A DNA stretch of 64,000 nucleotides, taken from contig CAVTWJ010000022.1 of assembly GCA_963738405.1 (NCBI GenBank), forward strand, positions 153,717-217,716. Direction: 5' to 3'. The DNA comes from a candidate division FCPU426 bacterium. Its GTDB lineage: Bacteria > Oederibacteriota > Muellerivitia > Muellerivitales > Muellerivitaceae. This document shows positions 1-64,000 of this stretch, one piece after another. The notes under the pieces were generated by a model, which ran no database searches, had not been told where the DNA came from, and worked only from the letters and a program-made list of their open reading frames with translations. Numbering within the stretch: position 1 is the first letter of the stretch; every line of letters begins with the position of its first letter. The position numbers were made by a program, and so were the translations under genes.

Positions 1-907
1 CAGAAACATTGGACGAGATGACCGGGCACCCGCAGGCCATGGCCTCGATCAGGGGAAGGCCGAAACCCTCGTCCAGCGATGGAAAAACCAGCGCCTCGGC
101 GCCAGCCAAGAGGATCGGCATATCCTCCAGTGGGATATACCCGGTCAACAACACCTGCTGCTCCAGGCCCAGCTTGGCGATCAAGGCCACGATTTCATCG
201 TAGGACTCTCCTCTTTTGCCCGTGATCACCAGTTTCAAAGGATGATTCGGTTCCTTTTTCCGCAATAGGTCGAATGCCTCGATCAGGCGTATCAAGTTTT
301 TCCGGTACCAGAGCAAACTGCTGGTATTGATAAAATAGGGGGAATCCAACGAATATTTTTTCCTGATCTCCGCAACCCGCCCTTCCTCCGCCGGTCGAAA
401 AATGTCCTGATCGTACCCGAGATGCGTCACCGTGATCTTTTCGGGCGGCACTTTACAATGCTTGAGAATGTTGCGCTTGGTTTCATCCGAAACCGAAAGA
501 ATGGCGTCAGCGGCCGGAATGTAATAATGCGTCGTCAGCCAGAAGTGCACTTTTCCGTCAAAAGAAATGCGTTCGGGAAAGATGAGGCCCATTAAGTCAT
601 GGCAGGTCATGACAGTTTTCGGTTTGAAGGGAATGGGTACGAATTCCTTGGTTACAAATAAAAGGTCGTAGCCCCCGAAGATAAACTCGAAGGGCAGGCG
701 CAGAAAGGACCAGAATTTCGGAAACTTCAATATCTTTACCTTGAAGTTCGGCGCTTCGATATCGTGGGAAAGGGGAACATTCGAATAGATGACGTACTCG
801 TTCACCGAATCAATCTTGGCCAAAGCCTTAAGGATGTTATAGCTGTAAACCCCAATACCGTTGAGCTGGGTCTCGCTTAATACCTTCGCGTGAACTGCGA
901 TTTTCAT
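1..907 (-). CDS. Glycosyltransferase family 4 (GT-B); 3' end runs off the window
   Basis: Not in ORF track. Manual translation from ATG at 907 gives MKIAVHAKVLSETQLNGIGVYSYNILKAL...; near base 1 it reads EGFGLPLIEAMACGCPVISSN (GT4 E-x7-E motif). Confidence 0.9.
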   Translation of the reverse strand, partial: MKIAVHAKVLSETQLNGIGVYSYNILKALAKIDSVNEYVIYSNVPLSHDIEAPNFKVKILKFPKFWSFLRLPFEFIFGGYDLLFVTKEFVPIPFKPKTVMTCHDLMGLIFPERISFDGKVHFWLTTHYYIPAADAILSVSDETKRNILKHCKVPPEKITVTHLGYDQDIFRPAEEGRVAEIRKKYSLDSPYFINTSSLLWYRKNLIRLIEAFDLLRKKEPNHPLKLVITGKRGESYDEIVALIAKLGLEQQVLLTGYIPLEDMPILLAGAEALVFPSLDEGFGLPLIEAMACGCPVISSNVS

Positions 908-981
908 GGATCAAGTCCCATTAATGGATTGGACCGATAAAGAATGGTCATTTTACAGGGACCCTCGAGGTAAAATCAGGT

Positions 982-2448
982 TCAATCCGTCGCTTCTTCG
1001 CTTTTTCCCGAGAGGATCTGTTTCAGGACCGAGGTCAAGTTGTTGCGCTTCCACATCCAGGGCACCCATAGGGCGGGAAAAGCCGCTCCCAGCAGGATGG
1101 CCGGCATCCACCATTCCCTCACCAGCAACGCATGGACACCCAGCATCCATCCCAACCCTGAAATTAAACCCGCCCCCATCACGCCCAGATGGAGGGGCCC
1201 GAACCGTTTGAAATGGGCCCGGACATACAGCAGGGCGCAGGGAACATTCAATAAATGGGCCACGGGCCAGGTGATCGGCCCCAGGCTGTGGGCGAAAGAA
1301 AACATGGCGCTCGCGAAGATCACCGCCGCCAGAAGGTTTTGTTTCAAGACCAGCTTGTTCAATCCCCCGGCCAGGGCCGAAGAATTAAAGATGGTGAAAA
1401 GGCCTACCAAAAGATTCGGTAAAACGCCCCAGAGCAAAACCTCAGCCGTCGGGCTCCAGTCCTTTCCATATAATCGAGGCACCCAAAGGGAGGCGGTGGC
1501 CCCCAGCCCAAAATAAACTGGCACATAGGCCATCAAAAGAAGGCCCAGCATCCTTTCCGCCAGGCGGTTCAGCCGCTCCGGTTCGCCCTGGAGCCTGGCA
1601 AAAGAGGCGAGGGAGATGCGCTGAACGATCCCGGTGATGAAACCCATGGTTCCCAGAAGGCTGTAGGCCATGTTGGCGAAAGCGAACTGGGAAGAGCCTG
1701 TCATTTTCACCAGAATGGCCGAGGGGATCAAAATAGTGATCCAATTCACCAATTGACTGCTGACCAGTGGGAGAATTTTTCCCAGTGAAAGCTTGAGCCA
1801 TTTCCAATCGGTCTGGAAAGAGGGGAAAAAACCGGAGAGGAGGGACGAGAGCACCGCGGGCACGATCCCCCGGATCACCAGGGCCAGAGCCAGCCCCTTG
1901 ACGCCCCATCCCATGTAAACCAAGCCGACTGCCAAAAGGTTGAACACGACCGGGTCGGAAACCTCGATCAAACCCACTTTGGTGTAAACCAGCTTGCGCT
2001 CCAGCATGGACACCGAGAGGGACTGGAAACTGTAGCCGAACACCCCGACCGCCGCGGCAAGAAGAAGAATCGTGAAATCTCCCGCAGAGGCCCCCACATA
2101 CCATTGAGGCACACCCAGGAAAATGGCCGTTGCTGCCAGGGTCAAAAGACCCAGGGCCAGGGCGCTCTGGAACCAGAAACAGGTGGAAAGCTTTCGTTGG
2201 TCCGGGCTTTCAGGCTGCTGTATCAGGTAGGTAGAAACCGTGAAATCGATGATCTGTCGGCCGATGATGAAATAGGTGTAAGTGGTGAAATAGAGGCCCA
2301 TTTTTTCCGGACCCACGATGCGGTTAAGGGCGATCCCGCCCAGGAAATTGGCGATGAAGGCGAATCCATGCCGGAATAAAAGAATGCCTCCGCTTTTGGC
2401 GGCTTTGTGCTCGATGCGATGGGTTAAATCAGGTGATTCTTTGGGCAT
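982..2448 (-). CDS. Oligosaccharide flippase (Wzx/MOP family)
   Basis: 488 aa, many hydrophobic segments, Wzx-like N-terminus, adjacent to glycosyltransferases. Confidence 0.85.
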   Translation of the reverse strand: MPKESPDLTHRIEHKAAKSGGILLFRHGFAFIANFLGGIALNRIVGPEKMGLYFTTYTYFIIGRQIIDFTVSTYLIQQPESPDQRKLSTCFWFQSALALGLLTLAATAIFLGVPQWYVGASAGDFTILLLAAAVGVFGYSFQSLSVSMLERKLVYTKVGLIEVSDPVVFNLLAVGLVYMGWGVKGLALALVIRGIVPAVLSSLLSGFFPSFQTDWKWLKLSLGKILPLVSSQLVNWITILIPSAILVKMTGSSQFAFANMAYSLLGTMGFITGIVQRISLASFARLQGEPERLNRLAERMLGLLLMAYVPVYFGLGATASLWVPRLYGKDWSPTAEVLLWGVLPNLLVGLFTIFNSSALAGGLNKLVLKQNLLAAVIFASAMFSFAHSLGPITWPVAHLLNVPCALLYVRAHFKRFGPLHLGVMGAGLISGLGWMLGVHALLVREWWMPAILLGAAFPALWVPWMWKRNNLTSVLKQILSGKSEEATD

Positions 2449-2463
2449 TTTACTTCCCCGCGT

Positions 2464-4173
2464 TTAATGAACGAGTCCAGCCATATACAAACCATCAACG
2501 TTTTGGATAAATATCCGCTTATCTTTTTTTGCCTGAACCAGGTTTTTTAAAATCGATTGATCGGAAAATACATAAAGGGCATTCGTAAGCAATTGGGCTG
2601 ATTTCAATTCACCTAAAACCATAAAATCAGCTTCATCAAAAGCCTTCGGGTCTTTTCTCGCCGCCGACACCAAATTAAGGCCTATTTGGCGTGGAGCCGC
2701 TATGAGCCCCAAAGGCATAAGGTAAGTCAAATCTTTTCTCGGATAAAAATAAACATTTTTACAATTTTTCACCGCTTCTCCCCAAACGAGGGAAGTCAGG
2801 ATCGGTAGATGTTTTTCTTCCCCAAGTGTTTTTCGGACCGAGGTCATGAAAGGAAATAGATCGATAACTTGGACCAAAAGGGCAACCATCAGGATCACGG
2901 ATAATATTTTCCTCTCTTGGAAGTACCGGCTGTATACGAAAAATGTCCCGATCATAATGGAGTAAAAAGGGACCCAAAAAAAACGCCCACAAGCCCTAAA
3001 AGAGATAAAAATCACCTTAAGGAAATAGGCAATTGATATTTTAAAAAGTACATGGTCCGCAATCGTCACCTTGTTTAAGATGGAATATATTGAAAATATC
3101 AGACATACCATTAATAAAACAGAAGACGGTCGATTCCATATTGAGGTCGTGTTTTTCCAGCCCCCGCGCTTCAGGAAAAGTATGGCCGCCGCCCCCCCTA
3201 AAAGAACCAAGAATCCCAAACCCAGGTAATTAAACCCCTCGTATTGTCCCCCCGTCGCCATGGGCCAGCCCTTTAAAAAGGTTGAATCGCTTTCCGACTG
3301 AAGGGCTCCATTCATATGGGGATTCCAGCCCATGGGATTAAAAGGCGCCAAGAGATTCATCGAGTAAAAACCAAAATCTTGGGGGGGATCGGAGGACCAA
3401 CAAGAAGGTTTAATAACGAAGTACCCCGACAAGTACATTGTTATTACTAAAAGGGCCAATAAAAAAACCAACTCCAATACTTTTATTTTAATAAATTTAA
3501 ATAACCCAAAAGAAAAGTGAAGAAACAACGAGGCCAGGTATAGGCCGATTACCATGACACATAGATAAAGATGTATTAATGCCGAAACCGCCAAGAGAAT
3601 CATCCAGCGGGATCGGAAAGGCCATCTCGAGCTTTGATTCGCCCTTGCCTCGCTTGAGAGAATAAACAAATACAAAGCCGCCAAAAGAACCCAATGGCCC
3701 ACAAGGGATTGGTGGTCGCAAGCCCTTTTCAACATGACGGGGCTTAGGACGAAAAAGCTCGCGGCCAACAATCTTTGAAGGGGGTTTGAAAATATTTTCG
3801 CGGCTAAAAGCCATCCAAAAAAACCCTGCGATAGGTAGCAAAACAGGATCCAAATCCCAAAATATTGAAAGGGCGAGGGCAGAAGGGTCCGTAAACATTT
3901 AAAGATGAACGCGAACAGCGGGATGGAATCCGTATAAGCCAGGGCCGTGCCCTCAGGAATTCCATAGGAAGCTATTTTACCCGGCGGAATTTGCCAATCT
4001 TCATACCTGAAAAAATTCCAACCCAGAAAATGCTGGGCGGGGTCACCCTCCATGAGCCATTCGATATGATTTGGGTTTAATGTATTTAATCCAAAAACAG
4101 CGAAGAAGAATACCAAGCCCGCCAAAAGGCCAACAAGGGACGAATTGTATAGCCACGACACTCTTTTCATCAT
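2464..4173 (-). CDS. Polytopic membrane protein, DUF6311-like, putative GT-C glycosyltransferase
   Basis: GDPAQHFLGWNFFR, YTDSIPL, FQYFGIW and GQYEGFNYLGLG motifs; multiple TM segments. Confidence 0.7.
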   Translation of the reverse strand: MMKRVSWLYNSSLVGLLAGLVFFFAVFGLNTLNPNHIEWLMEGDPAQHFLGWNFFRYEDWQIPPGKIASYGIPEGTALAYTDSIPLFAFIFKCLRTLLPSPFQYFGIWILFCYLSQGFFGWLLAAKIFSNPLQRLLAASFFVLSPVMLKRACDHQSLVGHWVLLAALYLFILSSEARANQSSRWPFRSRWMILLAVSALIHLYLCVMVIGLYLASLFLHFSFGLFKFIKIKVLELVFLLALLVITMYLSGYFVIKPSCWSSDPPQDFGFYSMNLLAPFNPMGWNPHMNGALQSESDSTFLKGWPMATGGQYEGFNYLGLGFLVLLGGAAAILFLKRGGWKNTTSIWNRPSSVLLMVCLIFSIYSILNKVTIADHVLFKISIAYFLKVIFISFRACGRFFWVPFYSIMIGTFFVYSRYFQERKILSVILMVALLVQVIDLFPFMTSVRKTLGEEKHLPILTSLVWGEAVKNCKNVYFYPRKDLTYLMPLGLIAAPRQIGLNLVSAARKDPKAFDEADFMVLGELKSAQLLTNALYVFSDQSILKNLVQAKKDKRIFIQNVDGLYMAGLVH

Positions 4174-4219
4174 TTCGCCTTCTTGGTTCTTTTGATAATT
4201 CTTTCATTCAACCAGTGTA

Positions 4220-5818
4220 TCAGGGGATCTGTTTTATTCGATCATAAGGGGTGCATTGATTGCCGTCCAAATGCCGGGTGATTCCTGATTTATTGAATTT
4301 TTGGCCCCTATAAAATATCTTGGTTTTTTTCCGGTGAAGATCCCCTTCCAGCAATACTATCCGATCGGAAGAAGCGACCATCTTTCCATATTCGGGAATA
4401 ATATCCATTTCGGTTGGCAACCCCGCGCGCGAACGTGAAGCCATGATGATCCTTTCATTGGTTAAAGCGTCAATGGTGTAGGCGGCTCCCCACTCTCCCA
4501 AACCCCGATTGATGCCCCATTCGTCCATCACATGGATTTCTTGCTTGGCGAGGGTGATTGTCGGTTGTTCGGGAAAATCAAGCAAATCCACCCCATGAAG
4601 AATGACGCGGCTTAAAAACAAAACCAATAAAAGACTACCCAAAAGGGGAATCCACTTCCCTTTCCATTCCATTAAACGTCCAAAAAAAACACCGAGGAAA
4701 ACCGAGAAAATGATCGAAGAAACGTAAAGATAACGCCGGGGTTCCCAGAAATCCCCGTGGGACTGCTGAGCTAAAACGACAGCTAAAAAATTGAAAAAGA
4801 CCGTAGTTGTCATCAATAGCATGGGATAATTCTCGGCTTTGAACGAATCAAAGATAGTTATACCCATGAAAAGCACAACCAGAGCGGCAATCGCGGAAAA
4901 AAAGATATCCATAAAACTTCTCGGATAAATGTAATAGGGCGACGTGAAATATCCGCTCACGGGAGCGCGGGAATAAAAATGCGCGTCGAAATAGGCCGGA
5001 ATGCTTTTGAAAAGATAATGTAGGTTGTCCAACATCATGTGCAGCGGAGCTAGGGCGGAAAACCGCAGGTAATCCCGATGAAACCACCTGTAGTAAAAGT
5101 CAGGCGAGTCACCTAATAGGTATCCGACCATGAGTCCTAAACCAAAACGCAAAAGTGGCTGTTTCTTGAAATCCCGGGACCGGAACAGGGCCAAAGCCAG
5201 GACGCAAGCTGGTATGGCCGGGATAAACTGCTTGCCCAGATACATTCCCAAGCCGATGGTAAACCCCAGCAAAAAGAAGCGAAGGGTGGAAACTCCCTTT
5301 TCAATCATGAGGTGGGTTTCCAGTAAAACCAACATGGTCCAGAAGACAGCAAGGGGATAGCCCACAAACGGCATCGTACTTTGATGAAGGGTGTAGGGAA
5401 CCCCAATTACCACCACTATCCCTCCAATTATCCCGTAAAACTTTGATGTACCCTGAGTTAAAAGGTAAACACCCAGGGAGGCTGCCAGGGACCATGCCAA
5501 AAGAGACACCGCGGATACCACCGGGATGGAAGGCCCCAGCCATTTGCAAAGTAACCCGGCCAAATAGAAGGGCGGACTCCCCTGATAATCATTTCCAAAA
5601 GTATAAAGGGGATTGTCCCCACGGGAAATACGTACTGCCATCAAATAGTTAACCGCCGCATCCCCATCAAATTGGAGATCCCACCTGAATAAAAATGGAA
5701 TACGAATAAGGAAGGATAGGACGCCAAAAAAAGCCGCAATGATCGAAGGTTTGAAAGGAATCAGATTCAGCTTATCCTTTAATTTTAAAAAGAAGGAGGA
5801 ATCTCCAGATGAAAACAT
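4220..5818 (-). CDS. Polytopic membrane protein, putative GT-C (ArnT/PMT-like) glycosyltransferase
   Basis: Acidic first-loop motif (FDGDAAVNYLMA) after TM1 and about 10 TM segments; paralog of 8429..9991. Confidence 0.6.
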   Translation of the reverse strand: MFSSGDSSFFLKLKDKLNLIPFKPSIIAAFFGVLSFLIRIPFLFRWDLQFDGDAAVNYLMAVRISRGDNPLYTFGNDYQGSPPFYLAGLLCKWLGPSIPVVSAVSLLAWSLAASLGVYLLTQGTSKFYGIIGGIVVVIGVPYTLHQSTMPFVGYPLAVFWTMLVLLETHLMIEKGVSTLRFFLLGFTIGLGMYLGKQFIPAIPACVLALALFRSRDFKKQPLLRFGLGLMVGYLLGDSPDFYYRWFHRDYLRFSALAPLHMMLDNLHYLFKSIPAYFDAHFYSRAPVSGYFTSPYYIYPRSFMDIFFSAIAALVVLFMGITIFDSFKAENYPMLLMTTTVFFNFLAVVLAQQSHGDFWEPRRYLYVSSIIFSVFLGVFFGRLMEWKGKWIPLLGSLLLVLFLSRVILHGVDLLDFPEQPTITLAKQEIHVMDEWGINRGLGEWGAAYTIDALTNERIIMASRSRAGLPTEMDIIPEYGKMVASSDRIVLLEGDLHRKKTKIFYRGQKFNKSGITRHLDGNQCTPYDRIKQIP

Positions 5819-5883
5819 GATTTCAGTTAACCTCGGGCCATTTTTCGATGAGTATTCGCAAATGAAAACTTTTCAATATCCAC

Positions 5884-7293
5884 TTAAGGTGAGAATTTGC
5901 CCATAAGAATCGTTAGGGGATGACTGTTCCAATAACCATCCATAGCGCCCAACGCGTTGATGCCGAATGATAAAAGACATAAGAAAACAAATGCTCGTCG
6001 GCGCCATTTTCCCCAATTCGGAAAGGATTCCAAACTGTAAAAAATGGGAATCATAAGAAAAAGAATGACCGGCACAATTTCCCGGGGCCCAAAACTCCAG
6101 GTGGCTTCCCAATCATCCATGCAGGCCATCAACAGGTAATAGCAAATAAACCCGCTCCCCCAAACCCAGGCCTCCGCACCCTTTTCCAAAAGGAACTTTT
6201 TCCACGAAAAGAGGACCGGAAACACAAGCGGCAAAAAAGCGGGAATACCGTGGTTAATTGAAAGCCAAAACCCCCAAATTCCCTCGAAATTTTTTCCATA
6301 AACGTGGGTCACAGGGGAATCGAAAGGTTTTACGTTTCCAAAAACAGGACTCTGTGAAAATTGGAAGGGCGAACCAAAAAGTTTATTGTTCAAGTATAAA
6401 TAAAAAGCAAAGGCAATTCCGGGGCCGATGGACATTCGAAACAGGTTCCCCCAATCCTTTCTCGAAATCCATAACGCGTAGAGCGGGAAAATTAAAAGGG
6501 CCAAGGGGGGCTTCATCAGCATACCAATACCCAAGAGAATGCCGGACCAAAATCCCGATTTTTTATCAAATGCCACGAAATAGCCCGCCAAGCCAAAAAG
6601 GACAAGGAAGGGTTCGGTAAAAAGGGTTCGGCCATAGGCCCAGAGGGGCGTTCCTAAAAAGACAATGAAAGTGGATCCATTAATAACCCAAGGGTTTTCC
6701 GTATAACGGCTTATCACTTTGCGGAAAAGAAAGACCGAAAGAAGGACAGCCAGATTAGCTAGGAGAAGGGCAAGGGGTTCCACATAAGGCGTGTTTCGAA
6801 AGGGCCAAAGCACCGAGGCGAGTAAAAAAGGCATTCCATAGGGATGGCAGGAATAAGCACGCAGGGATGAACCATCGATTCCAGGTTTCAGGAGTGGCAC
6901 TAGATGTCCTTCAGTGTCTTTCTTCCAAGTGGAGGGATCTTCGTATACCTGTGTCCAAACAAGCATTTTTCCCGACGTCAAGTAAACCGCGTGTGGGTCT
7001 ATGGGAGATCCCGCATATTTTCTCCCCGCGTCTGTGGAACCTTTCCAAACTTCCTCATAATTATTTTTCAAGTCCCAATCCCCGTCTTTTACTAAGCTGT
7101 TGATCATAATCAAATAATGAGGTTCATCCCCGCCTTTCACCCAGGGCATTCCAAAATGCCACCCATGAAAGAACAGGGGGGGAAAAAGAAGCATAACCAA
7201 ACAGGTAAGAACCATCCTGCCTGAGGAGAAAAAACGAATGACGTTTCGGATAAAACCAGGCATCTGCCATTGATCGGCCGGATTAAAATTCAT
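5884..7293 (-). CDS. Polytopic membrane protein, putative GT-C glycosyltransferase
   Basis: GGDEPHYL loop motif, YGRTLFTEP and WSFGPR; multiple TM segments. Confidence 0.65.
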   Translation of the reverse strand: MNFNPADQWQMPGFIRNVIRFFSSGRMVLTCLVMLLFPPLFFHGWHFGMPWVKGGDEPHYLIMINSLVKDGDWDLKNNYEEVWKGSTDAGRKYAGSPIDPHAVYLTSGKMLVWTQVYEDPSTWKKDTEGHLVPLLKPGIDGSSLRAYSCHPYGMPFLLASVLWPFRNTPYVEPLALLLANLAVLLSVFLFRKVISRYTENPWVINGSTFIVFLGTPLWAYGRTLFTEPFLVLFGLAGYFVAFDKKSGFWSGILLGIGMLMKPPLALLIFPLYALWISRKDWGNLFRMSIGPGIAFAFYLYLNNKLFGSPFQFSQSPVFGNVKPFDSPVTHVYGKNFEGIWGFWLSINHGIPAFLPLVFPVLFSWKKFLLEKGAEAWVWGSGFICYYLLMACMDDWEATWSFGPREIVPVILFLMIPIFYSLESFPNWGKWRRRAFVFLCLLSFGINALGAMDGYWNSHPLTILMGKFSP

Positions 7294-7676
7294 GTATCAT
7301 TTTCCTTGAAGAATGAAAATCTTGTTTCCCAGGCCCTGACCATCAGACTCGCACGCGAATTTAGCTTGATTCGGGATTTACAGGATTACTCTTCCGGCAA
7401 CCTTGCCGGGTAACGGGCCGCTCATTATATTGCCAATTCACGTTTTCCATCTGATTTTGGCTTTAATGGCCAAAGCCGGAAGGCCGAAACACTCTAACAG
7501 GCTACAAACTGCCACAAAAAACCGCAAAAAGTCCTTTCTATGTGTCGAAATCTAACTATCAGCACAAAAGGGTCTTTCAACATTTTTGGACCCGACTTCA
7601 AATATTTTGTGGAAAAATCCCCCGGCAATGAAAATAAAAGGTTTATATTTCACCTTTACTCAAAGGACCAAATCAA

Positions 7677-8432
7677 ATGCCCCGGCCTCTCAAACAACCC
7701 AAATCCAACAGAAAAAAGAACCCATCTCAAGTTTGGGATGGCCAGCGGGAAACCCTCGACGATCTTTCCGCCGCCATCAACTATAACCGTTGGATTTACG
7801 GGATTTTGCGCCCCTACATCGGGAAGCGAATTCTGGAAATTGGTTGCGGAACGGGCAACATTACCAGCTTTTTAGCCCAGCACGGGCAGGTTCTCGCCAC
7901 CGACCTGCATTCAGGTTATTTAAAGTCAGCCCAGAAGCGCCTCAAGGGCACGAAGGGAATCCGTTTTAAAAAAATCAACCTGGACGATTCCCTCTCATCC
8001 CTGCGCGGATTCAAAGCCGACAGCATCATTTGCGTCAACGTTTTGGAGCACATTTCCAATGACAACGCCGTTCTTAAAGAATGCTATAAACTCCTACCGC
8101 CAGGAGGAAAATTAATGCTTTTTGTTCCCGCGCTTCAATTTTTATTCGGAACCATGGATAAAAGTTATGGCCATCACCGACGGTATGATCGAAGAGAATT
8201 AATTCAAAAAATAGAAAAAGCAGGGTTCAAAGTGGACTATTGCCGTTACCTAAACCTATTGGGCATTTTAGGTTGGTGGCTGAATGGTAAAATTCTAAAG
8301 CGAAAAATCATACCTAAAGGCCAGATGCTGCTCTACGATCGAATCGTCAGCGTTTCACAGCACATCGAAAAATACCTTCCAAAACCTATCGGATTGTCCC
8401 TTTTCTGCGCCGCTACCAAGCTGCCTCAATGA
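7677..8432 (+). CDS. Class I SAM-dependent methyltransferase
   Basis: ILEIGCGTG motif I, NVLEHI, GHHRRY. Confidence 0.9.
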   Translation: MPRPLKQPKSNRKKNPSQVWDGQRETLDDLSAAINYNRWIYGILRPYIGKRILEIGCGTGNITSFLAQHGQVLATDLHSGYLKSAQKRLKGTKGIRFKKINLDDSLSSLRGFKADSIICVNVLEHISNDNAVLKECYKLLPPGGKLMLFVPALQFLFGTMDKSYGHHRRYDRRELIQKIEKAGFKVDYCRYLNLLGILGWWLNGKILKRKIIPKGQMLLYDRIVSVSQHIEKYLPKPIGLSLFCAATKLPQ

Positions 8433-9991
8433 AGGAATACATGATCAAAATACAGGAACGATTCAACCGTTTCCCGTTCGGCCCCGGATGGGTCTCCGTA
8501 TTTTTTGGGGTTCTTTCGTTCGTCCTACGCATTCCCTTTTTATTCCGATACGACCTTCATTTAGGCGGGGATGCCTCCACTTGCTATTTAATGGCATTAA
8601 GGATTTTAGGCGGGGACCGACCTCTTTATTTCTATGGGCAAGATTACCAAGGGGCCGCCGAAGCCTACTTAGCGGCCGGCTTGTTCAAAATTTTCGGACC
8701 TTCCATCCCCCTCGCAGGTGCCGTCAGTCTTTTCGAATGGTCCCTGGCTGTCGGAGCGGGGGTCTACCTGCTTATCAAAGGCGCCTCGAAATACCACGGC
8801 ATTCTCGGCGGCCTTTTCGCAGCGGTGGCGGTTCCCTACACTCTTCATTACGTGGTCGTTCCCTATTGGGGCTATCCGGGAGGGCTTCTCTTGGGAATGC
8901 TGGCGCTCTTGCCGGCCTGTGCCATCCTGGAAAAAGGTCCGTCCCCTTCCCGTTTCATCCTATTGGGTTTCATCACCGGATTCGGGCTATTTGTGGGAAA
9001 GCAATGCGTCCCAGGCCTTGCGGCGGCCTTTCTTACGCTTTTCGTATTGAACTCAGGGCTATGGAATTGGCGCAAGTTGAAAAATCCGGCCTGGCCTCTT
9101 TCAACGATTTTTGGGTTCCTGGCCGGATACTGCCCCGAGATCCTTTATAGGCTGGGACATACCGCCACGAGGGATTTCACCGGTTCCGCCACACCCATCA
9201 TGCTTTGGAACAATTTCCGGAACATGCTGAAATCCATACCGGCCTATTTCGACGCCCAGCCCATATCCCGATCCCCCGAGGCGGTTTACTATTTCATTAG
9301 GGATATGCACGGCCTTATTTATCCCAAGAGCCCGCTTGATATTCTCTATTGCGTTATCGGATTTGGGGTTTTGTATTTCGCCTACAAGGAATTAAAGAAA
9401 TCCTTCCTCGAAAAAAACGTTCCCCTTTTTCTTCTATCCTCCCTTCTTTTCATCAATGTCGCGGCGGTCATTGTCAGCCGACAAACCAACGGCGAATTCT
9501 CGAACGCCAGACGTTACCTTTACTCTTCGGCCATCGTTTTTTCCCTATTCGCCGGATATTTCCTGGCGGATGTCTTGGTTAAAAATTCAAAGAGAATCCC
9601 GATCCTGGCTGCGTTTTTGGGGGTACTTTTTATCGGGCGCGTTTTTATCCATGAATTTTTTCTTATAACATCCTCTGATGAATTGAGGGAAATCCGCTGG
9701 GTGATCGCGGATATGAAATCCCAAGGTTATGACCGGGGTTTAGCGAACTGGGGCACGGCTTATATAGCGGATGCCATCACCAACCAACAAACCATCATCG
9801 CGGGAGATAACGGGGAGCGGATACCTGAATACGCCCAAGAGGTTTCACAAGCAGAAAAAGTTGGCTTGATTGGCCTCAAAACAGAACCCATTGAAAAGAT
9901 AATTCTTTTTAACGGAATTTCTTTTCAACAGGTTGGAGCCCCCCGTGAAAATGAGACTTTCAGATGGATTCCCTATCAGCGAGTAAAATAA
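8429..9991 (+). CDS. Polytopic membrane protein, putative GT-C glycosyltransferase
   Basis: Paralog of 4220..5818 (RIPFLFRYDL, PLYFYGQDYQG, KSIPAYFDA, RRYLYSS); ATGA overlap with the methyltransferase. Confidence 0.6.
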   Translation: MKEYMIKIQERFNRFPFGPGWVSVFFGVLSFVLRIPFLFRYDLHLGGDASTCYLMALRILGGDRPLYFYGQDYQGAAEAYLAAGLFKIFGPSIPLAGAVSLFEWSLAVGAGVYLLIKGASKYHGILGGLFAAVAVPYTLHYVVVPYWGYPGGLLLGMLALLPACAILEKGPSPSRFILLGFITGFGLFVGKQCVPGLAAAFLTLFVLNSGLWNWRKLKNPAWPLSTIFGFLAGYCPEILYRLGHTATRDFTGSATPIMLWNNFRNMLKSIPAYFDAQPISRSPEAVYYFIRDMHGLIYPKSPLDILYCVIGFGVLYFAYKELKKSFLEKNVPLFLLSSLLFINVAAVIVSRQTNGEFSNARRYLYSSAIVFSLFAGYFLADVLVKNSKRIPILAAFLGVLFIGRVFIHEFFLITSSDELREIRWVIADMKSQGYDRGLANWGTAYIADAITNQQTIIAGDNGERIPEYAQEVSQAEKVGLIGLKTEPIEKIILFNGISFQQVGAPRENETFRWIPYQRVK

Positions 9992-9994
9992 ATT

Positions 9995-10744
9995 TTAAGC
10001 GCGGGATTTGGGGCGATAACGCCCAGCCAATTCGTTCCATCGGATCAGGGCCAGGTCCAGAAACATGGTCAGTGAATCTCGGACCACGTGCACCTTGGAC
10101 CCCGGCGCGTCGAACCATTCGACCGGGGCTTCCACCACAGAAAAGCCTAGTTTGCGGGCGATAAAAAGAATTTCCACGTCAAATCCGAAACGTTCAATCG
10201 TCTGAAGTGGAAAAACCGCCTGGGCGGCTCTCCTGCGAAAGGCCTTGAAACCACATTGGGTGTCCTGGATTCCCGGAGTAGCCGCCAATTGAACCAGAAT
10301 ATTGAAGAAACGGCCCATGGCCTCTCGATATAAAGGCTGGTGAACCTTCACCATACTTCGGTCAACCGCCCGGCTTCCTACCACCACATCAAAACCTTTG
10401 GCAAAAAGCGGCCTGAAACGTTCATATTGATTAATAGGGGTGGCGTTGTCCGCGTCCATAAAAAGGACGAAATCACCCCTGGCTTCCAAGGCCCCCCGCT
10501 TCACTGCGGCGCCCTTTCCCTGGTTGGTTTCCTGCTTCAAAACTTTAAATACGCCTTTACCCGCTTTGCGGCTGAAACTTTGTACCATCGTCAGCGTTCC
10601 ATCTGTGGAACCGTCATCCACGATGAGAATCTCAAAAGAATTCTTGGACTTCTTGAGGTAGGCTAAGGATTCGGCCAGGGTCTTTCCCAGGCGTTTTTCC
10701 TCGTTGTAAACCGGTATCACGACCGATAGTTCAAGCCGTTTCAA
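9995..10744 (-). CDS. GT2 polyprenyl/dolichyl-phosphate glycosyltransferase
   Basis: LSVVIPVYNE, VDDGSTD, NQGKGAAV, FMDAD, DTQCGFK, FGFDVE. Start trimmed to a TTG after AAGGA; exact start uncertain. Confidence 0.88.
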   Translation of the reverse strand: MKRLELSVVIPVYNEEKRLGKTLAESLAYLKKSKNSFEILIVDDGSTDGTLTMVQSFSRKAGKGVFKVLKQETNQGKGAAVKRGALEARGDFVLFMDADNATPINQYERFRPLFAKGFDVVVGSRAVDRSMVKVHQPLYREAMGRFFNILVQLAATPGIQDTQCGFKAFRRRAAQAVFPLQTIERFGFDVEILFIARKLGFSVVEAPVEWFDAPGSKVHVVRDSLTMFLDLALIRWNELAGRYRPKSRA

Positions 10745-11603
10745 TGCCAAGTTCCTTTGAAAGATATTCATCCAGGGCCTCAATCCAAGGCCTGATGGGC
10801 TTTCCCAAGACCCCTTCCGCCTTGGCCAAATTGAACCGGGAATTAGGGGGTCTGGCCGCGGGCCTAAAGACAATTTCAGTTGAGGCCGGTACCAACCGGC
10901 ATTGAGTCAGCTTTGTCTTTTTCTGGATGGCGGCGGCGAAATCATACCATGAGGCAAAACCCGAGTTGGCGAAATGAAACGTTCCGGAAGGAACCTTTCG
11001 TTCAAGCAATTCTAGAGCGAACCAAGCCAAATCGGGCGCGTAGGTGGGGGCTCCGACCTGATCCGAAACCACCTCTGCTTTGGGCCGGGTTCGGAATGTT
11101 TCCATCATGGTCGTCACAAAATTCTTTCGGCTTCCGGGGCCATAAAGCCAGGAGGTTCGGATAATGTAATGGTCAGGGTTTTCGGCTTGCAGGAGCCTTT
11201 CCCCTTCCCATTTGGTACGGCCATAGGCGTTGATGGGATTGGGTGGATCGGTTTCTTCATAAGGATCTTCTTTAGAGCCATCAAAAACATAATCGGTGGA
11301 AAAGTGGATCAAAAAACGGCCCTTTTGCCGGCAAAATCGGGCCAACCATGCTACCCCGGCGCCATTGACGGCCTGGGCCACGGGAAACTGGGAGGGATCC
11401 TCACAATAATCCACCCGGGTGTACCCGGTGCAGTTGATCAAAACCTCGAAGTCGTTCTCCCGGAAAAACTTTTCCAAAAGAAGCGGGCGGGTTAAGTCCG
11501 CCCCTTCCCGTGAGGGGGTCAGTATCTGGTGGGACCGGCGGGTACATTCCTGGGCCATCTTGGAACCCAACATGCCCGTGGCACCCAAAAGGGCGATCTT
11601 CAA
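10731..11603 (-). CDS. rfbD: dTDP-4-dehydrorhamnose reductase
   Basis: GATGMLG, STDYVFDG, YGRTK (YxxxK), DQVGAPT. Confidence 0.92.
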   Translation of the reverse strand: MKIALLGATGMLGSKMAQECTRRSHQILTPSREGADLTRPLLLEKFFRENDFEVLINCTGYTRVDYCEDPSQFPVAQAVNGAGVAWLARFCRQKGRFLIHFSTDYVFDGSKEDPYEETDPPNPINAYGRTKWEGERLLQAENPDHYIIRTSWLYGPGSRKNFVTTMMETFRTRPKAEVVSDQVGAPTYAPDLAWFALELLERKVPSGTFHFANSGFASWYDFAAAIQKKTKLTQCRLVPASTEIVFRPAARPPNSRFNLAKAEGVLGKPIRPWIEALDEYLSKELGIETA

Positions 11604-11624
11604 TGGATCATATCTCCAAAACGC

Positions 11625-12932
11625 TTAACCGAAATCAAGCACTTCGCCCCGGCCCATGCCGTAATAGGCGAAACCCTCCTCGGAAAGCTCCTCATTACTG
11701 TACATGTTGCGGCCATCGATAACGACCGCCTGCCGCATCAATCCCTTGAGTTTCTTGAAATCCACCTGTTTGAACTCGTTCCACTCAGTCAAAATTAAAA
11801 CCGCGTCCGCGCCCTGGCAGGCCTCATAAGGATTTTTAGCGAACTTAACCCTTTTAAAGAGACTGTGAGCCTTCCCCATAGCTACCGGATCATAGACCTT
11901 TAGCCGGGCCTTGGCCTTGAGAAGGGCGGGGATGATTGTGAGGGACGGCGCCTCACGCAAATCGTCCGTATTGGGTTTGAAGGAAAGGCCCCACACCGCT
12001 AGAGTCTTGCCCTTTAGGGGTCCCAGGACCCGCCGAATCTTCTGAAGAAACTTAATTCGTTGGTTTTGATTCACATCGATGACCTGGGGCAGGATGCGGA
12101 AAGCCGCCTTGCTTTTCTGCCCTATCTTCACCAAAGCTGAAACATCCTTTGGGAAGCAGCTTCCGCCGAAACCCAACCCCGCGTTCAAAAACTGACCACC
12201 GATTCTAGGGTCATAAGACATTCCCTTGGAAACCTGCCCTATATCCGCACCCAGGGCATCGCAAAGATTGGCAATTTCATTGATAAATGAGATTTTCGTG
12301 GCCAGAAAAGCGTTCGAGGCGTATTTGATCATTTCGGCGCTTTTTAAATCGGTAATGAGAATAGGACAGTTGAGGGATTTGTAAATTTCGGCCACCTTTT
12401 GAGCCGCCGAACGGCGTGTAGCGCCGATGACCACCCGGTCTGGGCGAAGCAGGTCTGTGACCGCCGATCCCTCCCGCAGGAACTCGGGGTTGGAGACCAC
12501 GTCGAAAGTCACGTCTTTGGGGCCGTTCTTGATGATGATTTGGGTCACCACGTCCCCCATGCCGATGGGAACGGTGCTTTTATTGATGATGATCTTGTAC
12601 CGGTTAATGGCCTTGGCGATACCCTTGGCCACAGCCTTAACGTTGGAAATATCCGCTTCCCCATCCTTGCCTGGAGGGGTGCTAACGGCGATGAAGATGA
12701 AATCGGAACCCTGGACCGCTTTTGTCAGGTCAGTCGTGAAAGTAAGGCGTTTGCCCATGTTGCGGTGAACAACCTCTTCTAAGCCCGGCTCAAATATCGG
12801 AACGACTCCCTTTTTCAGACCCTGAATTTTTTTTCGGTCCACATCCACGCAAATGACCTGGTTTCCCAAGTCCGCGAAACAGGACCCGGTCACCAAACCT
12901 ACGTAACCCGTTCCCACTACGGCGATACGCAT
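11625..12932 (-). CDS. ugd: UDP-glucose/GDP-mannose 6-dehydrogenase
   Basis: GTGYVG, SNPEFLREG, GFGGSCFPKD, FKPNTDDLRE. Confidence 0.93.
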   Translation of the reverse strand: MRIAVVGTGYVGLVTGSCFADLGNQVICVDVDRKKIQGLKKGVVPIFEPGLEEVVHRNMGKRLTFTTDLTKAVQGSDFIFIAVSTPPGKDGEADISNVKAVAKGIAKAINRYKIIINKSTVPIGMGDVVTQIIIKNGPKDVTFDVVSNPEFLREGSAVTDLLRPDRVVIGATRRSAAQKVAEIYKSLNCPILITDLKSAEMIKYASNAFLATKISFINEIANLCDALGADIGQVSKGMSYDPRIGGQFLNAGLGFGGSCFPKDVSALVKIGQKSKAAFRILPQVIDVNQNQRIKFLQKIRRVLGPLKGKTLAVWGLSFKPNTDDLREAPSLTIIPALLKAKARLKVYDPVAMGKAHSLFKRVKFAKNPYEACQGADAVLILTEWNEFKQVDFKKLKGLMRQAVVIDGRNMYSNEELSEEGFAYYGMGRGEVLDFG

Positions 12933-12975
12933 AAAAACTCCTTGGCCTCATCAGGCCTAAAAATTCGCCTTAGAA

Positions 12976-13015
12976 ACTCAAAAACCGGGGCGGACACCCG
13001 CCCCGGTTTTTGAGT
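12976..13015. terminator. Perfect 18-bp inverted repeat, probable intrinsic terminator (either direction)
   Basis: ACTCAAAAACCGGGGCGG-acac-CCGCCCCGGTTTTTGAGT just downstream of the ABC ATPase gene. Confidence 0.8.
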
Positions 13016-13034
13016 AAGTCTTAACTCTTGTAAC

Positions 13035-14141
13035 TCAAGTAGTAAGGCACTTCTCCGTTTCCCTATCGAAGATGTGCGATTTTTGCATGTTGAAGACCAA
13101 CTCAATGTCCTGATTGATCTCAATCTGGTCATGGCTTGAAACACGAGCAATAAAGGGACTTTTTCCCGTGGTCAGGTAGAGGTAAGCCTCAGCGCCGAGA
13201 GGCTCGATAATTTCAACCGTGGCGCTGATGGTATTGTCGGGAGAAGCGTTGGCGGCATCCATCTTGTCATGGATGTCCTCCGGCCTTACCCCCAAGATCA
13301 CATCCCTGCCCACGTGGCCTTCCACTTGGGGTGCGAACGAGTCAGGCAGTTTGATTTCGAAGTTTTCCTCGTTGAAATAGATGCCCGTGCGTTTCTTATT
13401 AAGGGTTCCTTCCATGAAATTCATCGCGGGGGTCCCGATAAAGCCGGCCACGAACTTATTAACGGGCTTCTCGTAGAGGGTCAGGGGATCGGCGATCTGC
13501 TGGACGAAACCGTCTTTCATCACCGCAATCCGGTCGCCCATAGTCATGGCTTCCAACTGGTCGTGGGTCACGTAAATCATGGTGGCTTGAAGGCGGGTAT
13601 GGAGTTTGGAAATCTCGGCTCGCATCTGAACCCGAAGCTTGGCGTCCAGATTGGACAGGGGCTCGTCGAAGAGGAACACCTTGGGTTTGCGCACGATAGC
13701 GCGGCCCACGGCCACGCGCTGGCGCTGGCCGCCGGAGAGTTCCTTAGGACGGCGGTTTAAAAGCTCCTGGATGCCAAGGATATTGGCTGCCTCGTAAACC
13801 CTTTGCTTGATTTCTTCTTTCGGATATTTCCGCAGCTTCAACCCGAAGGCCATGTTGTCAAACACGGTCATGTGGGGATAAAGGGCGTAGTTTTGGAACA
13901 CCATGGCGATATCACGGTCCTTGGGGGGAACGTCGTTCACCAACACATCGTCGATGCGGATCTCGCCGCCCGAGAGTTCTTCCAACCCGGCCACCATGCG
14001 AAGCGTGGTCGATTTGCCGCAGCCCGAAGGCCCGACCAGGATTAAAAATTCCTTGTCCGCTATTTCAATATTGACGTTATTAACCGCCACGACATTGTTG
14101 CCGTAAACCTTGTTGACGTTTTTAAGGACGACCTTCGCCAT
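13035..14141 (-). CDS. Sugar ABC transporter ATP-binding protein (MalK/MsmX/UgpC family)
   Basis: GPSGCGKS, LSGGQRQR, FLFDEPLSNLDAKLR, C-terminal TOBE region. Confidence 0.95.
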   Translation of the reverse strand: MAKVVLKNVNKVYGNNVVAVNNVNIEIADKEFLILVGPSGCGKSTTLRMVAGLEELSGGEIRIDDVLVNDVPPKDRDIAMVFQNYALYPHMTVFDNMAFGLKLRKYPKEEIKQRVYEAANILGIQELLNRRPKELSGGQRQRVAVGRAIVRKPKVFLFDEPLSNLDAKLRVQMRAEISKLHTRLQATMIYVTHDQLEAMTMGDRIAVMKDGFVQQIADPLTLYEKPVNKFVAGFIGTPAMNFMEGTLNKKRTGIYFNEENFEIKLPDSFAPQVEGHVGRDVILGVRPEDIHDKMDAANASPDNTISATVEIIEPLGAEAYLYLTTGKSPFIARVSSHDQIEINQDIELVFNMQKSHIFDRETEKCLTT

Positions 14142-14367
14142 GAAATCCTCCGAAGATTGGGACCGAGACGTCTCGAGTCCCCTGACTTTCCAGGGGTCGC
14201 GCGATCCCGCCTGTTTTTAATCACAAAAAGGGGATCCGTCGAACGGGAACGTATCAGAACCAGCATGGGTTTCGGCCCTAAAGTTCCTCCGAAAACCCCG
14301 AAAAACCTGTTGTATTTAAGCATTCACCCCAGGGGCTGTCAACGAACAAACCAGCTAACAGGGTCCA

Positions 14368-14395
14368 TTGTCAGTCATATGAAAGGCTTTATAAT
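14368..14395 (+). promoter_or_regulatory. Putative sigma70 promoter of the O-antigen ligase-like gene
   Basis: TTGTCA-16 nt-TATAAT, 8 nt before ATG 14404. Confidence 0.55.
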
Positions 14396-14403
14396 CCAAC
14401 CCC

Positions 14404-15579
14404 ATGGAAATCGCGGACTCCTCTCGAAAATTCTTCTTTTTTTCTCTTCTTGTCTTCTTTGCGGTCTCCACCGCCTCCATCGCCCTTCAAAATCTCATTT
14501 GGCTTCCTGTTCTATATCTGGATTGGATCTATCTTAAAAACCATCCCAAGACTCCATGGCGTCCAGAACCCTTCGTCATTTGGACCCTCTTGTGGGTCTT
14601 TAGTTTTTATTTGGGCACCCTTTTGGGGGTCAATCCCCTTCATAGCCTGGAAACCGTCAACCGCTACCTCACCCTCCTGCTAGCCCTTTTTGTGGGGTCC
14701 ATGGGCATGGGCGTGGTCGAGATTCGCAAGCTTTTGAACGCCTTTACTTGGGGAGCAGTTTTTTGCGCCGTTTACGGCATCGGCAAGCACCTGTTTCTCC
14801 ACCAGGACCGTATCGATTCTTTCTCCGGAGACAAGATGGTCTTCGGCGGCCTTTTGATGACGGCCCTCCTCATCCAAGCGGGCGCCTTGATGAAACGGCC
14901 CAAAGATTTCTTAACCTGGTTCGGGGCCAGCCTCAACGGCTGGGCGCTTCTTTTAACCGAGACCCGGGGAGCTTGGGTCGGGCTTTTAGCGGGCTTCCTC
15001 ATGCTGGGGTGGCGATTCAACCGCCGGTGGCTTTTGGCGGGACTTTTCATTGGGGTGGTTGGATATTTTGTCCTACCCGCGAAATATCAGGACAGACTGA
15101 AAAGCATCACCCAGTTGGACATCAGCTATACCGAAAACCACGAAATCGGCGACAGCAGCCAAACCCGTGTACTGATCTGGGTCACCGGAATCCGGATCAT
15201 CGAGAATTATCCCTTGGGGATAGGACAGGGAAACATCGGGGAAGTTTTTCCAAAATACAAGGTTCACGCCCTCGAGGAAGCCACCGAGCCACACTTGCAT
15301 AACAACTGCCTCCAATTGGCGGCGCAAAACGGCTGGCTGGGCCTGGCGCTGTATCTGGGATGGATTGGCTGTTATTTCTGGATGGCTTTTAAGTATCAGG
15401 GATCGAGACCCTTGGCGGAAGAGCTCAATTGGACCCTGGCCTGCTGTTTCTTGGGAGCCCTCGCTTGGGGGTTAACTGAATTCACTTTTTCTCAGCAGTT
15501 CATGTACCTGCAATATTCCCTACTGGGATTGCATTGGGGCTTGTTGAAAAAAGAAAAGGAAACAATCCCTATAACTTGA
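14404..15579 (+). CDS. O-antigen ligase family (Wzy_C) membrane protein
   Basis: LLTETRGAW, R-x-x-IW...PLGIGQGN and HLHNN motifs; multiple TM segments. Confidence 0.88.
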   Translation: MEIADSSRKFFFFSLLVFFAVSTASIALQNLIWLPVLYLDWIYLKNHPKTPWRPEPFVIWTLLWVFSFYLGTLLGVNPLHSLETVNRYLTLLLALFVGSMGMGVVEIRKLLNAFTWGAVFCAVYGIGKHLFLHQDRIDSFSGDKMVFGGLLMTALLIQAGALMKRPKDFLTWFGASLNGWALLLTETRGAWVGLLAGFLMLGWRFNRRWLLAGLFIGVVGYFVLPAKYQDRLKSITQLDISYTENHEIGDSSQTRVLIWVTGIRIIENYPLGIGQGNIGEVFPKYKVHALEEATEPHLHNNCLQLAAQNGWLGLALYLGWIGCYFWMAFKYQGSRPLAEELNWTLACCFLGALAWGLTEFTFSQQFMYLQYSLLGLHWGLLKKEKETIPIT

Positions 15580-17026
15580 CCAACATCCATTCGTCATTCT
15601 GGAGAAATAGGTCCAAATGATGGGTTTGAACAAACCTTTCATTTTCTTTTTTTAAATCTTTTTCGAGCATCCAATAACCGTGGGTTTTCAATACTTCCTC
15701 GGGCTTTGCGCAATCCACCGGATTCAACCCGCAAACCACTTCCGCCATAAACCGATCCGCTTGGCACCAAACTTCTTTTGAAATGACGGTATGGGGCGGA
15801 ACCTTCAACTGGGCCAGTTCCCCGAGAAGTTGCTGTGAGGGTTTAGGATCCGGAAAGTTGATAGTTTTCCATATTTCCCTCTCTGACCGCGCAAGGGCCA
15901 CCAACAGCAAAAATAATAAAAGCGTCTTCCCTGCCGTCCTGAAAGAAGAATCCCTGAAAACACGGAAACTGACCCATCCAATCAAAACCGCCAAAGGGGG
16001 GTAAATCGGATCCATATACCAGCCCAATTTTGTGCGGGCGATGGAAAACATCACGAAGGGCACCAGAACCGCCATGGAAGTGAGCGTCAAAACCTTGTTT
16101 TTGAAATCCGCCTTGAACCCTGCCACCGCCAAAAACAGGAAGAGCGCCAGAACGAAATACAAACTCAAAAACAGATCGTTTTGACCAATGTAGGAAAGAT
16201 AATAATCCGTCGGACCCACATGCCCCTCCACCTCCTTCGTCGTATGGGAGATCAAGTCGTAGGTGAAGCAGTCCATCAGAAATTGATGGCCACCGGGATA
16301 GGATCCGCGCCAAACCATCCATCCCCCGACGGGAACAATCGCGCAAAGGACGAAACCCAAGTAACGCCCTAAGGAAATTTTTTTATAAAGGCCCGTGAGC
16401 CATAGGTAAATAAAGAGAATTGCCCCCATTTGAAGCGCATGGAAGCTGTAAACCAGAAATCCCAATCCCGCGCAAAGTCCCGCCAAGGGCATGGCAGCAA
16501 CCCATTTCTCGGCGTTATAAAGAAATATCAGGAATAAGAAGCAAAAGAGGGTGAAAAAAGAGGAATAGTCCCCCATGCGGGCGCCATGGGTAAAGAGAAA
16601 AGGGGAAGTGAGGACGAGGGTTAACCCTGCCAGCAGGGCCGGAGCCTTGCCCAAAACCTTTGGGAGAAGCAAAAGTAAAAGGGCCACCATGGCAAGGCAG
16701 GAAAGGGCCGAATAAAACCGCATCCCCAAAACGCTGAATCCAAACAGCTTGTATCCGAGAAGGATCCCCCAAGAGCCCAAAAAGGGCTTTTTATTCCAAT
16801 CGTCAATGGCATGGGCATAGGTGTTGATGCCGTAATCGTGATTTTGGGCCATCTCATAAGCGTTGGTGGCATACCGGGCCTCGTCCCAATCCCAAACCGG
16901 AAGTTCCCCCAGCTTATAGAAAAAGTTATAGGCGGCCAAAAGCAAAACAAGGCCCGCCAGAAGAGGATAAAAACGCTCCAGCGTCTCGCCAAAGGATCGG
17001 GAAAAAAATGCTTGTTTGTTGTTCAT
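15569..17026 (-). CDS. ArnT/PMT (GT83/GT39)-like glycosyltransferase
   Basis: WDWDEARYATNAYEM, KKPFLGSW, multiple TM segments. Confidence 0.85.
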   Translation of the reverse strand: MNNKQAFFSRSFGETLERFYPLLAGLVLLLAAYNFFYKLGELPVWDWDEARYATNAYEMAQNHDYGINTYAHAIDDWNKKPFLGSWGILLGYKLFGFSVLGMRFYSALSCLAMVALLLLLLPKVLGKAPALLAGLTLVLTSPFLFTHGARMGDYSSFFTLFCFLFLIFLYNAEKWVAAMPLAGLCAGLGFLVYSFHALQMGAILFIYLWLTGLYKKISLGRYLGFVLCAIVPVGGWMVWRGSYPGGHQFLMDCFTYDLISHTTKEVEGHVGPTDYYLSYIGQNDLFLSLYFVLALFLFLAVAGFKADFKNKVLTLTSMAVLVPFVMFSIARTKLGWYMDPIYPPLAVLIGWVSFRVFRDSSFRTAGKTLLLFLLLVALARSEREIWKTINFPDPKPSQQLLGELAQLKVPPHTVISKEVWCQADRFMAEVVCGLNPVDCAKPEEVLKTHGYWMLEKDLKKENERFVQTHHLDLFLQNDEWMLVKL

Positions 17027-17050
17027 GTGTCTTTTCGGGACAAAAGTTGG

Positions 17051-17752
17051 TTAATCCGAGAAGCGGTAGCGAAAAAGGCACCAAAGGGCCGTGATGCCGT
17101 CCCGCCAAGTGATTTTCTTGCCTTCAGAAAAACCCCGACCCCGGTAAGAAATGGGCATCTCGTAAATCTTGTAATTCTTTTTCAAAAGCTTGGCCGTGAC
17201 TTCCGGCTCGAACTCGAAACGGTTCGATCGGAGGGTCAACCCACGCAAAATATCCCCCTTGAATACCTTGTAACAGGTTTCCATGTCAGTCAAAACGGTG
17301 CCGTACAAAACCGTGGTCACACCGCTAAGGAAAATATTACCCAGGTAATGGGTAAACACAAAAGCCTGGTGGGTACCCATGAACCGCGACCCGTAAACAA
17401 CATCTGCGTGTCCCTCCAAAAGGGGACCCAGCAGCTTTTCGTAATCGGAAGGGTCATATTCCAGGTCAGCGTCCTGAACCACCACATAATCGCCGGTAGT
17501 ATGGGGGATGGCGGTACGGATGGCGGCGCCTTTGCCCCTGTTCTTTTCGTGATAATAAATTTCGATATTCGGTTTTTTCAGTTTTTTGAGTAATTCACGG
17601 GTTCCATCCGCAGAGCCGTCATCCACCACAATGATTTGTTTTTGAAGCCCTCTCAGCTTGACCGATTGAACCTTTGCAAGAAGCGGAAGGAGTGTTTTAT
17701 TTTCATTGAATACTGGGACAATAATGGAAAGAGTGGGCTTCCGGGTCTTCAA
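17051..17752 (-). CDS. GT2 polyprenol-phosphate glycosyltransferase (DPM1-like)
   Basis: SIIVPVFNE, VDDGS, NRGKGAA, QDADLEYDP, TDMETCYK. Confidence 0.9.
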   Translation of the reverse strand: MKTRKPTLSIIVPVFNENKTLLPLLAKVQSVKLRGLQKQIIVVDDGSADGTRELLKKLKKPNIEIYYHEKNRGKGAAIRTAIPHTTGDYVVVQDADLEYDPSDYEKLLGPLLEGHADVVYGSRFMGTHQAFVFTHYLGNIFLSGVTTVLYGTVLTDMETCYKVFKGDILRGLTLRSNRFEFEPEVTAKLLKKNYKIYEMPISYRGRGFSEGKKITWRDGITALWCLFRYRFSD

Positions 17753-17804
17753 AATCGCCTCTTAATAAATAAAAAAGTTTTCGTGTCAAAAGCTTAACAA
17801 ACGA

Positions 17805-19088
17805 CTAAAGCTTGCGCAAACCCTTTAAGCCCAGCCATTCACGCCTGCATGCCCCGCCCAGGTAAAGGGAGCCCATGATCAAAAGGGGCTTTTCCCCTGA
17901 TTCAGCCAGAGAGCGGGAAAGTTCCAAAGCTTGCTTCCAATCCGCCACCCATAACGCCCGCACACCCGCCCTTTCCCAAGCCTTCACTATTCTTAAACCC
18001 TTTTCCGCTCGGTCGCTCGGCACCGTGGTTACGATGGACAAGACTGTATGGGGAGCCATTATTTTCGCGCATGTTCTGTAGTCTTTATCTTTCAAAAACC
18101 CGTTCAACAAAACTACCTTTTGACCCGGGTGTTGAAGTTTCAGCGAGGCGGAAAGGGCCTTAGCGGCGTCCGGATTATGCGCCCCATCCAAAAGAACAAG
18201 GGGATCGGTTTGAAGAACCTCCAACCGACCGGGCCAGTGCATGTCGGATAAGCCTTTTTGAAATTTCTTTGAGCCCACCCCAACACCCTGCGCGACCAGC
18301 AATTGCATACCGGCTATCGCCAGAGAGGCATTGATGTCTTGAAAGGCGGGAAAACCCGGCATGTGGAAGGTTTTCTTGAAGCCGGGGCCTTCCCAATGAA
18401 GATGAGCGCCCGACCTGCGATATTTAAAATCCCGACCGCCCACCCAAAGACGAACACCTTTTTCCTGGGCGATTTTTTCAATCACCTGTTCCGCTTCCCC
18501 GTCCTTTTGAATGGTGGCGGCATACCCTCCAGGTTTTAAAATTCCCGCTTTTTCCCGCGCGATCTGACCTAAGCGTTCTCCCAGAATATCCTGATGCTCT
18601 AGGCCAATCGATGTGATCAAAGCGGCTTTCGGAAGGGGGATGATATTAGTAGCGTCGAGCCTTCCACCCAGACCCACCTCCAGCACCAGCCAATCCACTT
18701 TTTTTTCCGCGAACCAGCAAAAAGCGATGGCCGTCAGGGCCTCGAAATGGGTTGGATCATGCCCCAGTTTTCGCCGCACCCTCACACAGGCCTCGAGAAC
18801 CTTGCGGGACCATCGGTTGAAATCGGGGGTAGATATCCAGGTGCCGTTTATTCGGAACCTTTCACGGATATCGCAAAGATGGGGAGAGGTATAGAGGCCG
18901 GTCTTGAAGCCGCTTTGTTGGAGAAGGGAGGCCGTAAAAGCACAGGTGGAACCCTTGCCGTTGGTTCCCGCTACATGGACTACCGAAAGACCCAAATGGG
19001 GGTTACCCAGCTCTGCCAAAAGGGTCTGGGTCGTTTGAAGACCGAAACGCCAACCCAGACGTTCAAGGGAATCGAGGCTTTTTCGCAA
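17805..19088 (-). CDS. folC: Folylpolyglutamate synthase/dihydrofolate synthase
   Basis: HVAGTNGKGST, YTSPHL, EVGLGGRLDATN, DGAHNP. Confidence 0.95.
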   Translation of the reverse strand: MRKSLDSLERLGWRFGLQTTQTLLAELGNPHLGLSVVHVAGTNGKGSTCAFTASLLQQSGFKTGLYTSPHLCDIRERFRINGTWISTPDFNRWSRKVLEACVRVRRKLGHDPTHFEALTAIAFCWFAEKKVDWLVLEVGLGGRLDATNIIPLPKAALITSIGLEHQDILGERLGQIAREKAGILKPGGYAATIQKDGEAEQVIEKIAQEKGVRLWVGGRDFKYRRSGAHLHWEGPGFKKTFHMPGFPAFQDINASLAIAGMQLLVAQGVGVGSKKFQKGLSDMHWPGRLEVLQTDPLVLLDGAHNPDAAKALSASLKLQHPGQKVVLLNGFLKDKDYRTCAKIMAPHTVLSIVTTVPSDRAEKGLRIVKAWERAGVRALWVADWKQALELSRSLAESGEKPLLIMGSLYLGGACRREWLGLKGLRKL

Positions 19089-19094
19089 AGATAT

Positions 19095-19940
19095 TTAGTT
19101 GCGGAAAAATTTGAGAAACTGACCCACCGAGTCCTTCAACTGGTGGCGGTGGACAATGGCATCCACAAAGCCATGCTCGACCAAAAATTCTGAACGCTGG
19201 AAACCCTTGGGCAGCTTCTGGCGGATGGTCTGCTCGATTACTCGGGGACCCGCAAAACCAATCATGGCACCGGGTTCGGCCAGATTCACGTCTCCCAGCA
19301 TGCCAAAAGATGCCGCCACACCGCCTGCCGTGGGGTCGGTCAAGATGGAGATATAGGGCAAATGCGCTTCCCCAAGCCGGCTCAAAGCCGCCGAAATCTT
19401 GGCCATTTGCATCAAAGAAAGGATACCCTCCTGCATACGCGCCCCGCCCCCAGAGGCGGAAACAATCACCATACCAACCTTCTTTTGTACGGCCCTTTCC
19501 ACGGCGCGTGTTATTTTTTCCCCCACCACGCTTCCCATGCTTCCGCCCATGAATTGAAAATCGGTAATGGCCACCGAGGCATTCTGGCCATTAATTTTCC
19601 CAAGCCCCGTCACCACACCCTCAATCATATTGGTCCGGGCCTGGCCCTTCTTGAGCTTTTCATCGTACTCGGGAAAATCCAGGGGATTGAGGGAAGATAG
19701 TTTCTCGTCAAATTCAATAAAAGTTCCCGAATCCACCGTCAGGTAAAGCCTCTCAAGGGCCGAAAGCTGGTAGTGATACCCGCACTTGGGGCAGACCTTC
19801 TGGTTCTTATCCAGGTCCTTGTTGTAAAGCATGGCCGAACAGCCTTTGCACTTAGCGTAAAGGCCCGCCGGAACCTGGACCGCCTTGTTTTCAACAGCGG
19901 ATTGGGCGATTTCCTTTTTTGGGTTTTTGTACCAAACCAA
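19095..19940 (-). CDS. accD: Acetyl-CoA carboxylase carboxyltransferase beta subunit
   Basis: C4 zinc finger, FMGGSMGSVVGEK, GGARMQEG, GFAGPRVIEQT. Confidence 0.96.
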   Translation of the reverse strand: MVWYKNPKKEIAQSAVENKAVQVPAGLYAKCKGCSAMLYNKDLDKNQKVCPKCGYHYQLSALERLYLTVDSGTFIEFDEKLSSLNPLDFPEYDEKLKKGQARTNMIEGVVTGLGKINGQNASVAITDFQFMGGSMGSVVGEKITRAVERAVQKKVGMVIVSASGGGARMQEGILSLMQMAKISAALSRLGEAHLPYISILTDPTAGGVAASFGMLGDVNLAEPGAMIGFAGPRVIEQTIRQKLPKGFQRSEFLVEHGFVDAIVHRHQLKDSVGQFLKFFRN

Positions 19941-19956
19941 TGGCGTCTCCTTAAAT

Positions 19957-20760
19957 TTACGCGTGTTGAAGTTTCCGAATCACCCCTCGGCAGTATTGCT
20001 CCACGGCTCCGGGGATGCGGTTCTTTGGCGTTTTCGAGATCAACTGGATTAAGGCGCTTGCGATAATCACTCCATCGGCCACCCAGCCGACTTGTGATGC
20101 CTGGGCAGGGTTGGAAATGCCAAACCCGACCACCAAGGGTGTGCGAAGGCTCTTCTTTAACTTTTGCAAATCCTTTAACAGGCCCGCTGGAAGGTTTTTC
20201 CTGGCTCCCGTTACCCCGGTCACCGACACATAATACAAAAAGGGGGCTTTCAGGGCATCGGCCTTTTTGACCCGGATGGGGCTGGAGGTAGGCGCAATAA
20301 AGGGAATGAGGGCCAAATGCTTGTTTAAAAGGGGTTTTCCGGTTTGAGAATATTTTTCCAAAGGCAGATCGGGAATAATGGCCCCGTTCCCTCCCGCTTG
20401 TTTCAACTCACGGCTAAATCTTTCCCAGCCCATGCATTCCACCAGATTGGCGTAGCTCATCACCAAGAGGGGCTGTTGAAACCCTTCTTTACGTAGAGTG
20501 CGGATGAGGCGAAAGACATCCATGGGCAGAGTGCCCTGGTTCAGCGCCCTTTGGGTGGCCATTTGAAGCGTGGGTCCATCGGCGATGGGGTCGGAAAAGG
20601 GCAAACCCAATTCTAAACCTGCGGCACCCGCCTTTAAGGCGGCACGCGCACAAGAGAGGCTGACCGCATAGTTGGGATATCCAAGACAGATATAAGGAAA
20701 GAACAAGGCTTGATGGGCTTTCCGGGCCTCTTTGAAAACCTGGTGCAATGAATCGCTCAT
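19957..20760 (-). CDS. trpA: Tryptophan synthase alpha chain
   Basis: [30 protein letters not shown]. Confidence 0.96.
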
Positions 20761-21965
20761 TTTTGGGCGCCTTTTAAATCCATCCCCAATTTCGTCAAAA
20801 CGGTATTTACATCCTTATCACCCCGGCCCGAAAGGTTCACCACGATCAAGGATTTTTTATTCATCTTGGGGGCCATCCGCATGGCGTAATAAACGGCGTG
20901 AGCGCTTTCCAAGGCCGGGAGAATACCCTCGGTTTTCGCCAGCATTTGAAAGGCTTCCAGCGCTTCTTTGTCCGTTGCGGAAACATATTGAGCCCGGCCG
21001 GTGTCTTTCAACCAAGCGTGTTCCGGTCCTACTCCGGGATAATCGAGCCCAGCGGAAATGGAATGGGTTTCGGCGATTTGTCCTTCCCGGCTTTGCAAAA
21101 CATAGCTGTAGCTTCCGTGAAGGATTCCGGGTTTTCCCTTGGCCATGGTGGCGGCCGTTCGGCGGGTTTTGACTCCATCGCCCGCCGCTTCCACCCCCAC
21201 CATCTTTACCTTGCGGTCATTGATGAATGGATAAAAAAGGCCGATAGCGTTGGACCCTCCATTCACGCAGGCCACCAAGGCATCCGGAAGCCTTCCCTCC
21301 ACTTCCCTGATTTGCCGTTTGGCCTCATCCCCCACGACCCTTTGAAAATCACGCACCAGCATGGGGTAAGGATGGGGCCCGGCGGTGGAGCCGATCAGAT
21401 AATAAGTAGTGCGCACGTTGGTTACCCAGTCGCGGATCGCCTCGCTCATAGCGTCTTTGAGGGTTTTGGTTCCCGAAGTCACGGGATGCACTTGGGCGCC
21501 CAAGAGCCTCATGCGAAAGACGTTCAAGGCCTGGCGGCGGACATCTTCTTCTCCCATGTAAATTTCACAGGGGAGCCCGAAGAGGGCGCAAACGGTGGCC
21601 GTGGCTACGCCGTGCTGTCCCGCGCCCGTTTCGGCGATGATGCGTTTTTTGCCCATCTTCTTGGCCAGAAGGATCTGACCAAGACAATTATTGATCTTAT
21701 GGGCCCCCGTGTGGTTCAGGTCTTCCCTTTTTAGATAAATCCTGGCGCCCTTGAGTTTTTCGGTCAAATTTTGTGCGAAAGTTAAGGGTGTGGGCCGGCC
21801 GTCATACTCCTTTAATAACTTTCGGTATTGGTCTTTAAAGCCCCTGTCTTTTTTCGCCTTTTGGTAGGCCCTGGTCAATTCATCTAAAGCCACCATCAAA
21901 GTTTCGGGAACGTACTGGCCGCCATAGGGGCCAAAATAGCCTGAAGAGTCGGGATAGGTTGGCAT
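20757..21965 (-). CDS. trpB: Tryptophan synthase beta chain
   Basis: [40 protein letters not shown]. Confidence 0.97.
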
Positions 21966-22547
21966 CTAAGGTCTCATTTCCGGAGGGGGTTGGTTTGCAA
22001 CGTCATTCTTTATTTTTTCCAGCCGTTCTTTCGCACCGGCGTGGCCGGGATCGATAGCGCAAGCCTTGATATATTCATTTTCGGCCTTATCCACGTAGTC
22101 CAAGCGGTTATACAGATCCCCCAATTCCAGGGTCCGTTTCAAGGCGTCCTCCATTTGGTTATGGCGCAGGTAAAGGTCCCGCAAGTTGGTCAGGGCTTCC
22201 TGTGATTCGGGCAGTTGGGCCAGCATGGCATTGTAAATCTCAATCGCACGGTCAATATTTTGGGGCTCGACCATTTTTTGCACCAACCCGGCCAATTCCC
22301 GAAAGGCACCTGAGGCCTTTTTCAGATTTTTTTCCCGGATAAAGCCATTGGCGGAGAGTTCAAATTCTTTATAAGCCCTCTCCAAATCGCCTTTTTTCAG
22401 GTAAAGCTCCCCCAGGGTCAAATGGACATTATGGTCGTTGGGGTCAAAGGTGATAATTTTTTCGTATTCGAGAATAGCCTTATCCCAGCTGCCGGTGTGG
22501 TAGTAGATATGGGCCAGCTTGATAATGAGGGACTTCTGATCTGCCAT
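21966..22547 (-). CDS. Tetratricopeptide repeat protein
   Basis: Repeated TPR-like helices (LAHIYY..WDKAILEYEK; LGELYL..LERAYKEF; LGDLYN..VDKAENEY). Confidence 0.85.
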   Translation of the reverse strand: MADQKSLIIKLAHIYYHTGSWDKAILEYEKIITFDPNDHNVHLTLGELYLKKGDLERAYKEFELSANGFIREKNLKKASGAFRELAGLVQKMVEPQNIDRAIEIYNAMLAQLPESQEALTNLRDLYLRHNQMEDALKRTLELGDLYNRLDYVDKAENEYIKACAIDPGHAGAKERLEKIKNDVANQPPPEMRP

Positions 22548-22565
22548 AGGTGTCTTGAAGTCCTT

Positions 22566-23189
22566 TCATGCCTGGAACGCGCGTTGGGCGAGACGAATAA
22601 ACCGGGTCACTTTTTTGGGATCCTTGATGCCGGGACGGCTTTCCACACCGCTGGACACATCGACTCCGAAGGCACCCGACCGGCGGATCGCCTCCTGGAC
22701 ATTGGAGGGATTCAGACCACCCGCCAGGATCACAGGGGCCTCAAGGGCTTGGACCGCGTCCCGAGCCCATTCAAAGTGAAAGGTCTTTCCCGTTCCCCCT
22801 GGCTTCTTTTCATTATAGGAATCCAAAAGATAAGCCGCAACCTCGTAAGCCTTTAGGGGTTTAAAAGCGCTTTTATTTCTCATCCTCGCGGCTTTGAGAA
22901 TAGGCACAGGAATTTGTGCGCAATAAGCGGGTTTCTCGTCTCCGTGAAGCTGTATCGCCTGGAATCCACAAAAGCGAATCAGGCGTTTAACCTTGGCTAT
23001 GGGTTCGTTGAAAAAAACCCCTACCGGAACCACCAGCGGCGGAACCATGCGCACCAGCTTTCGGGCTTGTTCGGGCGCGAGTTTTCGGGGTCCCAGGGAC
23101 ATTTGAAAGCCCAAGGCGTCCGCGCCTTGCTTGGCGGCAAAACGAACATCTTCAGGGCGGGTCAACCCGCAAATTTTCACTCGAAACAT
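22566..23189 (-). CDS. trpF: Phosphoribosylanthranilate isomerase
   Basis: VKICGLT, QLHGDE, GGTGKTF, LAGGLNP, DVSSGVE. Confidence 0.96.
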   Translation of the reverse strand: MFRVKICGLTRPEDVRFAAKQGADALGFQMSLGPRKLAPEQARKLVRMVPPLVVPVGVFFNEPIAKVKRLIRFCGFQAIQLHGDEKPAYCAQIPVPILKAARMRNKSAFKPLKAYEVAAYLLDSYNEKKPGGTGKTFHFEWARDAVQALEAPVILAGGLNPSNVQEAIRRSGAFGVDVSSGVESRPGIKDPKKVTRFIRLAQRAFQA

Positions 23190-23196
23190 ATGGGCC

Positions 23197-23973
23197 TCAA
23201 GGCATCAGGGCTTTAACGGCCGCTTCGATATCCGGCGAAACCATAAAGGTTTCCCCTACCAAAAGGGCGGTAATCCCCTTTTCTTGAAGCTTTAGGGCAT
23301 CTTCCCTGCTTTTAATACCGCTTTCACTTACCACCGATAAACCAGTAGGAATTTTCCTCAATAAATCAAAGGTGGTTTGCAAAGAAACCGAGAAATCGTT
23401 GAGGTCGCGGTTGTTGATTCCTAAAAGTTTCACACCGCATTTAAGCGCCCTTTCCATTTCGGGCTCGTTATGGACCTCGACTAGAACGGCCATGGAGAGG
23501 CTCCAGGCCAAATCCTGAAACTGCTTCAGTTGGGCGTCTTCCAACATGGCCACGATGAGCAGAACGGCATCCGCCCCCGCTTCCCGGGCCTCATAGACCT
23601 GATGTTCGTCGATGATGAAATCTTTGCGCAAAACCGGAAGCCCCGAGGCCTCTTTAGCTGACTTGAGATAGGAAAGATGGCCCTGAAAATAGGTCTCGTC
23701 GGTCAAAACCGAAAGGGCCTGGGCGCCTGCCTTCGCGTAGGCTTTCGCTAAAGGTTCAATTTGAAAATCAGCTCGTAAGACCCCCTTGGAGGGACTGGCC
23801 TTTTTAAGCTCGGCGATCAGGGAAAGTTTTCCCGGATGGTTCAGGGCGCCCAAAAAATTCTTCGGGGCCCTTTGGCGCTTGGCCCCTTCCCGCAGGGACA
23901 GAAGGCCTCTTTCGCTTTTCAGGCGGGCCACTTCTTCTTTTTTCGTTTCGGCTATTTTTTGAAGGATGCTCAT
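23197..23973 (-). CDS. trpC: Indole-3-glycerol phosphate synthase
   Basis: IAELKKASPSKG, SVLTD, LRKDF, GINNRDL. Start set at MSILQKI (ATGA overlap with trpD), not the longer ORF. Confidence 0.95.
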   Translation of the reverse strand: MSILQKIAETKKEEVARLKSERGLLSLREGAKRQRAPKNFLGALNHPGKLSLIAELKKASPSKGVLRADFQIEPLAKAYAKAGAQALSVLTDETYFQGHLSYLKSAKEASGLPVLRKDFIIDEHQVYEAREAGADAVLLIVAMLEDAQLKQFQDLAWSLSMAVLVEVHNEPEMERALKCGVKLLGINNRDLNDFSVSLQTTFDLLRKIPTGLSVVSESGIKSREDALKLQEKGITALLVGETFMVSPDIEAAVKALMP

Positions 23974-25004
23974 TCGTGGGAAACCTTCTTCAAAAGCTCC
24001 AGAGCGTTCAAGGCCTTTCCCGAATCGATGGATGCTTCGGCCAGGGCCCTGCCGTCGGGAATGGCGTCGCATTGGCCCGCCACATAAAACCCAACCGAAG
24101 CGTTCATCACCACCGCTTCCCGGCGGGCACCCCTTTCCCCCTTCAAGACCCCTAAAAGGATCTTGGCGTTGGCCGCCGCGTCGCTCCCTTTGATTTCGTC
24201 CAGGCTCCGGCGTTGAAAACCGAACAACTCGGGTTGAAGCACCCCGGTCGTGCGTTTGACCGATCCGTCCTTTAATTTTTCCAATTCCCAAATAAAAGTC
24301 TCGTCGGCGTTGGAAACCTCGTCCAGGCCGTCCTTGCTGTGAAGGGTCAAGACCCTTTCCATGCCCGCTTCCACCAAGGCTTCCCCGATCAAGCGGGCCC
24401 GCTCGGCATCAAACACGCCAATGACCTGACGCTTTACTGAGGCCGGATTGCACATGGGCCCCAGCACGTTGAAGATGGTTCGGATGCCCAGTTCCTTGCG
24501 GATGGGCCCCACGTTTTTCATGGCAGGGTGAAAATGGGGAGCGAAAAGGAATGTCATTCCGACTTCCCGGAGGGCCTTTTCGAGGATGGGAACGGCGGGA
24601 TCAATCCTGACTCCAAGGGTTTCCAAAACTTCGGCGCTTCCGCACTGGCTAGAGGCCGCCCGGTTGCCGTGTTTGGCCACCTTCACCCCGCCACCCGCCA
24701 AAACCAAAGCGGCGGCGGTTGAAATGTTGAAGGTTCCCCGGTGATCCCCGCCGGTACCGCAAACGTCGATGGCGTCCAAACCCTCGGCGTTCAGGCGCAC
24801 CATCTTGTCCCTCATGGCCTTGACGCTTCCCACCACCTCGGCGGGGGTCTCGAATTCGAGGTTGAGGAAGGCCAGGTAGGCCGCCACTTGGGTGGGCAGG
24901 GCCTTTCCTTCGAGGATCTCGATCATGCAATCGTAGGCTTCCCGCTCGGAAAGGGACTGTTTTTTGGATAGTTTCGCGAGTATTTCCCGAATCATAGCCG
25001 CCAC
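23970..25004 (-). CDS. trpD: Anthranilate phosphoribosyltransferase
   Basis: DVCGTGGD, FNIST, KHGNRAASS, FHPAM, DGLDE. Confidence 0.96.
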   Translation of the reverse strand: MAAMIREILAKLSKKQSLSEREAYDCMIEILEGKALPTQVAAYLAFLNLEFETPAEVVGSVKAMRDKMVRLNAEGLDAIDVCGTGGDHRGTFNISTAAALVLAGGGVKVAKHGNRAASSQCGSAEVLETLGVRIDPAVPILEKALREVGMTFLFAPHFHPAMKNVGPIRKELGIRTIFNVLGPMCNPASVKRQVIGVFDAERARLIGEALVEAGMERVLTLHSKDGLDEVSNADETFIWELEKLKDGSVKRTTGVLQPELFGFQRRSLDEIKGSDAAANAKILLGVLKGERGARREAVVMNASVGFYVAGQCDAIPDGRALAEASIDSGKALNALELLKKVSHE

Positions 25005-25075
25005 CTTGGGTGAAATAGAGGAGGGCTATTGTACCCATCCCCCCTCGTTTTCCAAAGGATGGAGGCCGGAACCCT

Positions 25076-26593
25076 TTAATTCTTCATCTTCACGTCAATC
25101 AGTTCATAGTAAGGCGCCATAGGCGGCGGAGGGCATTGGGCGTTGGTGAATTTCAGGGCCAAGCAAACGGCAACCGGGTCCTTGTCCCCGGCGTAAATCC
25201 CGGAAACCCTTCCCGATTTCTCGATTTTCAAAACCACCTTCAAATCCGTCGCCTGCGGGGTTTCCAGGGTGCAGACCCGCAGGTAGCTCTCCAAATTTCC
25301 TCCGATCGCCGTGGAAAAATGCTGTTCGTAATCTTGTCCCTCGGGGGAAGCGGCGTTTTTTTCAGCCTGTTGCAGGACATCCGCCGGGATGGAATTGGAA
25401 TAGGCGGCGGGTGTATCCGGCTCATGATTGGCTACCGGTTGGTCGATTCTTATGCCCTTCATGATCTTCTGGAACCCGTTGAGGAGTTCCTGGTCATTGA
25501 AGATCAGGGTCTTGCGGTTGAAATGGGCGCCCGGGTCCCAAAGCATGGGGCACATTCCCAGTTTGTAGGCCCGATCGGCCACCGACTCGATGTAAAGCCG
25601 GACGCTCTCGATATCCTTAGTCTTGAGGGTGGCCCCGTATTCGCCCAGGATAATCGGAATCCCCTGGCTGAGAAACCGCGCCTTCAACTTCTGCATGTTC
25701 GAGTCCAGTTCGTCCAGGTCCTCTTTCGTTCCCCAGGTGGACCGGGCCTTGCCCCATGTCTCGTCATGTTCCAACCCGGCGAAGGTGTAGGGGGTGTAGT
25801 AATGGATGGAAAGAATGCAATGGTCCGCCGGGTCCTTCGGCATCACGAAATCCGGGTCGGTCGTGAGTTCGACATCCGTCGCGTAGCCGGCGATGAGGAG
25901 GTGGCGTTTCGCGTTCAGGCCGCCCGATTTACGCACGAGATCGACAAAGGCCTGGTTGATGTGGTTCAGGATGCCGTAGGCTTTTAGTTTTTTATCGGGG
26001 TCCGCGGGGCCATACCGGTTCCAGACATCGTTGAAACAGCCTTCTTCATTCAACGACTCGAAGATCAGGGTGCAGGGATAACCCTTGAAATAGTCCGCGA
26101 CCTGCGACCACATCACGGTGTAGTGCTTCATCGATTCGTCGTAGGCCGTCGGAAATTTGGACCACCAACCGCCGTCCCAGTGGTCGTTGACCACCGCGAT
26201 CATCCCATCGGCGAGAACCCAATCGACGATCTGTTTGACACGGGCCAAATAGGCGGGATTGATCGCGTAATCTTTCCCCATCATGTTCGACCAAGCCACG
26301 GGAATCCGGATGGATTTAAATCCGGCCGCCTGGATCCCGTCGATCATTGCTTTAGTGGTATCGGGATTGCCCCATGCGGTCTCGAAATTATGGACCGCGC
26401 TTTTATTGACCCAATCCCCGGCGCACTCCATCGTGTTGCCCAGGTTCCATCCCAGTCCCATTTGGCGCACAACCTCCGCCGAGCTCAAATTCTCCAGGGA
26501 GGTCTCATCGGCGCTCAGGCCGGTAGGTAGAAGCGCTGAGAAAATAAGCCCAAAACCGAGAGAGAACACAGAGATAACGTTTTTGAATAACAC
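25076..26593 (-). CDS. Secreted glycoside hydrolase family 5 (endoglucanase-like) with extra C-terminal domain
   Basis: Signal peptide; GWNLGNT, ETAWGNP, IRIPVAW, FESLNE (acid/base), HYYTPY, ILGEYG (nucleophile). Confidence 0.88.
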   Translation of the reverse strand: MLFKNVISVFSLGFGLIFSALLPTGLSADETSLENLSSAEVVRQMGLGWNLGNTMECAGDWVNKSAVHNFETAWGNPDTTKAMIDGIQAAGFKSIRIPVAWSNMMGKDYAINPAYLARVKQIVDWVLADGMIAVVNDHWDGGWWSKFPTAYDESMKHYTVMWSQVADYFKGYPCTLIFESLNEEGCFNDVWNRYGPADPDKKLKAYGILNHINQAFVDLVRKSGGLNAKRHLLIAGYATDVELTTDPDFVMPKDPADHCILSIHYYTPYTFAGLEHDETWGKARSTWGTKEDLDELDSNMQKLKARFLSQGIPIILGEYGATLKTKDIESVRLYIESVADRAYKLGMCPMLWDPGAHFNRKTLIFNDQELLNGFQKIMKGIRIDQPVANHEPDTPAAYSNSIPADVLQQAEKNAASPEGQDYEQHFSTAIGGNLESYLRVCTLETPQATDLKVVLKIEKSGRVSGIYAGDKDPVAVCLALKFTNAQCPPPPMAPYYELIDVKMKN

Positions 26594-26638
26594 AGGCAGG
26601 CTCCTTTAGATTTTTACTATTTAAGTATTACGAAAACC

Positions 26639-28066
26639 CTATCTGACCAATATGACTTTTTTGATTTTCCGCTCATAGGGCTCGATCAAATAAAGAATAT
26701 ACACTCCGCTGGCGCAGGGATTATGGGCGTAATTGGTCCCATCCCAGCTATAAAACTGCGTGGGCAGTTGGCTGGTGAGATAGGAGGGCGAGGGGGGAAT
26801 GGCGTCCTTCCCCAAGTCTTTAATAAATTCCCCGGCAGAATTGTAAATCTTCAACGAAAAAGGGCCGGGGAATGACGAGATTCCAACCTGAATCGATACG
26901 GGCTGGGTGTGGCTAAAAACATTATGGTCCACGTAAAACAAGTCGTAGACAGGCAAGGTGGGCGTCACAGTGGCCGTAATGGTCGGGCTCAAGGTGATGG
27001 TTGGGGACAGGGTGACGGTAGGACTCATGGTAACCGTGGAAGTGAAAGTCGGGGTCGAAGTGGGAGTAACTGTGGGGGTGAAAGTCCTTGTAGGGGTCGG
27101 GGTGAGGGTTGGGCTGGGGCTTGTGATGGGCGTAGGAGAATAGGTGGCGGTCAGGGTTGGGGTATTTCCCGCGCAGGTTCCACCGCCCATGAAACAGTAG
27201 ATACTTTGCACAAAATTCGTGTTCACCGTCTGGTTGGCGCCCGAGAACGTGGGTTGGCTCAGAAAATTGCAATCCCAGACCGTCACGAGGTTTCCCACAT
27301 TCCCCGTCAGGTTGGTCATCTGCCCCAAATTACCCTGCCAGCCCGAGACCATGGATCGGTTCACGCCATCGTTCCAATTGGCCGGATTAGGATCACTAAC
27401 GAAATTGTCCCCATTGAGATCTTGAATCGGGATCCCCCCCGAAGCCACGCCAAAGTAACTGGTTGGTCCCGACTGCCCGGGAATAACGACGGGAAGGGTT
27501 GCTGTTGTCAGGTCCACCCAGTTGCCGTTCGGGCCCGGACAATCGGTGTAAGCCGGAGTAACGGCCCCAGCGGCGATCAAAAGGTCACTTATACCCATAT
27601 CCTTACTATTGAAGGAGCTGAATTCCCCGTTGATGAAGAAGTTTCCGCCCGATTCCAAATAAGAAACAGCTTGGCTCTGCCAACAGGGGGTAAAGGCATC
27701 GTCGCCGGGAACCGGGACAGGGCAAGTGGCGGTTCCACCGCTGACCATCCGCAAGTCCCAGATCTGGTTGTAGGCACCCCAGTTGTCGGTCGTGGGGCAA
27801 TAACCTGTAGTGGAGACGGGAAGGGCCGTTACTTGAGCGCCTTGGGCGATAAGGATCGCCGATACCGCAGTCATCGGTCCAGTAGAGTAGACCGGGTCAT
27901 CAGAATTGTAATAAATCAAAACCTTGATTTGTGCCGACAGTAGGGAGGGTCCCCAAAGGGCGGCAAAAAATAAGGCGGAGGCGATAACCCGACGGACAAA
28001 ATTTTTTGGCAGAAGACACATGGTGACCAAATGGGACAGGGAGTTTAATACTCGGGAATTATACAT
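26639..28066 (-). CDS. Secreted protein with Pro/Thr-rich linker and FlgD-Ig-like C-terminal domain
   Basis: Signal-peptide-like segment, TPTxTPT linker, C-terminal LKIYNSAGEFIK...WDGTN...ASGVYILYL...KKVILVR. True start may be downstream (e.g. 28021). Confidence 0.75.
   Translation of the reverse strand: MYNSRVLNSLSHLVTMCLLPKNFVRRVIASALFFAALWGPSLLSAQIKVLIYYNSDDPVYSTGPMTAVSAILIAQGAQVTALPVSTTGYCPTTDNWGAYNQIWDLRMVSGGTATCPVPVPGDDAFTPCWQSQAVSYLESGGNFFINGEFSSFNSKDMGISDLLIAAGAVTPAYTDCPGPNGNWVDLTTATLPVVIPGQSGPTSYFGVASGGIPIQDLNGDNFVSDPNPANWNDGVNRSMVSGWQGNLGQMTNLTGNVGNLVTVWDCNFLSQPTFSGANQTVNTNFVQSIYCFMGGGTCAGNTPTLTATYSPTPITSPSPTLTPTPTRTFTPTVTPTSTPTFTSTVTMSPTVTLSPTITLSPTITATVTPTLPVYDLFYVDHNVFSHTQPVSIQVGISSFPGPFSLKIYNSAGEFIKDLGKDAIPPSPSYLTSQLPTQFYSWDGTNYAHNPCASGVYILYLIEPYERKIKKVILVR
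26960..27165 (-). repeat. Coding Pro/Thr low-complexity repeat (~6-aa period, TPTxT/SPTxT)
   Basis: TPTLTATYSPTPITSPSPTLTPTPTRTFTPTVTPTSTPTFTST... in the translation. Confidence 0.85.
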
Positions 28067-28307
28067 TGATTCAACAGATATCCTTTCCAGTCATATTAAA
28101 TCATGGTTTTACCGTGCCACCTTTGGAATAGTGAAGTTTGGAAAACCTATTTTAACTTCTAATGCTTTTTGCCTAATGGTTGTCCGAAATATTCCCGCTT
28201 CAAAATTGTATTTCACACTTCGAATTAACCTTTATTTAATCACCCGCCATTACGAATCCGCCTATAACTTTTCCCAAGTTTGTATTTCAGTACCAAAGGG
28301 GAGCACC

Positions 28308-29702
28308 ATGAATTTCAATGACAGTCAGGAGCAGGACCAGCCGGTTTTCGCGCAGCCAGAAGCCACCGCCGATCCTTCCACCTTCAAAATCAAGCATCCT
28401 TCTGATAACCCCGCCTACAAGGTGATCGACCAGCTCAACAAAGAAAAAAAGATCAACCCCATGCCCTTCCCCGCGCCCAGGGGCGGAGCGGAGCCGGTTT
28501 TAACCCTTCAGCAGGTATTTGGAGGAAACTCCGGGCCCATCAACAAAATCAACGACAACGGCCAGATCGTCTTCCACTCGACGGGCGATTGCGGAAGCAC
28601 CAGCGGTCCCAAGACCCAAAACGAGGTGGCCGACAAAATGACCGCCGATTTTAATGAAAGCGACCCAAAAGAAGTACCCCAGTTTAATTTTCTTTTGGGG
28701 GATGTGATTTACAGTTTCGGCGAGACGCAGTATTACTACGACCAGTTTTACGAACCTTACCGCGACTATCCGGCGCCCATCCTGGCGGTGGCGGGCAACC
28801 ACGATGGTATGATTTCACCCCTATCCCAAGGGGTGAATAGTTTGGACGGTTTCTTGCGCAATTTTTGCGCGGAAAGTTTTATGGTCACTCCTGAGGCGGG
28901 AGGTCTTTCCCGCACGGCGCAGATTCAGCCCGGGGTTTTTTACACCTTTGACGCGCCCTTCGTGCGCATCCTGGCGCTCTACAGCAACACCCTGGAAGAC
29001 CCGGGGGTCATCGCCGACGGGGGTGCCTACAGCGGGTTGGGAAAAAGCCAACTGGATTTTCTGACCGCCGCCCTGACCCGTGCGAAAAAGGAAAACTACA
29101 AAGGTGCCCTGTTGATTGCCTCCCACCATCCTGCTTTTACGGCAGGTTCCAACCACGGCTGGAGCCAGCTGATGACATCGCAAATAGACGCTATCTGCAC
29201 CCAGGTGGGCTTTTGGCCCCACGCCGTTTTGGCCGGGCACGCCCACAATTATCAGCGCTTCACCCGCCACCGCAAGGATGGAACCTTGATCCCCTACATC
29301 ATCTGCGGAAATGGAGGGCATAACGCCCAGGCACTGACCCGGGGTGGCACCCCTCCCCCCCGTTCGCCCCAGATTATCCAGGCGGCCGCCAACGGAATGG
29401 ACCAGGTGGTTTTGGAAAATTACGACGCCGCGCCGGGCCATTACGGTTATCTGCGGGTGATTGTGGATAACGCCCAACTGCGCATTGAATACCATCCTGC
29501 GGGTGACGGGACGGGCGCCAAGACGCCGGATGATTACGTGACCGTGGACCTAAAAACCCGCATGGCCACTCACTACACGGCCAACGACCTGGGAGCGCCA
29601 GCCGCCGCCCAGGCCATCAGCCAAAAGGTGAAAAAGCCGAAGGTTCCTAAGGGTTCGGCACCGTCGAAAAAGTCGGCCCGCCGGACCAAGATGAGGAAAT
29701 AA
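28308..29702 (+). CDS. Metallophosphoesterase (calcineurin-like/purple acid phosphatase-like)
   Basis: GDCG, GDVIY, GNHD, SHH and GHAH motifs. Start set at the ATG after the GGGGAG RBS. Confidence 0.85.
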   Translation: MNFNDSQEQDQPVFAQPEATADPSTFKIKHPSDNPAYKVIDQLNKEKKINPMPFPAPRGGAEPVLTLQQVFGGNSGPINKINDNGQIVFHSTGDCGSTSGPKTQNEVADKMTADFNESDPKEVPQFNFLLGDVIYSFGETQYYYDQFYEPYRDYPAPILAVAGNHDGMISPLSQGVNSLDGFLRNFCAESFMVTPEAGGLSRTAQIQPGVFYTFDAPFVRILALYSNTLEDPGVIADGGAYSGLGKSQLDFLTAALTRAKKENYKGALLIASHHPAFTAGSNHGWSQLMTSQIDAICTQVGFWPHAVLAGHAHNYQRFTRHRKDGTLIPYIICGNGGHNAQALTRGGTPPPRSPQIIQAAANGMDQVVLENYDAAPGHYGYLRVIVDNAQLRIEYHPAGDGTGAKTPDDYVTVDLKTRMATHYTANDLGAPAAAQAISQKVKKPKVPKGSAPSKKSARRTKMRK

Positions 29703-29735
29703 GGGGAAGTTAAAGCGTCAAAGGTTTAGAGAGAC

Positions 29736-29764
29736 AAAGCCAGGCGATTTCGCCTGGCTTTTTT
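29736..29764. terminator. Bidirectional intrinsic terminator
   Basis: AAAGCCAGGCG-attt-CGCCTGGCTTTTTT between convergent genes. Confidence 0.8.
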
Positions 29765-30524
29765 AGAGATTAAAAAACCTGCGGGCCGTTTCGGTGGTCT
29801 GTCGGGCAAATTCCTCAAAGGGGATGCCCTTCACCTCAGCCACCTTCTCAGCCGTAAATTTAACGAAAGAAGGCTCGTTGCGCTTGCCTCGGTGGGGCAT
29901 GGGTGTGAGGTAGGGTGCGTCCGTTTCCACCACTAGACGATCTAGGGGGATGAGGGCCACGGCGTCGCGGATGTCCTGGCCATTTTTAAAGGTGACGGGT
30001 CCGGCGATGGAAAAGGTGCAGCCCAACCCCATGAACTTATCAACGTAAGAAGCTCCAGCCGAGTAGCAGTGCATCAGGATCTTAAGGCCTTGCGCTTCCG
30101 CCTTGAGCTGTTCATAAACGTCCTCATGGGCGTCCCGGTCGTGGATGACCAGGGGAAGGGAAAGGTCTCGAGCTAACTGGATCATGCAGGAAAAAAGGAC
30201 TTTCTGCCTATTCCGGTCGACGTCATGGTAATAATCCAACCCGATCTCCCCGATGGCTTTGGGATGTGTTTCACGGGCCAGGCGCTCAATTTCGGCCAAC
30301 TCCGCCTCGCCGAACCGGTCGGCGTCATTGGGATGGGCCCCGATGGTGTGAAAAACCGTTCCGGGGTGCCGGGAAGCCACTTGAGCCGCCGCCGCCGAGG
30401 TTTTTTCGTCGGTGCCGATGGTAACGCAGATATCCACCCCCGCATCCTGGCAGCGCTGAAGCACCTCGGCCTCTTCACCGATTAAACGTTCATCGTCCAG
30501 ATGGCAGTGGGTATCAATCAGCAT
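29763..30524 (-). CDS. tatD: TatD family hydrolase
   Basis: MLIDTHCHL, IGEIGLDY, IHDRDA, ETDAPYLTP; start overlaps the metG stop (TAATG). Confidence 0.93.
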   Translation of the reverse strand: MLIDTHCHLDDERLIGEEAEVLQRCQDAGVDICVTIGTDEKTSAAAAQVASRHPGTVFHTIGAHPNDADRFGEAELAEIERLARETHPKAIGEIGLDYYHDVDRNRQKVLFSCMIQLARDLSLPLVIHDRDAHEDVYEQLKAEAQGLKILMHCYSAGASYVDKFMGLGCTFSIAGPVTFKNGQDIRDAVALIPLDRLVVETDAPYLTPMPHRGKRNEPSFVKFTAEKVAEVKGIPFEEFARQTTETARRFFNL

Positions 30525-32077
30525 TAGTCTTTCTTCTTTTCGATCCGGGGAAACAGCGGAGACCCCTTGGCGATTTTTTGGCCCACGGAGATCCTTCCCC
30601 ATTCCTCAGTTTCAGAAAGGGAATGCTGATGCACGTCATCGGAAAAGCCCAGCTGTTTCCACATGGAAGACGCCGTGAAGGGCATGAAAGGAGCGATGGC
30701 GATGGCCGTGACCCTCAAGGATTCCATGAGTGAATAGAGGCAGGTGGCCAGCTTAACTTTTCCCGTATCCCCTTCTTTTGCCAGCTTCCAAGGGGAGGTT
30801 TCCTCGATGTACTTGTTGGTCCGCTTAACGTGGTCCCAAGCCGCCCCAAGGGCAGTCGGGAAATCAAAAGTCGTCATGGCCTGCCGGGCCTTGGGAGCGT
30901 AGGCTTTTGCGGTTTCAGCGAGTGATTTTTCCAGATCACCTGCGGGGCCTGGTTGCGGAACCGCTCCCTCGAAATATTTTTCAAGCATGGTCAGCGACCG
31001 GCTGACCAGGTTGCCCAGGTCGTTCGCCAGGTCGCCGTTGAAGCGAAGCTCGAAGGCTTCGATGGTGAAACTTCCGTCCATGCCAAAAACCACTTCCCGC
31101 AAAAGGTAATAGCGAAGGGCGTCAGGCCCGTAGAGGCCGATCAAGTCCATGGGATTCACGACATTACCCAGGCTCTTGGACATCTTTTCCCCGCCCATGT
31201 TGATAAACCCGGTGCCGAACACGCGCTGGGGAAGGGGCTCCCCGGCGGCCATCAGCATCGTCGGCCAGATGGTGGCGTGGAAACGCAATATGTCTTTTCC
31301 GATCAGGTGCACGTCCGCGGGCCAGTACTTTTGGTACTTCTCCCCGTCCGGCCAGCCGAGGGCCGAGATGTAATTGATGAGCGCGTCAAACCAGACATAA
31401 ATGGTGGTTTCTTCCGGAACGGGGGCGGAAATGCCCCATTTGACCGTGGAACGGGTGATAGAAACATCCGCCAGGCCAGGCTGGATGAAGTTATTGACCA
31501 GCTCGTTCTTTCGGCTGGCGGGCTGGACAAAATCGGGGTGGTCGACCAGGTGCTTTTCCAGCTGTTGCTGGAACTTGGACATGGCGAAGAAGTAGTTTTC
31601 TTCTTTTATTTTTTCAACAGGCCTTCCGCAATCCGGACATTTGCCGTCAACCACTTCCGAATCCTGAAGAAACTTCTCATCTGGCAGACAGTACCAGCCC
31701 TCATAGGCGCCCTTGTGGATGAACCCGGCGTCGAGGACCTTTTTGAAGAAGAGCTTGCAGGCGGCCTTATGGTCCTCGTCGGTGGTGCGCACAAACCGGT
31801 CGTTGGAAATACCCAGTCTCACCCAGGCTTCCTTGAACCTTTCCACCACCTGGTCGGCCAATTGTTTGGGCTCCAAGCCCTTTTCCTTGGCCGTTTTGGC
31901 GATCTTTTGTCCGTGCTCGTCGGTTCCGGTCAGGAAGTAAACGTCGTAGCCGTCCATGCGCTTGAAGCGGGCCATGGCGTCCGCCCCCACGGTGCAGTAG
32001 GCGTGGCCGATATGGGGCACGTCGTTGACGTAGTAGATGGGCGTGGTCACATAGAAAGTTTTTTTCACATCGGACAT
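30524..32077 (-). CDS. metG: Methionine--tRNA ligase (short form, no C-terminal tRNA-binding domain)
   Basis: TTPIYYVN..HIGH, GTDEHGQK, YVWFDAL, KMSKS. Confidence 0.96.
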   Translation of the reverse strand: MSDVKKTFYVTTPIYYVNDVPHIGHAYCTVGADAMARFKRMDGYDVYFLTGTDEHGQKIAKTAKEKGLEPKQLADQVVERFKEAWVRLGISNDRFVRTTDEDHKAACKLFFKKVLDAGFIHKGAYEGWYCLPDEKFLQDSEVVDGKCPDCGRPVEKIKEENYFFAMSKFQQQLEKHLVDHPDFVQPASRKNELVNNFIQPGLADVSITRSTVKWGISAPVPEETTIYVWFDALINYISALGWPDGEKYQKYWPADVHLIGKDILRFHATIWPTMLMAAGEPLPQRVFGTGFINMGGEKMSKSLGNVVNPMDLIGLYGPDALRYYLLREVVFGMDGSFTIEAFELRFNGDLANDLGNLVSRSLTMLEKYFEGAVPQPGPAGDLEKSLAETAKAYAPKARQAMTTFDFPTALGAAWDHVKRTNKYIEETSPWKLAKEGDTGKVKLATCLYSLMESLRVTAIAIAPFMPFTASSMWKQLGFSDDVHQHSLSETEEWGRISVGQKIAKGSPLFPRIEKKKD

Positions 32078-32113
32078 GGTAAATTCCTTTTTACAAGGCC
32101 TGGGGGCCGAAAT

Positions 32114-33178
32114 CTAAATAGTGAGTTCCGTTAAAGACCGGTGCTGTATTTCCCCTTTTTGAATCCCTTCCCTGAGTTCCATGAACAAATGATCCAATAT
32201 CATACGGGCCTGGAGATTGGTCGTGATCATTTCCTGATGCCGGGAAAGGCTTTGAAGCACCTCCGCGGGGACCAATTTCCCCCATGCTTTGGGAAGGGGT
32301 GATTCGCCCCCAATGCGGCGGCGCCAAAGATTAGTCCATACCTCGAAGGCCAGAGTCAGCACCTGGGCCTTGCGCTGGGTGGCGGTGCGTTCCAAATCGC
32401 CCAGGATATCCGGTTCCCATTGATCGTATTCGCTGGAGAAGACTAGCCAGCCTTCCTCCGGCCCGGTGAGGACCTGGTCCAAATCAGCTTCGGCCTTATC
32501 CCTGAATTCACGCCAGGGAGGATCCGCTTCCCTGAGGGCTAGGGTGATGGACCCTTGAGCGTTTTGCGCCGCTTCCTCGGCTTCCTTGGCTTTCCAGCCG
32601 TGGCCTTCCACCAGAATTTTTTGAAGAACGGGTTTTGGCAGGGCCCCAAACCGCACCGGACGGCACCGGGAAAGAACGGTGGGAAGCAATCCGCCTTTTT
32701 TTTCCTCGATCAAGATGATCAGGGTATCGCCGGAGGGTTCTTCCAACGTTTTCAAAAGGACGTTTTGCGCCTCGTCATTCATATCCCCCGCCGCGGGGAT
32801 GACCGCGATCTTCAGCGGCGCGGAAAAGGGCGCCTGGGAAAGCTTTTGCGCCAGCAATTTGGCCGTGTTAACGATGATTCCCTGCTTTTTACGGTCTTCC
32901 CCCTCGTCCGACCAGAAAAACTCCCGGTCGACCCAGTAAAGATCGGGGTGGGATTTGGAAAGTACCTGCCGGCAATCCGGACAGCCTGAGCAATTCTCCC
33001 CTTGCCGGCAAAAGAGCATCCGGGCCAAGGCCAAAGCATGGGTCTTTTTGCCGACGCCCTTGGGGCCAGTCCAGAGAAAGCTTTGAACCCCGCCCCGGGT
33101 TTTCAAGGCTAGAAGGAGTTTTTTGGCTTCCAGTTGGGAATTAAGTTTTTCAAGCCGGGGAACGATGAAGTCAGCCAT
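32114..33178 (-). CDS. holB: DNA polymerase III delta' subunit
   Basis: GPKGVGK, Cys cluster, HPDL, NVLLKTLEEP, LLPTVLSRC; tmk-holB-metG order. Confidence 0.88.
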   Translation of the reverse strand: MADFIVPRLEKLNSQLEAKKLLLALKTRGGVQSFLWTGPKGVGKKTHALALARMLFCRQGENCSGCPDCRQVLSKSHPDLYWVDREFFWSDEGEDRKKQGIIVNTAKLLAQKLSQAPFSAPLKIAVIPAAGDMNDEAQNVLLKTLEEPSGDTLIILIEEKKGGLLPTVLSRCRPVRFGALPKPVLQKILVEGHGWKAKEAEEAAQNAQGSITLALREADPPWREFRDKAEADLDQVLTGPEEGWLVFSSEYDQWEPDILGDLERTATQRKAQVLTLAFEVWTNLWRRRIGGESPLPKAWGKLVPAEVLQSLSRHQEMITTNLQARMILDHLFMELREGIQKGEIQHRSLTELTI

Positions 33179-33839
33179 GGAGTCCCTTCTTTATTTTTCC
33201 GCTCCAGGGTTGGGGCAAGCGCTTTGCGAGACCCCGTACCAAATCGCTGAAAACCTCTTCCTGGCTTTTTTGCGAATCCAAAATCAAAAACCGCTTGGGT
33301 TCTTGTTGGGCGATTCGCAGGAAGGTTTTGCGGACCTTTTCGTGAAAGGAAAGGGGTTCCTTTTCCATACGATCCTTTCGGCCCTTCGAGGCCTCGGCCC
33401 TTTTCAAGCCCAGGGCGACGGGCACGTCAAAAAGCACGGTCAGGCGTGGCTTTAAATTGCCAACTGCCGTTTGGTTCATTTGTTTCAAGAGAGCCATCGA
33501 AAAACCCCTTCCGCCGCCCTGGTAGGCCAGGGTGGAATCCACATAGCGGTCGCTAATGACCAGTTTGCCTTGTTTCAAATGGGGTCGGAGAACTTCCAGC
33601 ACATGCTGGGTCCGGTCGGCGAGAAAGAGGAAAAGTTCCGCTTCGGGGCTTAATTCGTAGTCCGATTGTTCCAAGAGCCAGTGGCGCAGGTAAGTGTTAA
33701 GTTTGGAACCGCCCGGCTCCCGCGTGGTGGTGAAGGGAACACGGTTTTGCTTGAGAAATTCGGCCAAAAGCCTCAGTTGGGTGGTTTTACCCGACCCCTC
33801 CGGCCCCTCGAAGGTGATGAACAATCCCCCGCTTTTCAT
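33171..33839 (-). CDS. tmk: Thymidylate kinase
   Basis: FITFEGPEGSGKTTQ, REPGG, DRYVDSTLAYQG. Confidence 0.95.
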   Translation of the reverse strand: MKSGGLFITFEGPEGSGKTTQLRLLAEFLKQNRVPFTTTREPGGSKLNTYLRHWLLEQSDYELSPEAELFLFLADRTQHVLEVLRPHLKQGKLVISDRYVDSTLAYQGGGRGFSMALLKQMNQTAVGNLKPRLTVLFDVPVALGLKRAEASKGRKDRMEKEPLSFHEKVRKTFLRIAQQEPKRFLILDSQKSQEEVFSDLVRGLAKRLPQPWSGKIKKGLHG

Positions 33840-33894
33840 GCCTTGCGCTCCACGAATGGTTTCCAGGGCTGGCAATATAACATAACCGCCCCCC

Positions 33895-33933
33895 AAACAA
33901 AAAAGCCCCGCACCCTTGCGGGATGCGGGGCTT
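33895..33933 (-). terminator. Intrinsic terminator after rplL
   Basis: AAGCCCCGCA...TGCGGGGCTT stem followed by a T-run on the minus strand. Confidence 0.85.
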
Positions 33934-33947
33934 CAAAGGCGAAACGA

Positions 33948-34322
33948 CTACTTCACTTCCAGCTCGGCTCCGCTCTCCTTGAACTTGGCGACGATGCCGT
34001 CGGCCTCGGCCTTGGAGACGCCGCTCTTGACCGGCTTAGGGGCTCCATCGACCAGATCCTTGGCTTCCTTCAAGCCAAGACCGGTGACTTCGCGGACAAC
34101 CTTGATGACGCCGATCTTGTTGGCGCCAGCGGCCTTCAGGATCACGTCGAAGGCGGTCTTTTCTTCGGCAGCGGCGGCGGCAGGCCCGGCTGTGGCAGCA
34201 GCGGCGGGGGCGGCGGCCGAGACGCCGAACTTGGTCTCGAGAGCCTTCACCAGCTCGCTCAATTCCAGCACGCTCATCTGTTCGATGGCAGCGATAAACT
34301 CGTCTTTCGTCATAGTAGGCAT
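33948..34322 (-). CDS. rplL: 50S ribosomal protein L7/L12
   Basis: KFGVSAAAP hinge, [19 protein letters not shown]. Confidence 0.97.
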
Positions 34323-34385
34323 TTGAATCTTCCTCCAATTTGGTTTGCTTGTATCCCCTTGTGGGGGAGATGTGAGTATTGAAGC

Positions 34386-34943
34386 TTAGGCGGTTTTGGC
34401 CTTGGCTTCCTTGACAGCGTTGAGTGCGTACACCATCTTGCGTATCGGGCCTGCCAGCACCTGAACGATGCCCGAGATGGGCGCCTTCATGCTGCCCAGG
34501 GCCTTCGCCAGTAGAACTTCGCGGCTCGGCAGATTCGCCAAGGCCTTGATGTCCTGAACGGTGATCTTGCGGCCATCCATCCAGCCGCCTCGAAGCACCA
34601 GCTTCGCGTGATCCTTCCCGAACTTGCTCAAAACCCTCGCCGGAGCCACCGCGTCATCCATCGCCAAAGCGATGGCCGTGGGGCCCACCAAAAGATCGTC
34701 CAAAACCGTGATGTTGGCCTGGTTCAAGGCCAGCCTCGCCAGGTTGTTCTTGACGACGTGATATTCCACCTTGGCGTGAAAAAGCTGGGCCCTCAACTGC
34801 GTGACCTCTTCCACCGTCAATCCGGAGTAACCCGTGACGACGGCCGATTTGGAGGACTTCACCTTCTCCAGGAACTCTTGGACCACCTTGATCTTTTCGG
34901 GTCTGGGTTCGCGTTTCGTTGTTTCTTTCAAATATTTCACCAC
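34386..34943 (-). CDS. rplJ: 50S ribosomal protein L10
   Basis: YSGLTV, VVKNNL, GPTAIA, LANLPSRE. Confidence 0.95.
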   Translation of the reverse strand: MVKYLKETTKREPRPEKIKVVQEFLEKVKSSKSAVVTGYSGLTVEEVTQLRAQLFHAKVEYHVVKNNLARLALNQANITVLDDLLVGPTAIALAMDDAVAPARVLSKFGKDHAKLVLRGGWMDGRKITVQDIKALANLPSREVLLAKALGSMKAPISGIVQVLAGPIRKMVYALNAVKEAKAKTA

Positions 34944-34978
34944 CCTTCGTTCTTAAAAATGTTGACCGGGACAGGGGG

Positions 34979-35017
34979 AAAAAGAAAACCCCTCGTCCGA
35001 AACGACCGGACGAGGGG
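34979..35017 (-). terminator. Terminator/attenuator hairpin in the rplJ leader
   Basis: Minus strand CCCCTCGTCCG-7 nt-CGGACGAGGGG then TTTTCTTTTT, between the L10 leader and the rplJ start. Confidence 0.75.
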
Positions 35018-35045
35018 TAAGGGGAAAACCTTAATCCTCGAAAAT

Positions 35046-35130
35046 CCGGACCGTCTCGGCAGGCAACCATTAAGCCCCGAACCCAAAACTTACTTGCGAT
35101 TCAAGGCGCCTGCTGTCTTCGATGGCCGGC
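35046..35130 (-). ncRNA. L10 ribosomal protein leader (cis-regulatory RNA)
   Basis: Minus strand CGAAGACAGCAGG...CTTAA...CCTGCCGAGACGG upstream of rplJ, matching the L10-leader pattern. Confidence 0.85.
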
Positions 35131-35236
35131 AAAGGAAGCAAAAAAACAGCTTCACTTCACCGCCCCAGGATTCTCGCGAAAGCCGGGGCTAACAACTTGT
35201 CCTTCTTCTGCCCCCCGAAAGGGGGAACATAAAAAA

Positions 35237-35953
35237 TCAGTTCTGGTTCTTCGAAGCCGCCTTCATGAATTCAGAAGGATCGACCTTGATGCCGGGGCCC
35301 ATGCTGGAGCTTAAATAAGCCGAAACCAGATAGGTACCCTTGGCCGCAGCGGGCTTGACCGCTACCAGCGTACGGAACAACGTTTCCGCGTTTTCCTTGA
35401 TTTGAGCTTCTTCGAATTTGATCTTTCCGATTCCGGTGTGGCAGATGCCCTGATCGTCCACGCGGTATTCGATCTTACCGGCCTTGATTTCCTTGACCGC
35501 CCGGCCCACATCCGCAGTCACGGTGCCTGCCTTGGGGTTGGGCATGAGGCCCTTGGGGCCCAGAACCTTACCCAGTTTACCGGCTTCACGCATGATATCC
35601 GGGGTAGCCACCAGGACGTCGAAATCCAGAAAGCCCCCGGCGATTTTTTCAACCAATTCAGTGTCCCCGGCAAAATCGGCGCCGGCCGCTTCCGCTTCCT
35701 TCACCTTTTCGCCCTTGGCCAGAACGCAGACCCGGAGGGTCTTGCCCGTACCGTGGGGCAGGCTGACGGTTCCCCGCACCTGCTGGTCGGCCTTTTTAGG
35801 GTCCACACCCAGCATGATATGAAGTTCGACGGTTTCGTTAAATTTGGCTGGGGCTGTTTTTTTCAGAAGGGCGACCGCCTCACCCAATGGGTAGGCTTTG
35901 GTCTTATCGATCATCTCGTCGTTTTTACGGACCCGCTTGCTGGCTTTCTTCAT
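35237..35953 (-). CDS. rplA: 50S ribosomal protein L1
   Basis: [33 protein letters not shown]. Start MKKASK after GGAGG. Confidence 0.97.
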
Positions 35954-35964
35954 CTTTACCTCCC

Positions 35965-36002
35965 GTGGTGCAAACGCGCCGTCCAAAGGACGAGGCTCCC
36001 AC
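35965..36002 (-). promoter_or_regulatory. Putative L1-binding mRNA structure before rplA
   Basis: Minus strand GTGGGAG...(hairpin)...ACCAC immediately before the rplA RBS. Confidence 0.65.
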
Positions 36003-36037
36003 AGTTAATTTATTTTGAGCCCCGAAGGGCTCCCATC

Positions 36038-36463
36038 TTACTTCGTGATTTCAATCCCCATGCTGCGGGCGGTTCCTTCCACCATGCGCATGGCGGAGTC
36101 TAATTTTTGGGCGTTCAAATCCGGCATCTTGGTCTTGGCAATTTCCTCGACCTGCTTGAGGGTAACCTTGGCCACCTTTTGCTTGTTAGGCACCGGGGAA
36201 CCCTTGGCAAGACCCGCCGCCTTCAAGAGGAGAACCGAGGCCGGGGGCGTCTTGGTGATAAACGTAAAGGAACGGTCTTTATAGATGGAGATGACGACCG
36301 GAATGATCAACCCGTCTTGCTTCTGGGTCGCCGCGTTGAACTGCTTGCAGAATTCCATGATATTCACGCCGTGCTGGCCCAAAGCGGGCCCGACCGGGGG
36401 AGCGGGATTCGCTTTGCCCGCAGGGATCTGCAACTTCACCATCGCCGTCATTTCTTTCGCCAT
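36038..36463 (-). CDS. rplK: 50S ribosomal protein L11
   Basis: [22 protein letters not shown]. Confidence 0.97.
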
Positions 36464-36518
36464 GCCTTTTTCCTTCTACTTTCTTACCCAGGGTTTCCCG
36501 CCGGGATATTCATCTGTT

Positions 36519-37049
36519 CTATTCCTTCTCGATTTGGTGGTATTCCAGCTCCACCGGGGTTTGGCGGCCAAAAATGGTCACCATGACCTTCACGCGTTCC
36601 CGCTCAGGGTTAATATCCTCGACCGAACCCGAGAAGTTGGAGAAGGGGCCGTCCATGACCTTCACCAGGTCGCCCTTTTCAAACTGGCTCTTCAGGGCCC
36701 GGCGCTCGCGGCGCTTGCCGATATGTTCCAGAATGGCCGTAACTTCCTCGTCCGGCAGGGGAATGGGCGTGTTGCCCGACCCCACGAAGCTGGTGACTTT
36801 GGGCGTATTGCGCACTACCGACCAGGAATTCTCGTCCATATCCATTTCCACCAGGATATATCCTGGGAAAAACTTCTTGTTGGTCACCCGTTTCTTCCCA
36901 TTGCGGGTCTCGGTGACCTCTTCCGAGGGAATCAAGATCTGGAAGATTTTGTCTTCCATATTCATACTTTTAATTCTGTTTTCGAGGTTGGTTTTTACCT
37001 TGGCCTCGTAACCCGAATAGGTGTTGATGACGTACCAGCGCTTGGACAT
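36519..37049 (-). CDS. nusG: Transcription termination/antitermination factor NusG
   Basis: [23 protein letters not shown] motif, [10 protein letters not shown]. Confidence 0.97.
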
Positions 37050-37072
37050 GCGGCTTAAATCCTCTCTTTATC

Positions 37073-37258
37073 TTACTTAATGATGAGCTTCATCAGGCTG
37101 CTGATGATGAGGTCATAAACGGCCAATAGCACCATAATAAAGAAAATGGTGACACAAACCACGGTCGTTGATCCCTTGATATCCTCCACGGTGGGCCAAG
37201 AAATCTTTTTAAATTCCGATTTGGCCTCGGAGAAGAACTGTTTCAATTGTTCAATCAT
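37073..37258 (-). CDS. secE: Preprotein translocase subunit SecE
   Basis: EFKKISWP plus a single TM segment; located before nusG. Confidence 0.92.
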   Translation of the reverse strand: MIEQLKQFFSEAKSEFKKISWPTVEDIKGSTTVVCVTIFFIMVLLAVYDLIISSLMKLIIK

Positions 37259-37287
37259 TCAAACCCCAAACCCTTCGGTCATCCGTA

Positions 37288-37363
37288 TGGCAGGGCAGGC
37301 AGGATTCGAACCTGCAACGCGCGGTTTTGGAGACCGCCGCTCTACCATTAGAGCTACTGCCCT
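37288..37363 (-). tRNA. tRNA-Trp (CCA)
   Basis: 76-nt cloverleaf AGGGCAG...CTCCAAA...GGTTCGAATCC...CTGCCCTGCCA. Confidence 0.96.
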
Positions 37364-37408
37364 TCGAGTGGAACCCTGCCCCATCAGGGGCGGGCCCCGG
37401 GATTACCC

Positions 37409-37558
37409 CTACTTGGTTTCCTTGTGCAATGTGTGCTTGCGGCACCACCGGCAATACTTCTTGATTTCAATCTTGTTTGGCTTTTTCCGCTTGTCGCGCG
37501 TCTTATCGTAGTTGCGGCGTTTGCATTCCGAGCAAGCCAAGGTAATTTGTTCACGCAT
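37409..37558 (-). CDS. rpmG: 50S ribosomal protein L33 (Zn-ribbon form)
   Basis: Below the ORF-track cutoff. Manual translation: [49 protein letters not shown]. Confidence 0.95.
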
Positions 37559-37584
37559 GAGGCATTCTTCCTTCGGTTACTGTT

Positions 37585-38775
37585 CTATTCTATGATTTCG
37601 GTTACAACTCCGGCGCCCACGGTGTGTCCGCCTTCCCGGATGGCAAACCGTAGTTCTTTCTCCATCGCCACCGGTACGATCAACTCAATCTCCATCGTGA
37701 TATTGTCGCCTGGCATGCACATTTCCGTCCCGCCCGGCAACTGCACACTCCCCGTCACGTCCGTCGTACGGAAGAAGAATTGCGGCTTGTACCCGTTGAA
37801 AAATGGCGTGTGCCGGCCACCCTCTTCCTTCGTCAAAACGTACACTTCGCCCTTGAACTTCTTGTGCGGATTAATCGACTTCGGCTTCGCCAGCACCTGG
37901 CCCCGCTCGATGTCTTTCTTGTCCACGCCACGGAGCAGGGCTCCGATGTTGTCTCCTGCCTGCGCGTCATCCAGCAGTTTCCGGAACATTTCCACGCCCG
38001 TCACCACTGACTCACGCGTCGGCTTAATTCCCACGATTTCAACCGCGTCCCCGACCTTCACCTTTCCGCGTTCCACGCGGCCTGTCGCCACGGTTCCGCG
38101 GCCAGTGATCAAGAACACGTCCTCTACCGCCATCAAAAAGTCCTTGTCCACATCACGCTTCGGCTCCGGTACATAGCTGTCCACCGCATCCATCAACTGA
38201 AAGATGGCCTTTTCACCCATATCGCTCGTATCGCCATCCAAGGCTTTCGTCGCCGATCCCTTGATCACAGGCGTCTTGTCCCCGGGGAATCCGTACTTGG
38301 TCAGGAGATCCCTGACTTCCACTTCCACCAGTTCCAACAGTTCCGCGTCGTCCACCATGTCGCACTTGTTCAAAAACACCACGATATAGGGCACACCCAC
38401 TTGGCGGGCCAACAGAATATGCTCTCTCGTCTGGGGCATGGGGCCGTCGGCCGCCGATACCACCAATATCGCTCCGTCCATCTGCGCCGCACCGGTGACC
38501 ATGTTCTTGATATAGTCCGCGTGACCCGGGCAGTCCACGTGAGCGTAATGCCTCTTCTCGGTCTGGTATTCCACGTGCGACGTATTGATCGTCACACCGC
38601 GTTCCCTTTCCTCGGGGGCGTTGTCGATATCTGCGTATCCCTTAGCCGTTGCCCAGCCCTTCTTCGACAGCACCGTCGTGATGGCCGCCGTCAAGGTCGT
38701 CTTTCCGTGGTCCACGTGTCCGATCGTTCCGATATTCACATGCGGCTTCGACCTTACGAATTTTTCCTTCGACAT
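37585..38775 (-). CDS. tuf: Elongation factor Tu
   Basis: [39 protein letters not shown]. Confidence 0.98.
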
Positions 38776-38825
38776 CGTTTCTTCCTCCAAGCCAAAAGGT
38801 TTAAGACTGGGCAACAAGCTAATGA

Positions 38826-38901
<76 letters not shown>

Positions 38902-38923
38902 GGGGGTTATTGCAAGAGGGAGT

Positions 38924-38951
38924 ATTTTACGTTTCGAAACTCCCCTGTCAA
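38924..38951 (-). promoter_or_regulatory. Sigma70 promoter for tRNA-Thr-tuf
   Basis: Minus strand TTGACA-16 nt-TAAAAT. Confidence 0.7.
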
Positions 38952-39012
38952 GAAAAAGCGGGTCAAAAGTGGGCGATTTTCCCTGGCTTTCCCGGTTCGG
39001 ATGAAGGCTTTT

Positions 39013-40422
39013 CTATTTTCGCTTACCCGATCGGCCGTGAGGGTCCACCAGCTTTTCCAGGCTCACCGAACGTCCGTATTGTTCCTCGGTCAAAATTTTC
39101 TTTTCCAGCACCACCTGTTTGACCGTTTTCCCTTCTTTCAACGCAGCTTTGACCACCTCCGCGGCCTTCTCATAACCAATCACCGGGTTCAAGGCCGCTG
39201 CCACTTGAGTGCTTTGATCGGCATATTGAAGACAACGCACCTCATCGGCTTTAACACCCGAAACGCACTTTTCCTCAAAAACCTTCAACATATTTGTCAT
39301 CAAAAGGATTTCCTGATTCAAGTTGTAGGCTAGGACGGGCATCATGACGTTGAGTTCCATTTGGCCAGCCTGAGCTGCGAAAGCCACTGTCGTGTCGTGA
39401 CCCAGCACTTGGTAGCAGACCATATTCAGGCACTCGGCCATCACAGGGTTCACCTTTCCCGGCATGATAGAGGATCCAGGCTGCATCACCGGAAGCAGGA
39501 TCTCGCCAAAACCTGTAGCTGGCCCGCTAGTCATGAGACGGAAGTCATTGGCAATTCTAGTGAGATCCAAGGCCAGGCTGCGAAAGGCGTTCGACAGGGA
39601 AACCGCAGGCGTCAGGCTTTGCATAGCCTCGAAAAGGTCCGGGTGGGGGGTGAGCTTGAGTCCGGTCTGCTGGGAAAGCAGAACCGCCATCACCTTACAG
39701 TAGTCCTTGTGGGTATTCAGGCCCGTGCCGACCGCCGAACCGCCAATCCCCAGTTCCCGCAAGTCCTCGGAAGCCCGTTCGATGCGCTTGCCGTGTCTTT
39801 CGAGATTTTCTCCGTAGGCGTTAAATTCCTGGCCCAGGGTCATGAGGGCCGCGTCCTGCAAATGAGTCCTTCCCGATTTATATACCTTTCGGAATTCCTT
39901 TCCCTTGTGTCGGAAGGCCGCGGCCAGTTTTTTGAGAACCGGCAGAAAATCCCGCGTCAACAAAAGACCTGAAAGCCGGATGGCTGTGGGGATGACATCA
40001 TTCGTGGACTGTCCCATATTCACATGGTCGTTGGGATGGACAAGCTTGTAGTCGCCCCGCTTGCCTTTAAGGATCTCGATGGCGCGGTTGGCCAAAACCT
40101 CGTTGGTGTTCATGTTATGGCTGGTTCCGGCCCCGGCCTGGTAGACATCCACGACAAAGTGATCGAGCCACTTCCCTTCTTCTAATATCTCATCCGCGGC
40201 TTTCACGATGGCTTCGGCCTTTTTTTTGTCCAGCATCCCCGCCTTGCCATGAAACCGGGCGGCGGCTTTTTTAATGTGGACCGTGGCTTCGATAAAGACC
40301 CGGTGGGGCTTGATGCCGCTAATGGGGAAATTCTCGACGGCCCGTTGGGCCTGGACGCCCCAAAGGGCTTCCACGGGAACTTTCAATTCTCCGATAGAGT
40401 CATGCTCAATACGAAATTCCAT
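39013..40422 (-). CDS. aspA: Aspartate ammonia-lyase / class II fumarase family
   Basis: GTSHNMNTNEV, QSTND, GRTHLQDA, GSSIMPGKVNP; AspA versus FumC not resolved. Confidence 0.75.
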   Translation of the reverse strand: MEFRIEHDSIGELKVPVEALWGVQAQRAVENFPISGIKPHRVFIEATVHIKKAAARFHGKAGMLDKKKAEAIVKAADEILEEGKWLDHFVVDVYQAGAGTSHNMNTNEVLANRAIEILKGKRGDYKLVHPNDHVNMGQSTNDVIPTAIRLSGLLLTRDFLPVLKKLAAAFRHKGKEFRKVYKSGRTHLQDAALMTLGQEFNAYGENLERHGKRIERASEDLRELGIGGSAVGTGLNTHKDYCKVMAVLLSQQTGLKLTPHPDLFEAMQSLTPAVSLSNAFRSLALDLTRIANDFRLMTSGPATGFGEILLPVMQPGSSIMPGKVNPVMAECLNMVCYQVLGHDTTVAFAAQAGQMELNVMMPVLAYNLNQEILLMTNMLKVFEEKCVSGVKADEVRCLQYADQSTQVAAALNPVIGYEKAAEVVKAALKEGKTVKQVVLEKKILTEEQYGRSVSLEKLVDPHGRSGKRK

Positions 40423-40506
40423 AAATTCCTCCCAATGCGGCTTTGAGTTTTCTGATTTTTAATAATCAGGCGGGCGCAATAGGAAAACTCGCCCTCCCAA
40501 CGCCGA

Positions 40507-42306
40507 TTAAAGATTTTTAGTGATGTATTGGAAAAGGGCCTGGGCCGCTTCCTCGGGACCGTTGGATTCAAACCCGGCGATTCCCAGCCGGGTGCGAAGT
40601 TGTCCCACCTTCATGCCTGAATCCATGAGTGTTTGGATATATTTTTCCGCCAGGGCTTCATGCTGTTTCTTTTTTTGGGGCGCGCCGAAAGGATTGGCGA
40701 AATAGGTGTGTACCAAACCCTTCTCATCGGTGGTTCCCTTGGCCAAACGGGCGCCGCTGGAAAACACCTCATTGATTTCCTTGGCGTCGGTCATAATTTG
40801 CAAAATGGGATGATCTTCATCCACATTGTCGTAATTGTTGGCATAGAGGAACATATCCACCGGGTACCCCGCGATCACATGGCGGTATTCGGTGATGGGC
40901 ATCACCAAACGGGCGTTGCCCATATGAGGATTCATAAACACCGACCGATCGATTTCAAAGTAGGCATATCCCGGGGTCAGGTCATCCAGACGGACGAAGG
41001 CGCCGATCTCAGTGCCGTTGCCCACCACCCTGCCCTGGGCGTTCATCTGCAATGATCCCATGTCATCGAAGATCACCGTCAATTGACGGATATACTTTTT
41101 TGCCAAAACACGGAAGGCCTCCAAGGATTCGCTCTTCCCCGCGCCCGAATCCCCCACAATCACCACATGGGCACTCTTCCCCGATTTCAACTCAATCTTG
41201 GCCATGGCCCCGTGGATCGGTAAATTTCCCCGTTCGATCATGATTAAATTGTGGATCGTCAGAGCCGTTTTCTTGAAATAGCCGAAATAATCAACCTCAT
41301 TGGGTTTATAGGCTACGGCTCCCACCACAATGTGATTCTCGTTGTCTTCAAAATAACCCACCAATTGGTCGTTCATCAAATCAGGCTCGACACCGAAAAG
41401 AACGATGCCGTCGGGTTTGCGGGTGGCGATCTCATCGGCATTTACCAATTCGAAAAGGTTGGAGAGACCCGCGGCGTGGGAAACGAAGTCTTTATGGAAA
41501 TAAATGAAAACCACTAGAGTCCCAATCCTGGCCGGGAAACAAAGCCAGCGGGAAGGATCCAACTGCAGGGTATCCAACGGGTTCTGGGGCAGGGGGTTAA
41601 ACTTGCCTTTTCGTTTGTTACTCTTGGTGTAATAAATAAGAGGGGGATAGATCAAGGACAGGCGGATAAAGGGAATATTCTTTAACTTTTGGTAAATCTC
41701 CGCCGGAGCTTTCCAATCAATCTTTTCGGCCAAGAGCGCCATTCCCATGCCTGCCGGAACCTGGCGATAGACTTTGAACCAGTCGCCCATCACGTGAGCG
41801 CAGATCACCCGGTAAGTATTCAATACTAAAATTTTGAACTGCTCGTTCGCCATGATAAATACTTGGTTGTAAGCCTTCAGGTCGATACCGCCGTCATCCA
41901 CATCTCGGTCGTAAATCACGAACCTTTCGCGCTTGCGCCAATAGGTGTAAAGCTCTTCTATAAAATCCTTAAGAACGACCCGGTCAATTCCGGTAAGAAC
42001 CTTATCGATTTCATCTTTATAAAGGAGGCTTTTAAAAAGGCCTGCGATTTGCTGTGAGTCGTAACTAGCCGGGGTTTGGAAAGCCTTGACGCAGGAGAGG
42101 AGAGGCGAATCCTGGTCGGTCATTTCCTTAATAAAACGCTTGAGAATCTTCTGGAAACCGTCGCTGGAAAGTAGATCTTCGGAGGTTTTACAAAGACCGG
42201 GATGTCCATAAAGGATGACCCGGTTATTCATGTATTCGTTGATTTCGGTTACCGGATTTGGATTTCCAGGGATATCGCTTAGGGAAATTTCGGTTTCTTT
42301 TTTCAT
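40507..42306 (-). CDS. PEP carboxykinase/HprK-like P-loop protein
   Basis: YFGYFKK, PIHGAM, IVGDSGAGKSE and IFDD, in the order of PEPCK metal and kinase motifs. Confidence 0.6.
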   Translation of the reverse strand: MKKETEISLSDIPGNPNPVTEINEYMNNRVILYGHPGLCKTSEDLLSSDGFQKILKRFIKEMTDQDSPLLSCVKAFQTPASYDSQQIAGLFKSLLYKDEIDKVLTGIDRVVLKDFIEELYTYWRKRERFVIYDRDVDDGGIDLKAYNQVFIMANEQFKILVLNTYRVICAHVMGDWFKVYRQVPAGMGMALLAEKIDWKAPAEIYQKLKNIPFIRLSLIYPPLIYYTKSNKRKGKFNPLPQNPLDTLQLDPSRWLCFPARIGTLVVFIYFHKDFVSHAAGLSNLFELVNADEIATRKPDGIVLFGVEPDLMNDQLVGYFEDNENHIVVGAVAYKPNEVDYFGYFKKTALTIHNLIMIERGNLPIHGAMAKIELKSGKSAHVVIVGDSGAGKSESLEAFRVLAKKYIRQLTVIFDDMGSLQMNAQGRVVGNGTEIGAFVRLDDLTPGYAYFEIDRSVFMNPHMGNARLVMPITEYRHVIAGYPVDMFLYANNYDNVDEDHPILQIMTDAKEINEVFSSGARLAKGTTDEKGLVHTYFANPFGAPQKKKQHEALAEKYIQTLMDSGMKVGQLRTRLGIAGFESNGPEEAAQALFQYITKNL

Positions 42307-42442
42307 TCGTTTTTCCTCACGGTAATTAACCGCTCACAAAAAAATTAAAAAGGCGGGCCGATTAAAGGGATGACAGTCGTTAAGGATGGCAATGAATGGC
42401 CATACCGCAAACAAGCCGGAATGAATGAGGCTTGTAAAAATA

Positions 42443-42517
42443 TGGAGCGGGAGACCGGATTCGAACCGGCGACGTCCACCTTGGAAGGGTGGCATTCTAC
42501 CACTGAATTACTCCCGC
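42443..42517 (-). tRNA. tRNA-Gly (TCC)
   Basis: GCGGGAG...CTTCCAA...GGTTCGAATCC...CTCCCGCTCCA. Confidence 0.95.
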
Positions 42518-42564
42518 CCATGACGTTCATTATCCCCCAAATCCTCCGGGGAAAGGGTTCAAAA

Positions 42565-42651
42565 TGGTGGACAGGGAAGGATTCGAACCTTCGAAGGCCG
42601 TCGGCCGGCAGATTTACAGTCTGCTCCCATTGACCACTCGGGCACCTGTCC
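42565..42651 (-). tRNA. tRNA-Tyr (GTA)
   Basis: 87 nt with long variable arm, CTGTAAA loop, CCA end. Confidence 0.95.
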
Positions 42652-42781
42652 AATAAAACCCAAACGTTCCTCGGTTGAGGCGAATGATTTTCTATGAGCG
42701 CCGAACCCATGTCAATCAAAGTTTATTGGTGAATTGGAGGAGAAAAGGTATCTTAGAGCCAATTTCAGAGGGGAGGGTGTT

Positions 42782-43549
42782 ATGAAAAAGCATTTCTGGA
42801 TTCTCATCATTGCAATCACCCTGCCAGCTTTAGCCCAAACTCCCAATCCAACACCCAATAGCGTTTCGGCGAGTGTTTCGGACCTTTCCGCCGTTCCTGA
42901 CTCGGCTTACCAATGGGAAAAAACGTCCGAAAGCGATGGAATCGAAATTTATACCAGCAAAGTCCACGGCACGGATATTTTGGCCCTTCGGGGGGAGGGT
43001 TTGGTTGAAGCCCCGCTTGAAAAGGTGGCGTCGGTCATTATTGATACCACCCGCGGGACCGAGTGGATCGACAGCCTGGTTGAATCGAAAGTCCTTCACA
43101 ATCTGGGCCCCTACGCCTTCACCGAATATGACCATATGGGGATTCCCTTCCCCTTCGATCAATTCATTTCCGACAGGGATTTTGTATCCCATGTTTCTTT
43201 AACCACCGACCCTTTGCACCGCCACATTATGGTGAAATACACCCCTGTCCTGGACCCCTCGGCGCCGCCGGTTAAAAATCATGTTCGGGGAACTATGACC
43301 TGCTCGTTCGATATCCAAACATCCGAATGCGCTGACGAATCGTTCGTGGTCGCGGAAATTCATTGCGACCCGGGGCAAATTGTGGCCTGGCTGGTGAATT
43401 GGTTCCAAGGCGGTTGGCCGGAAACCACCTTTGAAAGCTTAAGAAAAGAAGTCTCCAAACCCGACATTCGGACGTTGCCCGTAGTTTTAAATCTCTTAGA
43501 ATTAACCCAAGACCCTTCAATCTCAATGCCCACGCCCAATAAGGAATAA
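42782..43549 (+). CDS. Secreted START/SRPBCC-domain lipid-binding protein
   Basis: Signal peptide MKKHFWILII...ALA; WEKTSESDGIEIY, PFPF..SDRDFV, HCDPG. Confidence 0.7.
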   Translation: MKKHFWILIIAITLPALAQTPNPTPNSVSASVSDLSAVPDSAYQWEKTSESDGIEIYTSKVHGTDILALRGEGLVEAPLEKVASVIIDTTRGTEWIDSLVESKVLHNLGPYAFTEYDHMGIPFPFDQFISDRDFVSHVSLTTDPLHRHIMVKYTPVLDPSAPPVKNHVRGTMTCSFDIQTSECADESFVVAEIHCDPGQIVAWLVNWFQGGWPETTFESLRKEVSKPDIRTLPVVLNLLELTQDPSISMPTPNKE

Positions 43550-43572
43550 TCTATCTCGAACCCCTCAGAGAC

Positions 43573-44724
43573 TTGATGAATTCCCCATCCAAAACCCACA
43601 GCCCTGTGGTTAAAAAATGGCAGATCATCGACCTTGTTCGAACCGGTTGCATCATCTCCGCCATGAGCGTCCACATCTATTCCAATGTCGCTTTCGGAAA
43701 TCCTTGGGTTTGTTGGCTCTGGGGCCGGTTTTGCGTCAACGGTATTTATGGGGTTTATGTTTTTTTTATTGTCTCGGGATTCCTGATCACCCATGTGATC
43801 GCGTGCGGTAATCAAAGCATCTTCCAGCCAGGTCTTGCGCGGTTTTACCTCCAGCGCATTGGACGCATTTGGCCTCTTTATTTTCTTTGTTTGATTTTCG
43901 GGGGTGTTATTTTTATTTTCATCCCGGCGCCATCGCCCCTTTTCACCTTTTGCTTTAACCCCTTAGGCAAACAGGACCTATGGTTTTGGCTGTCTTTGCC
44001 GACCTTCCTATTCAATTGGCTTTTGGTTTTTCGGCCCACTTGGGACTATAGGCCCTATTGGATGATTTTATGGAGCCTCTCGATCGAGGAGCAATTTTAT
44101 CTCTTGTACCCTCTCGTCTTGCGGATGGTTAAAAACCTTAAAAATTTTATTTGGTTTCTTGGGTTGGTCATTTTGACCGCCATCAGTTGGAGGATTTTTT
44201 TCTACCTCCACCCGGCTCCAAACGACTTCATTCAAGGCTACGCTTCGCTGGCCAAATTCGACCTGATTGCCTGGGGCATTCTGTTTTATCTAGCCGTTCA
44301 AAAATTCGGCCCCTTTCTTTTAAAACACCCAAGGATCAACTTTTGTTTTTTTCTCGCCGGGCTCCTGATCCTGACCGTGACTTATTTCGGCACGCGCGAG
44401 AACAACGCTTGGGACGAAATTTTTGTTTCGGAAGCGCTGGCTCTGGGGGCGGGTTGCTTAATACTGGGGGGGCTGCACATACGCTTTTTAGAATCGAAAG
44501 GCCTTAAACTCTTAAGCTTTCCCGGGAAATACTGTTTCGGCTGCTACCTGCTGCATCCCACGGTTCTTTATTTCGTTCGTCCCTGGATGGATCGCGTGAA
44601 TATCTTTTTAGGGTTTTTCCTCTTTATTATCCTCATCACCCTGGTCGCGGCCTTTTCCTACCATTTCTTTGAACTTCCAGCCAACCGGCTCATTCGCAAA
44701 ACCTTCGGACTTCAACATCCTTAA
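43573..44724 (+). CDS. Acyltransferase family 3 (OafA-like)
   Basis: IDLVR, GVYVFFIVSGFLIT, RIGRIWP, WSLSIEEQFY, YLLH, SYHFFE. Confidence 0.9.
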   Translation: MMNSPSKTHSPVVKKWQIIDLVRTGCIISAMSVHIYSNVAFGNPWVCWLWGRFCVNGIYGVYVFFIVSGFLITHVIACGNQSIFQPGLARFYLQRIGRIWPLYFLCLIFGGVIFIFIPAPSPLFTFCFNPLGKQDLWFWLSLPTFLFNWLLVFRPTWDYRPYWMILWSLSIEEQFYLLYPLVLRMVKNLKNFIWFLGLVILTAISWRIFFYLHPAPNDFIQGYASLAKFDLIAWGILFYLAVQKFGPFLLKHPRINFCFFLAGLLILTVTYFGTRENNAWDEIFVSEALALGAGCLILGGLHIRFLESKGLKLLSFPGKYCFGCYLLHPTVLYFVRPWMDRVNIFLGFFLFIILITLVAAFSYHFFELPANRLIRKTFGLQHP

Positions 44725-44784
44725 TTTAAAATTCACCGGTTGAATCGCAGGAAATGAAAGACGAGCCAATGAAGAGAAGAAAAA

Positions 44785-44860
44785 TGGAGCTGGCGACCGG
44801 AATCGGACCGGTGACCTGCCGCTTACAAGGCGGCTGCTCTACCAACTGAGCTACGCCAGC
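44785..44860 (-). tRNA. tRNA-Thr (TGT)
   Basis: 76-nt cloverleaf, CTTGTAA loop, CCA end; T-loop reads TCCGATT. Confidence 0.93.
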
Positions 44861-44897
44861 GTCTCTAAACTCTCTGCGGGGATTGAACCGACGGCGG

Positions 44898-44926
44898 ATT
44901 ATAAAAACCGGCACCTGCTCCGTCAA
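44898..44926 (-). promoter_or_regulatory. Sigma70 promoter for tRNA-Thr(TGT)
   Basis: Minus strand TTGACG-17 nt-TATAAT. Confidence 0.75.
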
Positions 44927-44940
44927 CACCGCTTCCTAGT

Positions 44941-45951
44941 TTACCATCGAAAACCGCCGCCTTTGTCGTTTCCCAAAGACCCTTCCCCCTCATCCAACGA
45001 CTGGGAGTCTAACTTCTCAGCAGGCCCCTCAATCGGCGTTTCAAGAGCCGAGTCAGGGCCTGGACGAAAAAAGTCCCTTTCGGGGGGGGCATAAATTTCT
45101 GGTGGAGTGCTGACGATCATGGGGTTGGGCGGCGTCGGGACATAGGCGGGTGACGACAGGTAACCCTGATTCGAGGGGATCGGGACCTGATGCGAATTAT
45201 TTGTGGTTCTCTGACTCCAATTGCGCTGGCGGGCCACTTCAAAAAGGAGAAGGGCCGCCGCGACCGAGGCATTGAGGGAGGACATCTTTCCCGCCATGGG
45301 AATCTTCACCAATTCATCGCAATTTTCAGACACCAGCCGCCTTAAGCCCCTTCCCTCGTTGCCGATGACAATCGCCACCGGGCTTTTGTAATCGTACTCA
45401 TAAAAAGGCTTGGTGGCGTCGCCGTCGGTGCCCACGACCCAAACATTGGCTTCTTTTAGCTCGCGAATGGTTTCATTTAAATTGGTTACCTTGACGGTGG
45501 GAATATGCTCGGCCGCTCCGGCAGAGGCTTTCAACACGGTGGAATTGACCTCCACCGCCCGATTCTTGGGAATTACCGCCCCGTGGGCCCCCGCCGCGTC
45601 GGCGCTTCGAAGGATGGCACCCAGGTTATGGGGATCCTCTATTTCATCCAATAATAGAATGAAGGGGTTTTCTTTTTTCTTTCGTGCGATATCCAAAACA
45701 TCCTGCAGGGAAGCATAGTGGAAATCTTCTACCATAGCCAAAACGCCCTGGTGTTTGTCGGTTCCGGCCAGCGTATCCAGCCGGTGGCGGGTTTCAATGG
45801 TGATGGGGATACCCTTAGCCTTGGCATGAGCCTCAATCTGGTTGAGAACCCCATCCCGGGATCCCTGCATCAGGATCACCCGGTTGACCCCCCGGCTTCC
45901 GGACCGGAGCGCCTCCAAAACCGGGTTGCGGCCGTAGATTTTTTCGCTCAT
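44941..45951 (-). CDS. rlmB: 23S rRNA Gm2251 methyltransferase with C-terminal extension
   Basis: IYGRNPVLEAL, HQGV, EDPHNLGAILRSA, GNEGRG, SLNASVA. Confidence 0.92.
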   Translation of the reverse strand: MSEKIYGRNPVLEALRSGSRGVNRVILMQGSRDGVLNQIEAHAKAKGIPITIETRHRLDTLAGTDKHQGVLAMVEDFHYASLQDVLDIARKKKENPFILLLDEIEDPHNLGAILRSADAAGAHGAVIPKNRAVEVNSTVLKASAGAAEHIPTVKVTNLNETIRELKEANVWVVGTDGDATKPFYEYDYKSPVAIVIGNEGRGLRRLVSENCDELVKIPMAGKMSSLNASVAAALLLFEVARQRNWSQRTTNNSHQVPIPSNQGYLSSPAYVPTPPNPMIVSTPPEIYAPPERDFFRPGPDSALETPIEGPAEKLDSQSLDEGEGSLGNDKGGGFRW

Positions 45952-45979
45952 GAGAAACCAACCTTGATGAGGTATTTAA

Positions 45980-47410
45980 TTATTTTTTGGTCAATATCCT
46001 GAACTTGCCGCCCTGAACATCCTCGATGGTAAATCCCATTTGAAAAACCTTGTCGCGGATCTCGTCCGCTTCCTTGTAGCGTTTTTCTTGTTTCATTTTA
46101 ACTCTCGTTTGAGCCAGTTCCTCCACCTCAGGGGGTATGACGAGGGTTTGGGTGGAAACGATCCCCAGCAAACCGCCCAATTGGTTCAATTTCGCGGAGC
46201 TTTCACCAATAAGACTTTTCGCTCCCGCAGTCATGTGGGAGGATTGGCTCAAGACCCGACGGGTTTCCCTGGCCAAATCGAAGAGAACCGCCATGGCACG
46301 GGGCGTGTTGAAATCGTCGTCCATTGCTTCTTTGAACTTTTCCTCAACCTCATCCACCGATAACCGCAGACCCAATAGGTCCTGTGGATCTCCCCCGTCG
46401 GCAATCGCAAGGGCTTCCTGAACCCTCTGAAAAGTTTGATTAAACTCATCCAATCCCCTTCCGCAGGCTTCCAGGGTTTCCCGATCATAATTAAGCCCGC
46501 TTCGGTAATGGGCGCTGAGGAAAAAGTAACGCAAGACCTCCGGTTTAAACTCAGAAAGAGCGTCCTTGGCTTTCCAGATATTCCCCAGGGATTTGCTCAT
46601 CTTTTGGCCCGAGATTTCAATAAAACCGTTATGGAGCCAATATTTCACATAGGGTTTTTCGGTGGCGGCTTCGCATTGTGCGATCTCGTTTTCGTGATGG
46701 GGGAAGATCAGGTCCACCCCTCCGCCGTGGATATCGATGGAATCACCTAAGTGTTTTCGCACCATCGCCGAACATTCGATATGCCATCCGGGCCTTCCCT
46801 TGCCCCAAGGCGAGTCCCATTGGGGTTCGCCGGGTTTGCTGGCCTTCCAAAGCACGAAATCGGTGGGGTGTTTCTTGCTTTCGTTCTTCTCAACCCGGGC
46901 GCCTTCCATGATTTCTTCCAGCTTCTTGCCCGAAAGGCTGCCATAAGGCTTGAAAGTCGTGGAGTCGTAAAGAACATCCTGTCCTAAATCGGTGGAAGGA
47001 ACCGGATAAGCGTGTTCCTTTTCCACAAGCCCTGAAATTAAGCCGATCATTTCCTGAATATGGTCCGTGGCCTTCGGATGAACATCCGCCTTTTGAACAT
47101 CCAATTTTTCCATCACCTCAAAAAAAGCCTTAGTATTCGTTTCCGCCACTTCCTTGGCATCCCGCTTTTCATCGATGGAAATCTTTATGATCTTGTCGTC
47201 AATATCCGTAATATTCACCACATAGGTCACCTGATAGCCCAAATAAACCAAGTATTTTCGTATGACGTCAAAATTAACCTGGGAGCGGGCGTTGCCGATG
47301 TGGATATCGCCGTACACCGTGGGGCCGCAAACGTACATTTTCACCTTGAGAGGATTTAACGGAAGGAAATCTTCTTTTTTCCCGGAAAGGGTGTTGGTGA
47401 CTTTAAGCAA
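45980..47410 (-). CDS. cysS: Cysteine--tRNA ligase
   Basis: YVCGPTVY..HIGN, GRPGWHIECS, FPHHENE, KMSKS. Start set at TTG after GAGG. Confidence 0.96.
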   Translation of the reverse strand: MLKVTNTLSGKKEDFLPLNPLKVKMYVCGPTVYGDIHIGNARSQVNFDVIRKYLVYLGYQVTYVVNITDIDDKIIKISIDEKRDAKEVAETNTKAFFEVMEKLDVQKADVHPKATDHIQEMIGLISGLVEKEHAYPVPSTDLGQDVLYDSTTFKPYGSLSGKKLEEIMEGARVEKNESKKHPTDFVLWKASKPGEPQWDSPWGKGRPGWHIECSAMVRKHLGDSIDIHGGGVDLIFPHHENEIAQCEAATEKPYVKYWLHNGFIEISGQKMSKSLGNIWKAKDALSEFKPEVLRYFFLSAHYRSGLNYDRETLEACGRGLDEFNQTFQRVQEALAIADGGDPQDLLGLRLSVDEVEEKFKEAMDDDFNTPRAMAVLFDLARETRRVLSQSSHMTAGAKSLIGESSAKLNQLGGLLGIVSTQTLVIPPEVEELAQTRVKMKQEKRYKEADEIRDKVFQMGFTIEDVQGGKFRILTKK

Positions 47411-47429
47411 AAAAAACCTCAAAAATAAA

Positions 47430-47465
47430 TTGAACCACAGAGTACACAGAGTTACGCAGAGTAAA
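47430..47465 (+). repeat. Left arm of the inverted repeat flanking the GxxExxY gene (tandem ~10-mers)
   Basis: TTGAACCACAGAG-TACACAGAG-TTACGCAGAG-TAAA. Confidence 0.92.
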
Positions 47466-47864
47466 TCAAAGAATAATTCTTTTTATTCCTTTTTTCATCG
47501 AACCAACATTGAAATTAAGCAAGAGTCCAACATGACACCCGGTGAGTTTCAAATAGGTCATGATTTGGGCCTCGTGTATGGGAAGGATTAACTCAACAGC
47601 TTTCAGTTCAACAATTAGGCATTCTTCAACCAAAAGATCAATCCTGAACCCGATTTCCAATTGAGCGTTTTTATAAATAACAGGAATTGGTACCTGTTTT
47701 TCTACTTTCAAGCCTCTTTCAGAGAGCTCATGAGCAAGGGCATATTCATAGACATTTTCTAATAAACCAGGCCCTAACGCGCTATGAACATCTAAGGCTG
47801 CATCTACTACTTCACCGGACACTTTGTTTAATTCATCCAAGGAAACAATCTGAATTTTCGTCAT
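47466..47864 (-). CDS. GxxExxY protein (PD-(D/E)XK nuclease-like)
   Basis: HSALGPGLLENVYE (GxxExxY), RIDLLVE..IVELKA, QIMTYLK, GLLLNF. Confidence 0.92.
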   Translation of the reverse strand: MTKIQIVSLDELNKVSGEVVDAALDVHSALGPGLLENVYEYALAHELSERGLKVEKQVPIPVIYKNAQLEIGFRIDLLVEECLIVELKAVELILPIHEAQIMTYLKLTGCHVGLLLNFNVGSMKKGIKRIIL

Positions 47865-47866
47865 AT

Positions 47867-47903
47867 TTTACTCTGTGTAACTCTGTGTAACTCTGTGGTT
47901 CAA
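47867..47903 (-). repeat. Right arm of the inverted repeat flanking the GxxExxY gene
   Basis: TTTA-CTCTGTGTAA-CTCTGTGTAA-CTCTGTGGTTCAA; its reverse complement matches the left arm with 1 gap and 1 mismatch. Confidence 0.92.
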
Positions 47904-48535
47904 GATTTTGTTCTCTTCTTTGCCCGCGGAACGTATGAACCTGAATAACGGGCCAATTCCTTTTCAAGGTGTTCCAATCGCTTCACAAGGGGATCGGGCA
48001 GTTTGTTATGGTCCAACTCGCCCGCCAAGTCCTTTCGACCCCTGAGACGGACAATGCGCCCGGGCACGCCTACCACAGTGGAATAGGGGGGAACATCGGT
48101 CAAGACCACCGAGTTCGCGCCGACCTTGGAATATTCTCCAATAATGATGTTACCGAGGACTTTCGCGCCCGTAGCCACCACCACATGGTCCTTCAAGGTA
48201 GGGTGCCGCTTGCCCTTTTCCTTACCCGTTCCGCCCAAGGTCACCTGTTGGAACAGAGTCACATTGTCCCCTATTTCACAAGTTTCGCCGATGACTGTTC
48301 CCATTCCATGATCGATAAAAAAATACTTTCCGATTTGGGCGCCGGGATGGATCTCAATGCCCGTCAGAGAACGGGAAATCTGGGATATAAGCCTAGGGAA
48401 AAAGGGTATTTTCATCTTCCACAGAGCGTGGGCAATGCGGTGGTAAAACATGGCGTAAACGCAGGGGTAGAGGAGCAATTCCCACCACCGGGCCGCCGGG
48501 TCCCTATCCAAGATAGATTTAAAATACTGAAACAT
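47900..48535 (-). CDS. cysE: Serine O-acetyltransferase
   Basis: [36 protein letters not shown]. Confidence 0.95.
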
Positions 48536-48555
48536 AATGGGGCCTCAAAAGAAGA

Positions 48556-50016
48556 TTACTTCACTTCCCCGATTGTCCAAACAGCAATCCGCTCGACCAC
48601 CTTGGATTGTCCTAATAGGGGACCAATCTTTACCAATTCAGGTCCATCCTCCCGGCCCGTCAGGGCTAATCTTAAAGGATGATACAGGGCTTTACCCTTG
48701 ATATTGCCTTGTTTCCCAACTTCCTTCACGATTTTCAGGAAATTCTCACCGTTAAAATCACCGGAAAATTCTTTAAAAACCTTCTCGAAAACTTCCATGA
48801 CAGGTTTGAGTGTTTTCATTTCCTCGGTGTGGCCGGGATCAAAGTGAAGCTCGTCCGAAAAGAAAAAATAGGTTTCTTTCACGATGTCGGAGAAACAACC
48901 CAGGCTGGTCCGAACCGTGCCCACCACAGCCTTCAGCCAGTCGAATTTCTCGCGGGCCTGTTCCCGGGTGATGTATTGGGCATCGATTAAATAAGGAAGA
49001 AGGGCCCGGGTTAAATCGTCCAAACTATATTTCTGTTCGGTAAGATATTGCATTCCCATCCAATGAAGTTTCACGGGGTCAAAAATCGCCCCGCTTTTCC
49101 CCACGTGGGTCAAATCAAACTCGGCCGCCATTTGCTCCAAAGAGAGGATCTCCCCACTCTTGGGCGCCCAACCCAGCAGAGCCAGATAGTTCAGAAAAGC
49201 TTCAGGCAGGTAGCCCTTCGCTTTGTAGCTTTCCACGCTGGTCTCGCCGTGGCGCTTGGAAAGCTTTTGGCCGTCGGCCCCCTTGATAATGGAAAGATGC
49301 GCGAACTTGGGGGTCATGAACCCCAAGGCTTGGTAAAGAAGAACCTGCTTGGGAGTATTGGACAGGTGGTCCTCGCCTCGAATCACATGGGTGACCTCCA
49401 TGAGGGCGTCATCCACTACTACCGTAAAGTTATAGGTGGGGCTTTTATCCGAGCGGGTCAATACGAAATCACCGATCTGGTCGTCGGGGAAACGCACCTC
49501 GCCCCGCACCTCGTCTTGGACCAAAATTTCGCCCGGCGGCACAATGAACCTCAAAACCGATGGCATTCCCTTCGCGTCCAGTTGTTTGATTTCTTCCGAC
49601 GAGAGTTTTTTGCACTTCCCGCCGTATTTGGGCATATGGCCCCGGCCTAGCTGGCGCTTGCGTTCAAGTTCTAGCTCTTCCTCGGTGCAATAGCAGGGGT
49701 AAACCTTGTTCGAATTCTTTAACTTTTGCAGGTAACCATCGTAAAGCGCGGTTCGTTCGGATTGTTTATAGGGAGCGTGGGGGCCGCCCACCCTGGGACC
49801 CTCGTCCCATTTCAGGCCCAGCCAGCCCATAATATCCAACAGGTTTTCACAGGCCAGATCGGTGGAACGGACCTTGTCCGTATCCTCAACCCGAAGGATG
49901 AAAACGCCGCCCGTATGCCGGGCATAGAGCCAATTGTAAAGGGCCGTGCGCACATTCCCCAAGTGCAGGTCCCCGGTGGGGCTGGGCGCGAAACGGACTC
50001 TGACCTTATCAGACAT
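48556..50016 (-). CDS. gltX: Glutamate--tRNA ligase
   Basis: RFAPSPTG.LHLG, RVEDTD, HVIRGEDH, KLSKR. Confidence 0.96.
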   Translation of the reverse strand: MSDKVRVRFAPSPTGDLHLGNVRTALYNWLYARHTGGVFILRVEDTDKVRSTDLACENLLDIMGWLGLKWDEGPRVGGPHAPYKQSERTALYDGYLQKLKNSNKVYPCYCTEEELELERKRQLGRGHMPKYGGKCKKLSSEEIKQLDAKGMPSVLRFIVPPGEILVQDEVRGEVRFPDDQIGDFVLTRSDKSPTYNFTVVVDDALMEVTHVIRGEDHLSNTPKQVLLYQALGFMTPKFAHLSIIKGADGQKLSKRHGETSVESYKAKGYLPEAFLNYLALLGWAPKSGEILSLEQMAAEFDLTHVGKSGAIFDPVKLHWMGMQYLTEQKYSLDDLTRALLPYLIDAQYITREQAREKFDWLKAVVGTVRTSLGCFSDIVKETYFFFSDELHFDPGHTEEMKTLKPVMEVFEKVFKEFSGDFNGENFLKIVKEVGKQGNIKGKALYHPLRLALTGREDGPELVKIGPLLGQSKVVERIAVWTIGEVK

Positions 50017-50018
50017 GG

Positions 50019-50504
50019 TTATTCCTTGATTCTTTCCAGTAATACCACCGCCTGGACAGAAAGGCCTTCTTCCCGGCCCTCAAAGCCCATCCCCTCGGTG
50101 GTTTTCGCCTTTACGTTTACCGTGTCGAGATTAAGTTCCAGGGTTTCCTCGATCATTCGGGCCATGGGTATCAAATAGGCCAAAAGCTTGGGTTTCTGGC
50201 AAACGATAGTGCTATCAATATTGATGATCTGCCATCCCTTAGTTCTAACCAATCGGCCACATTCCTTAAGAATGAGCAGACTATTGACCCCTTTCCATTT
50301 GGGGTCGGAATCCGGGAAATAATGGCCGATATTGCCCAAAGCGGCGGCCCCCAAAAGAGCGTCGCATATGGCGTGGGAAAGGGCATCGGCGTCCGAATGG
50401 CCCATCAAGCCCTTGGAATGGGGAATGGTCACGCCCCCCAAAATGAAGGGCCTTCCTTCAGCCCAGGTATGGGCGTCATAGCCCGTTCCAACCCGAAAAT
50501 TCAA
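50019..50504 (-). CDS. ispF: 2-C-methyl-D-erythritol 2,4-cyclodiphosphate synthase
   Basis: RVGTGYDAH, GHSDAD, HAICDALLGA, VKAKTTE. Confidence 0.95.
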   Translation of the reverse strand: MNFRVGTGYDAHTWAEGRPFILGGVTIPHSKGLMGHSDADALSHAICDALLGAAALGNIGHYFPDSDPKWKGVNSLLILKECGRLVRTKGWQIINIDSTIVCQKPKLLAYLIPMARMIEETLELNLDTVNVKAKTTEGMGFEGREEGLSVQAVVLLERIKE

Positions 50505-50643
50505 GTTTCCAACTCCCAAAAGCTCAAATTTCTATCTGCACCCTTAAGGGCCGCATAGTTTAGCAAATCTTTCAATAATTCGCCTTGCCGGAATGGAATT
50601 CGCTACTTCAAGGAAGGAATTTATCGCGGAAAAAAGAGGATAT

Positions 50644-51360
50644 TTATCGTCCGTCTGTATTGCGCCAAATCAGGTCTTTGACTCTCTGAAGGTCATATGC
50701 GGTGGTCACTTTAAAATTCAAATCATCACCTTCAACCGTCCGGACTTTGAAACCGGCGGCCTCCACCACAGCCGCGTCATCCGTCAAGCGGGATGCCCGG
50801 CGGCCCAGCTTCTGAAAAGCCTTATTCAAAAGTGGAAGTTTAAAACCCTGCGGGGTTTGAACCGCCCGGATATGGGATCGATCCAAAGTTTTTTCAATCC
50901 TATTTCCTGAAACCATCTTTAGGGTATCCCGAACAGGGACAACAGGAATAGCGGCTCCCGAAACGGCAGCCGCTTCCAGAACCCGGCGGATCATTTCGGG
51001 GCTGACCAGGGGCCTGGCCGCATCGTGAACCAACACGTGTTTCACCCCCTTGGGGATAACTGATAAACCTTCCCGGACCGAATCTTCCCTCTCGGCACCG
51101 CCCTTGGTCACAATCCCCGCCAATTTGTAACGGTAGATGGCCTGAATCGCCCTTTCCATATAATTTTCCCGGGTGGCAACGACCACATAGGCCAAACCCG
51201 GAACTTTAGAAAAGGATTCAAGGCAAAGATCCAGAAGGGTTCTTCGATGGTCCACGAAAAGAAAGGGCTTGGCTACCTTAGCCTTTAAACGGGTGGATTG
51301 GCCGGCCGCCACAATCAGAACGGCCCAAGGGGAGGTTTTAGAGGGTTTTATTTTTTTCAT
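50644..51360 (-). CDS. ispD: 2-C-methyl-D-erythritol 4-phosphate cytidylyltransferase
   Basis: AAGQSTR, VLVHDAARP, QTPQGF, TDDA, NFKVTT. Confidence 0.95.
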   Translation of the reverse strand: MKKIKPSKTSPWAVLIVAAGQSTRLKAKVAKPFLFVDHRRTLLDLCLESFSKVPGLAYVVVATRENYMERAIQAIYRYKLAGIVTKGGAEREDSVREGLSVIPKGVKHVLVHDAARPLVSPEMIRRVLEAAAVSGAAIPVVPVRDTLKMVSGNRIEKTLDRSHIRAVQTPQGFKLPLLNKAFQKLGRRASRLTDDAAVVEAAGFKVRTVEGDDLNFKVTTAYDLQRVKDLIWRNTDGR

Positions 51361-51465
51361 GTGGGGGGCAGTTTAACAAATGGGATTAGGAGATTCCATA
51401 AAAGCCGGATAGAGGGCAAAGGTTTAATCAGACTTATTCAACCGACGTTTTTTATATCACGAACA

Positions 51466-52797
51466 CTAGTATAGGGTTCCGGGCCGTCTTTCGGCCAAAA
51501 GCCGGTAATCATGAGCTGTCAAGGCTTGCGCCATCCGATCACGGTATTGCCAATAAACCGATTCTTTTCTCAACCATTCCTTGTAGGTATAAAACACCTG
51601 GAAATAAACCGCGGCGAGGATGAAGACAACGCCCAAAATTCTCCAAAATTTAATTTTTATTAAAGCATCCCAACAGTAAAAAGAATAGATCATGGCTATC
51701 GGAAGAGATTCATAAATGCGGTACGCAAAGGGTTCTCTTATTGAAAACCAAAAACTCAGGTAGAGAACGATAAAAACCGCGAGGGATAAAAATTTTATTC
51801 CTTTCCAATCGGGGCGGGTGTGTTTTGGTTGAAACCAAAACACAAGCATTAGGACCGCTTGGAGAATTCCAGCCACCCAAAGGAAATACCCCGGGAAGGT
51901 GATCGCAGGGTTATCCCGTAGGTATTGAATTCTTTCCGGAGTGTGGTCCCCAATAAAGCGGGGCAATTCAAAACAAGCAAAAGAAAAATACCTGCCCAAA
52001 ACATCAAAAAAGCTCATGACCCCTTTAATACTCAAAAAACAGAAAGATCCATTAAGGTCATGTCCTGTCCGGAAACCGTACTTCAGGTAAGTTGGTATTA
52101 GAAGAGTCCACATTGGTATGGCCCCAACGGTTGCAAAAATACATGCCCTTTTAAATGCCCCCGTTCGAGCTTGCTGATAGAACGAAAAGAGAAAAAATGG
52201 GACGAAAAATACCCAAGTCATATGCAGTTGCAAGACCCAAAAGAAGCCAAAACCCATCAAGGCATTCGGCCAAATACCTTTTAGGAAATTCAAACTCAAA
52301 TCGGGAACCGATTCCATGAAACCGATAAAAAACAGTACTGCCCCTACAAGGGAAAGCGAGGTATTCACCACCTGAGTGGAAAAATGGGTGGTCCAGATGG
52401 AGACATATATCCAAGTAAAGATAAACCAAGGCGGAAAACTCGGTAGCCTTTTATGACAATACCAAGCTAAGAAACTCAGAGCGGCGAAAGTCACAAGGTT
52501 GGTAAAAAAGTAAGGGGACTCGGGGGCAGGCCATATCTTTAAGAAAAGAAAAAGAAGACCTCCTTCCAACGCACCGGGAAGCTGTGTGTTGAAGGCAGCC
52601 CCGCCATTTTGGAGGTCGGGCCCAAAATAGGGCCAGGTATGGGTGGTAAAAGCCTTCAAGCCAATGACATAAGTTTGGACTTCATCGTCATCTGGAAGAA
52701 GTGCGGGACAATTGAGACCGAACCAGAAGCGAAAAAAGAAAGCAAACAGGAAAAGAATAGGAATAACCGCATAACTTATTCTTTTATTCATAGGCAT
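51466..52797 (-). CDS. Polytopic membrane protein, possibly GT-C-like
   Basis: DDDE loop after TM1, WPYFGPD, many TM segments; visibly AT-richer than its neighbours. Confidence 0.5.
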   Translation of the reverse strand: MPMNKRISYAVIPILFLFAFFFRFWFGLNCPALLPDDDEVQTYVIGLKAFTTHTWPYFGPDLQNGGAAFNTQLPGALEGGLLFLFLKIWPAPESPYFFTNLVTFAALSFLAWYCHKRLPSFPPWFIFTWIYVSIWTTHFSTQVVNTSLSLVGAVLFFIGFMESVPDLSLNFLKGIWPNALMGFGFFWVLQLHMTWVFFVPFFLFSFYQQARTGAFKRACIFATVGAIPMWTLLIPTYLKYGFRTGHDLNGSFCFLSIKGVMSFFDVLGRYFSFACFELPRFIGDHTPERIQYLRDNPAITFPGYFLWVAGILQAVLMLVFWFQPKHTRPDWKGIKFLSLAVFIVLYLSFWFSIREPFAYRIYESLPIAMIYSFYCWDALIKIKFWRILGVVFILAAVYFQVFYTYKEWLRKESVYWQYRDRMAQALTAHDYRLLAERRPGTLY

Positions 52798-52873
52798 CCC
52801 GTAGATAGATTCACAACGTGTTGGGGGAAGAATAAAGGATTGGTTAGGCTTTTTCTACTTTAACGGCGTCTGA

Positions 52874-54268
52874 TCAACGAGGCACCAGGATGCCAATCGC
52901 CTCAGCCAAGGTTTTAACCGGCAATATTTCCATCATGGCATCGGGAAGAAGCGATACCGCTTTCACATTGCCCTGAGGGATGACCGCCTGCTTGAAACCC
53001 AACCGGGCCGCCTCAGCCAAACGGGGACCAATCTGGGATACCGCCCTCACTTCGCCCGACAACCCCAACTCGCCCAACACCAGCACATCAGGTGCGACCG
53101 GCACCTCCCTGAAAGAAGACGCCGCAGCCACCGCCGCCGATAGATCGATGGAAGGCTCCACAACCCTAATGCCTCCCGCCACATTGAGAAAAACATCCTG
53201 GGAGGAAATAGCCATTCCCAATCTTTTTTCCATAATGGCCAAAAGAAGCGCGAGCCGGTTCGGGTCAATCCCCGAACAGCGCCGCTGAGGGATGCCAAAA
53301 TTCGCTGGGCTTACCAAAGCCTGAACCTCTAAAAGAAGGGGCCGGCTTCCTTCCAGGCTGGCCGTAATAACCGAGCCGGAGCTGTGGGTGAAATGGTCTT
53401 CCAAAAAAGCCTTGGAAGCGTCGTCCACTTCCGCCAAGCCGTCTTCCCTCATCTCGAAGATGCCGATTTCCTGGGTGCTTCCAAAACGATTCTTCACCGC
53501 CCGAAGCAGGCGGTATTGACGGTTCATATCCCCCTCAAAATAAAGCACCGCGTCCACCATGTGCTCCAGGGTCATGGGCCCGGCGATACTTCCCTCTTTC
53601 GTCACATGGCCGATCAGGAAAAGAGGAAGCTTTTCCCTCTTGGCAAGGTAAGTCAGGCGGGCTGCCGATTCCCTCACCTGGGAAACACTGCCTGGGGCGG
53701 AGGAAATATCCGAAAGGAAGAGGGTTTGAATGGAATCAATCACCGTCAATACAGGCCGGGTCTTTTCGATCTGGGCCAGGATGGCCCTGACATCGGTTTC
53801 GGGAAAGATATAGAGGTTGTTGGACCTTATGCCCAATCGTTCGGCGCGAAGTTTAATTTGCTGGGCCGATTCCTCGCCCGTCACATAGAGGCATTTCCCG
53901 CCCTGTTGTTGGGGAAGCCTGGCAAGCCGGTCAACAACCTGTAACAGCAGGGTGGACTTTCCTATACCCGGGTCCCCGCCGATCATGACCGTTTCGCCCG
54001 GCACAATGCCCCCGCCCAAAACCCGGTCGAATTCGTTGATGCCCGTGTTGAGCCGGAAGCCGTCCGATACTTCAATGTCCGTGAGCGAAACCGGATCTAC
54101 CGAGTCGGACGATTTAGCTAGTTTTCGGCCCCTTTCCTCGTGTTTACTCGTCTCGATGGTTTCTTCGACGAAGCTGTTCCACTCGCCGCAAAGGTTGCAC
54201 TTGCCTTGCCACTTGTAGGACTTGGCACCGCAGTTTTTGCAGGCATATTGGGTTTTGGTTTTAGGCAT
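52874..54268 (-). CDS. radA: DNA repair protein RadA/Sms
   Basis: C4 zinc finger, GGDPGIGKSTL, KNRFG, Lon-like C-terminus. Confidence 0.97.
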   Translation of the reverse strand: MPKTKTQYACKNCGAKSYKWQGKCNLCGEWNSFVEETIETSKHEERGRKLAKSSDSVDPVSLTDIEVSDGFRLNTGINEFDRVLGGGIVPGETVMIGGDPGIGKSTLLLQVVDRLARLPQQQGGKCLYVTGEESAQQIKLRAERLGIRSNNLYIFPETDVRAILAQIEKTRPVLTVIDSIQTLFLSDISSAPGSVSQVRESAARLTYLAKREKLPLFLIGHVTKEGSIAGPMTLEHMVDAVLYFEGDMNRQYRLLRAVKNRFGSTQEIGIFEMREDGLAEVDDASKAFLEDHFTHSSGSVITASLEGSRPLLLEVQALVSPANFGIPQRRCSGIDPNRLALLLAIMEKRLGMAISSQDVFLNVAGGIRVVEPSIDLSAAVAAASSFREVPVAPDVLVLGELGLSGEVRAVSQIGPRLAEAARLGFKQAVIPQGNVKAVSLLPDAMMEILPVKTLAEAIGILVPR

Positions 54269-54296
54269 AAAAAACCTCGAAAGGCGAATTGATGAA

Positions 54297-54324
54297 ATTA
54301 TACACTTGTATACCTTTCAGGCAA
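54297..54324 (-). promoter_or_regulatory. Putative sigma70 promoter of radA
   Basis: Minus strand TTGCCT-16 nt-TATAAT. Confidence 0.5.
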
Positions 54325-54325
54325 C

Positions 54326-54356
54326 AAAAAAGGCTCCCGGTTTCGGGAGCCTTTTT
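54326..54356. terminator. Intrinsic terminator
   Basis: AAAAAGGCTCCCG-gttt-CGGGAGCCTTTTT. Confidence 0.85.
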
Positions 54357-54376
54357 CCAATAAAATCTGCGGGTTC

Positions 54377-54703
54377 TTAGTTTTTCTTTTTAGCTTCGGG
54401 GGAGACGGTTCCTTTATCTTCGTCCTTCTTTCCCATATCTCCCATGGGACAGCCGCCCATCATGCTTCCATGCTCCATGGGGCAATTCGACATTCCCATT
54501 GAGCAATGAGAACCCATCATGCAATGCCCGGCCAGGCAAGAACCTAGCATGCAAAGGGGCCCCGACAGGGAAACAATCAGGATGATCCATCCCACGACCT
54601 TGCCCAACTTTTGGGTGAACCCGGTTTGTTTATCGGCAAGAGTCAAAACCCAGTAGCCCAAGGCCAAGGTAAAAAGATAAGCCACAATCTTATGCGTCAT
54701 CAT
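54377..54703 (-). CDS. Small membrane protein with Met/Cys/His-rich tail
   Basis: Two TM segments then CMLGSCLAGHCMMGSHCSMGMSNCPMEHGSMMGGCPMGDM; AAGGAG RBS. Confidence 0.7.
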   Translation of the reverse strand: MMTHKIVAYLFTLALGYWVLTLADKQTGFTQKLGKVVGWIILIVSLSGPLCMLGSCLAGHCMMGSHCSMGMSNCPMEHGSMMGGCPMGDMGKKDEDKGTVSPEAKKKN

Positions 54704-54727
54704 AATCTCTCCTTTTTATTTACCGGA

Positions 54728-55456
54728 TCAAAGTCCCGGAATATTCACTTTTGGTATTTGAACGTTTCCAGTGTTCGGGGCCATTTGACTCAAATCCACC
54801 TTCGGCATCTTCATTTCTTTGTAATCGGAAGGCGGGGCAAAAAAACTTGAATCCAGCGACTTCGCCTCGATCTTAACAGCTTCCGCGCTGCCGCTAATGT
54901 CTCCCGACTTGTTGGTGGACTCCCACTTCATGGGAAACAATTTTTGGGTCACCACCAAATTCACCATGGCCTTTTGGGAAGGGTCCAGCTTGTCGGATTG
55001 GGCGGCCATCTGGGTCCCCCACCAGTTGCCGATTCCCGGCGCGAACCAAACCTTGCCATTGTTATCGTCGGACGTGTAATCCCATTCCTCGCAATTGTGG
55101 CCCAGGATGTTTTGGCTGTTCCCCGTCTTGTGGATCTTGAAATGCTTATCCGCGCTGTTGTAATGAAATTTCTCAGGGTGAAGCTCGCTGACCATGTACA
55201 TTTTCTGCTTGTCCATAATCATGATCATCTCGTGCGTCTTATAATCGTAGATTCCGCCGCCGATGGTTGCCCCATCCTTGCCCTCAAACTGGGTTCGCAC
55301 CTTGTTGCCCTTGACGAAATATTCCATGACCGTGGATTTATCCGATTTGTTGCTGGTCATCTTCATGTCGACTTCGCCCTCAAAGGCCTCCGCCCTGACA
55401 TAGCCGAAAGCCAGGAGAAGGGCAGCGACCGCCCAAACCCTCATCATTTTTTTCAT
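54728..55456 (-). CDS. Secreted DUF4412-like protein
   Basis: Signal peptide, FEGEVDMK, KTGNSQNILGHNCEEW, FFAPPSDY; GGAGGA RBS. Confidence 0.75.
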   Translation of the reverse strand: MKKMMRVWAVAALLLAFGYVRAEAFEGEVDMKMTSNKSDKSTVMEYFVKGNKVRTQFEGKDGATIGGGIYDYKTHEMIMIMDKQKMYMVSELHPEKFHYNSADKHFKIHKTGNSQNILGHNCEEWDYTSDDNNGKVWFAPGIGNWWGTQMAAQSDKLDPSQKAMVNLVVTQKLFPMKWESTNKSGDISGSAEAVKIEAKSLDSSFFAPPSDYKEMKMPKVDLSQMAPNTGNVQIPKVNIPGL

Positions 55457-55632
55457 GAACATTCCTCCGAATTTCAGTGATCTTCCCCATGGACCAACGG
55501 GCCTTACTCTAGCCGAAGCCTTGCGCGGCCACAACTCAAGCAGGGGCATCGAAGGGGTTAGAAAATGCCGTTTTACAAAGAATTTATATGGGTATCAAAG
55601 GTTTTTAAAAGGAGGTGCTCAAAGGGACAGGT

Positions 55633-56514
55633 TTATTTCTTCCACAAAAGGCGCCAGGGGTGGGCCTTCAGGTCTTCCACCATGTCCCGCAGGTCATCCG
55701 CCGTCTTCTGGTCGGATATCAACAGTCCCAGGGTGCCTTGGCCGTTTTGGATATTTTGGGCCAGCTGGTTCATGACCTTAAGGGTCGAATTAAGGTTCTT
55801 CACCGATTCCTGGACCTGCTTTTTATCCAGGCTTGTGGACAAACTGTCCAAGCTCTTGGCCACGCTCTGCACGCTATTTATAATTTCATCGGCCTTACCG
55901 CTCGAATCCTGGAGGCTGTCCAGAATCTTCTCGACCTTTTGGCGGCTGGTCTCGGATAAGGCCAAAAGGTTCTCGGTGGTTTTATTCATATTTTCGAAGG
56001 TTTTCAGGAAGTTTTCCTTCGCCTTGGGGTCGCCCATCATGTGCTCGAAGGTTTCCAGCACGTCGCCCAATTGGCTGAAGGTTTTATCCAGGTTGTTGGC
56101 ATCCACCCCGGTCAGAACATCGTCTTTTCCCAAGGGGTCCCCACTCCCCAGGTCGGAAGTAATTTGCACGTAGCGAGAGCCCAAAAGCCCCGCGCTGTAA
56201 ATGGCCACTTGGGAATCCTTGCGCAGTTGAAAATTGGGTTCGGTGATTCGAAGCAATACCTCGGCCTGGCCGGTGGCGATCTGGATGCCCTCCACCTCGC
56301 CCACCTTGATTCCGCCCGCGTATTCCACCGGGGCATTGGTTTTCAGGTCCCCCAAGAAGTTGAACTTCACCCTCGCGGTATAGCCCGAGGCCGCGAAATG
56401 GAAATTGTTCACGAACAATATGGCGACCATAAGGGCCAGCCCGGCCGAAACGACCATAAGCCCTACTTTGAATTCTTGGGACATAAAGGATGACTGAGAT
56501 TCTTCCATGATCAC
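55633..56514 (-). CDS. mlaD: MlaD/MCE family protein
   Basis: EFKVG plus TM segment, GGIKVGEV, GLLGSRYV, helical tail with GTLGLLI. Confidence 0.88.
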   Translation of the reverse strand: MIMEESQSSFMSQEFKVGLMVVSAGLALMVAILFVNNFHFAASGYTARVKFNFLGDLKTNAPVEYAGGIKVGEVEGIQIATGQAEVLLRITEPNFQLRKDSQVAIYSAGLLGSRYVQITSDLGSGDPLGKDDVLTGVDANNLDKTFSQLGDVLETFEHMMGDPKAKENFLKTFENMNKTTENLLALSETSRQKVEKILDSLQDSSGKADEIINSVQSVAKSLDSLSTSLDKKQVQESVKNLNSTLKVMNQLAQNIQNGQGTLGLLISDQKTADDLRDMVEDLKAHPWRLLWKK

Positions 56515-56531
56515 CTTGATAAAGAAGGTTA

Positions 56532-57299
56532 TTACCGGATGGCCATCGGCCCTTCCACGCTTCCGGTCACGAATTGGCGGATATAAGGATTAGGGCTCTT
56601 TTTAATCTCATCGGGGGTGCCGAGTCCGATAATTTTGCCATCATATATCATGGCAATTCGGTTGGCCACCTTGTAGGCGCTGTGCATGTCGTGGGTCACC
56701 ACGATGGAAGTCACCGAAAGCTTTTTTTGCATGTCGAGAATGAGGTCGTTGATAGCTTCCGAGGTAACCGGGTCCAGACCCGAGGTGGGCTCGTCGTAAA
56801 GGATGATCTCCGGGTCCACCGCGATGGCCCGGGCCAGCCCCACGCGTTTTCGCATGCCGCCGGAAAGCTGGGAGGGCTTGCGCGAAGCCACTTCATCTTT
56901 CAACCCCACCAGTTCCAGCTTTTGCCTGCAAACCTCCAGCGCCTTGGCGCGGGGCATTTGAAAATCCCGCAAGAGGCGGAAAGCGACATTCTCGAAAACG
57001 GTGAGCGAATCAAACAGGGCCGCTCCTTGAAACACGACTCCCATTTTCTTACGCAGTTCATTCAGTTCGGTCTCGGCCATATGCTCGATTTTCTGGCCTT
57101 CCACCCACACTTCTCCCGAATCGGGGGTTATCAGACCCGCCACATGCTTGAGGATCGTGCTCTTCCCCACCCCCGAACGGCCGATGATGGCCAGGGTTTC
57201 TCCAGGAAACACTTCCAAATCCAGTTCATCCAAAACCACGAACTTGCCGAAACGCTTGCTAACCTTTTTCAATTGGATGATGGGCGCCTTGGAGTCCAT
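56532..57299 (-). CDS. mlaF: MlaF-type ABC ATP-binding protein
   Basis: GRSGVGKS, FQGAALFDS, LSGGMRKR, YDEPTSGLDP. Confidence 0.9.
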   Translation of the reverse strand: MDSKAPIIQLKKVSKRFGKFVVLDELDLEVFPGETLAIIGRSGVGKSTILKHVAGLITPDSGEVWVEGQKIEHMAETELNELRKKMGVVFQGAALFDSLTVFENVAFRLLRDFQMPRAKALEVCRQKLELVGLKDEVASRKPSQLSGGMRKRVGLARAIAVDPEIILYDEPTSGLDPVTSEAINDLILDMQKKLSVTSIVVTHDMHSAYKVANRIAMIYDGKIIGLGTPDEIKKSPNPYIRQFVTGSVEGPMAIR

Positions 57300-57306
57300 G
57301 GGGTTC

Positions 57307-58098
57307 CTATATCTTTAGGGTCGTGAGGATTGCGGTGAGGAAATAATCCGAAACTAGGATGGACATGAAAGAATAAACCACCGCGTTCGTGGTGGCCCTG
57401 CCCACGCCTTCCGCCCCGTTGGTGGTGGCAAAACCCTGTCGGCAGGAAACGATGGCAATAATGCTTCCAAAGATGAGAGCCTTGATGAGCCCCCCAATAA
57501 TGTCGCCGGTTTCCAAAGCCTGCTGGGACGCGTCGATATAAATGGTGGAAGAAGTAAACTTGAGGGTACAGACAAAGAGTCCGCCCAGCCAGCCGGTGAA
57601 ATCGGCGAAGATGGTCAGGATGGGCAACATGAATGAGAAAGCCAGAAAACGCGGAACCGCCAGGTATTTGACCGGGTTGGCGGCCAGGGTATAGAGGGCA
57701 TCTACCTGCTCGGTCACCTGCATGGTTCCAATTTCAGCGGCCACCGCCGAACCCATACGGCCCGCGATGACCATGGCCGTTAAGACTGGGCCTAGTTCCC
57801 GCACGATAGAAAGGGAAACCACCGCCCCCAAAAATTGGGAGATACCTTTCATTTTAGTTTCCAAGGTATAGCCCGACTGTAAAGCCACCACCATGCCGGT
57901 AAAAAAGGCGGTGGTCATGGCTACCGGAATAGATTCCACCCCCACCCTCACCATTTGCTGAAGGATCAACTTGAAATCGTGTGGCTTCCGCACTATCCAC
58001 GCATTAACACGAAGTGTGAGCAGCAGCATGTGCCCCGCTTCTTCTATAAAGTAAATGGTTTGTGCGCCGACTTGGCGGATAAAAAGATTTAAATTCAT
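57307..58098 (-). CDS. mlaE: MlaE permease
   Basis: RELGPVLTA, GRMGSAVAAEIGTM..TEQVDAL, GAEGVGRATT. Confidence 0.93.
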   Translation of the reverse strand: MNLNLFIRQVGAQTIYFIEEAGHMLLLTLRVNAWIVRKPHDFKLILQQMVRVGVESIPVAMTTAFFTGMVVALQSGYTLETKMKGISQFLGAVVSLSIVRELGPVLTAMVIAGRMGSAVAAEIGTMQVTEQVDALYTLAANPVKYLAVPRFLAFSFMLPILTIFADFTGWLGGLFVCTLKFTSSTIYIDASQQALETGDIIGGLIKALIFGSIIAIVSCRQGFATTNGAEGVGRATTNAVVYSFMSILVSDYFLTAILTTLKI

Positions 58099-58104
58099 AA
58101 AACC

Positions 58105-58214
58105 ATTTCACCACCAAGACACCAAGACACCAAGTTAAGTCTTGAAAAAAATATAGACGTTTTAAGAGTTTTCAAATCCTGGCCTTGTCGTTCTTGGTGT
58201 CTTGGTGGTGAAAT
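58105..58214. repeat. 110-bp hairpin with tandem-8-mer inverted arms between alr and mlaE
   Basis: ATTTCACCACCAAGACACCAAGACACCAAG ... CTTGTCGTTCTTGGTGTCTTGGTGGTGAAAT; the outer 23 bp are perfectly complementary. Confidence 0.9.
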
Positions 58215-58223
58215 CTTGGGTTT

Positions 58224-59351
58224 TTAAGTATAAACGCGGGTGACCCTTTCACCCACAGCGCATAAAAGTTCATAAGAAATAGTACCCGCAAGGGACGCCT
58301 GTTCTTCCACGCCGATTTGGGCCTTTCCCTGGCGGCCAAAGAAAACCGCCTCATCCCCAACCTTCACGTTCTTCACTTTAGAAACATCCAGCATCACCAT
58401 ATCCATGCAGACCGTCCCGATTTGAGGAACTCTTTTTCCACCCACCAGGAAATCGCACTTGTTGGAAAGGTTTCGGTGTACCCCGTCGGCGTAGCCTAAA
58501 GCCACTGTGGCGACGGAAACAGGTTTTTTGGCGGTGTAGGTACGCCCGTAACTGACCGATTGGCCCTTTTCGATCTTTTTTAGATGAATAATCTTCGCCT
58601 TTACCTGCATCACCGGTATCAGCGCTACCCTATTTTTGAAGGCGGGATTGGGATAGATGCCATAGAGGGCGATGCCGGGTCGAACCCAGGTGCCGGCGGA
58701 TTGAGGAAAATAAGTGAGGAGTGCCGCACTATTGGCCACATGGGTCATGGGGAAAAACCGTTCTTTTTGCCGAAGGGTTTCGAGGGCCTGGTTGAATTGG
58801 GTAATCTGTTTCCAAGCGTATTTGGGGTCCGTCCAATCGGCGGTGGCGAGATGGCTATAGACCGCTTCCACCCTCAACCCCTCAACCTTTCGAATGGCCT
58901 GAATTTCAGCCAAGACACTCTTCAACTTAACGCCTAACCTTCCCATACCCGTGTCGATTTTGACGTGAACGGGCACCGGCCCGCTTTTCATTTTCTTGGC
59001 GGCCTGGGCCAATTCCATCGCACCCCCGAGGGAACTGACCTGGGGAGTCAGGGCGTTATCTAACAGGTCCGGGATTTCTTCTTTTAAGGTGGGGGTCAAA
59101 ACCAAGATGGGGACATCAACGCCAAAGGCCCGCAATTCGGCCCCTTCCTGCACAGTGGCCACCGCCAGCATCTTGGCCCCCGCTTGGAGAAGCGCCTGGG
59201 AAACCGGAACCGCCCCATGACCATAGGCATTGGCCTTAATCACCGGGAGAATTTGGGAACCTTGGGCGATCTTGGCCAAAGCCTTGAAGTTATTTTTCAG
59301 GGCCTTCATGGAAATTTCCGCCCAGGCGGGGGTTTTGGATTGGGTTGGCAT
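58224..59351 (-). CDS. alr: Alanine racemase
   Basis: VIKANAYGHG, KIDTGMGRLG, VRPGIALYG, GYADG, CMD, TISYE. Start set at MPTQSK. Confidence 0.96.
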   Translation of the reverse strand: MPTQSKTPAWAEISMKALKNNFKALAKIAQGSQILPVIKANAYGHGAVPVSQALLQAGAKMLAVATVQEGAELRAFGVDVPILVLTPTLKEEIPDLLDNALTPQVSSLGGAMELAQAAKKMKSGPVPVHVKIDTGMGRLGVKLKSVLAEIQAIRKVEGLRVEAVYSHLATADWTDPKYAWKQITQFNQALETLRQKERFFPMTHVANSAALLTYFPQSAGTWVRPGIALYGIYPNPAFKNRVALIPVMQVKAKIIHLKKIEKGQSVSYGRTYTAKKPVSVATVALGYADGVHRNLSNKCDFLVGGKRVPQIGTVCMDMVMLDVSKVKNVKVGDEAVFFGRQGKAQIGVEEQASLAGTISYELLCAVGERVTRVYT

Positions 59352-59373
59352 GGGGTTACCCTTTAGGCGATTT

Positions 59374-59940
59374 TTATTTATCCGAAACCTTTGAGGCGGA
59401 TTCGAAAGTCGTGTATTGGTTGCGGAAGACCACATTGATGTTTTCCGTGGGGCCGTTACGCTGTTTGGCCAAAACCAGCTCGTAATTGAACATAGGCTTT
59501 TCACCGTCCTGGCCTGCCGATTCCCGGTGGATGAATATAACCACGTCAGCGTCTTGTTCGATGGCGCCCGATTCACGAAGGTCGGACAAGACCGGTCTTT
59601 TCTCTTCCGCGCCCTTTTGGGGTCGGGACAACTGGGACAAAACCACCACCGGGATATCCAAATCTTTGGCCAGTGCCTTCAACTGGCGGGAAATGTAGGC
59701 GATTTCCTGTTCCCGATTGTCGGTTCGGATTCCCGCTTGGATGAGCTGAAGGTAGTCGATCAGCAAAATCCCGATACCATATTCGCGTTTCAAACGCCGG
59801 GCCTTGGCCTTAAGGTCCAACACGGTCATGGAAGAGGTATCGTCGATGTACAGCTTAGCCTCGTAAAATTGCCCTGTCACGCCGACCAAGCGGGCCCTTT
59901 CCTGGTCACTCAGGTAGCCGGACCTGGCTTTTTTCAGGTC
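59374..59940 (-). CDS. dnaB: Replicative DNA helicase, C-terminal part only (truncated at the junction)
   Basis: LYIDD, IDYLQL, LSQLSR, SDLRESGAIEQDAD, AKQRNGPT; Walker A and N-terminal domain absent. Confidence 0.9.
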   Translation of the reverse strand, partial: DLKKARSGYLSDQERARLVGVTGQFYEAKLYIDDTSSMTVLDLKAKARRLKREYGIGILLIDYLQLIQAGIRTDNREQEIAYISRQLKALAKDLDIPVVVLSQLSRPQKGAEEKRPVLSDLRESGAIEQDADVVIFIHRESAGQDGEKPMFNYELVLAKQRNGPTENINVVFRNQYTTFESASKVSDK

Positions 59941-60312
59941 GCCGGAACAGGCGACTTGTCCGGGGGCTCCGGACGAGAATGATCGCACGACGCGGAGGCG
60001 TCCGGGGTTGCGGGCAGATCTGAAACGCGCCCCGGATGTCCCGCTCGGGTAATTAGGGGCCAGCAGGCCAGACCAGGCCTGAGTGCTGGATTGCGTGCCC
60101 CCGCCGCTAAGGGCTCGGGTGCCCGGTCAGGAACGATTCGGCGAGGGAAGCGAAGGGCTTTTCTTTCGTGATCATGGAATTGTTGCCGACGATCACGCGG
60201 CCGGCAGGGGCGGCGCGGGGTGCGGGCAGCAGGGCGAAACCGGTACGCTACCTGTGACGGCCTGCCTAGTGTGCGGGCGCGCGAGGGCGCGCCACCGACG
60301 CTGGCAGATTGT

Positions 60313-60383
60313 GCGGGCGTAGCTCAATGGTAGAGCCCCAGCCTTCCAAGCTGGTCATGCGGGTTCGATTCCCGTCGCCCGCT
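60313..60383 (+). tRNA. tRNA-Gly (TCC), CCA not encoded
   Basis: GCGGGCGTAGCTCAATGGTAGAGC...CTTCCAA...GGTTCGATTCCC.TCGCCCGCT. Confidence 0.93.
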
Positions 60384-60402
60384 CTCATCGTTTCAGCCCA
60401 GG

Positions 60403-60693
60403 TCAGGGTTTATTATTCGCTAGCTCTGTCGGGTTACTCTCGACGTCTGCTTGGGGCGGCGTGCCCGTTGCGTGCCCGATGGCTTCGGGTCCGTGCCCGT
60501 TCGCTTGGTGCTCTTTCTTCGCCTCGGCGAAGAGCCTGCCCATGCCTGCCGCTATCTTCTGGTCGCGCTCGCGGGTGGCGTGCAGGTATATGAGTGCGGC
60601 GCGCGGGCTTGAGTGGCCCATCCGCTCCATCAGCTCCTTGAGGCTGGCGCCCTGCGCGGCCGCCATCGTGTTCCCCGTGTGCCGCAGGTCGTG
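60403..60693 (-). pseudogene. C-terminal fragment of a tyrosine integrase (actinomycete integrative element type)
   Basis: In-frame HDLRHTGNTMAAAQGASLKELMERMGHSSPRAALIYLHA; the sequence upstream of HDLRH is replaced by a repeat cluster; convergent with tRNA-Gly. Confidence 0.85.
60460..60501 (+). repeat. Three CGTGCCCG(T/A)T direct repeats, candidate integrase arm-type sites
   Basis: Copies at 60460, 60471 and 60492. Confidence 0.55.
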
Positions 60694-60694
60694 A

Positions 60695-60801
60695 TTATGC
60701 CGACGTCGGCATAACCATGATTAAGCCGACCTTCGCGTTATGCCGACCTGCGGGCGGATGTCCTGCTCAGCGGGGTGGGGCATCGGATGATGTCGGCATA
60801 A
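60695..60801. repeat. Five TTA(T/A)GCCGAC motifs including a perfect 20-bp palindrome
   Basis: TTATGCCGACGTCGGCATAA 60695-60714; TTAAGCCGAC 60721; TTATGCCGAC 60738; GTCGGCATAA 60792. Confidence 0.9.
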
Positions 60802-60854
60802 TGAAGTGACTTCGAGCCATCATGTCCTTCTCGTCAGGGAGGGGAGGAGTCAAG

Positions 60855-62075
60855 ATGGCCGGAGCAGCGAGCAGGATCAGCAGGGTGCGTGTGACGGGGC
60901 CGTTGGCCCCGTTCGCGGAGGAGTATCGCCGCGAGTTGAGGGAGCGCGGCTATACGGAGCGGTCGGCGGTCAACGAGCTGCGGCAGGTGGCCCGGTTCAG
61001 CGGCTGGCTCCAGGCGAGCCGGCTGAGCGTCTCGGAGCTGGGCGCCGGCCGGGTCGAGGAGTTCCTCGGCTGGCAGCGTGCCGTCGGGCGGCACCGGTCC
61101 CAGTGGTCGCGGCCGGGGCTGGTGTGCCTGCTCGACGTGCTGCGTGAGCTGTGGGTGCTGGCGGCTGGGCAGCCAGCTCAGGCGGACTCGCCGGCGGAGG
61201 TGCTGCTGGCTGGGTTCGGGCGCTACCTGGCAGCTGAGCGAGGCCTGGCGGCGGGCACCGTCCGGGGCTATGTGAGCCATGCCCGCCGGTTCCTGGACGG
61301 GCTGCCCGCCGCTGCGGGCCTGGCCGGCCTGAGCGCCAAAGACGTGACCGAGGCGGTGCTGCGGAGGTCAGCGGCGGTGTCGGTCAGCGCCACGCAGTTC
61401 TTCGTGGCCGGGCTGCGGTCGTTTCTCCGCTTCTGCTTCATCGAGGGCCAGGTGCCCGTCGATCTGTCGCAGGCAGCGCTGCCGGTGACCGGCCGGCGGC
61501 GCTCGCCGCTGCCCCGGGGGATCGCGAAGGCCGACGCCCGGGCGTTGCTGGGTGGCTGTGACCGGCGCTCGGCGCCGGGGCGGCGCGACTACGCGATGCT
61601 CGTCACGCTGCTCCGGCTGGGATTGCGCGCCGGGGAGGTGGCGCGGCTGAGGCTGGATGATATCGACTGGCGGGCGGGGGAACTGGCCGTGCGGGGCAAG
61701 GGCGCCCGCGAGGACCGGCTGCCCCTGCCCGCAGAGGTGGGCCAGGCGATCGCCTGCTACCTGCGGCGGGGACGGCCGGCCAGCGGCCGGCGGGAGGTGT
61801 TCTTGCAGGCCCGGGCCCCGTTCGGCGCCATAGCGCCGGGCACCGTGTCGTCCACGGTGCGCCGGGCGTGCCGGCGGGCAGGGGTGGCGGAGGTGGGGGC
61901 ACACCGCCTGCGCCACACGGTGGCCTGCGAAATGGTGGCCGCCGGGGTCCCGCTGACCGACATCGCCCAGGTGCTGCGCCACCACAGCCTGCAGACCACG
62001 GCACTTTACGGGCGAGTGGACCTGGACCGGCTGCGGGCCCTGGCCGCGCCGTGGCCGGGAAGCGTGCAGCGATGA
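60855..62075 (+). CDS. Tyrosine recombinase, RIT first gene (A-type)
   Basis: RRDYAML..LGLRAGEV, RGKG, AHRLRH, LRH...TTALY; GGAGGAG RBS. Confidence 0.88.
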   Translation: MAGAASRISRVRVTGPLAPFAEEYRRELRERGYTERSAVNELRQVARFSGWLQASRLSVSELGAGRVEEFLGWQRAVGRHRSQWSRPGLVCLLDVLRELWVLAAGQPAQADSPAEVLLAGFGRYLAAERGLAAGTVRGYVSHARRFLDGLPAAAGLAGLSAKDVTEAVLRRSAAVSVSATQFFVAGLRSFLRFCFIEGQVPVDLSQAALPVTGRRRSPLPRGIAKADARALLGGCDRRSAPGRRDYAMLVTLLRLGLRAGEVARLRLDDIDWRAGELAVRGKGAREDRLPLPAEVGQAIACYLRRGRPASGRREVFLQARAPFGAIAPGTVSSTVRRACRRAGVAEVGAHRLRHTVACEMVAAGVPLTDIAQVLRHHSLQTTALYGRVDLDRLRALAAPWPGSVQR

Positions 62076-62803
62076 GCACGCTGAACAGCCACGCGGAGGA
62101 CTACCTGCGGCTGCGCCGGGCGCTCGGGTTCAAGCTGGAGCGCGCCGGGCAGCTGCTGCCCCAGCTGACGGCCTACCTGGAGGCCGCCGGCGCCGGCACG
62201 GTAACCAGCGACCTGGCGATCGCCTGGGCCCGGCTGCCCGATGCCACGCCTAACCACTGGGCGCAGCGCCTGGCCATCGCGCGCGGCTTCGCCCGCTACC
62301 TGCAGACGATCGACCCGGCGGCCGAAGTGCCGCCGCCCGGGGTGTTCCCCGCCCGGCGGCACCGGCCCGCTCCCTACCTGTTCAGCCAGCGCGATATCTG
62401 CCGGATCCTCCAGGCGGCCCGCGCGCTGCGCCCGCCGCTGCGGGCCGCCACCTGCGAGGCGATCTTCGGGCTGATCGCGGCGTCCGGCATGCGCATCGGC
62501 GAGGCCACCGGGCTGGACCGCGGCGACGTCGACCTCGGCACCGGCGTCATCACCATCCGTGAGGCCAAGTTCGGCCGCTCCCGGCTGGTGCCACTGCACC
62601 CGACCGTCACCGCGGCGCTGGGCCGCTACGCCGCCGAGCGCGACCGGCTCTGTCCCCGGCCCCGCTCGGCAGCGTTCTTCTTGTCCGGAGCCGGCACCCG
62701 CCTCGATCGCAGCGGCGCCGGAGCCACGTTCCGCACGATCACCGCGGGCCTCGGCATCCGCACCGCCACCGTCCGGCCCCGGGTCCATGACCTGAGACAT
62801 TAG
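62072..62803 (+). pseudogene. Tyrosine recombinase, RIT second gene (B-type), truncated right after HDLRH
   Basis: YLRLRRALGFKL, SGMRIGEA, KFGRSRLVPLH, PRVHDLRH then TAG; lacks the LGH/catalytic-Tyr box. Confidence 0.85.
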
Positions 62804-62896
62804 GCGGACGGCTGGGTTATGTGCCCTGCCGTGGTGTTTCCGCTGCTAGGGGCGGCGGAGCTCGTCTTGCAGTCCGCATAATGCTGCTCGCCAGCG

Positions 62897-63940
62897 TCAT
62901 CGCCCCAGCGAGTCGAGCCAGCCGACCAGGGACGAGTCGAGGGTCCAGTCCGGCAAGGCGTCTGGGGTGAGTGGTTCGTAGGCATTTTCAATCGCTCTGC
63001 GTTTGGTCTCGGCGTCTGCACGGGCGTAGATCTCGGTGGTGGACACATCGGCATGGCCGAGCAGGTCGCGGATGTAGATCAGGTTGACGCCGGCCTGGAC
63101 CAGGTGCATGGCCCGGCTCCGCCGGAGCGTATGAGGCGTGACCTGCAGGCAGGGAGCCCAGCCGGGGTCGCGCGCCCGGACGGCCCGCACGTGGCGGGCC
63201 AGCAGCTTGGCCACCCCGGACCGGGTCAATCTGGAGTGGTTTGGCCCGGCGAACAGCGGGTCGGCGTCGGCGCCGACGCCGGGATGCCGGTCGCGGTGGT
63301 CGAGGTAGTCGTCGACGAGCCGGGCGGTCGGCTCCATCACGGGCACGTACCGGATCTTGGAACCCTTCCCGCGGATCACCACAGTCATCGGGCTGCCGCG
63401 GCGGATATCAGCGACGTCGAGGTCGCAAAGCTCCTGGACGCGGGCGGCGGTGTCGTAGGCCAGGGCGAGCAGGACGGTGTCCCTGACAGCGCGTGCGCTG
63501 GCCGTGCCAGGTTCGGCGAGCAGCGTTTTGACCTCGTCGCCGGTCAGGTGGTCTAGCTGCGGGGCCGGGGTCTTTTTCTGCCGGATCGCGAGGACCTGGG
63601 TGACCTGGTCGAGATGGCCGGGCTGCTCGATGGCGGTGTAACGGCAAAACGACTTGATCACCGCCAGGCGCTGGTTGCGGGTGGCGGCCGAGCAGTTCCG
63701 CTCGGCCTCCAGCCAGTCCAGGAACCGCAGGGCCCGGGGCCGGTCGATGTCGGCCAGGCGCAGCTTCTCCGGCGGTATGCGCTCTACGTCCCTGAACCAG
63801 GTGAGCAGCAGTTTCATCGCGTCCCGGTAGGACGAAATGGTTTTTGGCGAGGCTGCGCGCTCCCCGGCCAGGTGGTCGGTGAAGAATTTCGACAGCCAGC
63901 GCCCGGCAAGATCCGGCGGCGGCGCGGGCCGCGGGTTCAC
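62897..63940 (-). CDS. Tyrosine recombinase, RIT third gene (C-type)
   Basis: SPKTISSYRDA, TRNQRLA, YDTAARVQE, GKGSK.R.VP, TPHTLRR, IRDLLGH..VSTTEIYA. Confidence 0.88.
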   Translation of the reverse strand: MNPRPAPPPDLAGRWLSKFFTDHLAGERAASPKTISSYRDAMKLLLTWFRDVERIPPEKLRLADIDRPRALRFLDWLEAERNCSAATRNQRLAVIKSFCRYTAIEQPGHLDQVTQVLAIRQKKTPAPQLDHLTGDEVKTLLAEPGTASARAVRDTVLLALAYDTAARVQELCDLDVADIRRGSPMTVVIRGKGSKIRYVPVMEPTARLVDDYLDHRDRHPGVGADADPLFAGPNHSRLTRSGVAKLLARHVRAVRARDPGWAPCLQVTPHTLRRSRAMHLVQAGVNLIYIRDLLGHADVSTTEIYARADAETKRRAIENAYEPLTPDALPDWTLDSSLVGWLDSLGR

Positions 63941-64000
63941 CGCTCGTCCCCGGGCAGCGGGGGGATGACGTAGCCGAACCGGACCTGGGCAGGTAGCCGG
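63937..64000 (-). CDS. C-terminal tail of the upstream gene (probable B-type recombinase), partial
   Basis: ...AQVRFGYVIPPLPGDER* with a GTGA stop/start overlap into 62897..63940. Confidence 0.5.
   Translation of the reverse strand, partial: RLPAQVRFGYVIPPLPGDER

Follow-up and report, generated by a model that had tools for sequence, protein, structure and literature searches.

The window, as we call the whole 64,000-nt stretch of DNA that was analyzed, derives from a candidate division FCPU426 bacterium. On its minus strand it carries the gene for a serine O-acetyltransferase (cysE, 47900-48535; TIGR01172, 225.6 bits, above the cut-off) followed by the gene for a cysteine-tRNA ligase (cysS, 45980-47422; TIGR00435, 526 bits). 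A feature of 474 bp is wedged between the cysE stop codon and the cysS ribosome binding site. It consists of a minus-strand open reading frame (ORF) of 132 aa, which encodes a GxxExxY/PDDEXK_3 nuclease matching PF13366 and TIGR04256 (47466-47864), and of two flanking inverted arms delimited by gapped alignment and a repeat search, a 5′ arm of 37 nt on the sense strand (47867-47903, minus strand) and a 3′ arm of 36 nt (47430-47465, minus strand). The cysE stop codon (47900-47902) is located inside the outer TTGAACC of the 5′ arm, the nuclease ATG lies 2 nt past the end of this arm, and the 3′ arm begins immediately after the nuclease TGA. The outer end of the 3′ arm is approx. 19 nt upstream of the likely cysS start. 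This start is ambiguous because ORF calling begins cysS at an upstream TTG (47422), while the true start is likely the TTG at approx. 47410, which is preceded by GAGG. In silico deletion of 47430-47899 leaves the cysE TGA, 19 nt containing GAGG, and TTG CTT AAA. The original prediction had described an arm overlapping the cysE stop codon and a compact junction after removal of the insert, and both statements were confirmed.

Alignment of the two arms gave one gap and one mismatch (score 62; z = 13.7 against 30 shuffles). Each arm contains three units of the type ACACAGAG(TT), approx. 10 nt each, and coordinates and alignment together bear out the earlier description of an ORF that fills the space between such arms. 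The 5′ arm is composed of an outer TTGAAC, three (C/A)CACAGAG units at 10-nt spacing and TAAA, with its heptad array at 47871, 47881 and 47891. The 3′ arm repeats this sequence as its reverse complement, except that one spacer between units is 1 nt shorter and one position is an A/C mismatch, and its heptads are located at 47436, 47445 and 47455. When up to one mismatch was allowed, the unit 9-mer occurred nine times in the window compared to 4.3 expected occurrences, and six of the nine fell within the two arms. Folding of the RNA from 47415 to 47920 paired the arms with each other at -154.5 kcal/mol (z = -6.66; none of 100 shuffles was as good). An intrinsic terminator was ruled out, as the loop measures 400 nt and no sense-strand terminator was detected between 47300 and 48100. 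A promoter scan of the same region revealed no sigma-70-like promoter. An Rfam search in E-value mode found no family matching the window hairpin, and no rRNA match was obtained over 47000-48400; the cassette resides between cysE and cysS and not in a 23S helix.

With a GC content of 0.378, compared to 0.49-0.555 in the neighboring genes, the ORF is AT-richer than its surroundings, as had been suspected, and the difference extends to third codon positions (GC3 of 0.35 compared to 0.59-0.64). No second copy of the nuclease was detected by tblastn in the 64,000-nt window. The absence of a transposase and of an obvious target-site duplication was likewise substantiated: Pfam profiles found PF13366 and no transposase domain in the cassette ORF, and no duplication is visible at the cysE-cysS site.

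The GxxExxY nuclease and its family

The protein matched PF13366, its sole Pfam domain, with 147.1 bits (cut-off 22; E = 3.6e-43) and TIGR04256 with 150.3 bits (cut-off 35; E = 2.6e-44). The motif residues are G33, E36 and Y39, and D76, E86 and K88 are the predicted catalytic residues. Among 39 close relatives G33, E36, Y39, D76 and K88 were invariant and E86 was nearly so. Profile matches and catalytic residues thus agree with the proposed identity as a PD-(D/E)XK-like GxxExxY protein. The catalytic D/E/K is retained at 84 of 85 loci. Copies at the same site are retained across genera, and dN/dS values of 0.08-0.18 in same-site pairs indicate purifying selection.

In the AlphaFold2 model (pLDDT 88.3) the elements are ordered H H E E E H E, as in a restriction-endonuclease-like alpha/beta fold. 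The top Foldseek matches were of the Cas4, Hjc and lambda-exonuclease types and were all weak (best E 6.9e-3, none at or below 1e-3). According to the model, the cassette nuclease would have the fold and the catalytic D...ExK in common with these enzymes. It differs from these small PD-(D/E)XK nucleases in lacking Fe-S cysteines, and no CRISPR context is present in the window. A sequence profile search with the nuclease gave no match to any PDB chain, and PHROGs and the PADLOC defence models likewise gave none.

PF13366/GxxExxY proteins form 21,737 representative clusters at 50% identity, and the family is listed as 'Unknown... multiple transfers' in PMC3424549. It was found in none of 50,697 phage records and in 8 of 72,556 plasmid records, all of which were large and non-mobilizable. 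Tandem-fused two-copy forms exist and imply a dimer, which argues for a dimeric use of the nuclease. Two of 18 longer family proteins contain an additional domain (RNase H-PDDEXK_3 and CobU-PDDEXK_3), and both fusions are most simply explained by read-through from the upstream host gene. Searches of the open literature found no account of a gene within a heptad hairpin, subscription journals and database family comments being outside the scope of this search, and the GxxExxY gene-in-hairpin element class apparently has not been described so far.

Heptad arrays and insertion sites at related loci

We compared 80 loci of relatives from more than ten phyla. All of them were selected by similarity to the cassette protein, and the set therefore represents one subfamily. 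Strong flanking inverted repeats, defined by a score of at least 30, were present at 41 of 77 analyzable GxxExxY genes but at only 6 of 987 control ORFs. Heptad arrays occurred on both sides of the gene at 49 of 85 loci, and just 7 of 80 loci had no array near either gene end. These counts strongly support the proposal that the nuclease belongs together with its iterated arms and that such arms also flank GxxExxY genes elsewhere. The same design exists in cultured isolates, namely Bacteroides finegoldii (radA site), Bernardetia and Sphingomonas (fabD-fabG site), and in finished isolate replicons. In more distant family members (31-40% identity) the arms were absent. A chance inverted repeat or an assembly artefact, in favor of which nothing speaks except that one sequence alone makes up the window, is refuted by the repeat score (z = 13.7) and by the recurrence of the design at 49 of 85 independent loci including the finished replicons; its probability is practically nil.

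Across phyla the arm unit has the consensus CRCNRAG, with three to four heptads per array and conserved AC...GT outer ends. Arrays of at least three units occurred 209 times in 658,923 nt, whereas 20 shuffles averaged 0.05. Three units were found in 167 arrays and four in 45, and of these 212 arrays 165 have an AC directly ahead of their first unit. Past the outer AC, conservation and complementarity fall steeply. The end of an array reads T-rich, AC, first unit. The spacers between units were complementary at 41-53% of positions, far below the 75-88% at variable unit positions, which argues that the units and not mere pairing are conserved. When 131,131 nt from 16 loci rich in hairpins were compared with Rfam, nothing but one tRNA was identified. 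In 71 elements no target-site duplication was detected (k = 2-5, end offsets of 2-8 nt), with one marginal excess. A second gene copy was present at a single one of 80 loci and was 40% identical; identical multi-copy genes did not occur among these loci. One well-supported protein clade combines five phyla.

The original prediction had suggested looking for co-variation between repeats and proteins. Mapping of the heptad type onto the protein tree required 9 changes compared to a shuffled mean of 11.6, a value reached in 1 of 500 shuffles, on a tree in which 2 of 41 inner branches were well supported. This amounts to a weak clustering of unit type on the protein tree.

Within operons that are otherwise conserved, the cassettes occupy the gap that separates the stop codon of one gene from the start of its neighbor. 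Host sites include fabD-fabG, trpE-trpD, nuoM-nuoN, uppS-cdsA, ureB-ureC, hemE-hemN and ribF-ileS, and the secY-adk cassette is antisense to its operon. A median of 8 nt separates the upstream stop codon from the arm (n = 27). The upstream gene was co-directional with the cassette at 49 of 58 sites. A hand count of sites with both neighbors in the same direction showed that the cassette follows the operon in 27 of 32 cases and is antisense in the other 5. Moreover, the GC content of the gene was below that of its locus in all 49 cases.

These data bear on the view that GxxExxY genes are ordinary host genes, encoding a repair, RNA-processing or defence nuclease, which were never mobile and whose heptads serve as autoregulatory operators or in translational control. 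Strong purifying selection, the persistence of copies at one site in different genera and the burial of the nuclease start in the stem would be in line with this view. However, the gene is found at dozens of unrelated intercistronic sites within conserved operons, and it is AT-richer than its host without exception (49 of 49 cases). Furthermore, the phylogeny mixes phyla, as does a table in PMC3424549, gene-less hairpins exist in multiple copies, and no PADLOC defence model was matched. We regard an ordinary host gene that was never mobile as very improbable.

Gene-less hairpins and related elements

The window contains one hairpin without an ORF (58105-58214, strand not assigned). It is composed of ACC and three CACCAAG units, a loop of 58-64 nt, and two CTTGGTG units followed by GGT, and it sits between the alanine racemase stop codon (58224) and the start of a gene for an MlaE-like permease (58098). 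Its fold as single-stranded DNA had a z-score of -7.5, and none of 200 shuffles was as good. At the related loci, adjacent arm pairs without a gene (loop of up to 150 nt) numbered 56 compared to 42 gene-bearing pairs, and some of them were present in near-identical multiple copies. A search for gene remnants in 26 gene-less loops gave no match with E < 1, while strong matches in the controls came from segments that sample the real gene. The absence of gene remnants argues against an origin of the gene-less hairpins by simple deletion from the cassette. Gene-less hairpins nearby shared the unit class of the local gene in 12 of 17 cases compared to 10.2 expected, which is not significant.

Heptad hairpins might be independent REP-like host repeats, with the GxxExxY genes acting like homing endonucleases that target hairpin loops and the arms representing the target. 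The excess of gene-less pairs and their loops free of remnants are consistent with this possibility, as are the window ORF, which occupies its loop to within 0-2 nt, and the missing link between the unit class of local hairpins and the local gene. At four loci (L003, L028, L068 and L084) the gene is even located between two complete hairpins and not within one. In contrast, the strong preference of the arms for GxxExxY genes over other ORFs (41/77 and 6/987, respectively) would not be expected of independent targets. The sole other small cargo found in such arms has different units, and unit type clusters, if weakly, on the protein tree. Taken together, we consider this explanation distinctly unlikely. 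The other cargo is encoded at locus L019, a PF05635 four-helix-bundle gene of the intervening sequence (IVS) protein type, bracketed by inverted repeats of tandem units that differ from those of the GxxExxY arms.

PF05635 ORFs are also carried by intervening sequences of 23S rRNA. As described in PMC4990558, an ORF-bearing 23S IVS possesses a 28-bp terminal stem with three tandem heptamers and is excised by RNase III, and the 428-nt IVS of Coxiella carries an S23p/PF05635 four-helix-bundle ORF that is decaying and probably not translated. IVS and cassette have several similarities: an element of approx. 430-470 nt with one small ORF filling the loop of a terminal-repeat stem, three tandem heptamers in the 5′ arm ahead of the ORF start (GACAGAT in the IVS, CACAGAG in the cassette), and a location among strongly transcribed housekeeping genes without an own promoter, the element being regarded as selfish. 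In contrast, the cargo of the cassette is a PD-(D/E)XK protein (PF13366) and that of the IVS a PF05635 four-helix bundle, and the cassette resides in an intercistronic mRNA spacer, whereas the IVS is inserted in 23S helix 25 or 45. Moreover, the cassette ORF is under purifying selection while the IVS ORF decays, and RNase III cutting, demonstrated for the IVS in PMC4990558, would apply to the cassette by analogy.

An alternative reading is confined to the RNA level. The arms would matter in the transcript alone, where RNase III would cut their stem or the stem would insulate the insert, so that expression of cysE and cysS is kept, and the nuclease, as a passenger or with a role in some other process, would have no part in the biology of the arms. 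This reading would account for the layout shared with RNase III-excised 23S IVSs and their tandem heptamers in the stem (PMC4990558), for an unrelated PF05635 cargo in similar arms, for the near-perfect stem of 36 bp in the window, for the 27 of 32 cassettes that follow the operon, and for the lack of a promoter. However, a stem alone needs no heptad sequence conserved across phyla, and the unit spacers are mostly unpaired. Arm mismatches on the sense strand comprised 67 G-U, 49 A-C and 93 others without a significant excess of G-U, and five of the 32 cassettes run opposite to the operon. Furthermore, strong purifying selection acts on the nuclease, whose active site is intact, unlike the decaying IVS ORF described in PMC4990558. 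An explanation confined to RNA is therefore rather unlikely. The original suggestion of an mRNA intervening sequence gains support from the analogy in layout with ORF-bearing 23S IVSs (PMC4990558).

The REP-RAYT and REPIN systems provide a second comparison. They resemble the cassettes (PMC3116915, PMC5581495 and PMC3733652) in that one nuclease-type gene lies between inverted short repeats, that the same repeat also exists as dispersed intergenic gene-less hairpin doublets, and that the gene is present in few copies, which persist by vertical descent under selection, with no target-site duplication. In contrast, RAYTs are HUH/Y1 (IS200-like) proteins, whereas the cassette protein is of the PD-(D/E)XK type, and REPs bear a GTAG or CGTC tag instead of an AC(C) end with three to four iterated heptads. 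GxxExxY cassettes also differ in residing within operons and in many phyla.

MITEs and insertion sequences, for example of the Correia/NEMIS type, have terminal inverted repeats and short gene-less intergenic derivatives, are co-transcribed with their neighbors and may be processed by RNase III. The GxxExxY cassettes share the terminal inverted repeats and the short gene-less intergenic forms, and they would likewise be co-transcribed with neighboring genes and may be processed by RNase III. They differ by the absence of DDE or other known transposases and of target-site duplications. Furthermore, their arms are internally iterated heptads and the gene-less loops are not deletion remnants of the gene.

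Proposed mechanism and implications

We favor, with moderate confidence, the explanation that the feature of 474 bp belongs to a widespread class of PF13366-nuclease cassettes bounded by inverted arrays of three to four CRCNRAG heptads, including the mobility, nuclease and RNA steps set out below. The cassette would have been inserted between cysE and cysS as DNA and may be mobile now or have been so formerly. A dimer of the nuclease would recognize the heptads as iterated binding sites and, once the arms are folded back or form a cruciform, would cut them at their AC/GT ends or close by. Such cutting might sustain or propagate the cassette as well as the hairpins without a gene, as RAYT proteins do for REP/REPIN hairpins. 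Lacking an own promoter, the nuclease gene would be transcribed by read-through from cysE. In the transcript the arms may pair as a stem of approx. 36 bp that buries the nuclease start, and expression would then be low. By analogy with the ORF-bearing 23S rRNA IVSs, this stem is a duplex of the type that RNase III could cut.

The original prediction of a minimal selfish cassette was upheld in part. Nuclease and arms behave as a unit with conserved termini and operon insertions. However, same-site persistence across genera with dN/dS values of 0.08-0.18, the absence of identical multi-copy genes and the absence of target-site duplications favor a RAYT-like resident that is old and selected over a simple selfish cassette that is still active. 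Persistence at the same site under purifying selection is as compatible with a domesticated resident as with a mobile element. Also counting against mobility, neither an empty site nor an excision product nor a polymorphism was encountered; the matches listed in a genome scan comprised neither the window's own genome nor the relatives with 70-87% identity.

A broader and more doubtful proposal is that GxxExxY proteins in general are the mobility or maintenance enzymes of pan-bacterial, and also archaeal, heptad-hairpin elements. A lone PD-(D/E)XK nuclease would recognize iterated CRCNRAG heptads and would move or copy the cassette and gene-less REP-like hairpins into gaps between stop codon and ribosome binding site, with neither a target duplication nor a known transposase class, and the ORF-bearing 23S IVSs would be members of the same class that landed in rRNA. 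In a bolder variant the nuclease would cut the stem with its helices and internal loops in the transcript, which would make the cassette a protein-assisted, intron-like mRNA insert.

The link between family and hairpin provides a concrete candidate substrate for the large PF13366/GxxExxY family, which is annotated without a function. It also defines a repeat family, AC plus three to four CRCNRAG heptads in inverted orientation, that is currently missed by genome annotation and has no Rfam match. Furthermore, it accounts for odd small ORFs in textbook operons such as fabD-fabG, nuoM-nuoN and ribF-ileS and for the apparent fusion proteins CobU-PDDEXK_3 and RNase H-PDDEXK_3, and it gives a clue to where rRNA intervening sequences may come from. 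If the nuclease indeed mobilizes the element, the cassettes would be prokaryotic mobile elements with an enzyme of a new class.

The cysE-cysS cassette and its nuclease

On the reverse strand, gltX (48556–50016), cysE (47900–48535), the nuclease ORF of 132 aa (47466–47864), cysS (45980–47422) and an rlmB-type methylase gene (44941–45951) follow one another in this order. Gapped alignment placed a 5′ arm of 37 nt (47867–47903) and a 3′ arm of 36 nt (47430–47465) around the ORF on the same strand. Apart from a single gap and a single mismatch the arms correspond fully (score 62, z = 13.7 against shuffled flanks), and both were recovered by a separate repeat search. Only 2 nt separate the 5′ arm from the ATG, and the 3′ arm directly abuts the stop codon, confirming the original prediction of an ORF sealed between inverted arms. 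Each arm contains three ACACAGAG units with a 10-nt period; nine near-matches to this unit occur in the whole window (4.3 expected), six of them in the two arms. The overlap of an arm with the cysE stop codon was found as proposed, since TTGAACC at the outer arm end contains the TGA. In silico removal of 47430–47899 left this TGA, 19 nt with a GAGG and the TTG start of cysS, and thus the compact junction that had been claimed. The cysS start itself is ambiguous (47408–47422): ORF calling gave the TTG at 47422, and comparison with the usual CysRS N-terminus, together with a GAGG 8 nt upstream, favours a TTG at about 47410. The nuclease ORF is indeed AT-richer than its neighbours (GC 0.378 versus 0.49–0.555; GC3 0.35 versus 0.59–0.64). 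The predicted RNA fold of 47415–47920 paired the arms (z = −6.66). Neither a sigma-70-like promoter nor a sense-strand terminator was detected in 47300–48100.

Profile searches identified the cassette protein as a full-length PF13366 member (E = 3.6e-43) matching TIGR04256 'GxxExxY protein' (E = 2.6e-44), a family of 21,737 representative clusters at E ≤ 1e-3 and 7,595 at E ≤ 1e-10. Among 39 close relatives with 60–87% identity, G33, E36, Y39, D76 and K88 never vary and E86 almost never does. A sequence profile search of the PDB gave no matches. The AlphaFold2 model is confident (pLDDT 88.3); its closest matches among solved folds, to Cas4, lambda-type exonucleases, archaeal Hjc and splicing endonucleases, are all weak (best E-value 6.9e-3, none reaching 1e-3). 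Some homologues of about 266–295 aa (P0121–P0131) consist of two GxxExxY domains fused in tandem, and the second copy lacks the catalytic D/E/K in the three that were read. This implies that the working unit of the nuclease would be a dimer, with the fused form as a putative built-in pseudo-dimer. Two further homologues, P0154 and P0201, are RNase H-PDDEXK_3 and CobU-PDDEXK_3 'fusion' proteins, most simply explained by read-through from the upstream housekeeping gene across the arm into an inserted cassette.

Heptad arms at related genes

A genome scan yielded 597 candidates, 590 of which were confirmed relatives. The loci studied are the best 80 of these 590 (48–61% identity), exclusive of the window's own genome and closer relatives; as they were picked by similarity to the window protein, they represent one subfamily. 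They derive from Chloroflexota, Bacteroidota, Planctomycetota, Verrucomicrobiota, Pseudomonadota, Acidobacteriota, Gemmatimonadota, Ignavibacteriota, Thermodesulfobacteriota, Lentisphaerota and archaea. The architecture is not confined to the window: with one unbiased search applied to all genes, inverted repeats spanning the gene reached a score of at least 30 at 41 of 77 analysable GxxExxY genes, compared with 6 of the 987 remaining ORFs of these loci. The arms share the heptad CRCNRAG, most commonly as CACAGAG, CGCAGAG, CACAAAG, CGCGGAG, CACGAAG or CACCAAG. Arrays of at least three units occurred 209 times in 658,923 nt (shuffle mean 0.05). A forward array upstream was combined with a reverse array downstream in 49 of 85 loci (the 80 scan loci, four plasmid loci and the window), and only 7/80 loci had an array near neither gene end. 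The same design is present on finished replicons of cultured isolates, namely Bacteroides finegoldii (radA-cassette-FAD protein), Bernardetia (ade-cassette-mannose-1-phosphate guanylyltransferase) and Sphingomonas (fabD-cassette-fabG, where the annotated ORF continues through the 3′ arm).

None of four more distant homologues (31–40% identity) has heptad arms; two have flanking direct repeats instead. More distant GxxExxY genes on Fusobacteria/Prevotella plasmids (L085:2346–3000, L086:2316–3020 and L087:2346–3015; 36–40% identity) are accompanied by direct repeats of about 20–65 nt and lack inverted heptad arms. The sole inverted repeat at a Treponema GxxExxY copy is the 11-nt ACACGGATTCG. Two Rfam scans returned no family describing heptad-hairpin arms. 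We found no published account of such arms at GxxExxY genes in a literature search that covered subscription journals and family comments poorly, and an earlier mention is possible.

Arrays consist of three (167 arrays) or four units (45 arrays), with none longer detected, and unit spacing is mostly 8–10 nt. The dinucleotide AC directly precedes the first unit in 165 of 212 arrays (A 89%, C 85% at the two positions), and positions −4 to −6 are T-rich. End-to-end complementarity amounts to 92–97% at the AC and falls to 41–65% one base further outward. Inter-unit spacers match in length in 88–93% of cases and complementary in only 41–53% of their bases, whereas variable positions within units are complementary in 75–88%. 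Conservation across elements therefore concerns a series of short blocks of defined sequence on each of the two arms, not a perfect palindrome. Units are more alike within one arm than between loci (57% versus 36%; 37% versus 8% for rarer types). No target-site duplication was found at any assumed element boundary.

Insertion sites, inheritance and gene-less hairpins

The longest ORF in the adjacent 450 nt served heuristically as the neighbouring gene, and hand counts included only neighbours with Pfam support. The upstream neighbour was co-directional with the nuclease gene in 49/58 cases and the downstream neighbour in 39/57; the 42 loci with support on both sides comprised 27 +/+, 7 +/−, 3 −/+ and 5 −/− arrangements. 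Sites include trpE-trpD, nuoM-nuoN, cusB-cusA, uppS-cdsA, ureB-ureC, hemE-hemN, ribF-ileS, cbbL-cbbQ, lolD-FtsX permease, NrfC-NrfD, secY-adk (antisense) and fabD-fabG, and many of these host pairs are normally adjacent genes. Junctions are compact: the arm follows the upstream stop at a median distance of 8 nt (n = 27; 15 within −8 to +15), several loci carry the upstream stop codon inside the arm end, and the next start follows the arm by 5–34 nt in 13 of 22 cases.

GC content of the gene was below that of the locus in 49/49 armed loci (mean difference 8.9 points). A strongly supported protein clade, in an otherwise poorly resolved tree, mixes Pirellulaceae, Chloroflexota, Geobacteraceae, Verrucomicrobiota and Acidobacteriota, which agrees with the 'multiple transfers' noted for the family (PMC3424549). 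Persistent copies occupy shared sites in Bacteroides and Mediterranea (radA), two Ignavibacteria-type genomes (hemE-hemN) and two Verrucomicrobia. The nuclease is under selection, with a dN/dS of 0.08–0.18 for same-site pairs; the catalytic D/E/K is intact in 84/85 loci and stop codons occur in 3/85. A second gene copy within 5 kb was seen in 1/80 loci. Members of the family were present in 8 of 72,556 plasmid records, each of them a large, non-mobilizable plasmid, and phage records gave no match. At the hemE-hemN site common to two genomes (L055:4150–4215 and L063:5381–5405), the plain 3′ arm of one corresponds to a complete small hairpin in the other, whose 5′ arm is degenerate. Both encode the end of hemE, from its last codons to the stop, in the first arm heptad.

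Adjacent arrays in forward-reverse order formed 105 pairs, of which 56 enclose loops of up to 150 nt and 42 are spaced 301–700 nt. Of the 49 pairs spaced 151–3000 nt, 36 were flagged automatically as enclosing a GxxExxY gene and six more enclose a tblastn match by coordinates (L008, L021, L040, L047, L056, L073); the remainder are short or border ordinary genes (sufB/D, nadA and genes with a hemerythrin domain or HEAT repeats). Short hairpins are in some cases repeated in several near-identical copies or clustered in tandem (for example L006, L022, L041, L044, L060), and some genes are framed by two complete hairpins instead of being enclosed in one (for example L003, L028, L068, L084). Near-identical hairpins of about 100 nt form tandem clusters on both gene sides at L041:4599–5739, many dispersed copies at L006:3106–6906 share one loop sequence, and two directly repeated complete hairpins flank the gene at L068:4763–5492, a locus also containing a run of N. 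The window has a gene-less hairpin of the arm design at 58105–58214 (ACC and three CACCAAG, a loop of about 60 nt, two CTTGGTG and GGT), which is placed exactly between the alanine racemase stop codon and the MlaE-like permease gene that starts next to it; its units are of another type than those of the cysE-cysS cassette.

Directly after tRNA-Gly(tcc) at 60313–60384, GC rises from about 0.5 to 0.66–0.76 (60313–64000). This stretch carries three Phage_integrase (tyrosine-recombinase) ORFs (60822–62075 and 61868–62803 on the plus strand, 62897–63940 on the minus strand), and either resembles a tRNA-integrated recombinase-in-trio island or may be an assembly chimera. Another tRNA-Gly(tcc) is located at 42443–42517.

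Proposed mode of action and related hairpin elements

Mismatches between arms, read on the sense strand, comprised 67 G-U, 49 A-C and 93 others, which is no RNA signature. Heptad conservation and the lack of pairing in the spacers speak for recognition by a protein. A role of the transcript as well is suggested by the orientation bias, the missing promoter and the position of the start codon, buried at the stem base.

A PF05635 '23S rRNA intervening sequence protein' gene (L019:1650–2009, E = 2.8e-11) lies outside any rRNA and is flanked (1500–2330) by inverted repeats of a different, CGAAAT-type tandem unit; downstream follows a long tandem array. The bracket design is thus shared by a second cargo family. 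The Coxiella IVS (PMC4990558) measures 428 nt with a 28-bp terminal stem, carries three tandem GACAGAT heptamers directly before its ORF and is excised in vitro by RNase III; its origin is given there as unknown, with transposition as one hypothesis. Its ground plan is that of the cassette in the window, with another cargo and another host site. We class the cassette with IVS-type and REP-RAYT-type hairpin elements.

Taken as a composite, we lean slightly towards the following scheme. The cassette would have entered cysE-cysS as DNA, and its gene would be transcribed by read-through. Once paired in the mRNA, the arms would throttle translation of the nuclease and could provide an RNase III site. 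The nuclease, a putative dimer, would read the heptads and act on folded-back arms at their AC/GT ends, by which both cassettes and gene-less hairpins may be maintained or spread in the manner of RAYT/REPIN systems.

Follow-up and report, generated by a model that had tools for sequence, protein, structure and literature searches.

RIT (recombinase in trio) elements are common in bacterial genomes and, in the available sections of the published accounts, their archetypes carry three tyrosine recombinase genes, ritA, ritB and ritC in that order, each overlapping the next by 4-8 bp (PMC3414803), and RitA contains two sequential core-binding domains (PMC8138268). Copies have been reported inside genes of other mobile elements, including the transposase gene of Tn6049 and radC of Tn6054 (PMC3414803; PMC8138268), and pHG1 was named as RIT-rich (PMC3414803). 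In the same sections, no convincing binding sites were found (PMC3414803), and target specificity and movement were listed as not tested (PMC10214605). The literature covered, as far as its accessible sections go, gives neither an attachment site nor a target rule for RITs; nothing on target choice was found in it (Ricker 2013 lying outside that search), nor any experimental demonstration of a RIT circle, of excision or of transposition. The RITs of Cupriavidus metallidurans CH34 and C. necator pHG1 (Van Houdt 2009/2012; Ricker 2013) resemble the two elements described here in the 4-base overlaps and, as seen in relatives of both, in the gene trio. They are about 3.4-3.5 kb long with inverted repeats and a palindrome at their ends, as are the relatives of our element 1, although only the near ends are visible at our locus. 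Unlike in those accounts, the clade of element 1 (alpha) is characterised by a defined 5-base core, by eight 10-base sites and by a single target, the box II codons (H-x-L-R-H) of tyrosine recombinases, those of other RITs included.

The Tn554 family (the tyrosine recombinases TnpA and TnpB plus TnpC) is similar to RITs in being a small transposon with several recombinases and strong site specificity, but it has two recombinases rather than three, and a single chromosomal site rather than a protein motif common to many genes. The primary site of Tn554 lies within radC and, to our knowledge, Tn554 lacks terminal inverted repeats. Its insertion in either orientation is described as influenced by TnpC, according to the part of the source available (PMC3414803).

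In GInt/SE islands several tyrosine recombinase-like genes are jointly required for attL to recombine with attR, the islands are site-specific, and flank sequence travels in the circle (PMC5385486; PMC10214605, available sections). With three integrase-like genes plus a fourth, these islands of Gammaproteobacteria and Pseudomonas differ from RITs, on the same partial accounts, in being large and cargo-bearing, with four core genes, chromosomal targets and no nesting in recombinase genes.

An integrase gene and two nested RIT elements

The window analysed is a stretch of 64,000 nucleotides whose end is the end of its contig. The terminal 4.06 kb of the contig is high in GC, whereas the rest of the genome has 52% GC (Table 1), and the join at 59941/59942 is likely an assembly chimera. 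Positions 58143-59941 are identical to the start (reverse complement) of another contig, C8, which then continues differently; DnaB is full-length (465 aa) on C8, and the window keeps DnaB profile positions 251-433 only. One soil-metagenome contig matches from 59941 rightwards and is unlike the window leftwards. The 4.06-kb piece as a whole does not belong to the genome with which it was binned, and its source is probably a high-GC, actinobacterial genome. No further RIT pieces were found elsewhere in the assembly. The window end falls inside element 2, and of both elements only the near junctions are seen.

With considerable confidence, we read this piece as an integrase gene beside tRNA-Gly that was split by an alpha RIT (element 1), whose ritB was split in turn by a RIT of another lineage, beta (element 2), both insertions being site-specific.

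Table 1. Features of the terminal high-GC piece (window coordinates)
Feature	Position	Strand	Details and basis
High-GC (65-77%) piece	59942..64000	none	GC profiles; attached to 52% GC genome
tRNA-Gly (anticodon TCC)	60313..60384	+	ARAGORN
Tyrosine integrase 3' fragment, 96 aa + stop, target of element 1	60403..60693	-	ORF 60406-60693, stop 60403-60405; Pfam
Integrase box II codons CAC GAC CTG CGG CAC	60679..60693	-	Plus strand GTGCCGCAGGTCGTG; register in relatives
Target-side core copy CACGA	60689-60693	-	Sequence
20-base palindrome, end module of element 1	60695..60714	none	TTATGCCGAC (60695-60704) + GTCGGCATAA (60705-60714); inverted repeat
Inner core copy CATGA	60716..60720	+	Sequence
Outer pair of 10-base sites, ritA-side end of element 1	60721..60747	+	TTAAGCCGAC (60721-60730), 7-base spacer, TTATGCCGAC (60738-60747)
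Inner inverted site of element 1	60792..60801	+	GTCGGCATAA; repeat search
ritA of element 1, 417 aa	60822..62075	+	Two SAM-like core-binding domains + catalytic domain
ritB of element 1, broken after residue 243 (HDLRH)	62072..62803	+	Phage_integrase 6-134/172
ritB box II codons CAT GAC CTG AGA CAT	62786..62800	+	Sequence
Target core AGACA in ritB	62795-62799	+	Sequence
ritC-side end of element 2, read inward	62800..62826	+	TTAGGCGGAC, 7-base spacer, TTATGTGCCC
Inner inverted site of element 2	62872..62881	+	GTCCGCATAA; sequence
ritC of element 2, 347 aa, box II HTLRR	62897..63940	-	ORF + homology
ritB of element 2, last 20 codons (RLPAQVRFGYVIPPLPGDER, then stop)	63937..64000	-	GTGA overlap with ritC start (63937-63940); contig end cuts gene

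The integrase fragment ends 19 bases from tRNA-Gly and opens at HDLRH, with the protein start HDLRHTGNTMAAAQG. It matches the last 42 positions of Phage_integrase (130-171 of 172; E 4.2e-05, 23.8 bits, under the cut-off of 27.1), and its 5' half and att sites lie outside the window. The end of element 1 abuts it directly at HDLRH; the break at 60693/60694 agrees to the base with the earlier note, a direct reading of the sequence. Homologous targets are interrupted at the same codons in two related loci (L030, L026). The palindrome of element 1 is bordered by single bases (60694 and 60715), and the same module, with co-varying arms, occurs at 23 related ends.

The visible part of element 1 comprises ritA and 243 codons of ritB, which overlap by ATGA (62072-62075); together with the GTGA overlap of element 2, this lies within the 4-8 bp described for RITs. 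All three genes, A, B and C, are present in relatives whose RitA is 60-75% identical. RitA contains PF13495 (33-85; 22.8 bits, under the cut-off of 27), PF02899 (131-205; 36.5 bits) and PF00589 (237-400). It is 74-75% identical to the RitA of two relatives (L003 and L006) and 38% identical to a sequence of C. necator H16 pHG1 (tblastn; 94% of the query, E 1e-65). NCBIfam has no RIT-specific model, the top matches being XerC/XerD, under their cut-offs. Full-length relatives of ritB carry on with SFAV.TLI past HDLRH. Here ritB reads ...RPRVHDLRH and then TAG (62786-62803), the stop being supplied by the end of element 2; that ritB stops exactly where an inverted element 2 starts had been noted before and holds to the base. 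The further suggestion that the AGA codon came from the incoming element is refuted, since, in this clade, 22 of 28 ritB genes without an insertion have AGA or AGG at the Arg codon; AGA is thus native to ritB.

In element 2, 20 codons of ritB and a complete ritC are visible. Its outermost site, TTAGGCGGAC, begins at 62800 and has its T in common with the final His codon of the interrupted ritB; the same ritC-side end occurs in three other loci (L050, L070, L073). RitC of element 2 shares 34-45% identity with RitCs from the relatives of element 1, whereas a separate set matches it at 82% (the nested element of L050/L083), 81% (copies in genome G003) and 70-71%, so the two elements, RIT-type as the earlier note had it, belong to separate lineages.

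Recurrence of the insertion points in related elements

Related loci were selected by RitA similarity alone, and the best 80 of 368 confirmed relatives yielded 147 paired-site ends, 8 of them at contig edges. Alpha, defined as the RitA clade of element 1, contributed 42 ends from these best 80 of 368 loci: at 23 the motif H-x-[LIVM]-[RAK]-[HRK] stands in register behind the palindrome, at 18 the target runs as ...H-[DEV] straight into the element, and overall 41 of the 42 fit the box II register, L010+ being the exception. Among 200,000 positions drawn at random from the same DNA, 75 gave a 15-mer coding for the motif, so the 23 in-register cases exceed chance. One of the ends (L012+) shows H-E only, without Pfam support, and the flanks of L011 show the motif without a Pfam match.

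Pfam search of 131 flank ORFs placed the alpha break at position 130/131 of the 172 in Phage_integrase: 3' flanks start at position 130 in 11 cases (window, L006, L007, L008, L009, L010, L013, L015 twice, L021, L031), and 5' flanks end at 131 in five (L006, L007, L009, L013, L045). The expected resumption of the broken gene past the element, which lies beyond the window, is found in L006, L007, L009 and L013, where a full element separates a 5' half ending at 131 from a 3' half starting at 130. At 80% amino-acid identity, 24 3' flanks form 21 clusters and 19 5' flanks form 19. In loci chosen by RitA similarity alone, no fewer than 21 different tyrosine recombinase genes are thus interrupted at one and the same point, which supports the earlier interpretation.

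Twelve palindromes stand at a ritA end and twelve at a ritC end, in every case beside the 3' half of the target; complete relatives have mirror-image ends that are separated by about 3.34 kb (e.g., L006, 9873-13209). A single clade (SH-aLRT 99, quick tree) unites the 23 box-II-targeting RitA rows. All alpha-clade relatives come from metagenome-assembled genomes, and the plasmid collection contained none at or above 60% identity. Within one such genome, identical RitA sits inside two different integrase genes (L020 and L022), which by sequence identity points to recent movement.

The beta junction lies 9 bases further on than that of alpha, after L-R-H, and all six beta 5' flanks end at Phage_integrase position 134 (window, L050, L053, L070, L073, L027). 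Genome G003 has 44 RitC matches, 7 of them beta-type, and all seven beta copies lie within other RITs, in ritB (L095, L096) or ritC (L097-L101) and in both orientations. The interrupted ritB resumes past the nested beta-lineage element in L050, L095 and L096. For each of the elements that are related to element 2 and nested in L050, L095, L096, L097, L098 and L100, three long ORFs showed box II; for the one in L101 two did, and its RitC was located by tblastn. In G003, three uninterrupted copies of an interrupted ritC, with identical flanks, read CTGCGGCA followed by CACCAAC, the insertion point falling between the two. Filled and empty sites in this one genome differ exactly by the element plus one copy of the 5-base core, and this comparison with three empty sites shows the insertion to be exact.

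Sister lineages of RITs with the same end architecture sit at single profile positions of other families, namely Transposase_mut 256/379, rve 73/102 and IstB 159-160/238 (Pfam), and the RIT of L076 sits within a RadC gene (Pfam). The 10-base sites and the spacer are nearly alike across these lineages despite their different targets, and the 5-base core alone therefore cannot explain the specificity.

Proposed integration and choice of target

Read in the orientation of the target, the integrated structure consists of the target 5' half, the core, two direct 10-base sites 7 bases apart and an inverted third site; then ritA-ritB-ritC in either orientation and the mirror set of sites; and finally an inverted core, one base, the 20-base palindrome of two sites, one base, the core and the target 3' half. 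As deduced from the junctions, the alpha core is CAYGA (the His codon of box II with bases 1 and 2 of the Asp codon), and the beta core is CGNCA (the Arg codon with bases 1 and 2 of the last His codon). The proposal that the HxLRH codons are the attachment site holds in that insertion recurs at box II, but the crossover region would be the 5-base core, and the adjoining 20-base palindrome belongs to the element.

The element would excise as a circle, with the predicted junction site-TCRTG-x-palindrome-x-CAYGA-site. When joined, its ends would make a pair of neighbouring complete recombination sites (site, 6-base spacer, site) with spacers in opposite directions, either of which may recombine with box II codons through strand exchange of the tyrosine-recombinase type inside the core; a pairing of Rit proteins with the sites is presumed. 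If either site can be used, both orientations would follow, and the unused one, the palindrome module, would always lie on the 3' side of the target. At our locus element 1 would have split the integrase gene first, and element 2 later the ritB of element 1.

At the sole site with a known empty form, the right core copy of the filled site is CGACA and the target reads CGGCA, a mismatch that a simple exchange within an identical overlap does not predict. The coupling sequences of Tn916/CTnDOT tolerate a short non-identical overlap, and one flank copy seems to travel in RITs as it does there. Tn916 and CTnDOT are conjugative transposons with one integrase and a loose target preference.

These little-studied RIT elements thus appear, from the junctions compared, to home into the recombinase genes that other mobile elements carry. 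Because the break lies upstream of the catalytic Tyr, the interrupted gene is inactivated. The claim that insertion disables the resident recombinase therefore stands as a consequence; as a selected function it is not shown. A tentative wider reading, which we rate a little below an even chance, takes RITs as a radiating guild of hyperparasitic site-specific transposons with shared 10-base sites and end architecture, each lineage being aimed at the codons for one conserved motif, catalytic or nucleotide-binding, of another mobile element's enzyme: box II, the C-x2-H region of Mutator/IS256 transposases, D-N-G of rve transposases or Walker B of IstB. Beta would then be a specialist parasite of other RITs, and altered box II sequences a form of self-immunity. 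RitC carries HTLRR in 8 of 8 beta elements and RitB carries HQ- or HH-LRH in 10 of 28 alpha elements; such changes remove the core and would protect these elements from others like themselves. Homing into conserved catalytic motifs is also a habit of inteins and of group I/II introns. They resemble RITs in that they target the coding string which a gene family conserves best, widespread and slow to escape by mutation, but they splice out and the host gene stays functional, whereas a RIT insertion breaks it. The RITs described here would represent a mobile element whose way of life is to break recombinase genes, whether they belong to phages, to islands or to its own relatives, at the one DNA string that is hard for those genes to change.

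The same targeting could have another motive, and we put the chances evenly: box II may be an abundant, non-essential and horizontally travelling safe harbour from which RITs hitch-hike on phages, islands and other RITs, with the knock-out of the host element as a side effect and not as a weapon against competitors. Targets of many kinds (arm-type phage and island integrases, RitB, RitC), the presence of other RIT lineages in genes for a helper ATPase (IstB), RadC and transposases, target genes already decayed by frameshifts or stops (L003, L004, L032) and the multi-copy state of beta inside RITs that are themselves multi-copy all agree with this. A broken integrase, however, strands the host element and would limit hitch-hiking unless it is mobilised in trans; the data do not separate the two motives, and any benefit to the element stays conjectural.

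It is very unlikely that the two junctions of the window are assembly artefacts, made when short reads of RIT copies and integrases were joined at HDLRH microhomology in the manner of the dnaB misjoin. That misjoin at 59941/2 lies 750 bases off on the same contig, local misassembly among RIT copies is possible, and the piece is short, with a repeat at its end and no continuation in the assembly. Among the contigs listed from four soil metagenome runs, none bridges 60693/4 or 62800/1 and pieces end at both, but contigs are expected to stop at the boundaries of genuine nested repeats. Against an artefact, the canonical structure is complete at 60689-60747 (core, palindrome, core, paired sites) and 62795-62826 (core, paired sites); contigs several hundred kb long and two chromosome-titled records (L013, L015) show the same structure with both target halves present; and the beta-in-ritB junction recurs in L050, L095 and L096 with other target codons.

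Shuffling of gene halves beside RIT ends by homologous or illegitimate recombination, without targeted insertion, is the least probable account and highly unlikely: although box II is the longest conserved DNA string common to these genes, and L014 and L015, with the palindrome and target 3' halves at both ends, require secondary rearrangement and attest recombination between copies, filled and empty sites with identical flanks differ exactly by the element and a core copy, a complete element is flanked in four loci by both halves of one gene, whose Pfam coordinates are contiguous (131|130), and recombinase homology cannot account for sister lineages at single positions of unrelated families.

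With targeted insertion as the preferred reading, one RIT clade now has a defined core, a full set of putative binding sites, a predicted circle junction and natural filled and empty sites, which opens integration to a direct test on a plasmid. Where an integrase gene stops or begins at HxLRH beside a 20-base palindrome, it can be taken as the mark of a RIT insertion and not as a random pseudogene. Nests of RITs also break assemblies, and the nest in the window was attached to the wrong genome.

Junctions in the window and the contig that carries them

The cut integrase gene beside the tRNA and the two RIT-like elements behind it, as described in the earlier note, are all present in the window and base-exact (table below). 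TTAGGCGGAC shares its first base, a T, with the final His codon in the HDLRH of element 1 ritB. The rit genes of the window overlap by ATGA and GTGA, and element 1 RitA contains two SAM-like domains, a hallmark of RitA according to passages of PMC8138268. Element 1 belongs to the class whose palindrome is on the ritA side.

Features at the two insertion junctions of the window
Feature	Position	Strand	Remark
tRNA-Gly(TCC)	60313-60384		
Integrase fragment	60406-60693	minus	starts with HDLRH at 60679-60693
End of element 1			right of the integrase fragment, followed by ritA
ritA, element 1	60822-62075		
ritB, element 1	from 62072		ends ...HDLRH-TAG at 62786-62803
Box II Arg codon (AGA), element 1 ritB	62795-62797		
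ritC, element 2	62897-63940	minus	
ritB, element 2		minus	last 20 codons

Contig CAVTWJ010000022.1, whose final 64 kb make up the window, belongs to an assembly of 3.18 Mb, 23 contigs and about 52% GC, whereas GC is 65-77% between 59942 and the end of the contig. The 1799 bases before this join (58143-59941) are identical to the start of another contig of the assembly, C8 (reverse complement), which then diverges. C8 encodes a complete DnaB of 465 aa (TIGR00665, 502 bits, profile positions 2-433), while the dnaB of the window covers positions 251-433 only and is cut at 251, where the high-GC DNA starts. A soil-metagenome contig matches from exactly 59941 rightwards and is unlike the window leftwards. 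Because of the C8 overlap, the split dnaB, the fit of the soil contig and the GC shift, the final 4.06 kb is best read as a foreign piece attached by an assembler misjoin. Its nearest relatives are Actinomycetota MAGs, and a search for further RIT sequence elsewhere in the source assembly found none. Public sequencing runs gave partial matches only (best share 0.24); contigs from four soil runs aligned to 59500-64000 as short pieces, and among those listed none bridges either junction. The RIT copy of the window sits on a chimeric contig, and this is its weak point. Near the start of contig C9 of the same assembly, another stretch (2001-7000) has 67-70% GC and is possibly a second foreign piece.

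Recurrence of alpha insertions at box II

Loci were taken as DNA around RitA relatives, with one genome per species and selection blind to the flanks; the best 80 of 368 confirmed RitA relatives (39-75% identity) were kept, each with flanks of up to 10 kb. Searching these for paired 10-base sites with a 7-base gap gave 147 ends, 8 of them at contig edges, and 42 have the 5-base core of the element 1 lineage (alpha; CAYGA or a close variant). In 23 of these 42, H-x-[LIVM]-[RAK]-[HRK] stands in exact register behind a 20-base palindrome and is followed by a recombinase C-terminus, against 75 in 200,000 random 15-mers from the same DNA. In a further 18 the target flank runs ...H-[DEV] directly into the element, mostly as R-[FLIV]-H-D, and one end (L010+) fits neither pattern. 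A Pfam run on 131 stop-free flank ORFs placed the start of 11 alpha 3' flanks at Phage_integrase position 130/172; five 5' flanks stop at 131 and others at 124-130, with L022 at 113. A few ends in L010, L012 and, lacking Pfam support, L011 are misfits. The interrupted gene halves, which were predicted to resume beyond the far ends, do so in relatives: in L006, L007, L009 and L013 both target halves flank one complete element.

The alpha targets are not one gene, since clustering at 80% identity left 21 clusters from 24 3' flanks and 19 from 19 5' flanks. They include arm-type integrases, the integrase family of the window itself (L030, L026) and RitB of other RITs (L003, L014 and L019 by pattern, L016 by eye). 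One MAG contributes both L020 and L022, whose RitA proteins are identical and which lie in two different integrase genes. The alpha clade is seen only in MAGs; the plasmid collection, searched for an isolate-grade example, contained no RitA of at least 60% identity.

Some alpha loci depart from the simple arrangement. L014 (9863, 13194) and L015 (9898, 13241) have a palindrome plus a target 3' half at each end, the two halves being from different genes; this is a rearranged form, as expected from recombination between two inverted copies. Extra DNA is present in L045 (8368-10001), where about 1.5 kb separates the left end from ritA, and in L010 (11956-16748), where about 4.6 kb separates ritB from ritC; it is possibly cargo or additional nested elements.

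The box II codons of ritB itself were surveyed in 77 RitB hits. The AGA codon of element 1 ritB had been taken as possibly brought in by the incoming element 2. It is instead native, for 22 of the 28 ritB genes in the alpha clade have one of the rare Arg codons AGA or AGG at this position, also where the gene is uninterrupted, as in L006. Nor do these codons shield against alpha insertion, as 4 of 23 alpha targets have AGA or AGG. In 10 alpha ritB genes HQLRH or HHLRH removes the alpha core, and the beta core is absent from all eight beta ritC genes, which have H-[TV]-[LI]-R-R instead, while beta ritB retains it. The altered box II may provide self-immunity or may reflect mere ancestry.

The beta lineage and its empty sites

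Element 2 belongs to another RIT lineage than element 1: its RitC shares 34-45% identity with the RitCs of alpha relatives, compared with 82% and 70% for nested elements in L050 and L070. In six loci (L050, L070, L073, L053, L027, L071) a flank of [HY]-x-L-R-H leads directly into an element of this beta lineage, and Pfam places the 5' flank end at position 134 in 6/6 (the window, L050, L053, L070, L073, L027). Ahead of the junction the codons vary from locus to locus (GAC CTG AGA, GAC CTA CGC, ACG CTG CGG) and therefore belong to the targets. Having been found via RitA, the beta loci are possibly biased to RIT neighbourhoods, and hence five genomes were searched with element 2 RitC. The genome of L070 (G003) gave 44 matches, of which 7 are beta-type. 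All seven are nested in other RITs, some pointing one way and some the other, and the palindrome is again on the target 3' side; two are in ritB after H-D-[LV]-R-H and five in ritC after V-T-P-H-T-L-R-H. The beta architecture is that of alpha with CGNCA as core. The RitC matches of this 9.7-Mb Solirubrobacterales MAG belong to several RIT families and are in many cases nested in one another (e.g. L095-L121), and several copies are 100% identical.

Three uninterrupted copies of the beta-hit ritC with identical flanks occur in G003, reading ...CTG CGG CA/C ACC AAC... (slash at the break). In the filled copy, ...CTGCGGCA is followed by the element, inverted core, palindrome, CGACA and then CACCAAC.... 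Because empty and filled ritC copies with identical flanks occur in one genome, this beta insertion is exact and recent. The core stands on both sides of the filled site; in its right copy the wobble base is not that of the target. These unequal copies suggest either that one of them travels with the element or that a mismatched overlap is tolerated. Tn916-type elements carry coupling sequences, which a travelling core copy would resemble.

Element architecture and target choice among RIT lineages

With S = TTATGCCGAC and S' its complement, an integrated element read in target orientation begins after the target 5' half ending CAY GA with S, 7 bases, S, about 45 bases and S'. Behind the rit genes come S, about 55 bases, S', 7 bases and S', then TCRTG and a module of one base, the S S' palindrome and one base, after which the target 3' half resumes at CAY GAY CTN CGN CAY. 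Both orientations of the rit genes occur: the palindrome is on the ritA side in 12 cases and on the ritC side in 12, and whichever way the genes point it always adjoins the target 3' half. Its arms co-vary between elements (TTGTGCCGAC, TTATCCCGAT, TTAGGCCGAT and TTGCGCCGAC, each with its exact complement), a sequence pattern that indicates selection for the palindrome. The far end of element 1 would be the mirror end ...GTCGGCATAA-TCRTG, followed by the integrase 5' half (reverse complement) ending ...R-x-H-D.

In a circular form, joining of the ends would create two full sites next to each other, S'-TCRTGx-S and S'-xCAYGA-S, whose spacers are opposed. Either of them could recombine with the target core, yielding the two orientations and leaving its partner as the palindrome module. 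The same two-orientation picture would result from in-situ inversion between the mirror ends, and it fits both processes alike. Mimicry of the D-L-R codons by the 7-base spacer or by the sequence after the second site was rejected as the source of specificity, as the same spacers occur in lineages with other targets; the 10-base sites and the spacer are common to RIT lineages with quite different targets.

In PMC3414803, RIT insertions in a Tn6049-type transposase gene and in radC of Tn6054 were taken as hints of mobility, and convincing RIT binding sites were not found. Target specificity and movement are listed as not tested in a passage of PMC10214605, and part of PMC5737581 reports raised mobilome coverage yet no circle. 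Text searches and the passages drawn from PMC3414803, PMC8138268, PMC10214605 and PMC5737581 gave nothing on RIT target choice; Ricker (2013) lies outside this scope and may state more.

More distant RitA clades occupy single positions of other families, according to Pfam on the flank ORFs. In Transposase_mut, 5' flanks end at position 256/379 in seven loci (L043, L048, L062, L063, L065, L078, L081) and 3' flanks begin at 256 in two (L041, L064); the site lies directly after Q-R-C-x-x-H in Mutator/IS256-type transposase genes. For rve (L018, L034, L082, L027), two 5' flanks end at 73/102 and one 3' flank begins at 73, at Y-V-D/N-G. For IstB_IS21 (L036, L042, the outer element of L050, and L054), 5' flanks end at 160/238 and 3' flanks begin at 159, at L-D/E of Walker B. 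DDE_3 is the target in L029 and L075, and RadC in L076, a Gemmobacter isolate, which echoes the published RIT6 in radC. Pfam gave no match on the flanks of L038, L040, L046, L060, L044, L047 and L035 or of the outer elements of L051, L068, L069 and L070; flank ends among them read ...LLLLGV, ...ILVVVAD and ...ELKQPQQLRI.

Insertion points, architecture, orientation independence, exactness and the mapping of box-II targeting to one RitA clade are shown by the sequences. In a quick tree of RitA, the box-II-targeting clade comprises 23 rows (SH-aLRT 99); DDE_3 is the target of its sister, and rve that of the rows that follow.
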